A DNA stretch of 32,000 bases, taken from positions 5,523-37,522 of the forward strand of contig CAZECW010000003.1 in NCBI GenBank assembly GCA_964510585.1, written 5' to 3'. Shown here piece by piece: positions 1 through 32,000 of this stretch. The translations under genes and the position numbers were made by a program. The DNA is from an uncultured archaeon (GTDB lineage Archaea > Asgardarchaeota > Jordiarchaeia > Jordiarchaeales > Jordiarchaeaceae). A model generated the notes under the pieces. That model had not been told where the DNA came from and searched no databases. It saw nothing but the letters and a program-made list of their open reading frames with translations. Positions within the stretch are counted from its first letter, which is position 1. Each line of letters starts with the position of its first letter.

Positions 1-108
1 AGGAGGATTGAATGGTTCTAGCAGGTACCAGTCGATTCCGTATTCGCTTTCAACCATAACCAACCTTAGTTTCTGTCCCTTCAGTGGCTCTAACTCTAAA
101 ACTTCCAT
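1..108 (-). CDS. 5' fragment of an unknown protein running off the left edge (MEVLELEPLKGQKLRLVMVESEYGIDWYLLEPFNPP...)
   Basis: ATG at 108 on the minus strand, GGAGGG SD at 115-120, 36 open codons to the window edge, 31 nt downstream of the 140..784 gene. Not in the supplied ORF track; translated by hand. Confidence 0.7.
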   Translation of the reverse strand, partial: MEVLELEPLKGQKLRLVMVESEYGIDWYLLEPFNPP

Positions 109-139
109 TATTCGCCCTCCAAAATAATTTTTTAGTTTT

Positions 140-784
140 TTAGTGTACCAATTCAGTTTGCCTCACACTGGTAGCTGATCTCATCGGCAGAACTACCAAG
201 TCTGTTTCGCTCATTTGTTTTGCTAATTCATTGAATAGATTGGATGGGGTGATGTGTATGCAGGTTACTTCTTTTTCAGGCACTTCGCTGGCCAGGTCGA
301 TTAATTGTTTTATTATCCACCTGGCGGTTATCACAGTGTTCATGTATTCCTCTTTTCCGTCTGCTTCCTTCTCGTAGAATTCTATTAGGGATTTCAGGTT
401 TTGTGCCTTGTAGGTGCTCGCGTTTTTAGGGTTCTCAGAGAGGAATCTTTCCAATTCTTCCTTTAATTCTTCTATTTTTTCTCTTAGGTCATCTATTTCC
501 TGTTCCAAATATAGTCGGGCGTTTTGGGGTATTCCTAATCTGAAGAGTGGAACCCCTAACTCTCTGAATTCTTCCGTATTCACGCTCTGACCGTTAACGC
601 CAAACATGCAATCTTTGTCTGCAGTGATAAAGTCGGGATGATAGGTTAGAATAACGTTTAGTAAGGAGTTATCGGCCTGTTCGGTGAAGCAATCAGAATT
701 TTTGGAAGCCTGGGAATTTCCTTCTTCATACAATACCACCGTGAGGATTTTCCCACGCAATTTTTTAATTTCCAATTCTTCCAT
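140..784 (-). CDS. Hypothetical protein (214 aa), alpha/beta domain with a central coiled-coil insert
   Basis: ORF 140..820. ATG at 784 is preferred because GGAGG lies just upstream. Heptad-like segment LEQEIDDLREKIEELKEELERFL. No family recognised with confidence. Confidence 0.8.
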   Translation of the reverse strand: MEELEIKKLRGKILTVVLYEEGNSQASKNSDCFTEQADNSLLNVILTYHPDFITADKDCMFGVNGQSVNTEEFRELGVPLFRLGIPQNARLYLEQEIDDLREKIEELKEELERFLSENPKNASTYKAQNLKSLIEFYEKEADGKEEYMNTVITARWIIKQLIDLASEVPEKEVTCIHITPSNLFNELAKQMSETDLVVLPMRSATSVRQTELVH

Positions 785-835
785 CTTTTTCCTTCCTCCA
801 TTTATTCTCTGGTTAAACAATAGAAGGATGTTAGG

Positions 836-843
836 ATTTAAAA
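836..843 (-). promoter_or_regulatory. Candidate TATA box (TTTTAAAT) for the leftward operon
   Basis: AT-rich box about 50 nt upstream of the ATG at 784; position fits an archaeal promoter with a short leader. Confidence 0.4.
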
Positions 844-872
844 CTAATCTTAACTTGTCTTTTCTGAATTAT

Positions 873-888
873 GACAATTTTAATTGTC
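873..888. promoter_or_regulatory. Palindromic operator candidate GACAATT-TT-AATTGTC (GACAA-N6-TTGTC)
   Basis: Perfect 7-bp inverted repeat; same core and spacing as the site at 1028-1047. Confidence 0.65.
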
Positions 889-1027
889 TTGAAAATTGTT
901 GTATAGTTTGAATAAAAAGAGGAAAATTCATTTTTTTTGACAATTAAATTTTATTCCAAAAATTGTCTGGCAAGTCAATTTTATTAATCCAGTTACGATA
1001 GCCATTAAGACAATAAGAATGATGTAT

Positions 1028-1047
1028 TTGACAAATATAATTGTCAA
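1028..1047. promoter_or_regulatory. Palindromic operator candidate TTGACAA-ATATAA-TTGTCAA (GACAA-N6-TTGTC)
   Basis: Perfect 7-bp inverted repeat ending 16 nt upstream of the TATA candidate at 1064; matches 873-888. Confidence 0.65.
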
Positions 1048-1063
1048 TTTTAATTTACGAAAA

Positions 1064-1073
1064 TTTTTATTAA
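1064..1073 (+). promoter_or_regulatory. Candidate TATA box (TTTTTATTAA) for the hdrA-mvhD/mvhG/mvhA operon
   Basis: About 25-30 nt upstream of TTG 1096 / GTG 1099, compatible with a leaderless or short-leader transcript. Confidence 0.45.
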
Positions 1074-1095
1074 CCAATAAACTCTCCTTGATAAA

Positions 1096-3645
1096 TTGGT
1101 GAAAAAATATAACGCAGTGACACAGATGGACTTATATAATGTTTTAGGCCACCCTCTCAGAAGAAAAATCCTCCTATTATTAGAAAAAGAGGGTTACATG
1201 CAGTACTCAGATCTTCTCAAGGAGCTCAACATTGAAACAACGGGACAGTTGAATTTTCACCTCACAAAGCTGGGGAACCTAATTACCAAAGAGGGAAAGG
1301 CTTACAAGCTCTCGGAAGAAGGAAAAACGGTCATCAAAATAATGGAGTTAAATGAGAAGATTCTCTCAGGTGAAGAGATAGAAAGAATCGAGTCTCGAAA
1401 AACTGAGTTAAGCCGCGTGGGGATACTTATCTGTACCTGTGGTTCAGAGATTGAGCAGTCAATTAGTGTTGAGGCTTTGAAGAACCGTGTGTCTCGCATA
1501 AATAATGTGGTGTCCGTTGCGGTTTTTGATAATCTTTGTCAGGAGAAGAATCAGAAGAAGATTCAGAAATGGTTTAAGGACAATTTCATAAATAAGGTGG
1601 TTATTGCTGCCTGCAGTCCTCGTACGCACTCTCATATATTTAACCGCATATTTGAGAATCTTATACCCATAACAAACATTGATTTTGCTAATATTAGGGA
1701 GCAATTATGCTGGGTGAATTCTAAAAAGCCTGTTGAAGCCTTGGAAAAAGCGGGGTTACTCATTGAGGCTGCTGTGGAGAGGGTTATCCTTCAAAGAGAG
1801 ATTAAAACCAAAACTGTTGAGGTTCAAAAAAGCGTGGCTGTTATTGGTGGGGGCATTGCGGGTATGAATTTGGCTTTAAAGTTGGCGGAGGCCGGGTTGA
1901 AAGTTTATCTTATTGAAAAGTCGCCTACTCTGGGGGGGAAGGTTGCAAGGTGGAGCAAGATTGAGGGCGTCCTAGACTGCGCATCCTGTTTCCTCTCGGA
2001 ACAGATTCTGTATTTGGTGCAGGAGAAAAATATTGAGATTCTCACCAATACTGAAATTCTATCCGTTTCTGGAAATGCGGGGAACTTCACCATTGAATTG
2101 GTTCGCAAGCCACGTTACGTGGATGAAAATAAGTGTACTGGTTGTAAACGGTGTATGAGTATATGCACTATTACTAAGAAAAACGAGTATGAGTACGGTT
2201 TGGATGAGAGGAAGCTAATCTACATTCCCTTTGTTCAGGCCTATCCTTATGCGGCGACCATAGATGAGGAGGATATTGAGAAATGTAGAGAATGCCGGGT
2301 CTGTGAAAGAGCCTGTCTAAATAAAGCCATAAATCTGGATCAGAAGCCTACAACAATGACCATAAAGGTTGGGGCAAAAGTTCTGGCAATTGGCTCCGAC
2401 CTTTACCAAGACTTAAAGCTTTATAATCATAACCCGCGTTGGGACATCGTCACCTCTGCGGAGTTTGAGAGAATTCTTGCCTCTGACGGTCCCACACAGG
2501 GCAATCTTGTAAAACTTTCTGATGGCAAGGCGCCGCAAAAAATTGTAATTATTCAGGGTGTGGGCGATTACAGTCTTAGTTCCGATTACTGTTACATACT
2601 GTCCAGAAAGTATCTAGAAGCGATTCGGGAGAAGCTTCCCAGCTGCGAAGTTAAAGTTTTTATAGAGAACAGTAAGAGCGCTGCAAATAGGTTGGCACTC
2701 GCTAACCTGCCGGAAACTGTTCATACTGGCAAAGTATTAGGGATAAAAGTGGAGGGCGAAAGGAAAGTGATAAGTACTGAGAGGGGAGACTTTGAATCAG
2801 ACATGGTTATTCTAAACATAGGTATGGTTCCAAGTAGGGAGCTGGCTGAGCTTCGCAAAACTTTGGATTTCGCTTTTGATGATAAGGGTTTTATGTCCAA
2901 AGAGACACTGAGCTCAGGGATTTTTGGGTGTGGGACTGTTACCGGGCCTAAAGATTATCACACGGCTATAGCGGAATCTAATGAAGTAGCTCTTCAAATA
3001 ATTTCTCTATTATCAAGGGATTATTTACTTGCAGACATTAGCGGTATAGATATTGACTATGATAAGTGTGGTTTATGCGGTTTGTGTATGTCTGTCTGCC
3101 CCTTTAACGCTATATCCTGTGAAGACGACAGGATTACCATTGACGATTTCAAGTGTAAGGGCTGCGGAGTCTGCGTAAGCATTTGCCCCACAAAGGCATT
3201 GGAGATGAATGTGATAACAAGAGAAAAGATTCTCAGATCCATAGAAGTTTATAGCAAGTATAGCCACAAACCCAAAATTATGGCTTTTTGCTGTGAGCAT
3301 TGCGGGTATGCGGCGGCGGATGAGGCGGGCCTAAGGAAAATACAGTACCATCCCAATATTTTCGTTGAAATGGTTCCCTGTACTGGTAGAGTGGACACCG
3401 AGTTTATTTTAAAGGCGTTGGAAAAAGGATTCGATGGGGTGCTAGTTGTAGGGTGTAAGTATGGCTCATGCAGGTACATAGATGGAATCAACAAGTTGGA
3501 GAAAAAAATCAAAATACTGAAAGATGTGGGAATTCCCCAAATAGAGGATAGACTGGTTCTTTCATCGCTAAACGCGGTGGAAGGCTACAGGTTCGCAGAG
3601 ATAGTGAACCTAATGCAGAATAAATTGTCGGAGATGATGATGTGA
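1096..3645 (+). CDS. hdrA: Fusion protein: N-terminal winged HTH (ArsR-like) + HdrA-like FAD/Fe-S protein + C-terminal MvhD [2Fe-2S] domain
   Basis: HTH: LGHPLRRKILLLL...YSDLLKEL...GQLNFHLTKL. HdrA N-domain: ICTCG, AACSPRTH, ANIREQ. FAD motif GGGIAG, DCASC, inserted ferredoxin CTGCKRCMSIC/CRECRVCERAC, GPKD, second ferredoxin CGLCGLCMSVCP/CKGCGVCVSICP. MvhD: FCCEHCGYAAAD, PCTGRVD, GCKYGSCRY. Start uncertain (1096 TTG, 1099 GTG or 1126 ATG). Confidence 0.9.
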   Translation: MVKKYNAVTQMDLYNVLGHPLRRKILLLLEKEGYMQYSDLLKELNIETTGQLNFHLTKLGNLITKEGKAYKLSEEGKTVIKIMELNEKILSGEEIERIESRKTELSRVGILICTCGSEIEQSISVEALKNRVSRINNVVSVAVFDNLCQEKNQKKIQKWFKDNFINKVVIAACSPRTHSHIFNRIFENLIPITNIDFANIREQLCWVNSKKPVEALEKAGLLIEAAVERVILQREIKTKTVEVQKSVAVIGGGIAGMNLALKLAEAGLKVYLIEKSPTLGGKVARWSKIEGVLDCASCFLSEQILYLVQEKNIEILTNTEILSVSGNAGNFTIELVRKPRYVDENKCTGCKRCMSICTITKKNEYEYGLDERKLIYIPFVQAYPYAATIDEEDIEKCRECRVCERACLNKAINLDQKPTTMTIKVGAKVLAIGSDLYQDLKLYNHNPRWDIVTSAEFERILASDGPTQGNLVKLSDGKAPQKIVIIQGVGDYSLSSDYCYILSRKYLEAIREKLPSCEVKVFIENSKSAANRLALANLPETVHTGKVLGIKVEGERKVISTERGDFESDMVILNIGMVPSRELAELRKTLDFAFDDKGFMSKETLSSGIFGCGTVTGPKDYHTAIAESNEVALQIISLLSRDYLLADISGIDIDYDKCGLCGLCMSVCPFNAISCEDDRITIDDFKCKGCGVCVSICPTKALEMNVITREKILRSIEVYSKYSHKPKIMAFCCEHCGYAAADEAGLRKIQYHPNIFVEMVPCTGRVDTEFILKALEKGFDGVLVVGCKYGSCRYIDGINKLEKKIKILKDVGIPQIEDRLVLSSLNAVEGYRFAEIVNLMQNKLSEMMM

Positions 3646-4400
3646 AACTAAAATTTTCAGCAATCTCCCTTAACTCTTGCAACGGTTGCATCTCCACCCT
3701 TACCTGTCTAGATGTTTTCCTCAACCTTGTAAAATCCGCGGAAATAGTATACTTCCCCTTTGTTGAGGACTCCTACCCCGCCACAATAAAGGAAGACGAA
3801 GAACTAAAATATTCTGACGTTACCCTTGTTGAGGGATGTGTTACCCAGAAGGATGAAGAAATATTACTGAAAAAGCTGCGAAAAGCATCCAAAAAAATAA
3901 TTGCACTCGGCGCCTGCGCTATGTTTGGGGGGATAGAAAGCCTATCACAGAATGCTCGAAGGGACCCTCTCTCTAAAATCATAGAAATCGATGGATGTAT
4001 ACCGGGTTGCCCCCCACCTGAAAATGTTCTGGGAGCATCTATACTTTCACTAATTGAGGGCAGGAATCTTCCCGAAGCAAGCAGGAATCTCTGTGCAGTT
4101 TGCGATTTGAGGCCCAAACTGGAAAAATTCAAAACAATCCGTATAGAGAAATTACAACCCCAAAAGTTTCCCACCAGCTGTTTCCTCGACGAAAACGTGC
4201 TCTGTTTAGGTCCGGTGACCCGTGAAGGATGCGATGCAAAGTGTATCAAAGTGGGGCTGCCCTGTGAGGGGTGTATGGGGCCTCCCAACGGTTTAGACTA
4301 TACTGCTAATGTAATCAACTTCCTCTCAACACTGGAATTATCAGAAAAGTTGAGAACTTATGAAGGAATTATTTTTAGGCTTCGCCGCCCAAGGACGTGA
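3642..4400 (+). CDS. mvhG: [NiFe] hydrogenase small subunit, MvhG/group 3 type
   Basis: SCNGC, EG, GACAMFGG, IPGCPP, CAVC, CFL, CLGPVTREGCDAKC, PCEGCMG; no Tat leader. GTG start overlaps the upstream TGA. Confidence 0.88.
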   Translation: MKLKFSAISLNSCNGCISTLTCLDVFLNLVKSAEIVYFPFVEDSYPATIKEDEELKYSDVTLVEGCVTQKDEEILLKKLRKASKKIIALGACAMFGGIESLSQNARRDPLSKIIEIDGCIPGCPPPENVLGASILSLIEGRNLPEASRNLCAVCDLRPKLEKFKTIRIEKLQPQKFPTSCFLDENVLCLGPVTREGCDAKCIKVGLPCEGCMGPPNGLDYTANVINFLSTLELSEKLRTYEGIIFRLRRPRT

Positions 4401-4406
4401 AATGGA

Positions 4407-5738
4407 ATGAAGAAAATTATTGAACCGGTTACAAGAATTGAGGGACACGGGAAAATAACAGTATACCTTAATGATAAGGAAGTCTCCAACGCTAATTTTG
4501 ACATGTATCTACCTCGAGGATTCGAAAAAATTTTAGTGGGAAAATTGGTGGAAGATGTTCCCAGAATCACATCCCGAATATGTGGACTCTGCTCCTCAGC
4601 ACACGCAATAGCAGCCTGCAAAGCATTGGAAAAAATATATGACGTTACCCCATCTAAATCCTCCATTCTTATGAGAAAACTCCTCCTTGCCGGAGAGCTT
4701 ATAAGATCCCATGCATTGCACTTCTTTTACTTTGCACTTCCCGACCTAAAAGCATTGATAGAAAATGATTATGAAAGGTATAGTGTCCAACAGTTCTCAA
4801 AAATAGAAACAGACCTAGTTGAAAAATTGTTCAGAGTAATTAGAATTGGAAATGAGCTCCTAGACCGCATTGGGGGAAGGGTACCCCACCCAGTAACCAG
4901 CGTAGTGGGCGGAATCTCTAAAAAATTAACAGAAAAAGAAGTGGTAGGACTACAGTCTAACCTTAGAAGAGGCGCCAGCACAGTGAGAGGAATAATAGAG
5001 AAACTATTAGAGTACATGGGTAAGATTGGTGAGCCGCAAGAATTCTTCAACATGGACGAAACAGCATTTATGGCACTAAATGAAGGCGGCAACTTCAACC
5101 TATATGAAGGAAAACTCCGCATCACCAAAGAAAAAAAGATTCTGGCAGACTTCGAACCAGAACAATACACCAAATACATAGAAATTGAGAAAAAATCACA
5201 GGGAATCCAAATTAAACTTAACGGAGAAAAGCTAGTATTAACCGGGCCCATGGCCAGAAACCAAATAATCGAGAGATACGGGGCCTACGAAGTACACAGC
5301 TTGATGGAAGAAGTGCCCACCAGCTGGAAGGAAAGCCTTCTTTACTCAAACTTTCTCAGACTCATAGAAATACTTGCCTCGATATACGATGCAATACTCA
5401 TACTCAACGAGCCAGAACTAATGGAAGAACGAGAACTTCCCCAACTCAACAAAATCGCCACACCAATAGGCATCGGAGTGGTAGAAGCACCCAGAGGAAC
5501 ACTAATACACCAGTACAAAGTAAACACTAAAAACACAGTTGAATCAGCAACCATCATCACCCCCACAGAACTCAACCTCCCCACCATCAACCAAAAATTA
5601 CTAGAAACATGCAGAGACAGCTACCAAAACACACAAAACATAGAGAAACTAAAAGAAAACGCAAAAAGAGTCATAAGAACATTCGACCCCTGCGTCTCAT
5701 GCGCAACCCACCTAATCGTCAAAATAATCCACCAATAA
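4407..5738 (+). CDS. mvhA: [NiFe] hydrogenase large subunit, MvhA/group 3c-like
   Basis: TRIEGHG, L1 RICGLCSSAH, EAPRGTLIH, L2 DPCVSCATH plus an 8-aa C-terminal extension. The subgroup call rests on the adjacent MvhD and HdrA domains. Confidence 0.9.
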   Translation: MKKIIEPVTRIEGHGKITVYLNDKEVSNANFDMYLPRGFEKILVGKLVEDVPRITSRICGLCSSAHAIAACKALEKIYDVTPSKSSILMRKLLLAGELIRSHALHFFYFALPDLKALIENDYERYSVQQFSKIETDLVEKLFRVIRIGNELLDRIGGRVPHPVTSVVGGISKKLTEKEVVGLQSNLRRGASTVRGIIEKLLEYMGKIGEPQEFFNMDETAFMALNEGGNFNLYEGKLRITKEKKILADFEPEQYTKYIEIEKKSQGIQIKLNGEKLVLTGPMARNQIIERYGAYEVHSLMEEVPTSWKESLLYSNFLRLIEILASIYDAILILNEPELMEERELPQLNKIATPIGIGVVEAPRGTLIHQYKVNTKNTVESATIITPTELNLPTINQKLLETCRDSYQNTQNIEKLKENAKRVIRTFDPCVSCATHLIVKIIHQ

Positions 5739-6033
5739 AATAACCACAGAAAGATTTCATCTCAAACAATGACACCTCAAAACACTTTTAAGATGGAAAA
5801 AATAAAAATTCAAGCATCCAAGACGGACACCAGCACCTCCAAGGCTTATGCAGCTTTATGCGTAACAGTATGGAGAGAGCTTGAGGTCCTCGGTAAAATA
5901 CGCTATTTGGTCTATAACGAAGTGAAATTCAAATTCAACACAAGCCTACATCGAACAAAATATTACATAATTAGTTATTTCGATATTGTCTTTTATACAA
6001 AGGTTTATTTTTTATTTCCACGAAAAGAAGGTT

Positions 6034-8370
6034 ATGATAACGAATCCTGATGAGTATTTGTTGAGGAGTGATAAGTGGTTCGTAGGTGGAGGAACCGCTG
6101 CTTTATGGGCTCCCTGTTTCCCGCTACATCTCGATACCTTAGGGTTTTGGGATTATGGCTACTACCTAGATCAGAAACTTCCACACATATTCACGATAAC
6201 CGTGTTAGATGAGCAGTTAAATCCTATAAACTTTAACGTAATTGAGCGAGTTTGGAGACCAAGCAGTCTCTCTCAGAAGTTCGTGGCTGAAGACCTTAGC
6301 ATTGAGGAGAACAAACTTCTAACACCTACCAATGTGTTTGTTTCCCAAATGGATGTAGTAAACAATGGGAACAAGGATAAGCGTTATCACTTCATAATGT
6401 GGACAAAGCTGGATCGTAGACCCCCGAAACTAATGCCCATCAGATTAACTTACCCATTTGACTATGAAGGACTGACCTATACTAATCCTAAAATTATAAA
6501 TAATACTGCTGTTTTTTCTCAGGAGGAGCTACATACAAACAGTGAATGCAATTACCAAGTGTGGTACGCCCTGGGAGCAAAGGAAAAACTGGATTCTTAC
6601 ACCATAAATTTAAGTGAAAATTTCCACATCAGCCTGGGCTCTCTAGAAGACCGACCACTATGGATAGTTACCCCCTTCCCAGAGAAGATTTCTGATGGAA
6701 AATTTAAGAATGAGGATATTCCTGAAAAACCTTTTAGCGAGTTTGGTAGCATCTATGTGGGCCTCCATTACACCATTGACCTGCAGCCAGAGTTCCACAA
6801 ATATACTTGGTTTGCTTGCAGCGTGTCCCATGATAAGGACAAGTGTTTAAATAATCTTAAAGAACTTCAAGACAAGGATCCTCTTAAATTAAGCCGGCAG
6901 AACTGGAAAGATTTTTTCAACAGTGTACCAAGCTTCGAGTGCTCAGACCCTTATATCACCAAATATTATTGGTACCGCTGGTACGGTTTAAAACTAAACA
7001 TGATAAATGTTGGCGAAAATAACCACAAGTATCCTATCATATATGAGGGGATAGGGGAGAGAGATGGAGGCTGGTTCCGACACCATATTTCATACAGTGC
7101 CCAGTGTCACATGATTGAGTGCTCCTGGATGCATGAACCCTTAGTGGCGAAGGGTTCATTGCTTGGACTTCTATCAAATATCCATAAAAACGGAGCAATA
7201 CCTGGGGGAGTGGGTTTCAAGGGAAAAACAGATGACTGGTTCATCTATCATGCAAATTATGCAAAGGGAATTTTACAAATATACCAGATACACCCCGATA
7301 TTCAATTTTTTGAACAGATTTATCAGCCTCTCGCCAAGTACGCTAAATATTTCGACAGGCAGCGAGACCAGGAGAATAGTAGTCTTTACGATGTAACTCA
7401 GCAGTACGAAACTGGTCAAGAGTATAATGCACGCTACCTGTTTGCCGAAGAAAATGCTGATAGGGATGTTACGTTTAGGCTAAAAGGTATCGACGCTACA
7501 ACTTATATTTACGAGTTAAAGAAACTCTTAGCGTTTATGGCGCAGGCGCTGGGGAAAAAGGAGGAGAGTGAAAGGTGGGCTGTTGAGGCTAAAAAAATTA
7601 AGGAGAATATTTTAAAGTTTATGTGGAATCCGGAGGAACAGTTCTTCTTTGATGTGAAACCAGAAACCTTTGAACCTTCAAATGTCAAGGCAGCAGTTTG
7701 TTTCTATCCCTTTATGACCGATATAGTGGATTCTAAGCACTTAGGCGCTATATACAAACATCTCTTAAATCCAGAAGAGTTTTGGACTTCCTATCCGGTG
7801 GCCACACTTGGCAAAGACCATCCTCTTTTTAATCCTGAGGCCGAATGGAAGGGAATTCGAAAATACTGTCCTTGGAATGGCCGAGTCTGGCCTATGACCA
7901 ACAGCCACATATGTGACGTTCTGGCACGAACCGCTTACCACATAGATAACTCTCTTAAAAGCAAGACGGCCCAATTTCTAAACAAATTTATTCGAATGAT
8001 GTTCTTCCAAGAGAATCCAGAATTACCAAATTGCTATGAGCACTACAATCCCTTTACAGGTTACCCCAGCAGCTACAGGGGCGTTGACGACTATATGCAT
8101 TCCTGGATTGTTGATTTAATCATAAAATATATAGTGGGGTTCCAGCCTCAAACGGAAAACGAGGTGGTTCTCGACCCACTACCATTCGACCTTGAATACT
8201 TCACCCTCAACAACTTGCTCTATAAGGGACACAAAATAAAAGTCACATGGAGAAGGAAAAAAATTGACAAAGAAAAAGAAGGATTCTGCCTCTACATTGA
8301 CAATAGACTAGTAGCTAAGAAAACACAACTTGAAAAAATTAGATTAAAATTAAATAATCAAAAACAATAG
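6034..8370 (+). CDS. Glycoside hydrolase, GH63/MGH1-like (alpha/alpha)6-barrel family (778 aa)
   Basis: ETGQEYNARY, GIDATTY, FFFDV, EEFWTSYPVATL, WNGRVWPMTN, YEHYNPFTG. ATG 6034 preferred over 5986 (GAAGGT just upstream). Substrate unknown. Confidence 0.7.
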   Translation: MITNPDEYLLRSDKWFVGGGTAALWAPCFPLHLDTLGFWDYGYYLDQKLPHIFTITVLDEQLNPINFNVIERVWRPSSLSQKFVAEDLSIEENKLLTPTNVFVSQMDVVNNGNKDKRYHFIMWTKLDRRPPKLMPIRLTYPFDYEGLTYTNPKIINNTAVFSQEELHTNSECNYQVWYALGAKEKLDSYTINLSENFHISLGSLEDRPLWIVTPFPEKISDGKFKNEDIPEKPFSEFGSIYVGLHYTIDLQPEFHKYTWFACSVSHDKDKCLNNLKELQDKDPLKLSRQNWKDFFNSVPSFECSDPYITKYYWYRWYGLKLNMINVGENNHKYPIIYEGIGERDGGWFRHHISYSAQCHMIECSWMHEPLVAKGSLLGLLSNIHKNGAIPGGVGFKGKTDDWFIYHANYAKGILQIYQIHPDIQFFEQIYQPLAKYAKYFDRQRDQENSSLYDVTQQYETGQEYNARYLFAEENADRDVTFRLKGIDATTYIYELKKLLAFMAQALGKKEESERWAVEAKKIKENILKFMWNPEEQFFFDVKPETFEPSNVKAAVCFYPFMTDIVDSKHLGAIYKHLLNPEEFWTSYPVATLGKDHPLFNPEAEWKGIRKYCPWNGRVWPMTNSHICDVLARTAYHIDNSLKSKTAQFLNKFIRMMFFQENPELPNCYEHYNPFTGYPSSYRGVDDYMHSWIVDLIIKYIVGFQPQTENEVVLDPLPFDLEYFTLNNLLYKGHKIKVTWRRKKIDKEKEGFCLYIDNRLVAKKTQLEKIRLKLNNQKQ

Positions 8371-8558
8371 ACAAACTTATTCTTCCTCATTCCCAATAGT
8401 TTTTAAGAATCTTAACTGGAGAAAAGGGGGGGTTCACTCTTTTTTGATGGTTAGTGGCTTGGTTTTCAAAGGTCGGTGGGTTGTTGATGCTTATTTTTTT
8501 TCGTTTTGCTTTTTTTCATTTTTTTGGGTTCTTGTCTATTTTTCCCTATTTTTTGTTT

Positions 8559-11264
8559 TTATGTTGGGAAGGCTGTTTTTATTTCTTCGTAGAGTTCGGG
8601 GAAGCTGTTTAACCATTCTTTTCTTTCTTTTTTGAGTTGTTGAACCATTTCTTCTATTTGCTCAATGCTGTACCACCTTTCTAGTTTAAATTTTTCCATG
8701 TCTACGCCTTCCACCTCTTTGGGCACTAATGTGCCGAAGTATGGTTCGGGTATCCACTCTATGTTGTTTCTGGCTATGCCTCGGATTATGGAGGCCATTT
8801 CTTTTATCTGGATTCGTTCCACTTTTCTCTTAATTATGCTTATTCCTTCTTCATTTACTTCTCTAAGTTCTCCCACTCCACCGGTGTTTATAAGGTAGCA
8901 CTGCACCTTGTCTCCCAGTCCTTTTAGTATTTCGTAGAACCTGTTTCCCTCTTGGCCTTTGCTTCCCACTATGAAGGGATTTGTTCCTACTTCGCGTACT
9001 GACTGTCCTGCTCTTTTGGGGTCGCTTCCCGAACTTTCAATTGATTCTCCAAGCATGAATGCGGCTGCGGCTTGTTCAATGGTTAGTTTGGATGCTATTG
9101 GTACTACGGTGTTTCTTCTGGTAATCATTAGGACTATTAGTCCGTCGACGTCTTTTAGGGGAGGGAGGTTAACTGAGGGGCTTTTGTACTTTCCAAAGTC
9201 GTCTCTCTGCATTATTCCGCGTCCGTTGCCTGTGAGTATGTCGCTTTCAAATAGCACGTTTCCCTTGTAGTCCACCATAACGTTTTCCAGTATAGCGCTG
9301 GGTTTGGTCACCGCATTGTAGATTAGGGGCTGTATTTCTGGGTTTAGGTCTTCTGTTTTTAGGTAGAATCCTCTCTCGGTTCCTAGGGCTGAGCCGTCTG
9401 GTCTTAGTGCTACGAAGTCGTCTTGTACTATTTCGATTCCCTCACCATCTGCTTCGTTAAGGTCGTGGGTGTGGCAGCTGTGGGTGGTTTTACCTGTTGC
9501 GGTGAGTCCGAATATTAGCGTATTGTACGTTTTTATTTTTCCCGTTTTGGCATCTCTTGCTCTTATGATTTTTGCTCCGGCGTGTAATCCGAGCATTCCC
9601 TGCTGTTTGGCGAACCACATGGCCATTCTCAAGAAGCCCTTTTTAGCCTCGCCGTAATAGTCGGTTCCCAGAATGAATGTTACTCCAATTTCTGGAAATA
9701 CTATTATTTGTCGGTCCTTTTCCTGCCATTCTGGAATGTAAACTATGTATAGGTGGGGGCCGTTATAGTTTTCTTTTGGGTCGAATAGTGTTTGGTTGAC
9801 CATGTGGGCCAGCCTAATCATTTCTCCCCTGTGTACGGAGACGTAGAGGGTGCATCTGGGTGTGAAGTAGGGGTTATCTCCCATGGTGCGGTCAGTGCAC
9901 ACAAATGGTGCGCTCTTAATGTATTGGAGGACGTCGCTCATTGTTTTGGGTAGGTTTTTCATAAGTTCCTTCTGTTTGGGGCTCATCTCGTATTGGACTA
10001 CTTCTGGGCTTCCCACGATTATGGTTAGGCCTGCGCTTCTGTTTTTCACGGTGGAGACGAAATTATAGTTGTTGAACTTTGTTTTGGTGCCATAGGCTTC
10101 CGCCATCTCCCTGATTTTTTGTTCTGATAGGTGTTTAACATTGCTTCTATTGTAGAGCTTTTCCACGGCTTGCCTTATTTCGTTTAGGTCTATTTGGGAG
10201 ATGATTTCGTCAATTTCGGCTTTTGCCCTCTCCTTTTCTTCTATTAATGGTTCGAGATATTCTTTGGTGGTAATTATTCTTCTTACTTCCTTTTGCATTT
10301 CCAAAAGGGGATGGGCTAAATTCAGGTAGTATACCGCTGCGAATTTGAAAATATTCTTGTAAAATTCAATTTCAAGCTTTTCTCGCTTACTGCTCCGTAC
10401 CATTAGGTAGGGATTGAAGAATGGCTGCTGGGAATGTGTGAGAATCTTTATGGCTTCCTGTGGGGTGAGACGCTTAGCAATTCTTGGATCCTTGCGATAA
10501 TTTACAAGTAGAAAAATGAGCTTAATACGGGTGGTGTCCACATATTTTTCATTTCCACCTATCCACCAAGGGTCGAGCATAAAGTGGTTATTTTCCTTTT
10601 TGCTTTTTTCGTATAGTGCCTGGAGTCTTGGATAAATTTTTATGAGTTCTTTTTTTAGGAAGAATTTTCTCTCAGAGACCGATGTAGATATGCGCCCCTT
10701 TTCTCCACCAAGTTGCTCCACATATATTATGTCGTCTGAGTGTATTCTGGCTCTATCCATCTCTAAAAGGAGGAATGCATTTGTGCTGACTCCCCGCCCA
10801 GTTTCACCCATGAAGGCTACGCCCTCACCATTAATGTCTACCAGACTACCCCTCAGAAAGTTTAATCTCTCCTGTTCCTCGCAGACATCAGCAACAATCC
10901 CTAGGGCTAATGCCCGAACAAATTCATAGTTTCCAATATTGAATACTATTCCTGTTTTGGTTTCAGAGTTGTAATATATTCCGGGAGGCTCGTCGTAAAG
11001 TCCAGTAGCTGCATATATTACTCCGTGGGGGCGAAGGTTGCGGTCTATGGCTGCGGGGAACCAGTTTTCTCTCCAAAAATCATCTAAATGGGGTTCGTTG
11101 GTTCTCAATTGAATTATGTAGCCGTTTATGTTTGCGTTCCAAACGTAAATAGAATCGTAACCCATATGCCTCTCTGCTTTTTGAACCAATTCTTCCCTTT
11201 TCTCACGAGAGATTCCTACGTCGATAACGCCTTTCTTTCCGGGAACCTGCTCCATTTCAACCAT
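8559..11264 (-). CDS. pckA: Phosphoenolpyruvate carboxykinase (ATP-type) with an extra N-terminal HPr-kinase/PEPCK-like domain
   Basis: C-terminal part: GTDYYGEAKKG, GLHAGAK, P-loop FGLTATGKTT, QDD, TERGFYLKT, ENV, NGR, YLINTG. Start 11264 chosen from GAGGAG spacing (ORF is open from 11306). Confidence 0.85.
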   Translation of the reverse strand: MVEMEQVPGKKGVIDVGISREKREELVQKAERHMGYDSIYVWNANINGYIIQLRTNEPHLDDFWRENWFPAAIDRNLRPHGVIYAATGLYDEPPGIYYNSETKTGIVFNIGNYEFVRALALGIVADVCEEQERLNFLRGSLVDINGEGVAFMGETGRGVSTNAFLLLEMDRARIHSDDIIYVEQLGGEKGRISTSVSERKFFLKKELIKIYPRLQALYEKSKKENNHFMLDPWWIGGNEKYVDTTRIKLIFLLVNYRKDPRIAKRLTPQEAIKILTHSQQPFFNPYLMVRSSKREKLEIEFYKNIFKFAAVYYLNLAHPLLEMQKEVRRIITTKEYLEPLIEEKERAKAEIDEIISQIDLNEIRQAVEKLYNRSNVKHLSEQKIREMAEAYGTKTKFNNYNFVSTVKNRSAGLTIIVGSPEVVQYEMSPKQKELMKNLPKTMSDVLQYIKSAPFVCTDRTMGDNPYFTPRCTLYVSVHRGEMIRLAHMVNQTLFDPKENYNGPHLYIVYIPEWQEKDRQIIVFPEIGVTFILGTDYYGEAKKGFLRMAMWFAKQQGMLGLHAGAKIIRARDAKTGKIKTYNTLIFGLTATGKTTHSCHTHDLNEADGEGIEIVQDDFVALRPDGSALGTERGFYLKTEDLNPEIQPLIYNAVTKPSAILENVMVDYKGNVLFESDILTGNGRGIMQRDDFGKYKSPSVNLPPLKDVDGLIVLMITRRNTVVPIASKLTIEQAAAAFMLGESIESSGSDPKRAGQSVREVGTNPFIVGSKGQEGNRFYEILKGLGDKVQCYLINTGGVGELREVNEEGISIIKRKVERIQIKEMASIIRGIARNNIEWIPEPYFGTLVPKEVEGVDMEKFKLERWYSIEQIEEMVQQLKKERKEWLNSFPELYEEIKTAFPT

Positions 11265-11527
11265 TCTCATTACTCCTCGGACAGGACATCCTAGCCCACA
11301 AGTCAATACGTTTTTTTTCAGATACCAAGTTAACTACACCTTTTTATAGGTTTTCATTGTATGGCTGTTAGGGTCTCGAAGGTAGGCATTTATTTGTTAA
11401 AAATGATTCTAATTTACCGCCATTTTTATCTTTTTATGTTAAAATTAAGGTTTCGGGTATTATTTTTATACTTCTTTGTTCAATTCTAATATTGCCCTTG
11501 CAAAATTTTTCCAGTGACCCTAAAGGA

Positions 11528-11587
11528 ATGATGCTGGAAGAGCCGTATGACCATTTTTGGGATGATTTGCAAAAAGGGCACCCCCGA
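11528..11587 (+). ncRNA. Candidate C/D-box 2'-O-methylation guide sRNA
   Basis: C box ATGATGC (11528-34), 12-nt guide TGGAAGAGCCGT, D' ATGA (11547-50), linker CCATTTTTGGG, C' ATGATTT (11562-68), guide, D CCGA (11584-87). GGAAGAGCCG is the exact complement of CGGCUCUUCC, which I recall from LSU rRNA domain V of eukaryotes and many archaea. Confidence 0.65.
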
Positions 11588-11673
11588 CAGAGGTTTTTAC
11601 CCATCAAAAATTCTTCAAAAATAAACTCTGCCCAGAAAGGTAACCATTCTTCATATATTTATTGCTGTTAATT

Positions 11674-12810
11674 TTAATGGTTTATTCTGGCTGTGTTTTG
11701 TGGGAATAATTTTTCTGATATGTGTTTTGTGAGTATGTCCAAGTTTTTTCCCGTTTTTGCGGAAATTGGAATTATTCTATTTTCATTTTCGGGGCCTAGC
11801 ATATCCCTCGTAATTTCTAATACCTGTTCAAGGTTGTCTGTGTTTGTTTCGTCTATTTTGTTTAGCACTATGGTGATTTTCTGTCTCTGAACAGAGATTG
11901 CTTCTAGTACTTTTAATCCTTCACTTAGCTTTAGAGCCACTATTTCGGGGGGTTCGTTGGCTGGAAGTAAAAATATTAGGAGATCAGCGTACTGGAAGTC
12001 AATAAGATTTATTTCAAAGGAGGTCAAAAGACGAGGATCCAAATCAATTACGAAACCAATTGTGTCGACAAATAGAACGTTCTCGTTTTCTAGCCATTTC
12101 TTATATTTTGCAGAGAGAGTGGTGAAGGGCATCCCACTCACTGGCTTATCGGCTCCCGTGAGCCGGTTAAAAAGGGTGGTCTTGCCCGAATTATAGTAGC
12201 CGCCTATAGTGACTATTTTGGCTCCCTCCTCCTTCCTCCTAGTTACCTGTAATTTTTTTTCTTGGAGCATTCGGTCAATTTCCCTCTTAATGGAGGCCTC
12301 CCTCTTTGTAAAGGATTTCAGGACACTGTGCATAGCATATTCTCCCCCACTCATTAGAAAGGCGTGTTCCTCCTTGTACTTTTTTGAAACTATCACTTTG
12401 CGCAGGGGAATCTCCTTTCTCATTCTTGCCAGCTTAATCTGCAGTAGTGATAAACTGTCCGAAGCGTTAAGCTCAAAGATTTCAAGAGTCAAGTCGTACC
12501 TGTCCATAACATTTGCTTCTAACTCTCTAGATAGGTTCAAAAACTGGATGGAGGAAAGCCTATTGTAAACTATGAAATTGTCAATATCTCGAGATTTCAT
12601 AAGCTCCTTTATCTCCTGCACCTTCCCCCTCCCAAAGAGAGTACTGCTCGAGGGCTTTTTTGCCTGAACCACCTCCTCAACTACTTCGTATCCCGCGCTT
12701 GTTGCAAGCTTCTTTAACTCATCCAGCTTTACACGGAACAAGAAATGGTCGTGGAAATCAGTCTTCAGCATACCGACGCAAGCACGCCTGTTAAAAATTC
12801 TCTTTTCCAA
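11674..12810 (-). CDS. hflX: GTPase HflX
   Basis: LFGRGKVQEI, DRYDLTLEIF, LQIKLARM; G1 GYYNSGKTT, G3 DTIGF, G4 NKID, G5 SAKTG. TTG start with GAGG SD. Confidence 0.9.
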   Translation of the reverse strand: MEKRIFNRRACVGMLKTDFHDHFLFRVKLDELKKLATSAGYEVVEEVVQAKKPSSSTLFGRGKVQEIKELMKSRDIDNFIVYNRLSSIQFLNLSRELEANVMDRYDLTLEIFELNASDSLSLLQIKLARMRKEIPLRKVIVSKKYKEEHAFLMSGGEYAMHSVLKSFTKREASIKREIDRMLQEKKLQVTRRKEEGAKIVTIGGYYNSGKTTLFNRLTGADKPVSGMPFTTLSAKYKKWLENENVLFVDTIGFVIDLDPRLLTSFEINLIDFQYADLLIFLLPANEPPEIVALKLSEGLKVLEAISVQRQKITIVLNKIDETNTDNLEQVLEITRDMLGPENENRIIPISAKTGKNLDILTKHISEKLFPQNTARINH

Positions 12811-13574
12811 TTACTCGCCCTCTAAAAAATTTCTTGAAAGTTTCATGGAGGAAAGAAAACTGAATTTTCGCTGCCCTAACACACAGTGAAAATATCTTAA
12901 TCAATTTTTTCCATACCGTATATCCTCTGAAACTCGAGGAATTCTTGGCACAGTTAGAAATAAAAGAAAACATATTGCTTTTTTGTTCCAACAGGAGAAG
13001 CAGGAGCGAAATTTGTTGTGGGCTTAAAAAGAAGGATGGCAAATTGAATCTCTCCAAACGGCTGCAAGGAGAAATAAGTGTTATAACGCAGAGATGCTCA
13101 TAGCAGTATTTCTCACTTACCCGAATTCATAAAAAAGGTTCCCACCACCACTCCAGCCGCCAGAAACACCGTTGAGACTCATTTATGTGACCATTTCTCC
13201 AAAAACGACACTCAAAAAGTTTTACCGTGAGGCTACAATCTTTTCGGACACTCAGTTCGAGGGGAAATCTGGAAATTACTGTTAAAAGTGTCCATAGACA
13301 ATAATCTGCCTATTGTTCAAGGAAGGGAGTCTGTGGATTCCAGAAAATATGGCGGAAATTTTCCTTGAAAAATGGGGGAGAGGCTTCCTTGGAAAATCAT
13401 ATGCAGATAAGTGGATATACTAAATATTCGGGATTCCCAACCGAACAGAAAATAGAGCTTGAGAAGTTAACTTTATGCAAAAATTAACCTCTCACTACCA
13501 TCCATTTTTTTGCTCTTTTTTCCTCACAAAAATTAATATTTCGCTAAACATTTTTTAAAATGGAGGCCGTTCTT

Positions 13575-14297
13575 ATGCGTGTAGCAATTTTTTCTGATAT
13601 TCATTCTAACCTCTATGCACTTGAGAAGGTCTTAGAGTCTATCGAACGTGAGAGTGTAGACTTGATGCTTTGCGGCGGGGATCTGGTTGGTTATGGGCCG
13701 TTTCCTAACGAGGTTATTAATGTCTTGAGGGAGCGAAAAATACCTACATTGATGGGTAATTACGATGATGGAGTAGGATTTAATAGAGATGACTGTGGTT
13801 GCGCCTATCGTAGTCGGAGGGAAGCTGAACTGGGAGAAATTTCACTAAAATGGACTATTTCTAAGGTTACCGAGGAAAACAAATCTTTTCTAAGAAATCT
13901 TCTGGGAAACACATATTACTCTTGGAGTGGTATGAGGATTCTCCATGTTCATGGAAGCCCCCGAAGAATAAATGAGTACCTGTATGAGGACAGACCAGAA
14001 AAAAACTTGCTCAGAATGCTTGAACCACTAAAAATAGATCTTTTAGTATGTGGCCACACCCACATACCCTATCACAGGATAGTTGGGAAGATTCATATTG
14101 TAAACACTGGTAGCGTGGGAAAACCTAAGGACGGTGACCCCAGAGCCTGCTACGTACTATTGGAAATAGAAGATGGACTCACTGTCCATTTCAAAAGAGT
14201 TCCCTACGATATAGATGGAACTATCCAAGCAATAAAAAGTGTGGGTCTTCCCAGAGAATTTGCTGAGGACCTTTACTCTGCCACTTTTACACATTAA
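13575..14297 (+). CDS. Metallophosphoesterase (calcineurin-like, YfcE/MJ0936-type)
   Basis: SDIHSN, GDLVGYG, GNYD, HGSP, GHTH, NTGSVG; also a DDCGC motif. ATG 13575 lies 8 nt after GGAGG. Confidence 0.9.
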   Translation: MRVAIFSDIHSNLYALEKVLESIERESVDLMLCGGDLVGYGPFPNEVINVLRERKIPTLMGNYDDGVGFNRDDCGCAYRSRREAELGEISLKWTISKVTEENKSFLRNLLGNTYYSWSGMRILHVHGSPRRINEYLYEDRPEKNLLRMLEPLKIDLLVCGHTHIPYHRIVGKIHIVNTGSVGKPKDGDPRACYVLLEIEDGLTVHFKRVPYDIDGTIQAIKSVGLPREFAEDLYSATFTH

Positions 14298-14330
14298 AGA
14301 GTCTAACTTTCTCACTTTTCCTAGACGCCC

Positions 14331-14537
14331 TTAAATGTGGTCTTTGTAATACTCGATGAATGTTTTTAATGACCGGTCATATGTTCTTTCCAACTCTGGT
14401 GGAAAAAGACAGCCCGGAAGTTCGCCTCTTTTCCAATGATTACGTAAACATTCGCAGCACTTGCCCCTTTTACTGCAAGAAGTATAAGTGCATTTACAAT
14501 TTCTCAGATTTTCTTCAATACTACACTCTGTTTTCAT
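14331..14537 (-). CDS. Small Cys-rich protein, DUF6485-like (68 aa)
   Basis: CSIEENLRNCKCTYTSCSKRGKCCECLRNHWKRGELPGCLF...TYDRS matches my recollection of this family; 8 Cys in 68 aa. Confidence 0.7.
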   Translation of the reverse strand: MKTECSIEENLRNCKCTYTSCSKRGKCCECLRNHWKRGELPGCLFPPELERTYDRSLKTFIEYYKDHI

Positions 14538-14806
14538 TTCACAAACCCCAAAAAGCATTGGAAGTCAAAGATTCAACAAGCCCTTAAAAAATATTCCCTC
14601 ATACACACAAGTTGCAGAATTTATTTTTATTACTTTTCACATCTATCTCGGAGAATTCTTTGCAAGTTTATCTTTTCAGTTTGAAAAATTTTCAAAACTC
14701 CAAATAAAAGCATCACAAAATCTAAATTACGAGGCAAAACAGGAAAGGAAATAGCTTAATTTTTGGTGGATTCCGCATGTTAGAATATTTAACGAATCTG
14801 TAGTTG

Positions 14807-16327
14807 TTATCTTCCAGTAAGTATTAGTGAGATTAAATGTGTGATGTCTAAACCCCAGCCTAGTACGTGGGAGAATCCTAGTAGTAGGATTATTCCGATG
14901 AAGAGGCTCACAAGTGTGATGGGCACTCCAAGTTTCATGAATTCACTCCAAGAGACATGGTAGCCTTCCTTTTCTAGGGCTGTTATTCCAATCAGGTTCG
15001 GCAGGCCCCCTATGGGTGTTAGGCTGGCTCCAATGTTTGCTCCATACACTAGTGACCATATCACAAGGTTTTCGTTTATCAGAGCGGATGTGGATAGGCT
15101 GGGTGTCACATATAGTAGTGCTGTGGTTACAGAAATGTTATCTAGAATTCCCGACATCGTGGCGCAGAATACACTGACCAGGCTTGCGGTTCCCGGAACA
15201 TTGGAAAATATGAGGCCTCCCAGACTGTTTCCCATATTTTCTAGAACCTTTGTTCTATCTACACCTCCCACTATGATGAATATTCCAATGAAGAAGAATA
15301 TGAGGCTCCAGTCCACTTCCTTCAGGGTTTTCTCTGGATCCTCGCCACTCACAAATAGGAAGGCAAAAGCAAATATGAGGGACACCACGTAGAAGGGTAT
15401 GGTCAGCAGACCTGCTATGACGAATCCCGCTACAGTTGCTGAAAGCAGAATAGCTAAGCGGCGGAATATTTTTGGGTTTCTCATTAGCATCCTTTCATCG
15501 AAGGATAAAAGTTCTTCCTTTGTTTCTAGGTATCCTTCTTTGTCTTTGGGAATTTGGAATGCTTTCTTGAAGTGGCGAAATATGAAAAATATAGCCACAA
15601 CTGTGCAGATAGCTGCGAAGGGTAAACCCAGCACCAGAAAAGTGGGGTAAGAGAGGAAACGTGTGGGATCCAAGTTATAGTGGCCAGAGACTAGGATGTT
15701 AACGAAGCTACCTATAATTGTGGAGGCGCTAGCCGCGTTGACAACAAAGATTGTTCCAAGTATGTAAGGAACCGGGTCTAGATCCAGTACCCTAACTATC
15801 TGAAAGATAAGAACACTTACTATGATGAAGCATGGGTCACAGTTTAAAAGCATAGTTAGAACGAATGTTAATGCCCATATGTAAATGAAGAGTTTTCTTA
15901 TGTCTCCTTTGCTAAACTTCACCACCTTAATTATGATGTACTCGAAGAGTCCCGAGCGGCTGGCAACCGTAGTAATAATAACTATAGAAATAATTATGAG
16001 CAGAGTAGACCAGTTCACAAACTCTTTATATACATCATCATAGGAAAACAGTAGTTCATGGCTTACCAGCCCTCCCGAGACATAATATGTAAAGTAGGGA
16101 ACCCAAGAATAGAGCGCTGAGAAAACACCACCAGCTATGAGCGTAGCCACAGCTCCCCCTAGGGCTGCTATAGTTCTGTGGAGGCGTTCAGTTGCAATCA
16201 AAGCAAAAGTTACGATAAGTATACTAGTGAAAACTACCTGAGCGGAAACAGGCGGCTGGATAAACCATTGAGCCCACTCGGGAATAAGAGAAGCTTCCAA
16301 GGATTCCAAGCCAAACATATTCTTCAA
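14807..16327 (-). CDS. ArsB/NhaD/SLC13-type ion transporter (IT superfamily permease)
   Basis: Many hydrophobic helices; VNWSTL, LNCDP, TIIGSFVNIL, VDWSLIFFFIGIF, SGILDNI, GANIGASLTPIGGLPNLI. TTG start after AGGAGG (alternative ATG 16318). Confidence 0.8.
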   Translation of the reverse strand: MKNMFGLESLEASLIPEWAQWFIQPPVSAQVVFTSILIVTFALIATERLHRTIAALGGAVATLIAGGVFSALYSWVPYFTYYVSGGLVSHELLFSYDDVYKEFVNWSTLLIIISIVIITTVASRSGLFEYIIIKVVKFSKGDIRKLFIYIWALTFVLTMLLNCDPCFIIVSVLIFQIVRVLDLDPVPYILGTIFVVNAASASTIIGSFVNILVSGHYNLDPTRFLSYPTFLVLGLPFAAICTVVAIFFIFRHFKKAFQIPKDKEGYLETKEELLSFDERMLMRNPKIFRRLAILLSATVAGFVIAGLLTIPFYVVSLIFAFAFLFVSGEDPEKTLKEVDWSLIFFFIGIFIIVGGVDRTKVLENMGNSLGGLIFSNVPGTASLVSVFCATMSGILDNISVTTALLYVTPSLSTSALINENLVIWSLVYGANIGASLTPIGGLPNLIGITALEKEGYHVSWSEFMKLGVPITLVSLFIGIILLLGFSHVLGWGLDITHLISLILTGR

Positions 16328-16908
16328 TCATTCCTCCTTGAGAGGATATACTTCTCACTAGAAAATCGAAGAACCAAACCCACAAACCATCATTGTTATG
16401 ATAGAGATTATTATGAAGGTTTCTCTTAAATGTAATGGTTACTCGAAATCCAAATTATTTCTATCTTAGCCATAAACTTTTATATAACCTTATCTAAATT
16501 TTGACACTCCTACGACTCGGAATCGGGGGCCTTCTCGCCAACAGTTTTGTAAGCCGCATCATGTAAATAGAAGACTTCAAAGGAAATATTCAGCTAGTCG
16601 GACCAAACTACTTCTTCAAGGGAACCTTCATCTTCTTCCAAACAGCACCAATAAGAGTAACTGAAGCCTCAAAAAAACTAGGTTCCCACCTGATTAACGC
16701 AATCCTAAACCTCATTTTTTTCTACTGGTGCTAATCCTGATTTCTTGGCCTCGGAAAGTTTTCATATTATTGTTTTTGCAGCGTCTATCCATAGCGCACG
16801 AAAAAAATATTGCAATTAGAAATCACTTATACCTAACAATTAAAAAGTTGTCAAAGGGTTTTATGTCCTCAAGGGGATATGCTGGTTCCTGTCATCATTT
16901 AAACATAT

Positions 16909-17745
16909 TTATTCTTCTAGTTCTATACCTGTTTCCCTTTTTTCTTCTTCGCCCTTTATTCTTTTCAGGGCCCAGGCTGCCTTCTTTTGCACCCTCCAGT
17001 CAGAGTCCTTTAAAACTCTAGTTAGGGGTTCCACTGCTGTGGGCTCCCTCATTTCTCCTAGAGCCCAAACAGCCTTGTAGCGTATTTCCCCCTTTTCTGT
17101 AAGGACCTCTACTAGAGCTTTTGCAGCTCTGGGGTCTCCTATGGCTCTCAGGGCGTCTATGGTTTTTATGACAACTTCTTTGTCCTTATCTTTTAGTTTT
17201 TTTGTTAGGGGTATAACTGCTTCGGGATCCTTTATCTCTCCCAAAGCCCAGGCTGCGGTGCTGCGTACCTGCCAGTCCCTATCTCCAAGAGCTTTTATCA
17301 GGGCACCCACTGCTTCATTGCTTTTTATTTCCCCAAGGGCACGTGCAGCGTTTCTGCGCACCGCAAAGTTTTTGTCCTTAAGTGCCCGAGTTAAGGCTTT
17401 TACTCCTTTAGGATGCTTGATCCACCCAATGGCCAGGGCTGCGGTGCTGCGTACCTGCCAGTCCTTATCTTTTAGCTTGGTGGTTAGCGCGTAAATGGCT
17501 CGGGGGTCCCCAATTTCTCCAAGGGCTTCTATTATAGGTAAACTAGACTGGCCTTTACTAATTGTTAGTGCCTCTATTAGGGGTTTAACTGCGGGCTCGC
17601 CCATTTTTACTAGAAACTCGAAGAAGCTGGAACTAATTTTATCATTTTCATCCGAAAGTATTTTTATCATTCTGTCCAATGCTTCCTTTTCGCCCTTCTG
17701 ACACTCCTCCACAATACTTCCAAAGTTATCCTGCTCATTTAACAT
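16909..17745 (-). CDS. HEAT-repeat (PBS-lyase-like) protein
   Basis: About six 31-aa repeats of type L.D.DW.VR..AA.ALGEI.D..AV..L. Confidence 0.9.
   Translation of the reverse strand: MLNEQDNFGSIVEECQKGEKEALDRMIKILSDENDKISSSFFEFLVKMGEPAVKPLIEALTISKGQSSLPIIEALGEIGDPRAIYALTTKLKDKDWQVRSTAALAIGWIKHPKGVKALTRALKDKNFAVRRNAARALGEIKSNEAVGALIKALGDRDWQVRSTAAWALGEIKDPEAVIPLTKKLKDKDKEVVIKTIDALRAIGDPRAAKALVEVLTEKGEIRYKAVWALGEMREPTAVEPLTRVLKDSDWRVQKKAAWALKRIKGEEEKRETGIELEE
17251..17464. repeat. Identical 28-nt direct repeat inside the HEAT gene (17251-17278 and 17437-17464)
   Basis: GGCTGCGGTGCTGCGTACCTGCCAGTCC occurs twice, 186 nt apart (two 31-aa repeat units). Confidence 0.9.
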
Positions 17746-17970
17746 CTTTTTTCCGACTTCCCAAAAAACGCCCTTGAGATATTATAAATAATCACTCTTT
17801 AATAAATCTGTTTGAGTATGGGAATAATTTGCAGAAAAAGGTAGACACTTGTAGAGCAGCTTTTTATAGAAACCTGAAATTTTTCTGAAAAGGATGGGTG
17901 ACATTTGTGTTGCGCTGAATTGTTAAAAAGAAGACTTTTTGGGAACTTAGGATGGAGGGCGGTGAACTTT

Positions 17971-19164
17971 TTAGATCCAGTCTCCAGTTGAGAGTTTTTG
18001 GGGCAGGTAGGTTTCAGTTAGGTACTCGAATCCGTGGCTGCTTAGAGCTTGGATTTCCGCTTTTCTTTTAAGTTCTATCATTAGTTTGAGGTCGTTGGCC
18101 CACTCCTCATTCTTTTGAACGAAGGGTTCCTTCAGCATCTCCTTGGCGCGCTTAATGTCTTTGTCCGTCATCTTAAGCCAGCACTCCTTAGGAATCTTAT
18201 ACTTGTCTAGGTCTCTACTTAAGACTCCCAGAAGCTTTAATTCGGGGGTTGCTAGAAACGGAGACTCGTAGCTGAGGCGCTTGCTGCCTCTAAGGTAGAC
18301 GCTGTAGATGTAGGAACCGTAGGGGTCACTATCCATCAGGGCGAATGCAGGAATCTTTAGTGTTTTAACTATTTTTCTCAGGAAGCTTCTCGTAGCTATA
18401 TCCGCGGAGCCCTTGCCAGTAATTATGATGCAGGGATACTGGTTCCACCACTTTGCTTCACTGAGTCGAATTAGAGCTGCGTCCTTCTCCACCACCAGAA
18501 TAAATTCCGCATCACTTTCCACGATTTCGATTTTATCAAGGAAGGGTGTGATGGACCAGCCACCGCTTCCCAATTTTGTGAGATCTATTGTATCACCACT
18601 ATCCCTTATGACTAGCCTGCCAATAGCCATACCTTTCGCGCTTGCCACTATGTGAGTGGAGTCACGAGTTGTGTTGAGCAGTGGTGGAATATCATCTATT
18701 ATTTTGTCACTATTAATTTGATCCTTGAAGAGGTTAACATCGTTGTAGAAGATTTCACGCTTCGTGGCATGAATATCCTTTTCCAACAGAGTGTGTATTA
18801 GTTCCAGCACTCTCATGGTTCTTGCCATATCAGAAGATGTAGCTAGGCTTAAAAGGGCTCTGGCGCTTTTACCCTCTCCCAAAAGCAACAGGTCGCTATC
18901 CTCATCATAAATTATGTTGTCTCCCCCCCTCTGGGGAATGTAGATTACTGGGGGCTCCCCTTCCTCCAATTGCAAAAGTAGCTGGCGTGCTGCTTCATGA
19001 ATTTTTTGATGAACCTTATCCGTGGGTAGCTCTTCCACAATCACCGCCCTGCTGGGCGGCTTAAACTTAGGTTTGCCCTTGTGCCTCATTTTTTCCTTCA
19101 ACTCAATCACTTTTGCCAGATTCACCGAAGTTTTTGGTTGTTTGACAACTTTCTCCTTCGGCAA
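17971..19164 (-). CDS. top6A: DNA topoisomerase VI subunit A
   Basis: TKREIFY (catalytic Tyr), Toprim VEKDA, TGKG, DSDPYG, AEIQAL. TTG start after GAGGAGG. Confidence 0.95.
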   Translation of the reverse strand: MPKEKVVKQPKTSVNLAKVIELKEKMRHKGKPKFKPPSRAVIVEELPTDKVHQKIHEAARQLLLQLEEGEPPVIYIPQRGGDNIIYDEDSDLLLLGEGKSARALLSLATSSDMARTMRVLELIHTLLEKDIHATKREIFYNDVNLFKDQINSDKIIDDIPPLLNTTRDSTHIVASAKGMAIGRLVIRDSGDTIDLTKLGSGGWSITPFLDKIEIVESDAEFILVVEKDAALIRLSEAKWWNQYPCIIITGKGSADIATRSFLRKIVKTLKIPAFALMDSDPYGSYIYSVYLRGSKRLSYESPFLATPELKLLGVLSRDLDKYKIPKECWLKMTDKDIKRAKEMLKEPFVQKNEEWANDLKLMIELKRKAEIQALSSHGFEYLTETYLPQKLSTGDWI

Positions 19165-19186
19165 CTATTTTTCCCTCCTCGCTGCC

Positions 19187-21157
19187 TTAAGTTTTAGCCA
19201 TCTGGGTTAAACTCTCGGTTGGAATGGTTTCAGGCACAGCTTCAGGCTTAGCTTCAGGCTTGGTTTCAAGTTTGGTTTCGAGTTTAGGTATACTTTTGTC
19301 TAAGGTCTCAGTTTTTATTTTTTCTCCGGACCTTTTTGTTTTTGTTTTAGGTTTGTGTTGTTTTCTTTCTTGTTGTATTGTTTTTCTTTCGGTTGAGAGT
19401 ATCATTTCTTCAATATTTTTGTATAGTTCTTCATATGTAGGTTTGACCTTTAGTTCAGAGTCGGTTTCCTCTATTGTTGCTAGAGACTTGGCAAAAACTT
19501 TGGCGTGCTCTAGTAGTGTTTGTGCCCTTTGCCTTTTTCTGGTCTCAATTTCTCCCTTCACTATGTGTGCCTTTAGTTTTCTTCCCAGCTCTTCTAGAGC
19601 CAGCTTGATTTCTTTAACCAGAATATCGTCTGCGGCTAGAGCTTGTTTGCTTTGGGCCTTGAACATTACGTGGACGAAGGGTCCGCTTACGTTAACAAAG
19701 AGCTTCACGGGGCCCTTGGGCAGCCCGTTATCTCCTCTATCTATCTTGTAGTTTTTCCAGTTTACGCTACTAGCGGCCTTCCATATTGCGCAGTCCGAGT
19801 TGTCTCTAAGTTTTGGTGTGCGGTTCGTGAATCTATATAAAACGCCGCTTCCTGAATCGTTTAGTGCGGGATTATTTGGGTCGTAGGCGATTGCGGCCTC
19901 CACTACGAAGGCTAAGCCTTTACTACTTGTAGGGGGACGGGTGGTGGCCTCCACAAACTCCGCGTTAAAATGTTTCTTTATAACCTCTTGGAGCACCTCT
20001 TTTCCAACGGGGACAACAGTGTCCACGGGGGGTGAGGGATATTTCATACTTATGAAGGCCTTGTAAAGTGCATTTATTTGTTCATCACTGAGCTTCTTTA
20101 CCTGTGTGTTGGGGCTCAACTTGTACCTGAGGTCTTTATTAGCATTTTCAATTATGTCCTTTGCCCTCTTACTACCTATTCTGCAGAAGGATTTTGTGAG
20201 AAAGTCAATTAGTTTGTTGTGCTTTGTGTTTCTAATCAAATCTTGAAAGTCACCTATGCTGGTGGACTCCGGGTGGGGTTCTGTGTATACAGGCTCTGGG
20301 GGAAACTGGTTTACGCGTCTGGGGTAAATGGCCACATCGCCATTTGGATCCACAAAAATGATTGTTACATGGCTGTTTAGAAGCGCGGTTTGGCGTACGT
20401 ACTCATCAGCATAGCTTCTAACATATTTTACATTGAGATAGGAGAGTTGCACATAGGTTCCATGCTTAAAAGGAACTTGGATACCCGTGGGTGGAACACT
20501 ATACTTTTTAGTGTTTTCTCCAGTAGTGTAAAAAACTGAGGTTTCGCCCCTCCTCTCCTTAATGTGTTTGCTAACCACGATGATGGGTTTGCCCGTGGTG
20601 TTTTGGGCATCGCTAAAAGCACTGGGTGCTCCAAAGCCTTGGCTGCCTCTAGTCTGCTTCAACTTTTCAGCCTTACTAGAGGCTAAATATATTCCATACT
20701 TTTCAAGATCCACGGGCCGCATTCCAACGCCATTGTCGAAGGCTTCAAAAGAATACATTTCAATGTCGCTGCCCTGAATATCGTCGGGCAAAATTTCGGG
20801 TTTTTCAACCCTCTGAATTATAATGAGGGCGAGTGGCTCATCATTTATTATGGTTTTTAGAGGTTCAAGCAACTCCTTTAACCTAGCAGAAATATCTGTG
20901 ACCTTAACGCGAGCCCCATTCAGGTTTAGAGGTTTAACACTATATTCTATTTGGGGGCTTTGCGGTCTCAAATTATTGAAGGCCTTGTATTTCCAATGGG
21001 CTGTTTCAATCGCATCAAGGGCATTGTCCAAAAATTCCGCCACGTATTGGGTGTGCTTGTGCCTCTCTATAGAGAAACCCACTAGTTGGGTTCTTTTCCT
21101 CATGAATTGGGCAATGCTTCCTTCCTTTATGACACCTTTTGAAGAGGAATCCGTCAT
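19187..21157 (-). CDS. top6B: DNA topoisomerase VI subunit B
   Basis: GHKL motifs EFLDNALDA, DNGVGM, RGSQGFG, GT; H2TH region; transducer RFTNRTP; adjacent to top6A. Confidence 0.95.
   Translation of the reverse strand: MTDSSSKGVIKEGSIAQFMRKRTQLVGFSIERHKHTQYVAEFLDNALDAIETAHWKYKAFNNLRPQSPQIEYSVKPLNLNGARVKVTDISARLKELLEPLKTIINDEPLALIIIQRVEKPEILPDDIQGSDIEMYSFEAFDNGVGMRPVDLEKYGIYLASSKAEKLKQTRGSQGFGAPSAFSDAQNTTGKPIIVVSKHIKERRGETSVFYTTGENTKKYSVPPTGIQVPFKHGTYVQLSYLNVKYVRSYADEYVRQTALLNSHVTIIFVDPNGDVAIYPRRVNQFPPEPVYTEPHPESTSIGDFQDLIRNTKHNKLIDFLTKSFCRIGSKRAKDIIENANKDLRYKLSPNTQVKKLSDEQINALYKAFISMKYPSPPVDTVVPVGKEVLQEVIKKHFNAEFVEATTRPPTSSKGLAFVVEAAIAYDPNNPALNDSGSGVLYRFTNRTPKLRDNSDCAIWKAASSVNWKNYKIDRGDNGLPKGPVKLFVNVSGPFVHVMFKAQSKQALAADDILVKEIKLALEELGRKLKAHIVKGEIETRKRQRAQTLLEHAKVFAKSLATIEETDSELKVKPTYEELYKNIEEMILSTERKTIQQERKQHKPKTKTKRSGEKIKTETLDKSIPKLETKLETKPEAKPEAVPETIPTESLTQMAKT
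19229..19288. repeat. Five degenerate 12-nt tandem units encoding the Top6B tail (PKLE-TKLE-TKPE-AKPE-AVPE)
   Basis: ttcaggcacagc/ttcaggcttagc/ttcaggcttggt/ttcaagtttggt/ttcgagtttagg read directly. Confidence 0.85.
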
Positions 21158-21214
21158 TCAATTTTCATCCCCAGTGATTTTACAGGTTTAAGGCAAATGC
21201 AGCGTCATTCCTAA

Positions 21215-21255
21215 CATAATAAACCCATTTTAATATAAAAAGGGTTTGTATTATG
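21215..21255. promoter_or_regulatory. top6B TATA candidate embedded in a 41-nt imperfect palindrome
   Basis: CATAAT-AAACCC-A-TTTTA-ata-TAAAA-A-GGGTTT-gt-ATTATG; minus-strand TTTTTATATTAA lies about 70 nt upstream of ATG 21157. Confidence 0.55.
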
Positions 21256-21653
21256 CGAATTTTACAATAAATATGCCTAGTGATTGATAAGTTCACAAAC
21301 TTAAAAACATTTTTACAAATTTTCGCCTTCAAATCAGTAACACTCTCAATACTGCTTTGCCCCCACGCACAATCCTACATCAGCCGCTAAACAAAATAAA
21401 AGATACCAACACTTATTAATTTAACCTATAAAAAACAAAGTAACCCCTTTAACTCACCAAAATTTAAAATAAAAAACAAATTAAATAAAATAATAAATAA
21501 ACATAAAAACAAATTATTAACAAAAATTCCCCTTGAAAAAGAATTTAAACCCCAGAAAAGTCCCACCCAAACAGAAATCACCATAACATGTCAAAAAATA
21601 GAAGGTTTCAATAATAAATTATTTAACCAAAAAAAGGGTGCCTACTCGTTACC

Positions 21654-22841
21654 TCACTTTTTGAAAACGTCATCCAGCCAATCAAATATAACCTGGTACA
21701 TTAGGCTCCTATTATTAACTTGACAGTGCCCATCGGCGCCCTCCTCCGCTGTGAAAACTCGAAGAATCTTCGGACACAAAAGTCTCTCATGAAACTCTCT
21801 TGCCTGTTTCACCGCTTCCCCTCCCTCCCCCACACTAACCAAACTAAGAGTAGGACACTTAATTCTGCCCTCCAATCCCTCAATGGTGAACTTTTCTATC
21901 CTCTCAAAGAATTCCCAGGGAGTGTTAGCTCCCATAGGGCGGAGAAAATTTTCTACAGTCGCCCGAAACATGGGGTTTTTGCTAGCTACCCCCTGAATGA
22001 GTTCGTTCAACTCGGAAGGCGAAAATTTTTCTATGGAGAAAGGTAGCGCCCCCAAAACCAAGCGGCGAAAATTAACTATGGGCGCATTAGCTATCAATGC
22101 TCTAATACGCTTCTCAAACGCAGCCGCCCTTGGAGCAAGATAACCCCCAAAGCTAAAACCAATCAGCGCCAAACGATTACCATCTATCTCTGGCCTACTC
22201 AGGGAATAATCTACCACAGCCCCCACAGGCTTTTCATAATCCGGCCTAAAAACCAGACTGGGATCTCTGTGTAAAACTCCCCGCTGCCCTGGGCCCTCAA
22301 AAATTAAAGCATTGTAACCTCTCTGCTGGGCTGCGGCTCCAATGAAGAAGTAAAGTTCCTCCCCTGTGCTATCATATCCTCCCATAACAATGAGTGTGGG
22401 ACGCTTACCACCGCCACCAGTAGTGAGGAAGTAGCCAGGTAACTTTCTGTCCTCAAATGGAATCTCCAGAACTTCTATGGGTGGTTCGAATAAAGGTGCA
22501 GCGCGTTGAAAACAGGATTTGCTCTTTTCCCACAATTCTTGGTGCTGCTTAGTGTTCCAAGGAGCATAAAACTCAGCAGCCCTATAGTAGTTGGATGCCC
22601 GCAGAAAATTGTTCCTAGCACTAAAACGGCGCCCCTGTGCTAGAGCCTCTTCACCCCAACCCTCAACACGAGCTGCAACCTCGCTCCACGCCCTAACCCA
22701 ACTCTCGGGATCCCCATCATTTGTATGTTCCGCGGCGTAAAAGCATTCGCCGAACTCCGCGCCCCCAAAAGGGTGTGTTAAGGCTCGGATGAACTGGAAA
22801 TTCATTTCCGGACTCTTGAAGGGTAGTTTTTCAGAAGCCAT
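21654..22841 (-). CDS. Alpha/beta hydrolase (FrsA/DUF1100, 2,6-dihydroxypseudooxynicotine hydrolase-like)
   Basis: LRASNYYRAAEFY, LPGYF, GGYDSTGEE, EGPGQ, nucleophile elbow GFSFGG, GHCQVNN. ORF is open from 22874. Confidence 0.85.
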   Translation of the reverse strand: MASEKLPFKSPEMNFQFIRALTHPFGGAEFGECFYAAEHTNDGDPESWVRAWSEVAARVEGWGEEALAQGRRFSARNNFLRASNYYRAAEFYAPWNTKQHQELWEKSKSCFQRAAPLFEPPIEVLEIPFEDRKLPGYFLTTGGGGKRPTLIVMGGYDSTGEELYFFIGAAAQQRGYNALIFEGPGQRGVLHRDPSLVFRPDYEKPVGAVVDYSLSRPEIDGNRLALIGFSFGGYLAPRAAAFEKRIRALIANAPIVNFRRLVLGALPFSIEKFSPSELNELIQGVASKNPMFRATVENFLRPMGANTPWEFFERIEKFTIEGLEGRIKCPTLSLVSVGEGGEAVKQAREFHERLLCPKILRVFTAEEGADGHCQVNNRSLMYQVIFDWLDDVFKK

Positions 22842-23093
22842 CGAAATAACTTTAACACCTTCCACCACAACCATCTCCCATCATTACCCACATATGATAA
22901 AGATTTTTCAGCCCGCAAATATTTTTGTTTTTACAAAACTTTTATGGGTGTTGCATACTTCTTATTTTTTTAATTTTTTATGGTTTTTGGTGGATCTTTT
23001 GCAGCTTTACAGTGTTATTTTGAAAAGTTTTCAGCACACCAAATAAACAGGTTAGAAAAAGTAAAATATACAACATGACACCACATCAAAAAA

Positions 23094-23915
23094 TTATTGA
23101 ATTAGTTGGGTCATTATCATAGCCACTCCCAATACAATAAATATTATTCCCACGATTTTTGCCAGGGTTTCCTCCGTAGCCCTATTAGCGTAGATGGCGC
23201 CCACCCTGCCGCCAAGGATTGTGCCCACTCCCACGATAACTGCAATTATGAGATTTATGTTTCCATTAAGACTGTATCCTATGGCTCCGGAGGCTGCCGT
23301 TATAGCCATAATTAGGGTTGAGGTTCCTATCGCCTTATGTATGGGGTATTTTAGAACAAAAATTAGGACTAGGAGAAACATTACTCCCCCACCTGCTCCC
23401 AGAATCCCGCTCACTATACCAATTATGAAACCTATGAGAAGAGTAACTGCAATTTTCTTTTTCTCTAATGAAACAATAACCTCCACGGAGGTTTCGCCTT
23501 CACTTTTTATTTTTCCCGAAGCTCCCGAAAAAAGTCTCAGCCTCTTCCTTACCTCTCTTCTCCATAAGCCGACCCCGCTAAGGATGAGAAATATTGAAAA
23601 AACACCGCCCAGCTCAAACTCTGGAATGTTAGCCGCAATAATGCTACCTAACTGTGCACCAAGCACTGCCCCCAAAGCCAGCCAAACGCCAGATTTCAAA
23701 TCCACATTTTTATTCCGGTAATATGTGTAAGAAACCACTATTGATGCAATCACATCAACCGCAAGGCTGGTGCCAATTGCCACATGAACAGGCAAGTCCA
23801 AGGTCATAGTTAGTGCAGGAACCACAATAAGTACACCACTCGCACCCATCAAGCCAGTAACGGCACCCGAGCAAAGACCTATCAGCACCGAGATGAGAAT
23901 CGACAGCCAGTCCAT
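23094..23915 (-). CDS. Sulfite exporter TauE/SafE (TSUP) family membrane protein
   Basis: Two repeats: GLMGASGVLIVVP...AIGTSL and GILGAGGGVMF...AIGTS. ATG 23915 follows GGTGAGG. Confidence 0.88.
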   Translation of the reverse strand: MDWLSILISVLIGLCSGAVTGLMGASGVLIVVPALTMTLDLPVHVAIGTSLAVDVIASIVVSYTYYRNKNVDLKSGVWLALGAVLGAQLGSIIAANIPEFELGGVFSIFLILSGVGLWRREVRKRLRLFSGASGKIKSEGETSVEVIVSLEKKKIAVTLLIGFIIGIVSGILGAGGGVMFLLVLIFVLKYPIHKAIGTSTLIMAITAASGAIGYSLNGNINLIIAVIVGVGTILGGRVGAIYANRATEETLAKIVGIIFIVLGVAMIMTQLIQ

Positions 23916-24193
23916 GAACCTCACCGAAAACACTTCAAGCATTAAAAAACTAACTTGTTAACTCTCTAAATCAGGCATTTTTCTATAAAATTGTTTCGTC
24001 TAGAAAATATTTTCAAATTATAAACAAAATTTAAGTGATTAAAAATACTAAAAAATAAAATCGACGACCTTTTTGACACGTATTATTCAACTTAATTGTT
24101 CTTTTTATTCACTTCGATTTATTGGACTTTCCTCATCTTTCCTCACAATATCCCTCTTTTCCCCAATTTTCATTTTCTATTTAACGCATCTGT

Positions 24194-24943
24194 TCACCCA
24201 TAAATTTGCGTCATACGGAATAAATGAGCCAAAAGGGAAAAGTCAGCTGAGAGTACCAGATAGGGAATGATATATAACACTGGGCTAATAATGCCAGTCA
24301 AGAAAAGTAAGCCACCCACTATTAGCGCAATGGATGTACTGCGAGCTTTATCGGGATCATAGGTGACCCATTCTGCGGATCTGAGGGAAAATGCAAAGAG
24401 TATAAGAGTCGCTAGGAGAATGATGCTTGAAAAAACGGTGGGTTGAGCCATAAGTAAACCTATATTAGTGCTAAATGGGGCGCCGATTTGAGCGAAATAA
24501 ATCATCAGGAGTCCAATGTTAACAGCAAACCCCTTTAAGCCTGTCAAACTTGAAAACATAACAAGTGAAATGATTAAAGCACTAAACAAACCCAAAATCA
24601 ATGCAACCCTGAGTATTCTGAGTGGTTCCAACCTATAAAAACCATATAGGCCTATACCAACTAAGACAATGGCGGCAGCAATCAAAAAATAGTGAATTCC
24701 ACCTATTATTATGATACGGTTCGATCCCAAGTATAATTGATAGAAGGGGTAAAAAATAACAAGGGGGCTCCTCTCAACTGGGGGAAGATGGGGAGGCTCT
24801 GGAATAAAAAAGGTCACAACTTGCACCATAAAATAGTCACCAAGATTAAGCAAATCATAGAGAGCCCAAACCCAGAAAAAACCACTGATAGCGCCTATAA
24901 TCCCCACAAAACTTCCAAAGACACCCAATCCTAATTTATCCAA
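24194..24943 (-). CDS. Hypothetical multi-pass membrane protein
   Basis: About 6-7 hydrophobic segments. TTG 24943 follows GGAGG (ORF is open from 24976). No family recognised. Confidence 0.75.
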   Translation of the reverse strand: MDKLGLGVFGSFVGIIGAISGFFWVWALYDLLNLGDYFMVQVVTFFIPEPPHLPPVERSPLVIFYPFYQLYLGSNRIIIIGGIHYFLIAAAIVLVGIGLYGFYRLEPLRILRVALILGLFSALIISLVMFSSLTGLKGFAVNIGLLMIYFAQIGAPFSTNIGLLMAQPTVFSSIILLATLILFAFSLRSAEWVTYDPDKARSTSIALIVGGLLFLTGIISPVLYIIPYLVLSADFSLLAHLFRMTQIYG

Positions 24944-25087
24944 TCTCTCTCCTCCAGCCAATTGAAATATGTTCAACTTAAAAAAATAAAGAGATTGATT
25001 ATAAATTAATTACGGTAGCAACTATTCCTTTTCTACCACTGCAATCTCAATTACAACTTAATCAACACTGTTATTCCCCCTTTTTTC

Positions 25088-26305
25088 TCAAATTTTAAAC
25101 AAGTCCACTATGTCCAAAACTGGTATGCCCTCTTTTTCTGCCACTAAGCGCAGGTTGTTCTCACAGAAGGGGCACACAGTCACAATATAATCTACTCCCA
25201 CCTCTTTTGCGTCCTCCACCCTCACCCGCGCAATTTTTTCAGCGAGATTCGGGAACGCTGATTTTACCCCTCCACCCGCTCCACAGCACCAAGCAGCGGT
25301 TCGATTACGTTTCATCTCAATAAACTCTAAGCCGGGCACCTTTTTTATTATTTCGCGAGGCGGCTCATAAAAATCGCAGTGACGACCAAGGTGGCAAGGA
25401 TCATGATAGGTTACTTTCCTATTTTTGAAATCCTCCCTAAATTCCAGCTTCCCCTCCGCCAGTAGTCGATTTAGAATTTCGGTTATGTGAACCACCTTGA
25501 AGGGCAACTCTTTTCCGTAAATATCGGGATAGTCTTTTTTGAGGGTCCGATAGCATCCTGCACAGTGAACAACCACCTCTTTTGCACCAGCGTCTTGTAA
25601 CGCCTTTATATTATGTAAGGCAAGCTCCTCTGCCAGGCTACGCATACCCGTTCTAAGCGCTACTGAGCCGCAGCAGTACTCTTCAGGATGTATCAAAGCA
25701 GGCCGCACCCCCGCAGAGAGCAGTAGCTTTATAGTTTTTCGGATGATTTCTGGTTGCCTGTAAGGTTCGGTGCACCCCATAAAGAACACAAGCTCGCCCC
25801 TAGACGGCAAATCAACCCCCTCCGGCATCCAGACAATCCTATCCTTATGCAGTTCCATGTAGGGATTATGCTCCTTTTTGCACCACTCCAAAATTTCCCT
25901 GTGTCGAGTCATAGGCCCGTAACCCGCATCAACCAAGTCAGCCCTCAACGCCTCGTAAATCTTGGTGTGATCCAAATATTTTCCTATGCTAAGGTTAATA
26001 TTTGGATCCATAGATTGGTGGCATGTTGCGTGGCAGTCTCCACACGTAGTGCACTGGTATATAACGTTGGCTAATTCCTGGCTGAGCTTCAGTCTTCCCT
26101 CGATGAGCCCGCGCACTATCTGCATTTTTCCACGTGCAAAGAAGGGCTCGAAACCTGGAGTGTGTTCCAGCACTGGGCAAACCTTGTATCTGCCAACAGT
26201 GTATCTCACCGCAATGCGGCAGTCACCGCAGGCAATGCAGCCATATAAGATGTCTCCTAGTTTTTTGAGGTGTCTCAGTTTCCCGATTTCTTGAGTATTA
26301 GTCAT
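25088..26305 (-). CDS. Fe-S oxidoreductase subunit with two CCG domains (HdrD/GlcF/GlpC-like)
   Basis: CIACGDC...CP, CTTCGDCHATC, FFMGC, CCGS, CAGC, YHDPCHLGR, CCGAGGG, VCPFC. Confidence 0.9.
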   Translation of the reverse strand: MTNTQEIGKLRHLKKLGDILYGCIACGDCRIAVRYTVGRYKVCPVLEHTPGFEPFFARGKMQIVRGLIEGRLKLSQELANVIYQCTTCGDCHATCHQSMDPNINLSIGKYLDHTKIYEALRADLVDAGYGPMTRHREILEWCKKEHNPYMELHKDRIVWMPEGVDLPSRGELVFFMGCTEPYRQPEIIRKTIKLLLSAGVRPALIHPEEYCCGSVALRTGMRSLAEELALHNIKALQDAGAKEVVVHCAGCYRTLKKDYPDIYGKELPFKVVHITEILNRLLAEGKLEFREDFKNRKVTYHDPCHLGRHCDFYEPPREIIKKVPGLEFIEMKRNRTAAWCCGAGGGVKSAFPNLAEKIARVRVEDAKEVGVDYIVTVCPFCENNLRLVAEKEGIPVLDIVDLFKI

Positions 26306-26306
26306 T

Positions 26307-27809
26307 TTACTCCTCCTCTGCGCTGTAGAAGTGGAATTTTCCCGGACTCAAAAGAAAATTGGGGTCAAGGGTTCTCTTCACATCTTTAAAGAATTTGGTA
26401 AACTTGGGTGGAAAGGCATTTGCCTCCATTATGGCTTGACTTATGACTTCTCCCAGCCAGTAGTGTACTCCACCATATTTCACTTGGAAGCGTAGCCTCT
26501 CCTTCCACAGCTTTAGGTTGGTCTCTCTCATTTCGGGCTTGTTCCAACCACTCATCCCTCCCACGATTACACACTCTCCCCTAGGCATCATATACACCAC
26601 GGCTGCAGTGACTGAGGCAACTGTGGCGCTTGAATACTCCCCCAGCTTTTGCAGAGTATGCTCATCAGATGTTCTAAAGACTTCAGGCATCTGGTCTAAG
26701 GGAACCTTGTGACAAGTGGTGCAACTGAAGTGGCCCGGAAGCACACCAAACACTCCATGAAAATACTGCCAATGCCCCTGCTTTTTCCCCACCCACTCCG
26801 CAATGTTTCCCTCCCTGATGGTGGGGCCGAGTTCCGTAACACCCGGCTTTGCAAATTCTTCGTGGACAATGTCACTTGCCAATTCAAACATCCTCTCATC
26901 ATCAGCCTCAATTCCCACCAACATCACTGGTTTCATCAGCAACATATCCTTCCAAGGCTTAATAACATCAGTCAAAGAATAAAGCATAACTACAGCAGAG
27001 GGAGTCAAAGTAATATCAGAAATCCCCCAACTGCACTTACACTGAAGCGAATGGGTAACCTTAACGACGAACTCATAGTCCTCAGGCACAGTAAACGTGA
27101 ATCCCTCTCTGTACTCAGGTAGCGGATAAATCTTCATCACCGCCTTGGTTTTAATACCCATAGTACCCACGTCACCCATAAAAAGACCCGTAAAATCTGG
27201 CCCCATACCCCACCTGGTAAACGGTTTCTTCACATACCTGCTCGAACCAGAACCAGTAACTATGACGTCGCCATCCGGATTTGGAAGAACCACTTCTACG
27301 CCTATGCAGTTTTCAGAAACCGGACCGTACTTCGTTGATCCAAAACCAATAGTGTTATTTGAAAGTCCACCACCAATAGTGGCACTCATACCAGAACCCG
27401 GCCCCTCCACACCAGTGGTATAACCTCTCTTGTGAAGGAACTCTATAAGTTCCCCCCAAGTAATGCCACACTCCACTACAACATTTCCAACATCTTCATT
27501 TATTTCAACCACTCTATTCATACGTGTAAGATCGATGACGATGCCTCCCTCCACTATTGGTTTTGAACCGCCGACAAGGTCTGCTCCTCCGCCCCTGGGA
27601 ACCATTGGAATTTTATATTTGTTCGCTACTCTAACAATGTGTGAAACCTCCTCTGTTGTTCCCGGGCGCACAACTATATCCGGCCAACGGTCAGGCAAAG
27701 CGGGATCCACATTTCGGGAGTAGGCTTGTCTAACAAAATCTTGGTTAGAGACGTAATCCGCTCCCAACACATCTTCCAGTTCCCTATACGCCTTTTCTGT
27801 AGCTGACAA
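26307..27809 (-). CDS. FAD-binding oxidoreductase (VAO/PCMH-GlcD superfamily)
   Basis: PDIVVRPGTTEEV, PRGGGADLVGG, IDLTRMNRV, ATIGG, GVEVVLP, GTMGIKT, DPNFLLSPGK. TTG 27809 follows GGAGGT. Confidence 0.88.
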   Translation of the reverse strand: MSATEKAYRELEDVLGADYVSNQDFVRQAYSRNVDPALPDRWPDIVVRPGTTEEVSHIVRVANKYKIPMVPRGGGADLVGGSKPIVEGGIVIDLTRMNRVVEINEDVGNVVVECGITWGELIEFLHKRGYTTGVEGPGSGMSATIGGGLSNNTIGFGSTKYGPVSENCIGVEVVLPNPDGDVIVTGSGSSRYVKKPFTRWGMGPDFTGLFMGDVGTMGIKTKAVMKIYPLPEYREGFTFTVPEDYEFVVKVTHSLQCKCSWGISDITLTPSAVVMLYSLTDVIKPWKDMLLMKPVMLVGIEADDERMFELASDIVHEEFAKPGVTELGPTIREGNIAEWVGKKQGHWQYFHGVFGVLPGHFSCTTCHKVPLDQMPEVFRTSDEHTLQKLGEYSSATVASVTAAVVYMMPRGECVIVGGMSGWNKPEMRETNLKLWKERLRFQVKYGGVHYWLGEVISQAIMEANAFPPKFTKFFKDVKRTLDPNFLLSPGKFHFYSAEEE

Positions 27810-27839
27810 AAAGTTTACCTCCAAAAATTTGATTCAAAT

Positions 27840-28598
27840 CTAGTAGCTGCGTGAGTAAACGAATGGGAGATATTTTTCTGTGTCCTCCCCCACAGCCCTA
27901 TAAAGAACTGTCCCCTTAGACATTTTAGGTGTTCCAATGGTGTAAATCATACCCATATTCATTACGGGCTCAACCTCATAGAGGGGATCAGACTCCGATT
28001 TCCCAAACTTAATAGTTCCCGTTGCGGCGTGCACCTCCTTGGGTTCAGTAGTTATGTCAATGGAGAGAATTTCTGCCAGGCTTAATCCCTCCATATCTGG
28101 TCTGGGAAAAACTCTCAAAGAAAATGTGGGTCCAAAACTCATAGTTCCCTCAATCTTACCTGTTAATTTTGCTTCCATATCCACTAGTTTAACACCCTCT
28201 CTCTCCAAAGTTCCAGTAACCCTGTCTCCCTCCCTCTCCAGACTAATTTTTGCTATCTTTTTCGGTAGCCCGTAGATTTCTCTTCCCCCAATCATGGCCA
28301 CATCATTATCCACATACATGCAGGGACAATAGACACCATTTATTTTTCCCTCCTTGGCTGGAAAACTGGCCTGCACAAACATCGCAGACTCATTATAGGT
28401 CACCCCAAAGTTTGACTCCGGATACTCCGCAATAAAAACCAGCACTATTCCCTCTTTTCCAGCCTCTAAGGGCGGAGGAAGAATCTTCTGAATAATGTCT
28501 GGCTTCGAAACATAAAGGCTAGCCAGAATCCGCGCATTGGGCCACATGTAGGGCGGTCTAGGAATAATGACATCATAATCTTCTCTATAAAAACTCAA
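27840..28598 (-). CDS. Acetoacetate decarboxylase-superfamily protein
   Basis: YNESAMFV, MYVDNDVAMIGGREIYGLPKKIA (Schiff-base Lys motif). TTG start after AGGTGAG. Confidence 0.85.
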   Translation of the reverse strand: MSFYREDYDVIIPRPPYMWPNARILASLYVSKPDIIQKILPPPLEAGKEGIVLVFIAEYPESNFGVTYNESAMFVQASFPAKEGKINGVYCPCMYVDNDVAMIGGREIYGLPKKIAKISLEREGDRVTGTLEREGVKLVDMEAKLTGKIEGTMSFGPTFSLRVFPRPDMEGLSLAEILSIDITTEPKEVHAATGTIKFGKSESDPLYEVEPVMNMGMIYTIGTPKMSKGTVLYRAVGEDTEKYLPFVYSRSY

Positions 28599-29028
28599 AC
28601 CAACTCACCTCTCGAAACTCAAACTGCAATGCTCTCTCAAAGCTGATTATCCTTATTTTGAATAAACCAAATTAAAAAGCTTCTGGAAAAAACTCATCCC
28701 TCTCCAGAAAACTTACTACAACGACGCCAACAGAAACGGAGGCTAATCTACCCCAAAACCAATGAAAAATACTTGTTGATCTAAGGTTTTAGCCTCAACT
28801 TTTCTTCCAACGACTGGCAAAATGAGAATTCTTAAGATGGAGATTCGTTTAGTTTCGCCTCAAAAAAGGGGGCAATTATAAGAATTCATTCTCTATTTTG
28901 AGCTCCAAAAAAGGAGGGGAAAAATTAAGTAACATCACCCAGAATTCCAGAAGTACAAATACTTCATTGAGGAATACATTATCTATCCATGCCTTTTGGA
29001 TTTTGCATTTTCCATTTACTGCGGACTT

Positions 29029-30012
29029 TTAGAACTTGCCCTTTACTCGATTGATGATTTCCTCAGCTTCCCTAACAATTCGCTCAATTAGCTCCTTGCA
29101 GGAGACTACATCATGGATGAGCCCTATCGATTGGCCAACAGGTATCAATCCAACATTCGTGTTTCCCTTTTCCCAAATTTCTGGGCCCCAAGTTCCAGCA
29201 ATGTAGGGCAGTATCTCTTGAAGCCCACCTTTGCGCTCCTCTATCTCAAGAACCTTCCTTATGGAATCATTTAACAGGGCGCGACCCTGCAGCCCAATAG
29301 TATTACCGTAGAGTACCGTTTCGTTTTCCTGACGCCGAATAATCTCCTGTTTAACGTTGGGATGTACATCGCATTCTTTGGTGCATATAAAGCGGGTGGC
29401 CATCATTATGCCTTCCGCACCCAAGCAGAGTGCAGCTGCCAAGCCGCGGCCGTCGGCCATGCCCCCAGCTGTTATCACTGGTATTTTAACTGATTCGGCG
29501 ATTCGGGGAGTTAGTACAGTGGTGGCCACATTTTCGTTGAGAGGGTGTCCTCCCTCCTCAACCCCAGCTGCGATGACTGCGCTGTAACCCACTTTTTCTG
29601 CATGTTTAGCGTGTCGAACAGACCCCACCTTATGCACCAGCTTTACTCCGGCTTCCAGGAGCCTGTCCAAATATTCCCCATTTGCCAGGCGGTCTACAGG
29701 CATACCGGAAATCTCCACAGCGGGCACATTCTCCTCAATTATGGCGTCAAAATAGTTCTTGTAGTTTTCTTCACCGAGGTGTACAGCTGGAAGCATAGTC
29801 ACGTTGCACCAGAACGGTTTGTCTGTGAGTTTGCGTACCTCACGTATAGCTTTCACAAAATCCTTCTTCTCAGGATAGGTGGAGGCGGTGAGACTGCCTA
29901 AACCTCCAGCATTGGAAACAGCTGCGCACAGTTTCGGTACACACAGGCGGTGCATCCCTCCACACAGGATGGGATGCTCAATTCCAAACAGTTCAGTTAT
30001 TCGCGTCTTCAA
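29029..30012 (-). CDS. Nitronate monooxygenase / FabK-like FMN oxidoreductase
   Basis: TRITELFGIEHPILCGGM, VSNAGGLG, GVEEGGH, PVITAGGMADGRG, LGAEGIMMATRF, GQSIGLI. TTG 30012 follows GGAGG. Confidence 0.88.
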   Translation of the reverse strand: MKTRITELFGIEHPILCGGMHRLCVPKLCAAVSNAGGLGSLTASTYPEKKDFVKAIREVRKLTDKPFWCNVTMLPAVHLGEENYKNYFDAIIEENVPAVEISGMPVDRLANGEYLDRLLEAGVKLVHKVGSVRHAKHAEKVGYSAVIAAGVEEGGHPLNENVATTVLTPRIAESVKIPVITAGGMADGRGLAAALCLGAEGIMMATRFICTKECDVHPNVKQEIIRRQENETVLYGNTIGLQGRALLNDSIRKVLEIEERKGGLQEILPYIAGTWGPEIWEKGNTNVGLIPVGQSIGLIHDVVSCKELIERIVREAEEIINRVKGKF

Positions 30013-30088
30013 AAAACATCCTCCTAATACAGCATTCAAAACATACCTTTTCTTTTTCAAACTTACTATTTAACTTAATGGGAACAAG

Positions 30089-30096
30089 TATAAAAA
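30089..30096 (-). promoter_or_regulatory. Candidate TATA box (TTTTTATA) for the NMO/FabK-like gene
   Basis: Canonical-looking box about 77 nt upstream of the inferred start. Confidence 0.4.
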
Positions 30097-30664
30097 CGAT
30101 TACTCCAATAAGTGGATTTTCTAAATCCATTAATAACTTCTCTACAATAAAAAATCGAGGCTAATCCGTATACACTTCGCGTTTTAGACATAAATATGAA
30201 AAATCTTATCCTTTTCTCCCATCACTCAATGGTGTTGTGGACGCGGGAGGAGAACCAGTCATTCCTTTTGGAGCATTTGACCCTTAGAGCTAAACCATTA
30301 TGAGTCTTGCTCGGTGGGAAAAATAAAGTTTTTAATAGAAATGCGCATCGTCCAGAACCTTTATTCTGGCAATTAAAAAAGTGAACTAAAAGAAACGGTT
30401 CCAGATATAGGTGAGAAATTAAGTATAAAACCACAAGATCTCGGGGGAGTTTAAAGCTCTCATGGGAGAAGTTTTTCTCCTAAAAACCAAACTATCAGAA
30501 TGCTACATCACTAAAATCATTAGAGATAAAAGCGAGTGGATGTAAAGGAAATATATACAATGTTCAATTTTTGGTTGAAATATTCCCATTGGTAGCATAA
30601 TTTTTCAGCTTAACCAACTTATATCGGGGGCTTAATTGAAATAATTGGAGTTGATAGACGCCCT

Positions 30665-31144
30665 TTGGGCGTTACATTCGTGGGCATTTTATTCTTCGCC
30701 CTAGCAATACTCGCTATCATAGAATCGTCCATTCTACTAGCTTTATACATTCAAATGAGTTGGGAAACACCCTATTGGGCAGCAACCTTCTGGTTTCTAG
30801 CTTTACTAGGCATGCAATTACCAGCTATGGGCTCAGAATACTTCTTCACTTTTTTATCTACCATTCAAATGGGGCAAAGCTTCCCACTCATATCAATTAT
30901 TCTGATAGTTACCACCTTTTTCAATTCCGCCATTGCCAATGGAGTGCTAGATATGAAAATATATTCCTACACGTTTGGAACAAGATTCACAGTACTATAC
31001 GCCGCTATTAACACCGTCATAGTATTCTTTTACTGGTCCTCCGGCCTCCAGCTCACAACTTACATTGCACCCCTATTGAGCATAATAATCAGCATAATTA
31101 TCCTATACTACTTCCCCAAACTCATAAAACAGGAACAATATTAA
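30665..31144 (+). CDS. Hypothetical membrane protein (159 aa)
   Basis: About five hydrophobic segments; TTG start with GGAG upstream; no family recognised. Confidence 0.7.
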   Translation: MGVTFVGILFFALAILAIIESSILLALYIQMSWETPYWAATFWFLALLGMQLPAMGSEYFFTFLSTIQMGQSFPLISIILIVTTFFNSAIANGVLDMKIYSYTFGTRFTVLYAAINTVIVFFYWSSGLQLTTYIAPLLSIIISIIILYYFPKLIKQEQY

Positions 31145-31201
31145 AATAAAAAATTTGACTCCACCAATCGCTCACCAATGCCTTTTCAAATATCACCCTG
31201 T

Positions 31202-31873
31202 TTAAACCTCTGTTACTCTGTGTTTCCTGAACATTTCTACTCCCACAAGGAGAATCCAGCTAACCAAGACGAAGAAGACCGCCCACTCCCAGACCGAGTT
31301 TGACACAATCATGAAAATCAAATCCACAACCACAAAGAAAAATCCATAAACCGCCACAGCCCTAGCGAAGAATCTACCTCGAAACATGGCAAAGCTAAAA
31401 AGAAAAACCGTGACTCCCACCGACACAAAAAAGATAACGCCAAAAACACTGTGTAGTGGAGAAATAACCATGGGGGCAAGGCCCACACCAACAATACCAA
31501 AACAGGTAACAAGCCCCGACGCTACACCCACTTTTGCAATAGTAGAGTTTCCAAGGAGCCCCAACAGGGCTGGAAATATGGGAATGATTAGAAAACCCAA
31601 GACAATTAAACCCACATTGAATAAGAAGGCTGAGGGGCCAATCCCAAGCTCACTTATAGCCTGATACCAAATGGAAAAACCAGTATTAATCACCGGCAAA
31701 GGATAGGGAACTAAAGGAATAGGCAAGCCTCTAAAAGGAAAAATAGTATACTGAAAAAGCGCACCCAAAGTGCAAACCGTACCCACAACCATTGAAACAA
31801 GCGCAAAAATCCCACCCACAAGAGTAATCCTGGGATTCACACGCATTGTTCCAGACCTTTCCATAGAAGTCAC
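31202..31873 (-). CDS. DUF998-like membrane protein
   Basis: YQAISELG, FNVGLIVLG, GVGLAP, LHSVFG, WEWAV. GTG start after GGTGA. Confidence 0.7.
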   Translation of the reverse strand: MTSMERSGTMRVNPRITLVGGIFALVSMVVGTVCTLGALFQYTIFPFRGLPIPLVPYPLPVINTGFSIWYQAISELGIGPSAFLFNVGLIVLGFLIIPIFPALLGLLGNSTIAKVGVASGLVTCFGIVGVGLAPMVISPLHSVFGVIFFVSVGVTVFLFSFAMFRGRFFARAVAVYGFFFVVVDLIFMIVSNSVWEWAVFFVLVSWILLVGVEMFRKHRVTEV

Positions 31874-31932
31874 CTAGCTCTCACCACCCAAAATTTTTTA
31901 ATTATTAAAAATCCAAAACAATAAAAGAATAT

Positions 31933-32000
31933 TTAATTTTTTTGCTCGCGGGTACGAAGAGTCTGACCACCACTCTTCCAGTATTGGGCAAGATTTACTC
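31933..32000 (-). CDS. Possible 3' end of a gene entering from the right edge (...VNLAQYWKSGGQTLRTREQKN*)
   Basis: One open frame from the edge to TAA at 31933-35; too short to classify. Confidence 0.4.
   Translation of the reverse strand, partial: VNLAQYWKSGGQTLRTREQKN

Follow-up and report, generated by a model that had tools for sequence, protein, structure and literature searches.

The window, that is, the whole stretch of 32,000 nucleotides that was analysed, contains two divergently transcribed operons, one of which encodes a fusion of a winged helix-turn-helix (wHTH) domain with HdrA and MvhD, followed by the two subunits of an Mvh-type [NiFe] hydrogenase. The genes concerned are as follows:

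140-784, minus strand: first gene of the divergent operon, 214 aa, start ATG 784, no significant Pfam match
1126-3645, plus strand: wHTH-HdrA-MvhD fusion gene, 839 aa (Pfam DUF7347, FlpD, Fer4, Pyr_redox)
3642-4400, plus strand: MvhG-like [NiFe] hydrogenase small subunit (Pfam Oxidored_q6), overlapping the stop codon of the fusion gene
4407-5738, plus strand: MvhA-like [NiFe] hydrogenase large subunit (Pfam NiFeSe_Hases) with RICGLC and DPCVSCATH motifs

The divergent operon continues just beyond the window with a gene of 560 aa, which combines a domain like the 214-aa protein with an MtdB-like methylene-H4MPT dehydrogenase (Mpt_N, E=2e-30); the gene of the 214-aa-type domain plus its MtdB fusion are termed the X/X-MtdB operon in the following. 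On the opposite side, the fusion gene starts at ATG 1126 (MDLYNVLGHP...) rather than at TTG 1096 as given in the list of open reading frames, since M(D/E)(I/L)Y is the beginning of all orthologs and the additional upstream codons are not in frame in a relative whose fusion protein is 86% identical. With this start, the wHTH domain spans aa 1-82 (nt 1126-1371), which corrects the position of about aa 11-90 given in the initial annotation, and is followed by a low-confidence linker (approximately aa 83-96), HdrA from approximately aa 97 and MvhD at aa 714-836. Because solved HdrA chains (5ODC, 8RVU and others) align with their residues 2-9 to residue 93-97 of the query, and solved MvhD chains to fusion residues 714-836, the HTH and its short linker constitute an addition ahead of a complete HdrA-MvhD. 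The HdrA core of the fusion clade reads QGVGDY...YCYILS, as opposed to QCVGSR...CSNVCC in solved HdrA, with three of four cysteines missing. Judging from this comparison, three of the four Cys ligands of the flavin-proximal cluster may be lost and the core may be specialised for sensing.

The two divergent genes are separated by an intergenic spacer of 340 bp (785-1125) with the following features, scored where applicable with a position weight matrix (PWM):

834-843, minus strand: predicted TATA box of the divergent operon, GATTTAAAAC (minus strand TTTTAAAT), starting 59 nt before ATG 784; invariant
855-859: half-site TTGTC, conserved, with the minus-strand TATA-like box 11 nt further downstream
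873-888: candidate operator O1, GACAA-TTTTAA-TTGTC = GACAATTTTAATTGTC, 17.2 bits, second-best PWM match of the genome
939-945: half-site GACAATT (pentamer GACAA at 939-943), invariant in three genomes
963-967: TTGTC pentamer, reading TTATG in the 86%-identity relative; probably not functional
1009-1013: half-site GACAA, invariant in three genomes, with the left arm of O2 21 bp downstream
1028-1047, core 1030-1045: candidate operator O2, TTGACAA-ATATAA-TTGTCAA = TTGACAAATATAATTGTCAA, 26.3 bits, best PWM match of the genome
1059-1073, plus strand: predicted BRE/TATA of the fusion operon, GAAAATTTTTATTAA (GAAAA-TTTTTATTAA), the TATA starting 62 nt before ATG 1126; invariant

The start of O2 lies 98 nt upstream of the fusion gene ATG, and its sequence is a perfect fit to the phylum-wide consensus described below. 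In the common design, 7-bp arms (TTGAYAA/TTRTCAA) flank a 6-bp AT-rich spacer and the centres of GACAA and TTGTC are 11 bp apart, which gives inverted half-sites about one helical turn from each other, the layout of an operator for a dimeric winged-HTH protein. The tandem arrangement at 21-bp spacing seen between 1009-1013 and O2 recurs in orthologs. Every coordinate that the initial annotation had assigned to the two palindromes and to the TTGTC and GACAA half-sites proved exact; all four half-sites are present as described, and conservation extends to those at 855-859, 939-943 and 1009-1013 but not to the one at 963-967. Its remark that the motif is neither a SurR nor a Rex box is likewise correct by arm sequence and spacer: the Rex operator TTGTGAA-N4-TTCACAA differs in both arms and spacer length, and the SurR pattern GTT-N3-AAC is absent from the conserved core.

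In the window, exact GACAA-N6-TTGTC occurs twice against 0.04 expected, a count of two that none of 100 shuffles reached, and the entire 3.78 Mb genome holds only these two copies, O1 and O2, in agreement with the initial observation that the window has no further full copy. The same arms with other spacers (0-12) occur in 1-4 copies per spacer genome-wide, so that the genome total of exact copies is at chance level; the signal consists in both copies lying 157 bp apart inside one intergenic region. Moreover, eight GACAA/TTGTC pentamers fall within 200 bp, while the next-best 200-bp stretch of the genome has five (Poisson P=1.8e-9). With a matrix derived from orthologous sites, O2 and O1 are the top two matches genome-wide, and the third-best (16.5 bits) is devoid of a second arm, as are the lower-scoring ones among the best matches. 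The genome-wide scan by which the initial annotation had hoped to define a regulon thus recovered O1 and O2 but no regulon beyond the one divergent control region. A degenerate pattern with up to two mismatches is not above shuffle frequency in this genome, and in five AT-rich relatives the one-mismatch pattern is slightly more frequent than its control (14-32 versus 10-20), counts so close to the control that they give no sign of a large regulon. One relative (G002) has two extra exact sites, the first 99 nt ahead of a proteasome-alpha/SBDS/Rrp4 operon and the second in a 770-bp gap, which are treated as unproven since they are not conserved in the genome under study.

Alignment of the intergenic region with two congeners, the fusion proteins of which are 97% and 86% identical, revealed that seven of the eight pentamers are invariant in the three Jordarchaeia genomes, compared with 21% of background 5-mers (P=1e-4); intergenic identity outside the pentamers is 65% for the 86% relative. 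Both O1 and O2 have invariant arms and variable spacers. Within the same genus, one genome (G004) has exactly two sites, both at the fusion locus, while in two others (G003 and G005) the fusion, the MtdB operon and the paired AT-spacer sites of the locus were all not found. Since the whole divergent unit is thus present or absent together, the comparison at genus level cannot separate the HTH from another cause.

Distribution of the motif across Asgard archaea

The wHTH-HdrA-MvhD fusion was found in 12 of 61 sampled relatives, and a species-level genome collection yielded about 70 full-length fusion loci with Loki-, Thor-, Hermod-, Hod-, Hel-, Sif- and Borrarchaeal labels in addition to one labelled Bathyarchaeota. 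An unbiased enumeration of every combination of 5-mer, spacer and reverse complement in the 350 nt upstream of 70 orthologs returned GATAA-N6-TTATC as the top gapped palindrome (14 loci versus 0.17 expected), followed by its shifted versions TGATA-N8, TTGAT-N10 and TTTGA-N12. The variant GACAA-N6-TTGTC is present at five loci versus 0.005 expected, and the resulting consensus reads TTGAYAA-N6-TTRTCAA with an AT-rich spacer. Sites of at least 17 bits number 83 in 33.9 kb of promoter DNA as compared with four in 340 kb of flanks of the same loci and a mean of 0.2 in shuffles, whereby the positive count is somewhat circular, the matrix having been trained on the counted sites, while the controls and the enumeration are not. 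At least one strong site precedes 57 of the 69 usable loci. Counted by protein clusters at 75% identity, 6 of 12 have a strong site, and one such cluster holds most loci. Hence, the two computational tests by which the initial annotation had proposed to judge the motif, namely its presence upstream of orthologous fusions and its rarity in shuffled AT-rich DNA, both came out in its favour.

The placement of the sites follows recurrent patterns. Counted from the first gene of the operon, the proximal site frequently starts at about -91 to -98; in some loci it is more distant (-105 to about -350). The distance to a second, distal site further upstream is 157 bp in Jordarchaeia and 166-169 bp in many other lineages, and weaker sites are often found 21, 24 or 29 bp from strong ones. 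Helical phasing of the two sites was considered as a general rule, given spacings of 157 bp (15.0 turns) between O1 and O2 and 168 bp (16.0 turns) in many lineages, but was dropped since lineages with 119, 137 or 143 bp do not fit. In a large subgroup an FrhB-like gene is inserted ahead of the fusion; here the sites precede the FrhB-like gene, with the usual position of the proximal site kept, and a Sec-HdrA gene diverges on the opposite side. Sif- and Borr-type orthologs, two further loci (L088 and L089) and the Bathyarchaeota ortholog have no canonical palindrome and only half-site-like words, and from these few sequences no alternative motif could be defined.

The motif goes with the fusion and not with its target genes as such. 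At 25 loci of HdrA homologs without HTH (18 of them Asgard, 126 kb) there is no match of at least 14 bits. The pairing of the fusion operon with a divergent X-MtdB operon is kept in about 30 of 70 loci. In six genomes with the FrhB-like gene first, the MtdB operon resides on another contig or about 10 kb away and still has one or two sites of 21-27 bits before its first gene; where such non-adjacent operons carry paired sites, these are 106-107 bp apart. On the other hand, X-MtdB operons of seven genomes in which the query did not find the fusion have no site of at least 12 bits within 1.5 kb. Judged by these occurrences, the motif appears to track the presence of the fusion in a genome, as would be expected if a factor acting in trans occurred together with the fusion.

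Taken together, TTGAYAA-N6-TTRTCAA is a cis-element conserved across the phylum, located in promoters and conserved beyond background in orthologous loci. It marks the promoter regions of the fusion operon and of the X/X-MtdB operon, and among the genomes compared it is confined to those encoding a wHTH-bearing HdrA. Two transcription units, the hydrogenase/HdrA operon and the X-MtdB operon, carry the element, joined in some lineages by the Sec-HdrA gene as a third.

The winged-helix domain as candidate reader

The N-terminal domain of the fusion matches Pfam DUF7347 (PF24038; aa 12-82 when numbered on the longer open reading frame) and, with 44.5 bits, clears the cut-off of 27.6. In the AlphaFold2 model of aa 1-110 (mean pLDDT 85.5), helices a1 and a2 are succeeded by a short strand and by a3, after which come the long recognition helix (39-52), a wing formed by a beta-hairpin, and the fifth helix (64-81); residues 82-110 are modelled with low confidence. 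Foldseek places it next to YodB, QsrR, ArsR, CadC, HlyU, NolR, SrnR and archaeal AspA (TM-scores 0.5-0.76, with weak E-values of 2e-3 or worse), all of which are dimeric wHTH regulators of the ArsR/YodB type and mostly repressors. The best match in the PDB by sequence, ArsR of Archaeoglobus fulgidus (1y0u), is weak as well (E=0.01). The profile score above the curated cut-off together with the characteristic fold identifies the domain as ArsR/SmtB-like. Its two-copy prediction (aa 1-95) reached a median score of 0.41, the mark for a homodimer being 0.42.

No other DNA-binding domain was found among the open reading frames scanned in the window and the upstream contig. The 214-aa protein of the divergent operon was rejected as a binder, as the motif persists where its gene is not adjacent and the Sec-HdrA gene diverges instead. 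Orthologs with the recognition helix TGQLNFH nearly all have canonical sites, the exceptions being L033 and L036, while two others have no upstream sequence; orthologs in which K, I, N or R replaces the helix Q have either no sites or weak ones. This covariation agrees with the domain being a possible reader of the motif and is at the same time confounded with phylogeny, since the lineages lacking the motif are also the most diverged overall. In addition, the choice at the Y position of the two arms (CT 35, TT 17, CC 12) indicates that the arms pick C or T independently, which suits a pair of protein subunits with one half-site apiece and not an RNA stem.

With a probability of roughly 0.75, we consider O1, O2 and the conserved half-sites to be operators of the ArsR-like wHTH domain that is carried N-terminally by the adjacent HdrA-MvhD subunit of the Mvh-type [NiFe] hydrogenase. 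Two wHTH domains would bind the two half-sites of one palindrome, which, at 11 bp centre to centre, lie on the same face of the DNA. In the solved structures of Hdr complexes HdrA forms a dimer, and each wHTH would hang on a low-confidence linker of about 15 residues. In this manner, the fusion protein would autoregulate the hydrogenase operon and co-regulate the C1-pathway operon in the way of the trigger enzymes PutA and RbkR, and the state of the enzyme, be it redox, H2 or assembly, would probably influence DNA binding. Two hallmarks of trigger enzymes are present at these loci: enzyme and DNA-binding domain share one polypeptide, a fusion conserved in about 70 Asgard loci, and the candidate operators occur at the promoter of its own operon as well as at that of pathway genes, the X-MtdB operon, be it linked or unlinked.

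A more far-reaching proposition, on which our judgement is evenly divided, holds that the Mvh-type [NiFe] hydrogenase complex itself acts as a transcription factor. By means of its tethered wHTH domains it would read H2 or redox state, bind TTGAYAA-N6-TTRTCAA directly and set the expression of the hydrogenase, of the second, Sec-containing HdrA and of the methyl-branch enzyme MtdB. Such a one-complex circuit from H2 to genes would be ancestral to much of the phylum, with an HdrA core perhaps specialised for sensing.

Sign of regulation and rival explanations

TATA-like hexamers in this genome peak at -60 to -56 from the ATG, as counted over 309 genes that have both a Shine-Dalgarno sequence and AT-rich DNA upstream. 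The TATA candidates named in the initial annotation are therefore reasonable, as their distances of 59 and 62 nt match the modal TATA-to-ATG distance of the genome. In this genome, the two full sites do lie just upstream of these candidates, as had been noted: both are placed between the outward-facing boxes, 16-30 bp from them. Two hot-spring sequencing runs labelled metatranscriptomic, which are probably DNA, yielded contigs of a 90-95% relative only and carried no information on transcription starts.

The position of the sites relative to the TATA candidates varies among lineages. The 5' edge of the proximal site adjoins a canonical TTTATATA box at 21 of the 57 orthologous loci, and the site would accordingly cover positions -20 to +1; the weaker site that follows 21 bp downstream overlaps TTTATCAA, another TATA-like word, which lies at about -60 relative to the ATG. 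As far as predicted promoter elements can tell, a proximal site next to TTTATATA combined with a weaker site over a TATA-like element is a repressor geometry. On the MtdB side, many lineages share the order full palindrome, weak site or half-site (a TTGTCAA equivalent to 855-859), 4-11 nt, TATA-like box, which is matched in the window by 873-888, 855-859 and 834-843.

Repression that is relieved by a signal of the enzyme state appears to be the most likely mode of action, with odds slightly better than even, on the grounds of the TATA geometry in orthologs and of the repressor character of the fold family. The sites may alternatively be upstream activating sequences, from which the wHTH-HdrA, on sensing H2 or reductant, would recruit TBP/TFB to both divergent promoters. 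This is a distinctly less probable but serious candidate, since activation would conform to the upstream position found in this genome, with both full sites between two invariant TATA-like boxes at the modal distance from the ATG, and since the MtdB side in many lineages also has its sites upstream of a TATA-like box. Activation is also frequent among archaeal regulators that bind ahead of BRE/TATA, such as Ptr2, TrmBL1 and SurR, which speaks for the same possibility. It is opposed by the 21 of 57 loci with a TATA box at the upstream edge of the proximal site and the next weaker site over a TATA-like element, by the predominance of repressors among the ArsR/YodB-type neighbours of the fold and by the conserved half-site 855-859 beside the BRE position. 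Dual action, set by the position of the site, would take the remaining, smallest share of the probability.

With respect to the identity of the binding protein, the alternative to the tethered domain is a separate transcription factor encoded elsewhere, the wHTH of HdrA having another role with other DNA targets or protein contacts. All links between domain and motif are correlations, archaeal genomes encode many wHTH regulators, and weak DUF7347-like matches (26 bits, below the cut-off) exist elsewhere in this genome. Nevertheless, such a factor is rather unlikely: the motif is found at one locus only in this genome, it occurs solely in fusion genomes, MtdB operons of genomes in which no fusion turned up being devoid of it, and the wHTH domain is without a close paralog in the genome (best other match E=0.1). 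Moreover, a factor that always co-occurs with the fusion and yet is never linked to it is the less parsimonious assumption.

That the palindromes are no protein sites at all, but RNA leader hairpins, remnants of mobile-element inverted repeats, origin-recognition boxes or products of chance in an AT-rich region where short AT-spacer palindromes do arise (1-4 copies per spacer in the genome), can be given hardly any weight, since chance is excluded by the window shuffles, the palindrome enumeration, the promoter/flank counts, the conservation in the genus and the pentamer cluster; transposon ends or replication origins do not fit the kept place of the motif at the promoters of two specific operons across the phylum; and an RNA hairpin is contradicted by arms that do not co-vary (the commonest combination type, GACAA...TTATC, would be a C-A mismatch in RNA), by an Rfam search of the whole window without a match and by a sigma-70/terminator scan that gave no terminator-like hairpins, albeit uninformative for an archaeon.

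Precedents and meaning

An enzyme-borne regulator with its operator is a known arrangement; what would be new here is the carrier, a subunit of a hydrogenase/heterodisulfide-reductase complex. The flavoenzyme PutA of Escherichia coli and Salmonella carries an N-terminal DNA-binding domain that recognises several operators in a long divergent control region and is released from DNA upon flavin reduction. The locus resembles this system in having a DNA-binding domain on a flavoenzyme and candidate operators between its own gene and a divergent partner gene. PutA differs in being a bacterial single polypeptide with a ribbon-helix-helix domain and GTTGCA sites that is membrane-bound when reduced, as opposed to an ArsR-like domain, a 20-bp palindrome and a hydrogenase complex. 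The ArsR/SmtB and YodB/QsrR/HxlR-type repressors have in common with the present domain the fold order a1-a2-a3-aR-wing-a5 and AT-rich inverted repeats near promoters, whereas they are stand-alone sensors of metals, quinones or thiols with about 100 aa and not modules tethered to an enzyme. In Cupriavidus/Ralstonia, the H2-sensing regulatory hydrogenase HoxBC acts through the histidine kinase HoxJ and the response regulator HoxA. There, too, the transcription of hydrogenase genes is controlled by way of a [NiFe] hydrogenase module; however, the signal passes via kinase and response regulator, while here the putative DNA-binding domain sits directly on the hydrogenase-associated subunit. Rex and SurR boxes are also palindromic, redox-related operators ahead of hydrogenase or energy genes, from which the present motif is set apart by its TTGAYAA arms and 6-bp AT-rich spacer.

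The closest archaeal parallel among the systems compared may be RbkR, a riboflavin kinase and regulator with a wHTH domain, for which palindromic operators at its own gene and at pathway genes were first inferred by comparative genomics (PMC5397151). Both cases unite an archaeal enzyme and a wHTH in one polypeptide, with operators at own and pathway genes and a motif that varies among lineages. In RbkR, by contrast, a small and soluble kinase, CTP and FMN tune the binding to DNA, and both binding and structure are proven (PMC5397151), while the protein discussed here belongs, as a large flavo-iron-sulfur subunit, to a hydrogenase of several subunits, with a putative redox or H2 signal. For Helarchaeota, a three-gene cluster was described and proposed to form a novel redox complex, the consulted sections mentioning neither an N-terminal HTH nor an operator (Seitz et al. 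2019, PMC6478937). It appears to be the same three-gene cluster, and one locus of the ortholog set (L059) comes from Hel_GB_B. Full-text literature searches for an HTH-bearing HdrA, DUF7347 or the TTGAYAA-N6-TTRTCAA operator found no paper.

Asgard archaea are the closest prokaryotic relatives of eukaryotes, and little is known of their gene regulation, while hydrogen metabolism is central to models of Asgard syntrophy. Against this background, the locus offers a concrete, testable circuit in which both the 20-bp operator and the candidate regulator are defined, the operator being a simple experimental handle for which no cultured host is required. The small regulon would tie the H2 and electron-bifurcation machinery to the methyl branch of the Wood-Ljungdahl pathway, a connection that many Asgard lineages have kept. 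Should the enzyme-borne domain indeed bind these sites, the trigger-enzyme principle would extend to a multi-subunit redox complex, and the fusion would be, to our knowledge, the first hydrogenase/heterodisulfide-reductase subunit that doubles as a transcription factor.

Cysteine loss and in-frame TGA codons in HdrA proteins

The HdrA core of the wHTH-HdrA-MvhD fusion reads QGVGDY...YCYILS (window 2554-2620, aa ~477-498) as against QCVGSR...CSNVCC in solved HdrA, so that its thioredoxin-reductase-like domain lacks three of the four cluster-motif cysteines, and the same loss is seen in the consensus of 11 fusion orthologs. Many HdrA-like genes of these genomes carry one to four in-frame TGA codons each, as exemplified by two paralogs:

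G005:C1:6039-8360, HdrA paralog with in-frame TGA (congener)
G000:C150:27276-29159, HdrA paralog with in-frame TGA

Selenoprotein HdrA is known from Asgard archaea, and these TGA codons are consistent with it. In a large Loki-type subgroup (L037-L042, L046-L048, L051, L057, L058, L076, L084 and L098), an FrhB-like gene (~385 aa) precedes the fusion gene, while a second HdrA gene runs divergently from the shared operator region and contains an in-frame TGA that probably represents a selenocysteine codon. The MtdB operon of these loci lies at a distance of ~10 kb.

Orthologous loci and the divergently encoded protein pair

The operon oriented oppositely to that of the fusion encodes two proteins, whose synteny is kept in ~30 Asgard loci:

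window 140-784, 214-aa protein
L108:3948-6306 (contig upstream of the window), region of the 560-aa MtdB fusion

By tblastn, the N-terminal half of the MtdB fusion is a distant paralog of the 214-aa protein (21-25% identity); neither that half nor the shorter protein has a significant Pfam match.

Where the fusion has its ATG start, the aligned codon is ATA in four orthologs (L067, L068, L078, L097) and ACG in three (L081, L082, L089), with no in-frame ATG shortly upstream, and these codons may constitute unusual starts or sequencing errors. Two contigs with typical Asgard wHTH-HdrA loci, L036 (DATKTP010000251.1) and L061 (DATKTW010000111.1), are assigned to bacterial MAGs (Deferrimicrobium sp. 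and Nanopelagicaceae bacterium), which is probably a binning error. Elsewhere in the window, one further gene has an N-terminal extension of ~380 residues devoid of a Pfam match, the match being confined to aa 385-870:

window 8559-11306, minus strand, ATP-dependent PEPCK, 915 aa

Probable operator sites and the divergent unit within the genus

Congener G002 harbors two additional exact GACAA-N6-TTGTC sites with AT spacers, both absent from the window's genome:

G002:C415:7553-7568
G002:C409:1422-1437

One precedes a proteasome-alpha/SBDS/Rrp4 operon by 99 nt, and the second falls within a non-coding gap of 770 bp. Searches of the whole genomes of G003 and G005 (two of the five congeners, one of the pair being closed) recovered no wHTH-HdrA operon, no X/X-MtdB operon and none of the paired AT-spacer operators seen at the window locus. 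The pattern of the divergent unit across the genus is that of an accessory module.

Follow-up and report, generated by a model that had tools for sequence, protein, structure and literature searches.

PutA of enteric bacteria is a flavoenzyme with an N-terminal ribbon-helix-helix DNA-binding domain that autoregulates a divergent promoter. Its binding is redox-modulated: the flavin redox state switches the protein off DNA, and it moves to the membrane when reduced; this bacterial system has no hydrogenase or Fe-S chain. The regulatory [NiFe] hydrogenases of groups 2b and 2c signal via other proteins, namely a histidine kinase or cyclase plus a response regulator. In archaea, the riboflavin kinase/regulator RbkR carries an N-terminal winged helix and the enzyme in one chain and binds palindromic operators upstream of its own and pathway genes; the DNA binding of this small soluble kinase is tuned by CTP and FMN, and its regulon was reconstructed by comparative genomics before being validated (PMC5397151). 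In the methanogen MvhADG-HdrABC complex (PDB 5ODC, 8RVU, 9SW2-6), MvhD and the HdrA N-terminal domain both belong to a 'mobile arm', which rotates as the enzyme turns over, and the Cys202/205 pair of M. marburgensis HdrA lies between the MvhD [2Fe-2S] cluster and FAD (PMC13580544).

Here, we analyzed a stretch of 32,000 nucleotides (the window) from the 3.78 Mb genome of a hot-spring Asgard archaeon, in which one gene encodes an N-terminal ArsR-like winged helix (Pfam DUF7347) joined by a disordered linker to an HdrA2-like core that is followed by MvhD. No published description of such a winged-helix-HdrA-MvhD fusion was found in the literature. Like RbkR, this is an archaeal enzyme with an N-terminal winged helix and with palindromes at its own and linked genes, here on computational grounds; unlike RbkR, its body is an FAD/Fe-S subunit of 740 aa within a multi-subunit [NiFe] hydrogenase complex, and whatever reaches it as a signal would be electrons or conformation rather than small ligands. 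It resembles PutA as a flavin-containing enzyme with an N-terminal DNA-binding domain at a divergent promoter, but it is archaeal, has a winged helix and belongs to a system with a hydrogenase and an Fe-S chain. The HdrA core and C-terminal MvhD are shared with HdrA2 of Methanosarcina and other HdrA-MvhD fusions (NF040770), whereas the extra winged helix, the coupling to mvhGA, the loss of one [4Fe-4S] site and the lack of hdrB2C2 neighbours set it apart. The subunit families and the MvhD-FAD cysteine pair are those of MvhADG-HdrABC, but there is no HdrBC, MvhD is fused, a winged helix is added, heterodisulfide chemistry is not evident, the candidate acceptor is FrhB-like in some lineages, and an Mtd fusion is genetically linked. 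As in groups 2b/2c, we propose a hydrogenase wholly or partly devoted to transcription control, with the difference that the DNA-binding domain sits on the hydrogenase-associated subunit itself and that the hydrogenase is of the Mvh/Vhu type. Our reading, to which we give a probability of roughly 0.6, is that the protein is at once a hydrogenase subunit and a local regulator of its own and the Mtd-fusion operons.

Structure and distribution of the fusion gene

The ORF map and translation gave a single frame without interruption at 1096-3645. The initial annotation had described an 849-aa ORF from this frame; its continuity held, and its start at TTG 1096 was replaced. Since the first residue of 27 out of 30 orthologs corresponds to M11 (MDIYSIL...), and most of them have a stop codon immediately 5' of it, the start was placed at ATG 1126, giving 839 aa, which is also the length of a database copy (P0004). 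The Pfam and NCBIfam matches agreed with the earlier proposal of an ArsR-like winged HTH, a linker, an HdrA core and MvhD in one ORF, and Pfam also picked up FAD and ferredoxin motifs. The genes of the operon are laid out as follows:

1126-1365, plus strand: ArsR-like winged helix-turn-helix (DUF7347), aa 1-80 (Pfam, PDB profile, AF2, Foldseek, dimer prediction)
1366-1416, plus strand: charged linker, aa 81-97 (low pLDDT, lowest conservation of all segments)
1417-3261, plus strand: HdrA-like core with N-terminal Fe-S, FAD/thioredoxin-reductase-like, inserted and C-terminal ferredoxin domains (NCBIfam HdrA2, PDB HdrA)
3262-3645, plus strand: MvhD/FlpD domain, aa 713-839, and stop codon (PF02662, PDB MvhD chains)
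3642-4400, plus strand: mvhG, [NiFe]-hydrogenase small subunit (PF01058, Oxidored_q6; VhuG best match)
4407-5738, plus strand: mvhA, [NiFe]-hydrogenase large subunit (PF00374, VhuA best match, active-site motifs)

An assembly chimera, a concern raised at the outset, was dismissed, as the fusion junction is spanned in contigs of four further hot-spring runs. Nor is the fusion confined to this assembly: of 400 Asgard genomes, about 115, spread over eight families, had the same operon, which also occurs in Bathyarchaeia. Hundreds of public Asgard MAG proteins, automatically named 'hydrogenase iron-sulfur subunit', share the domain combination, and the architecture is not rare. Throughout the evolution of the family, which spans two phyla, the winged helix has remained joined at one position. 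Judged from these genomes, the fusion is genuine and old.

The HdrA-MvhD body and its hydrogenase

The best family match of the body was NCBIfam HdrA2 (NF040770), which aligned with aa 107-847 of the 1096-3645 frame at 582 bits, below the equivalog cut-off of 1100; the PDB HdrA structure 8rvu matched at E 1e-114. The FAD motif GGGIAG and the N-terminal four-Cys cluster (C103, C105, C138, C163) were invariant, as were the ferredoxin cysteines (C337-347, C387-397, C648-658, C677-687), except C680, which was nearly so. FlpD/MvhD (PF02662) scored 114.5 bits against a cut-off of 22.3 at aa 728-847 of the same frame, and the MvhD ligands C723, C726, C752, C777 and C782 were invariant. The cysteine pair between the MvhD [2Fe-2S] cluster and FAD was also present, DCASC aligning with the DCSMC that holds Cys202/205 of M. 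marburgensis, and its equivalents C285/C288 (839-aa numbering) did not vary. One site was degraded: at the [4Fe-4S] motif of the thioredoxin-reductase-like domain (CVGSR...C..CC), QGVGDYSLSSDYCYILS retains one of four cysteines. The Loki-type families f20 and f21 lack this site too, and f14, f28 and f31 retain it.

The reported coupling to intact mvhG and mvhA was borne out. Translation of mvhG starts at GTG 3642, a codon that shares bases with the hdrA stop (ATGTGA) and has GGAG 9 nt before it, and mvhA starts at ATG 4407, 6 nt past the mvhG stop; mvhG adjoined the fusion gene wherever the locus extended far enough. MvhA keeps the motifs RIEGHG, RxCGxC (RICGLCSSAH) and DPCxxCxxH (DPCVSCATH). 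The best matches were VhuA (192 bits) and VhuG (110 bits), scores well short of the equivalog cut-offs, and the hydrogenase is placed with the Mvh/Vhu type, putatively group 3c, as a best-match assignment. As stated earlier, no hdrB or hdrC gene adjoins the operon. A CCG-domain (HdrD/GlpC-like) gene 20 kb off, at 25,088-26,305 on the minus strand, was rejected as an operon partner; it is paired with an FAD_binding_4 gene, and the pair looks like a lactate/glycolate-oxidase type.

In a strong form of the reading given by the initial annotation, the complex would no longer be metabolic and would act as a dedicated one-component H2 sensor for the Mtd operon and itself, analogous to group 2b. In its favour, the genome has a separate canonical mvhD-mvhG-mvhA locus (contig C20) and a third large subunit, which would make the present copy an extra one; hdrBC is not adjoining, the thioredoxin-reductase-domain motif is eroded here and in the Loki-type families, and the regulon is local. 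However, the other cofactor motifs (FAD, N-terminal cluster, four ferredoxin clusters, Cys202/205-like pair, MvhD and Ni-Fe site) are invariant over 37-100% identity, older lineages retain the thioredoxin-reductase-domain cluster, and an FrhB-like subunit gene co-transcribed in many orthologous loci suggests a catalytic electron outlet. Moreover, MvhA retains a C-terminal extension of 8 residues after DPCVSCATH, while regulatory hydrogenases are not known to have one on the large subunit. The operon contains no kinase or cyclase gene, and neither the kinase, cyclase or PAS partner nor the missing C-terminal maturation peptide that characterize groups 2b/2c was found. A pure sensor is, in our judgment, an improbable reading.

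The winged-helix domain

DUF7347 (PF24038) matched aa 12-82 of the 1096-3645 frame at 44.5 bits, against a cut-off of 27.6, and reached 49.5 bits for the fusion protein in a genome-wide search. The domain comprises a1, a2, a3, the recognition helix TGQLNFHL, a beta wing and a5, and the PDB matches of its profile were ArsR/SmtB-type regulators only (1y0u at 2e-7; ArsR, PagR, SmtB, HlyU, Phr). The AF2 domain model (pLDDT 90; helices 3-7, 10-22, 27-33, 39-52 and 64-81, strands 53-56 and 59-62) and Foldseek gave the ArsR/SmtB fold a1-a2-a3-aR-b1-b2-a5. Nearly all of the top 50 Foldseek matches were winged-helix DNA-binding proteins, mostly transcription regulators, at TM 0.54-0.72, including SqrR as well as CadC, YodB, ArsR, a NolR-DNA complex and HlyU, the last five at TM 0.56-0.72. 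Homodimer prediction gave an ipSAE of 0.40, compared with 0.01 for the best control, a mark reached by 21 of 30 proteins solved as one-chain pairs and by none of 23 solved as single chains; because the predicted interface (residues 1-13 and 68-83, a1/a5) is that of ArsR dimers, this pass may mirror likeness to solved ArsR dimers. Three runs agreed in 100% of contacts, with a partner pLDDT of at least 82.

No metal- or thiol-sensing site (a3N or a5 Cys/His) was found: aa 1-97 contain no cysteine, and the only histidines are H9 (HPxR motif) and H45 (HL motif), indicating that this is not a metal-sensing ArsR. Erosion of the recognition helix in homologs was not observed. G40, N43, H45 and L46 were invariant in 53 sequences at 38-88% identity from all lineages, and the full TGQLNFHLKKL was kept in Loki-type and closer families. 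Mean pairwise identity was 0.60 in the winged helix and 0.61 in the C-terminal ferredoxin domain; the N-terminal, FAD and MvhD domains had 0.54-0.57, and the linker, the least conserved segment, 0.45; by this measure, the winged helix is conserved at least as well as the catalytic domains. In the full-length model, pLDDT fell below 50 at aa 84-94 of the linker, and no contact between the winged helix and the body was predicted.

Putative palindromic operators in the divergent promoter region

The region upstream of the fusion gene contains the following elements:

140-784, minus strand: unk226, which opens the divergent operon; most lineages keep it linked to the hydrogenase operon
785-1125, no strand: divergent control region that separates the unk226/Mtd-fusion operon (minus) from the wHTH-hdrA-mvhD operon (plus) (ORF map, ortholog starts, conserved islands in three Jordarchaeum species)
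836-843, minus strand: putative TATA of the divergent operon, reading TTTTAAAT on the minus strand, inferred; conserved block GGATTTAAAACTAATC
855-859, no strand: extra half-site TTGTC (sequence reading)
872-889, no strand: putative operator O1, TGACAATTTTAATTGTCT, with the GACAA-N6-TTGTC core at 873-888 (genome-wide search, conservation)
939-943, 963-967 and 1009-1013: further half-sites GACAA, TTGTC and GACAA, respectively (sequence reading)
1029-1046, no strand: putative operator O2, TGACAAATATAATTGTCA, the only perfect TGAYAA-N6-TTRTCA 18-mer of the genome
1058-1073, plus strand: putative BRE/TATA (CGAAAATTTTTATTAA) of the hydrogenase operon, a consensus-only assignment; block conserved in three species

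The two palindromes noted earlier, at 873-888 and 1030-1045, are real and are the sole GACAA-N6-TTGTC sites in 3.78 Mb; they lie 157 bp apart, both in the fusion-operon promoter. In the orthologous loci L013-L015, the half-sites of O1 and O2 were invariant and the spacer variable, and no strain variant fell within the O1 half-sites. O2, at -96, was kept in the three species and ends 11 nt 5' of the putative BRE/TATA. The half-sites at 855-859, 939-943 and 1009-1013 lie within blocks conserved in all three Jordarchaeum species, and that at 963-967 is altered in L015.

A search with GAYAA-N6-TTRTC gave 17 matches in 30 x 300 nt upstream of orthologs, compared with 0.08 in shuffles, counts that overstate the statistics because the genomes are related and not independent. 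The flanking T/A, left out of the search pattern, was 84% conserved, and TGAYAA-N6-TTRTCA was found at orthologous operons down to 37% protein identity. Among the matches listed, the tight site cluster of genomes G148, G107 and G187 lay at the hydrogenase locus. Insertion of an frhB-like gene upstream leaves the two sites, spaced by 145-169 bp, with the promoter at -1320/-1490. In families at 37-40% identity, one copy of the site precedes the operon and another lies in the interval from mvhA to the Mtd-fusion gene. Loci L020, L026, L052 and L053 had no site even at 1-2 mismatches, and the Asgard-type operator was absent at the Bathyarchaeia ortholog. As in the trigger enzymes RbkR, PutA and BirA, an enzyme and a DNA-binding domain share one chain, with a putative operator at its own genes on computational evidence. 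The initial annotation had paired the HTH with the palindromes; the domain, the sites and their joint occurrence stood, all of which fits a self-regulating DNA-binding subunit.

The linked Mtd-fusion operon

After unk226, outside the window, lies a gene for a 560-aa fusion of the same unknown domain and an MtdA/B-like methylene-H4MPT dehydrogenase (Mtd), and the operator consensus also precedes this linked gene. The Mtd-fusion operon as a regulon member was missing from the earlier finding. Within the genus, the hydrogenase operon and the Mtd fusion were both present in 4 genomes and both absent in 2. Among Mtd-fusion loci from genomes without the winged helix, none of six had a site within 1.5 kb upstream, a small negative set from three families. 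Genome G357 has this winged helix, with its linker, joined directly to the Mtd fusion protein; the two wHTH-Mtd fusion loci, L071 and L072, had no strict operator site.

The palindromes might instead serve an unlinked transcription factor, the winged helix being a structural, dimerisation or docking module. Winged helices can act as protein-protein modules, and some orthologous loci and the Bathyarchaeia locus are without a strict site. Against this, conservation of the recognition helix and wing matches that of the catalytic domains, these loci share no other conserved DNA-binding gene, the operator is missing from Mtd-fusion promoters where the winged helix is missing, the predicted dimer has ArsR geometry, and the half-site spacing suits a winged-helix dimer. 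We regard this alternative as very unlikely, and it is likely the winged helix of the fusion protein that binds the operator.

It could also be that the winged helix binds its operators unmodulated by the body, so that the fusion ties regulator dosage to enzyme dosage (negative feedback or stoichiometry) or senses only subunit assembly or Fe-S loading. The operator in the protein's own promoter, the disordered linker with no predicted contact to the body, and the persistence of the winged helix on another enzyme, Mtd, in G357, which implies that its function needs no HdrA specifically, are consistent with this. However, the fusion is kept at the same position across two phyla although stand-alone relatives of the winged helix are common (969 matches, mostly 90-450 aa), and known enzyme-regulator fusions such as RbkR are ligand- or redox-modulated (PMC5397151). 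Such signal-blind autoregulation seems unlikely to us.

Proposed mechanism and role

A dedicated enzyme-tethered autoregulator is well supported at the level of sequence comparison by the domain conservation, the operator, the joint occurrence of domain and operator, and the wHTH-Mtd fusion. In the dual role that we favour, the body would be the flavin/iron-sulfur subunit (HdrA and MvhD) to which the MvhAG [NiFe] hydrogenase passes its electrons, and the first 80 residues would form a complete ArsR-type module on a flexible tether of about 17 residues. Two such modules would pair via helices a1 and a5 and read TGAYAA-N6-TTRTCA, whose half-sites are one helical turn apart. O2 would act from its place immediately 5' of the fusion operon's BRE/TATA, and O1 likewise for the divergent unk226/Mtd-fusion operon; the position of the site 5' of BRE/TATA hints at activation as the sign of regulation. 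With the winged helix attached to the HdrA N-terminal domain, binding would depend on the state of the tethered enzyme. Given this attachment to the mobile arm and the lack of a Cys or metal site of its own, the likeliest signal would come from the complex itself, either its assembly state or its redox or turnover state (H2, ferredoxin); that a redox or H2 signal controls DNA binding is a tentative proposal, to which we give somewhat less than even odds. The conserved DNA-binding domain, of repressor type, and the matching palindrome in its own promoter make it probable that the enzyme regulates, besides its own genes, a linked gene of carbon fixation, and the fusion protein would thus be a local, dedicated regulator of a hydrogenase and a Wood-Ljungdahl-pathway dehydrogenase.

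The winged-helix-HdrA-MvhD fusion and its distribution

The initial annotation reported one uninterrupted frame joining an ArsR-like winged helix to an HdrA-like core and an MvhD domain, and this was borne out by the ORF map and translation, in which 1096-3645 is open. In this frame, Pfam placed the DUF7347 winged helix over aa 12-82 (44.5 bits versus a cut-off of 27.6) and FlpD/MvhD over aa 728-847, and it also recovered the FAD and ferredoxin motifs; the NCBIfam HdrA2 model covered aa 107-847, its score of 582 bits being lower than the equivalog cut-off of 1100. An internal start giving a separate HdrA was rejected, as no break was present in any ortholog and the linker was in frame in all of them. 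The length of 849 aa, counted from 1096, had to be corrected: the Met equivalent to ATG 1126 (MDIYSIL...) opens the protein in 27 of the 30 orthologous loci, with a stop codon closely 5' in most, and the database copy of the fusion protein likewise has 839 aa. TTG 1096 was dropped on the basis of the ortholog starts, and ATG 1126 is the true start; residue numbers refer to the 839-aa form, except for the Pfam and NCBIfam spans, which are counted in the frame from 1096.

The described coupling to intact MvhG and MvhA was also found. The GTG start of mvhG (3642) shares bases with the fusion-gene stop codon (ATGTGA) and is preceded by GGAG 9 nt 5', mvhA begins 6 nt past mvhG, and MvhA retains the motifs RIEGHG, RICGLC and DPCVSCATH. 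As first noted, no hdrB or hdrC adjoins the operon; the sole CCG-domain gene of the window (25088-26305, minus strand) lies 20 kb off, paired with an FAD_binding_4 gene. This pair (25088-27824, minus strand) encodes an HdrD/GlpC-like CCG-domain protein beside a GlcD-like FAD_binding_4 protein, and the genome as a whole has an unusually large set of CCG-domain matches (67, in about 35 genes). Past the hydrogenase operon, after a gap of 250 nt, lies a gene for a 794-aa MGH1-like/GH63-type glycoside hydrolase (5986-8370, plus strand), which is not kept with the operon in other lineages. The window also encodes a 915-aa protein (8559-11306, minus strand) whose ATP-PEPCK domain covers only aa 385-870, about 380 N-terminal residues being without a Pfam match.

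The junction between the winged helix and HdrA (1340-1420), for which a check against a chimera had been proposed, proved real: it was spanned without joints by contigs of four other hot-spring runs from four studies, two with 0 differences and two at about 97% identity. These bridging contigs, together with the presence of the fusion in hundreds of independent assemblies, ruled out an assembly chimera. At least 120 full-length relatives with 54-91% identity emerged from the protein search, nearly all bearing PF24038; they belong to MAGs of Jord-, Hel-, Loki-, Thor-, Hermod-, Hod- and Odinarchaeota and are automatically named "hydrogenase iron-sulfur subunit" or "FAD-dependent oxidoreductase". 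A six-frame search detected the fusion in about 115 of 400 genomes of the phylum, in eight families and at 37-100% identity, a match being counted when it began at query residue 12 or earlier or was cut by a contig end; the figure is a minimum, as no more than two candidates were scored in each genome. The other genomes of the 400 had only HdrA paralogs, which align from about residue 100. In every sufficiently long locus, mvhG and mvhA lie immediately 3' of the fusion gene. An ortholog of 825 aa with the order DUF7347-HdrA-MvhD, followed by mvhG and mvhA, was found in Bathyarchaeia on contigs of up to about 1 Mb, where it directly follows a diaphorase-like module made up of NuoE/NuoF/NuoG-like genes and a gene for a long Oxidored_q6 protein (L096-L099:1-9443). 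Collectively, the fusion is neither an artefact, nor unique to this assembly, nor rare.

Properties of the winged helix

A PDB profile search with the winged-helix domain matched solely ArsR/SmtB-type regulators. The domain model (pLDDT 90) had the element order a1-a2-a3-aR-wing-a5, and its Foldseek neighbours were CadC, YodB, ArsR, a NolR-DNA complex, HlyU and SqrR. Erosion of the recognition helix in homologs, which the initial annotation had considered, was not seen: G40, N43, H45 and L46 are invariant in the family alignment. Over 50 orthologs the mean identity reached 0.60 in the winged helix and 0.61 in the C-terminal ferredoxin domain, was 0.54-0.57 in the N-terminal, FAD and MvhD domains, and was lowest, 0.45, in the linker. 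As judged from these comparisons and models, the winged helix appears to be a complete DNA-binding module, conserved at least as well as most of the catalytic domains. In the full-length model (pLDDT 85.7), residues 84-94 fell below pLDDT 50, suggesting that the winged helix is carried on a flexible tether. Two copies of aa 1-97 were predicted to pair via a1 and a5 with an ipSAE of 0.40, whereas the best control gave 0.01. Among solved structures, 21 of 30 homodimers and 0 of 23 monomers attained this mark; the runs were in full agreement, with pLDDT of at least 82. The predicted pair has the geometry of ArsR dimers, and its high score may in part be due to likeness to solved dimers. The winged helix contains no Cys and no metal site, and therefore any sensing would go through the fused body.

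Paired palindromes in the control region

The two palindromes annotated at 873-888 and 1028-1047 were confirmed, the core of the second being 1030-1045. They are the only two occurrences of GACAA-N6-TTGTC in the 3.78-Mb genome and lie 157 bp apart within the 341-nt divergent control region. With its flanks, the consensus is TGAYAA-N6-TTRTCA; the site at 1030-1045 is the lone perfect 18-mer of the genome, and that at 873-888 has one mismatch. The former ends 11 nt 5' of a conserved CGAAAATTTTTATTAA block, a putative BRE/TATA. Across three Jordarchaeum species the half-sites do not change whereas the spacers do, and none of the strain variants listed for the control region from read mapping fell in a half-site. 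The pattern GAYAA-N6-TTRTC occurred 17 times in 30 segments of 300 nt 5' of orthologs versus 0.08 in shuffles, and the flanking T/A, which is outside the search pattern, was 84% conserved over 60 sites. In three genomes (G187, G148 and G107), the tight site cluster among the matches listed lay at the fusion-operon locus.

Many Loki-type loci carry a further gene (PF04432, PF04422) between the promoter and the fusion gene:

L059:3288-4409 and equivalents in L056-L062: FrhB/FdhB-like gene in many Loki-type loci, missing from the window

Its presence suggests that, in these lineages, the complex has the FrhB/FdhB-like protein as an additional subunit for electron transfer. In such loci a site pair 145-169 bp apart is found 5' of the inserted gene, at about -1320 and -1490, and the operator therefore follows the promoter and not the coding sequence. 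For families at 37-40% identity, the sites were located either at both -56 and -575 or at -142, with a further one about 40 nt past mvhA. Some orthologous loci had only one-mismatch versions of the strict site, or none. The Asgard-type operator was not found in the four Bathyarchaeia loci, where the sole palindrome was ATATTG-N6-CAATAT at -363; these loci are near-identical and so allow no footprinting.

A broad regulon was not found: the other 11 degenerate sites of the genome lie mostly within ORFs, as is likewise the case in G107. One degenerate site, GATAAAAATGTTTATC (G000:C27:42380, L094:2081-2096), is located between a corrinoid-protein/URO-D (MtaA-like) methyltransferase operon and a divergent small gene. 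This operon was not retained as an extra target, a single weak site being within chance expectation, although the site may be weakly used.

Linkage to an Mtd fusion

The divergent operon encodes two related proteins:

140-784, minus strand: unk226, 226 aa, no known family, first gene of the divergent operon
G000:C3:3948-5630 (L063:3948-5630), minus strand, just beyond the window: 560-aa fusion of an unk226-type domain N-terminal to an MtdA/B-like methylene-H4MPT dehydrogenase (Mpt_N)

This pair is physically linked to the hydrogenase operon in most lineages and co-occurs with it across the phylum. It is divergently 5' in families f1, f20 and f21, and directly 3' of mvhA in f14 and f31, in which the palindrome past mvhA lies about 100 nt ahead of the start of the pair. 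The Mtd fusion was present in 144 of the 400 genomes, largely in families bearing the winged-helix fusion, and within the genus the hydrogenase operon and the Mtd fusion were both found in four genomes and neither in two, one of these being a complete single contig. In six Mtd-fusion loci whose genomes lack the winged helix, of which three are from f2, two from f4 and one from f19, no operator was found within 1.5 kb 5' of the fusion gene. Two related genomes had a different arrangement:

L071:2719-4695, plus strand (G357): 658-aa protein, winged helix and linker (…AKDQIMSGK…) fused straight to the Mtd fusion
L072:4643-4915 and 2941-4638, minus strand (G342): 90-aa winged-helix ORF ending 4 nt before the Mtd-fusion gene

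The second arrangement may have arisen by a frameshift in a fusion gene, or the two ORFs may truly be separate. The winged-helix module thus stays with the regulon although HdrA and the hydrogenase are gone. No strict operator was found at either locus.

State of the enzyme body

The FAD motif, the N-terminal cluster, the four ferredoxin clusters, the MvhD Cys and C285/C288 are invariant across the family. The counterpart of C285/C288 in M. marburgensis is a Cys pair between the MvhD [2Fe-2S] cluster and the flavin (PMC13580544). Only the [4Fe-4S] site of the thioredoxin-reductase-like domain (window 2554-2620, aa 477-498) departs from this, with one of four Cys left; this site is also lost in f20 and f21 (Loki-type) and intact in f14, f28 and f31, indicating that the fusion is older than the loss. 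The genome encodes two further [NiFe] large subunits, so that the fusion-operon copy is additional; one of them is in a canonical mvhD-G-A cluster, near which no operator was found:

G000:C20:67531-70078 and C20:73264-73977: second, canonical mvhD-mvhG-mvhA-type cluster, CCG-domain genes nearby

The complex of the fusion operon may be mainly sensory, being an additional copy in this genome, but the invariance of all cofactor motifs but one over the whole family argues against such a role.

Proposed mechanism and significance

The best-supported reading is that the fusion protein is a local autoregulator tethered to a hydrogenase-linked flavoprotein. A winged-helix dimer would read the palindrome 5' of the BRE/TATA at both divergent promoters. 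The winged helix is attached exactly to the HdrA N-terminal domain, part of the "mobile arm" in methanogen Mvh-Hdr complexes (PMC13580544), and turnover or redox state could thereby alter how far the two DNA-binding modules extend or how they are spaced. We tentatively propose, with a probability of roughly 0.3, that the working [NiFe]-hydrogenase/flavoprotein complex is itself a transcription factor, in which swings of the mobile arm with redox state or turnover would move the winged helices on and off the operator; H2 and ferredoxin would then be read directly, without a separate sensor, setting the expression of the hydrogenase and of a Wood-Ljungdahl-pathway dehydrogenase in Asgard archaea and Bathyarchaeia.

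The sensory hydrogenases known so far signal via separate kinases, whereas here the DNA-binding domain is on the hydrogenase-associated HdrA subunit. PutA is the closest redox-switched flavoenzyme/repressor. RbkR, an archaeal winged helix fused to riboflavin kinase, binds palindromic operators under tuning by CTP and FMN (PMC5397151). It is the closest validated archaeal analogue; regulation by the fusion protein described here is predicted from sequence comparison. Enzyme-regulator fusions as such are already known, and what is new is the position of the DNA-binding domain on this subunit: in the openly accessible full-text literature searched on HdrA, MvhD, DUF7347 and Asgard group 3c, no HdrA bearing a winged helix was described.

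Hydrogen metabolism has a central place in the supposed lifestyle of Asgard archaea and in syntrophy models of eukaryote origins, and to our knowledge almost nothing is known of its regulation. The locus offers a conserved, apparently dedicated regulator, a putative 18-bp operator and a predicted two-operon regulon (hydrogenase and methylene-H4MPT dehydrogenase); a 97-residue domain and a DNA fragment of 340 bp would suffice to test all three. Should DNA binding follow the redox state of the enzyme, the system would be the first known one-component H2/redox sensor based on a hydrogenase complex, and it would naturally report the conformational cycle of HdrA-type electron-bifurcating enzymes.

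Follow-up and report, generated by a model that had tools for sequence, protein, structure and literature searches.

The closest described counterparts of the protein analysed here are the HdrA subunits of the methanogen MvhAGD-HdrABC, Elp-Hdr and Fdh-Hdr complexes (PDB 5ODC, 8RVU, 7BKB), which share with it the order of N-terminal Fe-S domain, FAD-binding thioredoxin-reductase fold, inserted ferredoxin and C-terminal ferredoxin. HA4 is the [4Fe-4S] cluster located in their thioredoxin-reductase domain, and in the methanogen complexes it takes the high-potential electron from the FAD to HdrC/HdrB (PMC9012536, PMC12350162, PMC13580544), and the same wiring has been reported for cluster E4 of BamE (bioRxiv 10.64898/2026.04.10.717634). 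A role has been described for a lysine at N5 of the FAD (PMC6405883, PMC13514486), Lys409 of 5ODC (PMC6405883), and the pair Cys197/Cys200 of 5ODC, Cys202/Cys205 in M. marburgensis, is given functions in the dimer and in transfer from MvhD to FAD (PMC9012536, PMC13580544). In genome papers the combination of a group 3c hydrogenase with HdrA is labelled 'MvhADG-HdrABC' and taken to bifurcate or confurcate, and scenarios of syntrophy and eukaryogenesis rest on that label (PMC7015854, PMC11291895). We confirm here that an Asgard HdrA, fused to a winged helix-turn-helix (wHTH) domain and to MvhD, has lost HA4, and that the loss is confined to this one cluster while the other ligands stay. The window, that is the whole stretch of 32,000 nucleotides that was analysed, contains the following features of the locus.

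871 to 890, no strand: second palindrome, (A)TGACAA-N6-TTGTC(TT), 255 nt upstream of the ATG
1028 to 1047, no strand: candidate operator palindrome TTGACAA-N6-TTGTCAA, 98 nt upstream of the ATG
1126 to 3645, plus strand: wHTH-HdrA-MvhD gene (ORF list, translation)
1129 to 1365, plus strand: ArsR-like winged helix-turn-helix domain, residues 12-90 (PF24038, AF2)
after the wHTH domain, plus strand: disordered tether, about residues 91-107 (AF2 secondary structure, pLDDT)
1840 to 1863, plus strand: FAD dinucleotide-binding motif IGGGIAGM, residues 249-256 (Gly invariance)
1978 to 1989, plus strand: Cys295/Cys298 pair, counterpart of Cys197/Cys200 in 5ODC
2554 to 2595, plus strand: former HA4 [4Fe-4S] binding loop, residues 487-500 (alignments)
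2554 to 2960, plus strand: remodelled second Rossmann-like half of the thioredoxin-reductase domain, to GPKD (alignment, dN/dS)
2608 to 2610, plus strand: K505, counterpart of the FAD-N5 lysine Lys409 of 5ODC (phmmer alignment)
2644 to 2646, plus strand: C517, a Cys specific to the Asgard clade (ortholog/paralog comparison)
2659 to 2700, plus strand: shortened segment FIENSKSAANRLAL, residues 522-535 (alignments, pLDDT)
3277 to 3636, plus strand: fused MvhD/FlpD domain with conserved [2Fe-2S]-type Cys (PF02662, PDB MvhD chains)
3642 to 4400, plus strand: MvhG-like [NiFe] hydrogenase small subunit, 252 aa (PF01058)
4407 to 5738, plus strand: MvhA-like [NiFe] large subunit, 443 aa (motifs RICGLCSSAH and DPCVSCATH)

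The fusion protein has 839 aa from the ATG at 1126 and 849 aa from an upstream TTG at 1096, from which residues are counted here; a protein identical to the 839-aa form is found in the database, and orthologs start with the equivalent MD(I/L)Y. Pfam recognizes DUF7347 (12-82), Pyr_redox_2, Fer4 and FlpD, the last at 728-847 (PF02662, E 4e-33; PDB MvhD chains, E about 1e-22), and phmmer matches HdrA chains of the PDB with E values of 1e-93 to 1e-114 at 30-32% identity. Small and large hydrogenase subunit genes stand directly downstream in 69/69 orthologous loci, the start of the MvhG-like gene here overlapping the stop codon of the fusion gene. The small subunit shares 32% identity and 12 aligned Cys with the canonical MvhG of contig C20, the best NCBIfam matches of the two subunits are VhuA and VhuG, both under their cut-offs, and the features of group 3c (Mvh/Vhu-type) are present by motif rather than by tree (L1 RICGLCSSAH, L2 DPCVSCATH, MvhG-type Cys, MvhD).

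The first-pass annotation had read a single remaining Cys of four at the thioredoxin-reductase cluster, and alignment to solved HdrA agrees, with exact coordinates: phmmer against 5odc_A and 8rvu_a sets the canonical QCVGSRD...YCSxxCCMY against IIQGVGDYSLSSDYCYILS, where QGVGDY begins at residue 487 of ORF 1096-3645, window position 2554, and one of four ligand Cys is left at residues 487-500 (window 2554-2595). The leftover Cys, C499, is not a conserved ligand since it is Cys in just 11/121 orthologs; over the four HA4 columns Cys occurs in 31, 0, 11 and 0 of 121, and no alternative ligand set was found in the alignments. A shortened domain had likewise been noted, and gaps of 2, 4, 11, 3 and 8 residues between residues 487 and 600 make it some 28 residues shorter than its counterpart in the solved HdrA chains. 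Where solved-type HdrA has YMDIRxxGKGYEEFY, residues 522-535 read FIENSKSAANRLAL, as the annotation had it, and the surrounding residues 521-540 are the least confident stretch of the AF2 model (pLDDT 61-70). Nearby, C517 is Cys in 114/121 orthologs, in 0/7 paralogs and in none of the HA4-bearing wHTH relatives. Chance or sequencing error can be discarded as the source of the loss because every Asgard-clade member examined shows it. Repurposing rather than decay had been proposed, and decay of the gene can be rejected as well: the loss is selective and dN/dS among orthologs lies at 0.05-0.09, with 0.048 for the whole gene, 0.026 for the wHTH and 0.083 (window vs L017) or 0.094 (window vs L018) for the region 2554 to 2960, which indicates purifying selection.

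The features first listed as retained are all present. GGGIAG stands at 251, with G251, G253 and G256 invariant in 34 family members, and GPKD at 617. Judged from its motifs the site would be occupied by FAD; the Asp of GPxD varies within the family. The invariant K505 lies opposite Lys409 of 5ODC in the alignment and would be the lysine of the Glu/Lys pair that the annotation had named, and Cys295/Cys298 are Cys in 121/121 orthologs. The remaining cluster-ligand Cys are 97-100% conserved in the 121 orthologs, among them those of MvhD and the 16 found in the two ferredoxin domains, inserted and C-terminal; ligands of the N-terminal cluster are kept in 121/121, and those of the N-terminal, inserted-ferredoxin and C-terminal-ferredoxin domains together with the Cys197-type pair in 120-121/121. 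The AF2 model (pLDDT 84) matches HdrA in Foldseek with TM 0.77-0.81.

Within the HdrA family this state is rare. The HA4 site is covered by about 147 sequences in a set of 150 representatives (50% identity), and only two of these are without the four Cys, namely the Asgard one and one HTH-less protein, so that in HTH-less HdrA the same loss is rare, with one sequence cluster among these representatives. The four Cys are near-universal (145 of about 147 representatives), being also kept in QmoB and in 7/7 HdrA paralogs of the same genome. Structural work sees HA4 as the gate of the high-potential branch of flavin-based electron bifurcation, so that a large and strongly conserved Asgard clade without this one cluster offers a natural experiment on its role. 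In the tree all wHTH-fused proteins fall into a single clade (SH-aLRT 100), within which the HA4-less Asgard group is a sub-clade (SH-aLRT 99), whereas the ten other wHTH-fused members all retain QC...CSxxCC and have deletions in common with the Asgard group. The loss maps to one event at the base of the Asgard clade. As the relatives from Bathyarchaeia and Thermoproteota combine four Cys with these deletions and with a three-gene cassette free of hdrBC, fusion and detachment from HdrBC preceded the loss of HA4, an order that is read from the tree. The DNA-binding fusion is independent of the loss, because the wHTH relatives outside Asgard keep the four Cys.

The link to HdrBC is missing from the gene neighbourhood too. 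In 80/80 orthologous loci there is no HdrB-like gene within about 6 kb of the fusion gene, and in this genome the nearest CCG gene lies about 21 kb from the cassette on the other strand. Among the HA4-bearing paralogs of the same genome 6/7 stand within 5 kb of a CCG-domain (HdrB-type) gene, and a canonical hdrA(HA4+)-mvhD-mvhG-vhuA cluster is found opposite hdrC-hdrB. As HA4 is the published exit to HdrBC, the suggestion that this subunit cannot bifurcate toward HdrBC is supported, and this widespread 'Mvh-Hdr' module is probably unable to split electrons by the textbook route.

The N-terminal domain matches PF24038 (49 bits, cut-off 27.6); HTH_20 and HTH_5 stay below their cut-offs and the match to ArsR 1y0u is weak (E 0.009). 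In AF2 it adopts the order helix-strand-helix-helix-wing-helix. A homodimer via helices 11-23 and 78-90, an ArsR-type helix interface, is predicted with a score of 0.43 (best control 0.21), three runs sharing at least 79% of contacts at partner pLDDT of at least 82. In calibration the mark was reached by 20/30 proteins solved as pairs and by 1/23 solved as single chains, although the pass may reflect mere likeness because ArsR dimers are already solved. Upstream of the gene, TGACAA shows the strongest enrichment of all hexamers across 75 orthologous regions (55 observed vs 11.6 expected), with a density of 5.18 per kb compared to 0.48 per kb elsewhere in the loci. A palindrome with the exact 6-nt spacing and at most two mismatches occurs in 52% of these regions, against 0% of the shuffles; the other 48% in Asgard have no such site within 300 nt, and the Asgard-type palindrome was not found upstream of the Bathyarchaeial relative (one species). 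GACAA-N6-TTGTC occurs twice in the 3.78-Mb genome, both times in the upstream intergenic region of the cassette, and among the matches listed four other genomes have one or two perfect operator matches each, the cassette promoter included. A conserved palindrome on the gene's own promoter argues for autoregulation, even if the operator could belong to another regulator.

We lean, slightly, towards the reading that this derived HdrA without HA4 is part of an HdrBC-independent, self-regulating H2:ferredoxin-type hydrogenase, in which HA4 was lost after fusion and detachment from HdrBC. In a first step an HdrA-MvhD would have been fused to an ArsR-like wHTH, the HA4 loop and the neighbouring segment being trimmed and the gene joining mvhG and mvhA without hdrBC, a state that would persist in Bathyarchaeia and Thermoproteota. 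The partner-less HA4 ligands would then have been lost at the base of the Asgard clade. Strictly conserved are the hydrogenase, the MvhD [2Fe-2S] site, Cys295/Cys298, the FAD with its N5 lysine, the N-terminal cluster, the HA3 'shuttle' and the HA5/HA6 branch; with this set and without HA4, the flavin would connect only H2/H+ (via MvhAG-MvhD) and ferredoxin-level carriers. Judged from these residues, canonical flavin-based bifurcation onto heterodisulfide would not be possible, and the complex is probably a reversible H2:ferredoxin-type hydrogenase independent of HdrBC. Against this reading, a linear chain from H2 to ferredoxin would not obviously require a flavin. The complex may also regulate its own synthesis: tethered to the N-terminal domain, itself part of the mobile arm of HdrA, the wHTH would dimerise and bind TTGAYAA-N6-TTRTCAA operators on the gene's own promoter, and the enzyme's redox state or conformation would control this binding, similar to PutA. 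Enzyme activity, DNA binding by the wHTH and redox control of that binding are all inferred here. A bolder version, possible but tentative, is that the Mvh-type hydrogenase/HdrA complex is an enzyme and a one-component H2-responsive transcription factor in one, the HA4-less flavin serving as redox integrator and the redox-dependent swing of the arm, which would take the tethered wHTH along, setting whether the two wHTH domains of the dimer are able to clamp the 20-bp operator.

The complex might instead still bifurcate or confurcate, having gained a new high-potential branch at the remodelled site, with another partner or a soluble acceptor at the FAD and with the wHTH as a structural adaptor. 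This would fit the strict conservation of FAD motifs, K505, Cys295/Cys298 and the whole low-potential branch, the hallmarks of a bifurcating HdrA flavin site (PMC6405883), and likewise the purifying selection on the altered region (dN/dS 0.08-0.09). In BamF of class II benzoyl-CoA reductase, a related enzyme, a wHTH acts as protein-protein adaptor in subunit contact (bioRxiv 10.64898/2026.04.10.717634), and bifurcation or confurcation by 'MvhADG-HdrABC' is what the Asgard papers assume (PMC7015854, PMC11291895). The clade-specific Cys517 arose along with the loss of HA4, but Rossmann topology would put it where strand beta-2 begins, well away from the place of the lost cluster. No fourth gene is conserved with the cassette across loci, the neighbours varying by lineage, the loop that once bound HA4 shows no conserved GxGxxG of the NAD(P) type in the family alignment, and a spacing-specific promoter palindrome would be unexplained if the wHTH did not bind DNA. 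We therefore regard a new branch as unlikely.

A dedicated H2/redox sensor, an archaeal counterpart in function to the regulatory hydrogenases, in which the hydrogenase only loads a dead-end flavin/Fe-S chain whose redox state sets DNA binding without significant metabolic flux, seems quite doubtful. In its favour, an HdrA without HA4 has no exergonic outlet, so that its flavin would come to equilibrium with H2; a sensor also agrees with the wHTH fusion and the conserved operator, and the canonical Vhu/Mvh-HdrABC cluster of the genome could carry the metabolic work. However, the eight HA5/HA6 Cys of the ferredoxin-output domain are 100% conserved in 121 orthologs, which a pure sensor would not need, and the operator is here essentially restricted to the cassette promoter, leaving no other target save the divergent neighbour. 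In one complete Asgard chromosome the only PF00374 [NiFe] large subunit found is that of the cassette, which argues against a pure sensor, although 'only hydrogenase' holds for the PF00374 family alone because this model misses group 4 and [FeFe] hydrogenases; the cassette may be the main hydrogenase in some genomes. A group 3c [NiFe] hydrogenase, not necessarily that of the wHTH-HdrA cassette, is reported to be highly expressed or abundant in cultured Lokiarchaeia (PMC11216029). The first-pass annotation had taken the loss of HA4 as support for a sensor role. That role keeps the support of the conserved operator, which is separate from the loss, but the loss itself does not carry it, since HA4-bearing relatives are wHTH-fused as well. 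Finally, pairing with an HA4-bearing HdrA paralog that supplies the HA4/HdrBC branch, as proposed for the HdrA of ANME archaea with their tandem genes (PMC9012536), is highly improbable even though the genome encodes no fewer than seven further HdrA paralogs of full length and many proteins with CCG domains, given that the ANME signature (complementary loss, of the N-terminal domain in one copy and of Cys197 in the other) is absent, the N-terminal cluster ligands and Cys295/Cys298 both being present in 121/121 orthologs, that no second hdrA is conserved beside the cassette among orthologous loci, and that a palindromic operator suits a homodimer.

Returning to the favoured reading, an HdrBC-independent, self-regulating hydrogenase, Asgard hydrogen metabolism needs rereading, as the cassette has neither HdrBC nor the canonical route, and has its own wHTH and a conserved operator. 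If, as in the bolder version, the complex is both enzyme and transcription factor, Asgard archaea would tune hydrogenase synthesis directly to H2 and ferredoxin poise, and what models of Asgard biology and eukaryogenesis take for a bifurcating or confurcating 'MvhADG-HdrABC' would in many lineages be this HdrBC-independent module. Sensing or regulation of this kind would couple a hydrogenase directly to transcription, of which our literature search found no description.

Compared to methanogen HdrA, the Asgard protein keeps five of six clusters as well as the FAD motif, the Lys at N5 and the pair of Cys197/200 type; it is without the HA4 ligands, about 28 residues and a nearby HdrBC gene, and has an extra N-terminal wHTH and C-terminal MvhD. 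It scores far under the cut-offs of the NCBIfam HdrA models (NF041778, 377 bits vs cut-off 1400; NF041891, 435 vs 1300). Its best NCBIfam match is NF040770 (582 bits, cut-off 1100), the model of the HdrA2 / VhuD-HdrA fusions such as Methanosarcina HdrA2, with which it shares the HdrA-MvhD-type fusion. The HdrA2 gene stands with hdrB2C2, whereas the Asgard gene lies beside mvhG and mvhA and its product has a wHTH and no HA4. Also close are the wHTH-HdrA-MvhD proteins of Bathyarchaeia and Thermoproteota (P0128, P0294-P0299, P0125, P0126), sister lineages in the tree that share the three-part fusion, the shortened HA4 loop, the deleted segment and the cassette, and differ in their four intact HA4 Cys. 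Enterobacterial PutA, a flavoenzyme, has a DNA-binding domain at its N terminus and acts as repressor of its own operon under control of the redox state of its flavin. The analogy is functional only, since fold and chemistry are unrelated and PutA binds DNA by a ribbon-helix-helix, not a wHTH. The regulatory [NiFe] hydrogenases of group 2b (HoxBC-HoxJ-HoxA) are alike in concept, a hydrogenase reporting H2 to transcription. They belong to another hydrogenase group and signal via a separate histidine kinase and response regulator, whereas no kinase or regulator gene is conserved in the cassette among the loci compared, and the Mvh-like Asgard system carries its DNA-binding domain on the electron-transfer subunit itself.

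The wHTH-HdrA-MvhD protein lacks the ligands of HA4, the [4Fe-4S] cluster in the thioredoxin-reductase domain of HdrA; no hdrBC genes are linked to its gene, whose own promoter carries a conserved operator. Conservation covers the hydrogenase, MvhD, the Cys pair, the FAD site, HA3 and HA5/HA6. The cassette is organized as follows (positions in the window; residues counted from position 1096):

871-890: palindrome 1, intergenic region upstream of the gene
1028-1047: palindrome 2, intergenic region upstream of the gene
1096-3645: wHTH-HdrA-MvhD open reading frame, probable ATG at 1126, giving 839 aa
residues 12-82: ArsR-like winged helix-turn-helix (wHTH; Pfam DUF7347)
about residues 103-718: HdrA-type core, complete
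residues 728-847: MvhD/FlpD domain
3642-4400: MvhG-like small subunit gene, its start overlapped by the wHTH-HdrA-MvhD frame
4407-5738: MvhA-like [NiFe] large subunit gene, RICGLCSSAH and DPCVSCATH motifs intact

The cluster in question is termed HA4 in the cryo-EM work on the Elp-Hdr and Mvh-Hdr-Fmd complexes, where it is assigned the high-potential electron that travels from FADH- to HdrB; the low-potential one passes to the shuttle cluster HA3 and then to HA5/HA6 (PMC12350162, PMC13580544). Cluster E4 of BamE in class II benzoyl-CoA reductase is reported to be wired in the same way as HA4 (bioRxiv 10.64898/2026.04.10.717634). The first-pass annotation had located the altered motif at window position 2554, and QGVGDY starts exactly there, at residue 487. 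In phmmer alignments with the solved HdrA chains 5odc_A and 8rvu_a, IIQGVGDYSLSSDYCYILS stands opposite the canonical IQCVGSRD...YCSxxCCMY, and C499 is the sole surviving Cys, in agreement with the ligand loss described earlier. The reported shortening of the domain is seen as five gaps of about 28 residues in total between residues 487 and 600, at one of which YMDIRxxGKGYEEFY is replaced by FIENSKSAANRLAL. The FAD motif, GPKD, the four ferredoxin CxxCxxCxxxC motifs and the MvhD Cys residues are present, as had been listed. Moreover, K505 is invariant across the family and aligned with Lys409 of 5ODC, a residue located at flavin N5 (PMC6405883, PMC13514486). With a mean pLDDT of 84 (down to 76 at residues 491-500 and 61-70 at 521-540), the AF2 model is a confident one, and it superposes on HdrA structures with TM 0.77-0.81. 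A search of residues 487-545 for alternative HA4 ligands found no conserved Cys/His set. C517, the only conserved Cys in this segment, was rejected as a replacement ligand; it is alone and far from the site by Rossmann topology. A return to NAD(P) binding was likewise dismissed: GVGDYS is somewhat like GxGxxS, but orthologs have SVGSEN, EVGPSK or CIKPDE.

The loss is selective. In an alignment of 121 orthologs (54-100% identity), the Cys residues of the N-terminal cluster, the Cys295/Cys298 pair, the two ferredoxin domains and MvhD are each kept in 117-121 sequences, and at the four HA4 positions Cys occurs in 31, 0, 11 and 0. The four HA4 Cys are retained by each of the seven full-length HdrA paralogs in this genome. 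Comparison with a close relative (locus L017) yields dN/dS values of 0.048 (whole gene), 0.083 (residues 487-622) and 0.026 (wHTH). Together with the conservation, these values rule out decay or a pseudogene, as had been argued at first pass. On these sequence comparisons, the loss of HA4 is a clean and selected one. C517 (window 2644-2646) is a Cys in 114 of the 121 Asgard orthologs, in none of the seven paralogs and in none of the HA4-bearing wHTH relatives; thus it arose together with the loss of HA4.

How rare such a loss is became apparent from a search of 1.84 billion representatives with residues 420-650, in which about 147 of the best 150 cover the HA4 site. Just two of these miss the four Cys, namely the representative of the Asgard family and P0263, the one HTH-less case, so the loss is rare in HTH-less HdrA. 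P0263 (locus L015) is a 702-aa HdrA-FlpD protein, an independent HA4-less case that is also devoid of the N-terminal cluster Cys; its neighbours are an NfnB/GltD-like, a ferredoxin-like and a methionine sulfoxide reductase gene. QmoB-type proteins keep the HA4 Cys. The same search returned more distant wHTH-fused proteins: P0128 and P0294-P0295 (cluster members named Bathyarchaeia), P0297 (Thermoproteota), P0125, P0126, P0296, P0298, P0299 and the partial Lokiarchaeia sequence P0130. All of them keep QC...CSxxCC, with the loop already shortened and the segment already deleted, and where the context is readable their genes belong to the same cassette of three genes, free of hdrBC. A maximum-likelihood tree groups the wHTH-fused proteins in a single clade (SH-aLRT 100), in which the HA4-less Asgard proteins make up one sub-clade (SH-aLRT 99). 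It seems plausible that the protein was first fused to the wHTH, trimmed at the site and separated from HdrBC, and that the ligands of the orphaned HA4 were lost later, once, at the root of the Asgard clade. In this order of events, the loss would not have made the protein an HTH protein.

The nearest database proteins come from Candidatus Jordarchaeum and Jordarchaeaceae (87-89% identity), and neither Prometheoarchaeum syntrophicum MK-D1 nor Lokiarchaeum ossiferum is named among the listed homologs or loci. DNA matching the locus was found in hot-spring metagenomes. No RNA data set was among the sources listed. Two runs bear a metatranscriptomic label but are flagged as probably DNA; in them, contigs from a relative with roughly 95% identity span the operon, and these show neither expression nor a transcript start. 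One contig labelled 'Candidatus Nanopelagicaceae bacterium' (L030), which is probably mis-binned, has a wHTH-HdrA-MvhD gene of the typical Asgard kind that hardly differs from the one in L029.

The genomic context was surveyed in orthologous loci from Asgard species genomes. Genes for the small and large hydrogenase subunits directly follow the wHTH-HdrA-MvhD gene in all 69 loci with enough downstream sequence, and none of 80 loci has an HdrB-like gene within about 6 kb. In the genome under study, a CCG-domain gene lies less than 5 kb from six of the seven HA4-bearing paralogs and none within about 20 kb of the HA4-less gene; hence, presence of HA4 tracks presence of an HdrB-type partner. The CCG-domain (HdrB/HdrD-type) gene set of this genome is unusually large (67 domain hits, roughly 35 ORFs), and several HdrA genes are tandem or fused (contigs C188, C76). 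A textbook hdrA (666 aa, HA4-bearing)-mvhD-mvhG-vhuA cluster faces hdrC-hdrB at G000:C20:63000-76500 (locus L096), with a small Ras/Roc-like GTPase gene beside it. Its VhuA-type large subunit ends before the DPCxxCxxH motif; in split VhuA/VhuU selenoenzymes the large subunit is without the C-terminal DPC motif. Two further paralogs (contigs C150 and C76; L002, L004) have two in-frame TGA each, at an N-terminal CxU motif and a Cys197-type position, a pattern that fits selenocysteine HdrA, which has been reported from Asgard archaea. In a Promethearchaeota and a Hodarchaeota genome (L010, L012), a cluster with a tandem-HdrA protein (about 1040 aa), FlpD and FrhB-like proteins lies upstream of the cassette, in L010 with an HdrD-like CCG protein as well. 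The window itself encodes, unrelated to the cassette, an HdrD/GlpC-like protein with Fer4_8 and two CCG domains (25088-26305, minus strand), directly downstream of a 505-aa ORF (26307-27824). It also holds an ATP-dependent PEP carboxykinase (8559-11306, minus strand) that is extended at its N-terminus by about 380 residues, with residues 151-202 weakly matching an HPr-kinase-C-like domain.

GACAA-N6-TTGTC occurs only twice in the 3.78-Mb genome, in the two palindromes upstream of the cassette. In a set of 75 orthologous upstream regions, no hexamer is more enriched than TGACAA (observed in 55, expected in 11.6), which has a density of 5.18 per kb there versus 0.48 per kb in the rest of these loci. 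The full operator TTGACAA-N6-TTGTCAA, with at most two mismatches, is present in 52% of these regions and 0% of shuffles, and the enrichment is limited to the 6-nt spacing. Four other genomes with listed matches hold one or two perfect copies each of the relaxed form TTGAYAA-N6-TTRTCAA, the cassette promoter always among them; at one mismatch, five other genomes have 15-24 matches per genome versus 6-12 for a control pattern, and only perfect matches are informative. A wider regulon in the genome under study was rejected: the only other match with at most one mismatch (C140:45922) lies inside an ORF, has a G+C-rich spacer and, judged by these features, is probably due to chance. Further perfect or near-perfect palindromes occur in other Asgard genomes (G007:C7:118908, G008:C168:857, G010:C151:20528-20655). 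Those in G010 are two additional sites 0.8-0.9 kb upstream of its cassette. Two of the palindromes are away from the cassette and could mark extra regulon members. An Asgard-type operator was searched for upstream of the Bathyarchaeial relative and not found.

The isolated wHTH is predicted to dimerize in ArsR fashion through its first and last helices (score 0.43 versus 0.21 for the best control). In calibration, 20 of 30 proteins with structures solved as pairs came up to this mark, as did 1 of 23 whose structures are single chains. At least 79% of contacts are shared between the runs, with a partner pLDDT of at least 82; resemblance to solved ArsR dimers may account for this pass. The wHTH is linked through a disordered tether (residues 91-107) to the HdrA N-terminal domain, which is part of the mobile arm in methanogen complexes (PMC12350162). 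The wHTH of BamF in benzoyl-CoA reductase serves as a protein adaptor (bioRxiv 10.64898/2026.04.10.717634), and therefore DNA binding is not to be assumed.

We propose that the flavin would connect only H2/H+ with ferredoxin-level carriers, so that canonical bifurcation onto heterodisulfide would be impossible. The complex would then be an HdrBC-independent hydrogenase, and its redox or conformational state would set operator binding by the tethered wHTH dimer, following a PutA-like logic. Alternatively, the remodelled site may admit a new acceptor and the enzyme may still bifurcate. A role as a sensor alone is less likely, because the cassette large subunit is the only PF00374 hydrogenase in one complete Asgard chromosome and the ferredoxin-output clusters are strictly conserved. 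The first-pass annotation had taken the loss of HA4 as support for a sensor role. This holds only in part: the same two observations speak against a pure sensor, the fusion is probably older than the loss, and what stands in favour of regulation is the conserved operator at the cassette promoter.

Literature searches for HTH- or winged-helix-bearing HdrA and for DUF7347 returned no description, and no paper was found describing HTH-bearing HdrA or loss of HA4. In Asgard genome papers, group 3c hydrogenase together with Hdr has been taken as bifurcating or confurcating MvhADG-HdrABC (PMC7015854, PMC11291895). The wHTH-HdrA-MvhD protein is derived from HdrA and HdrA-MvhD fusions and would work in a similar way. 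It differs from HdrA, however, in three defining features: it is without HA4, it is without the partnership with HdrBC, and it falls below the curated NCBIfam cut-offs.
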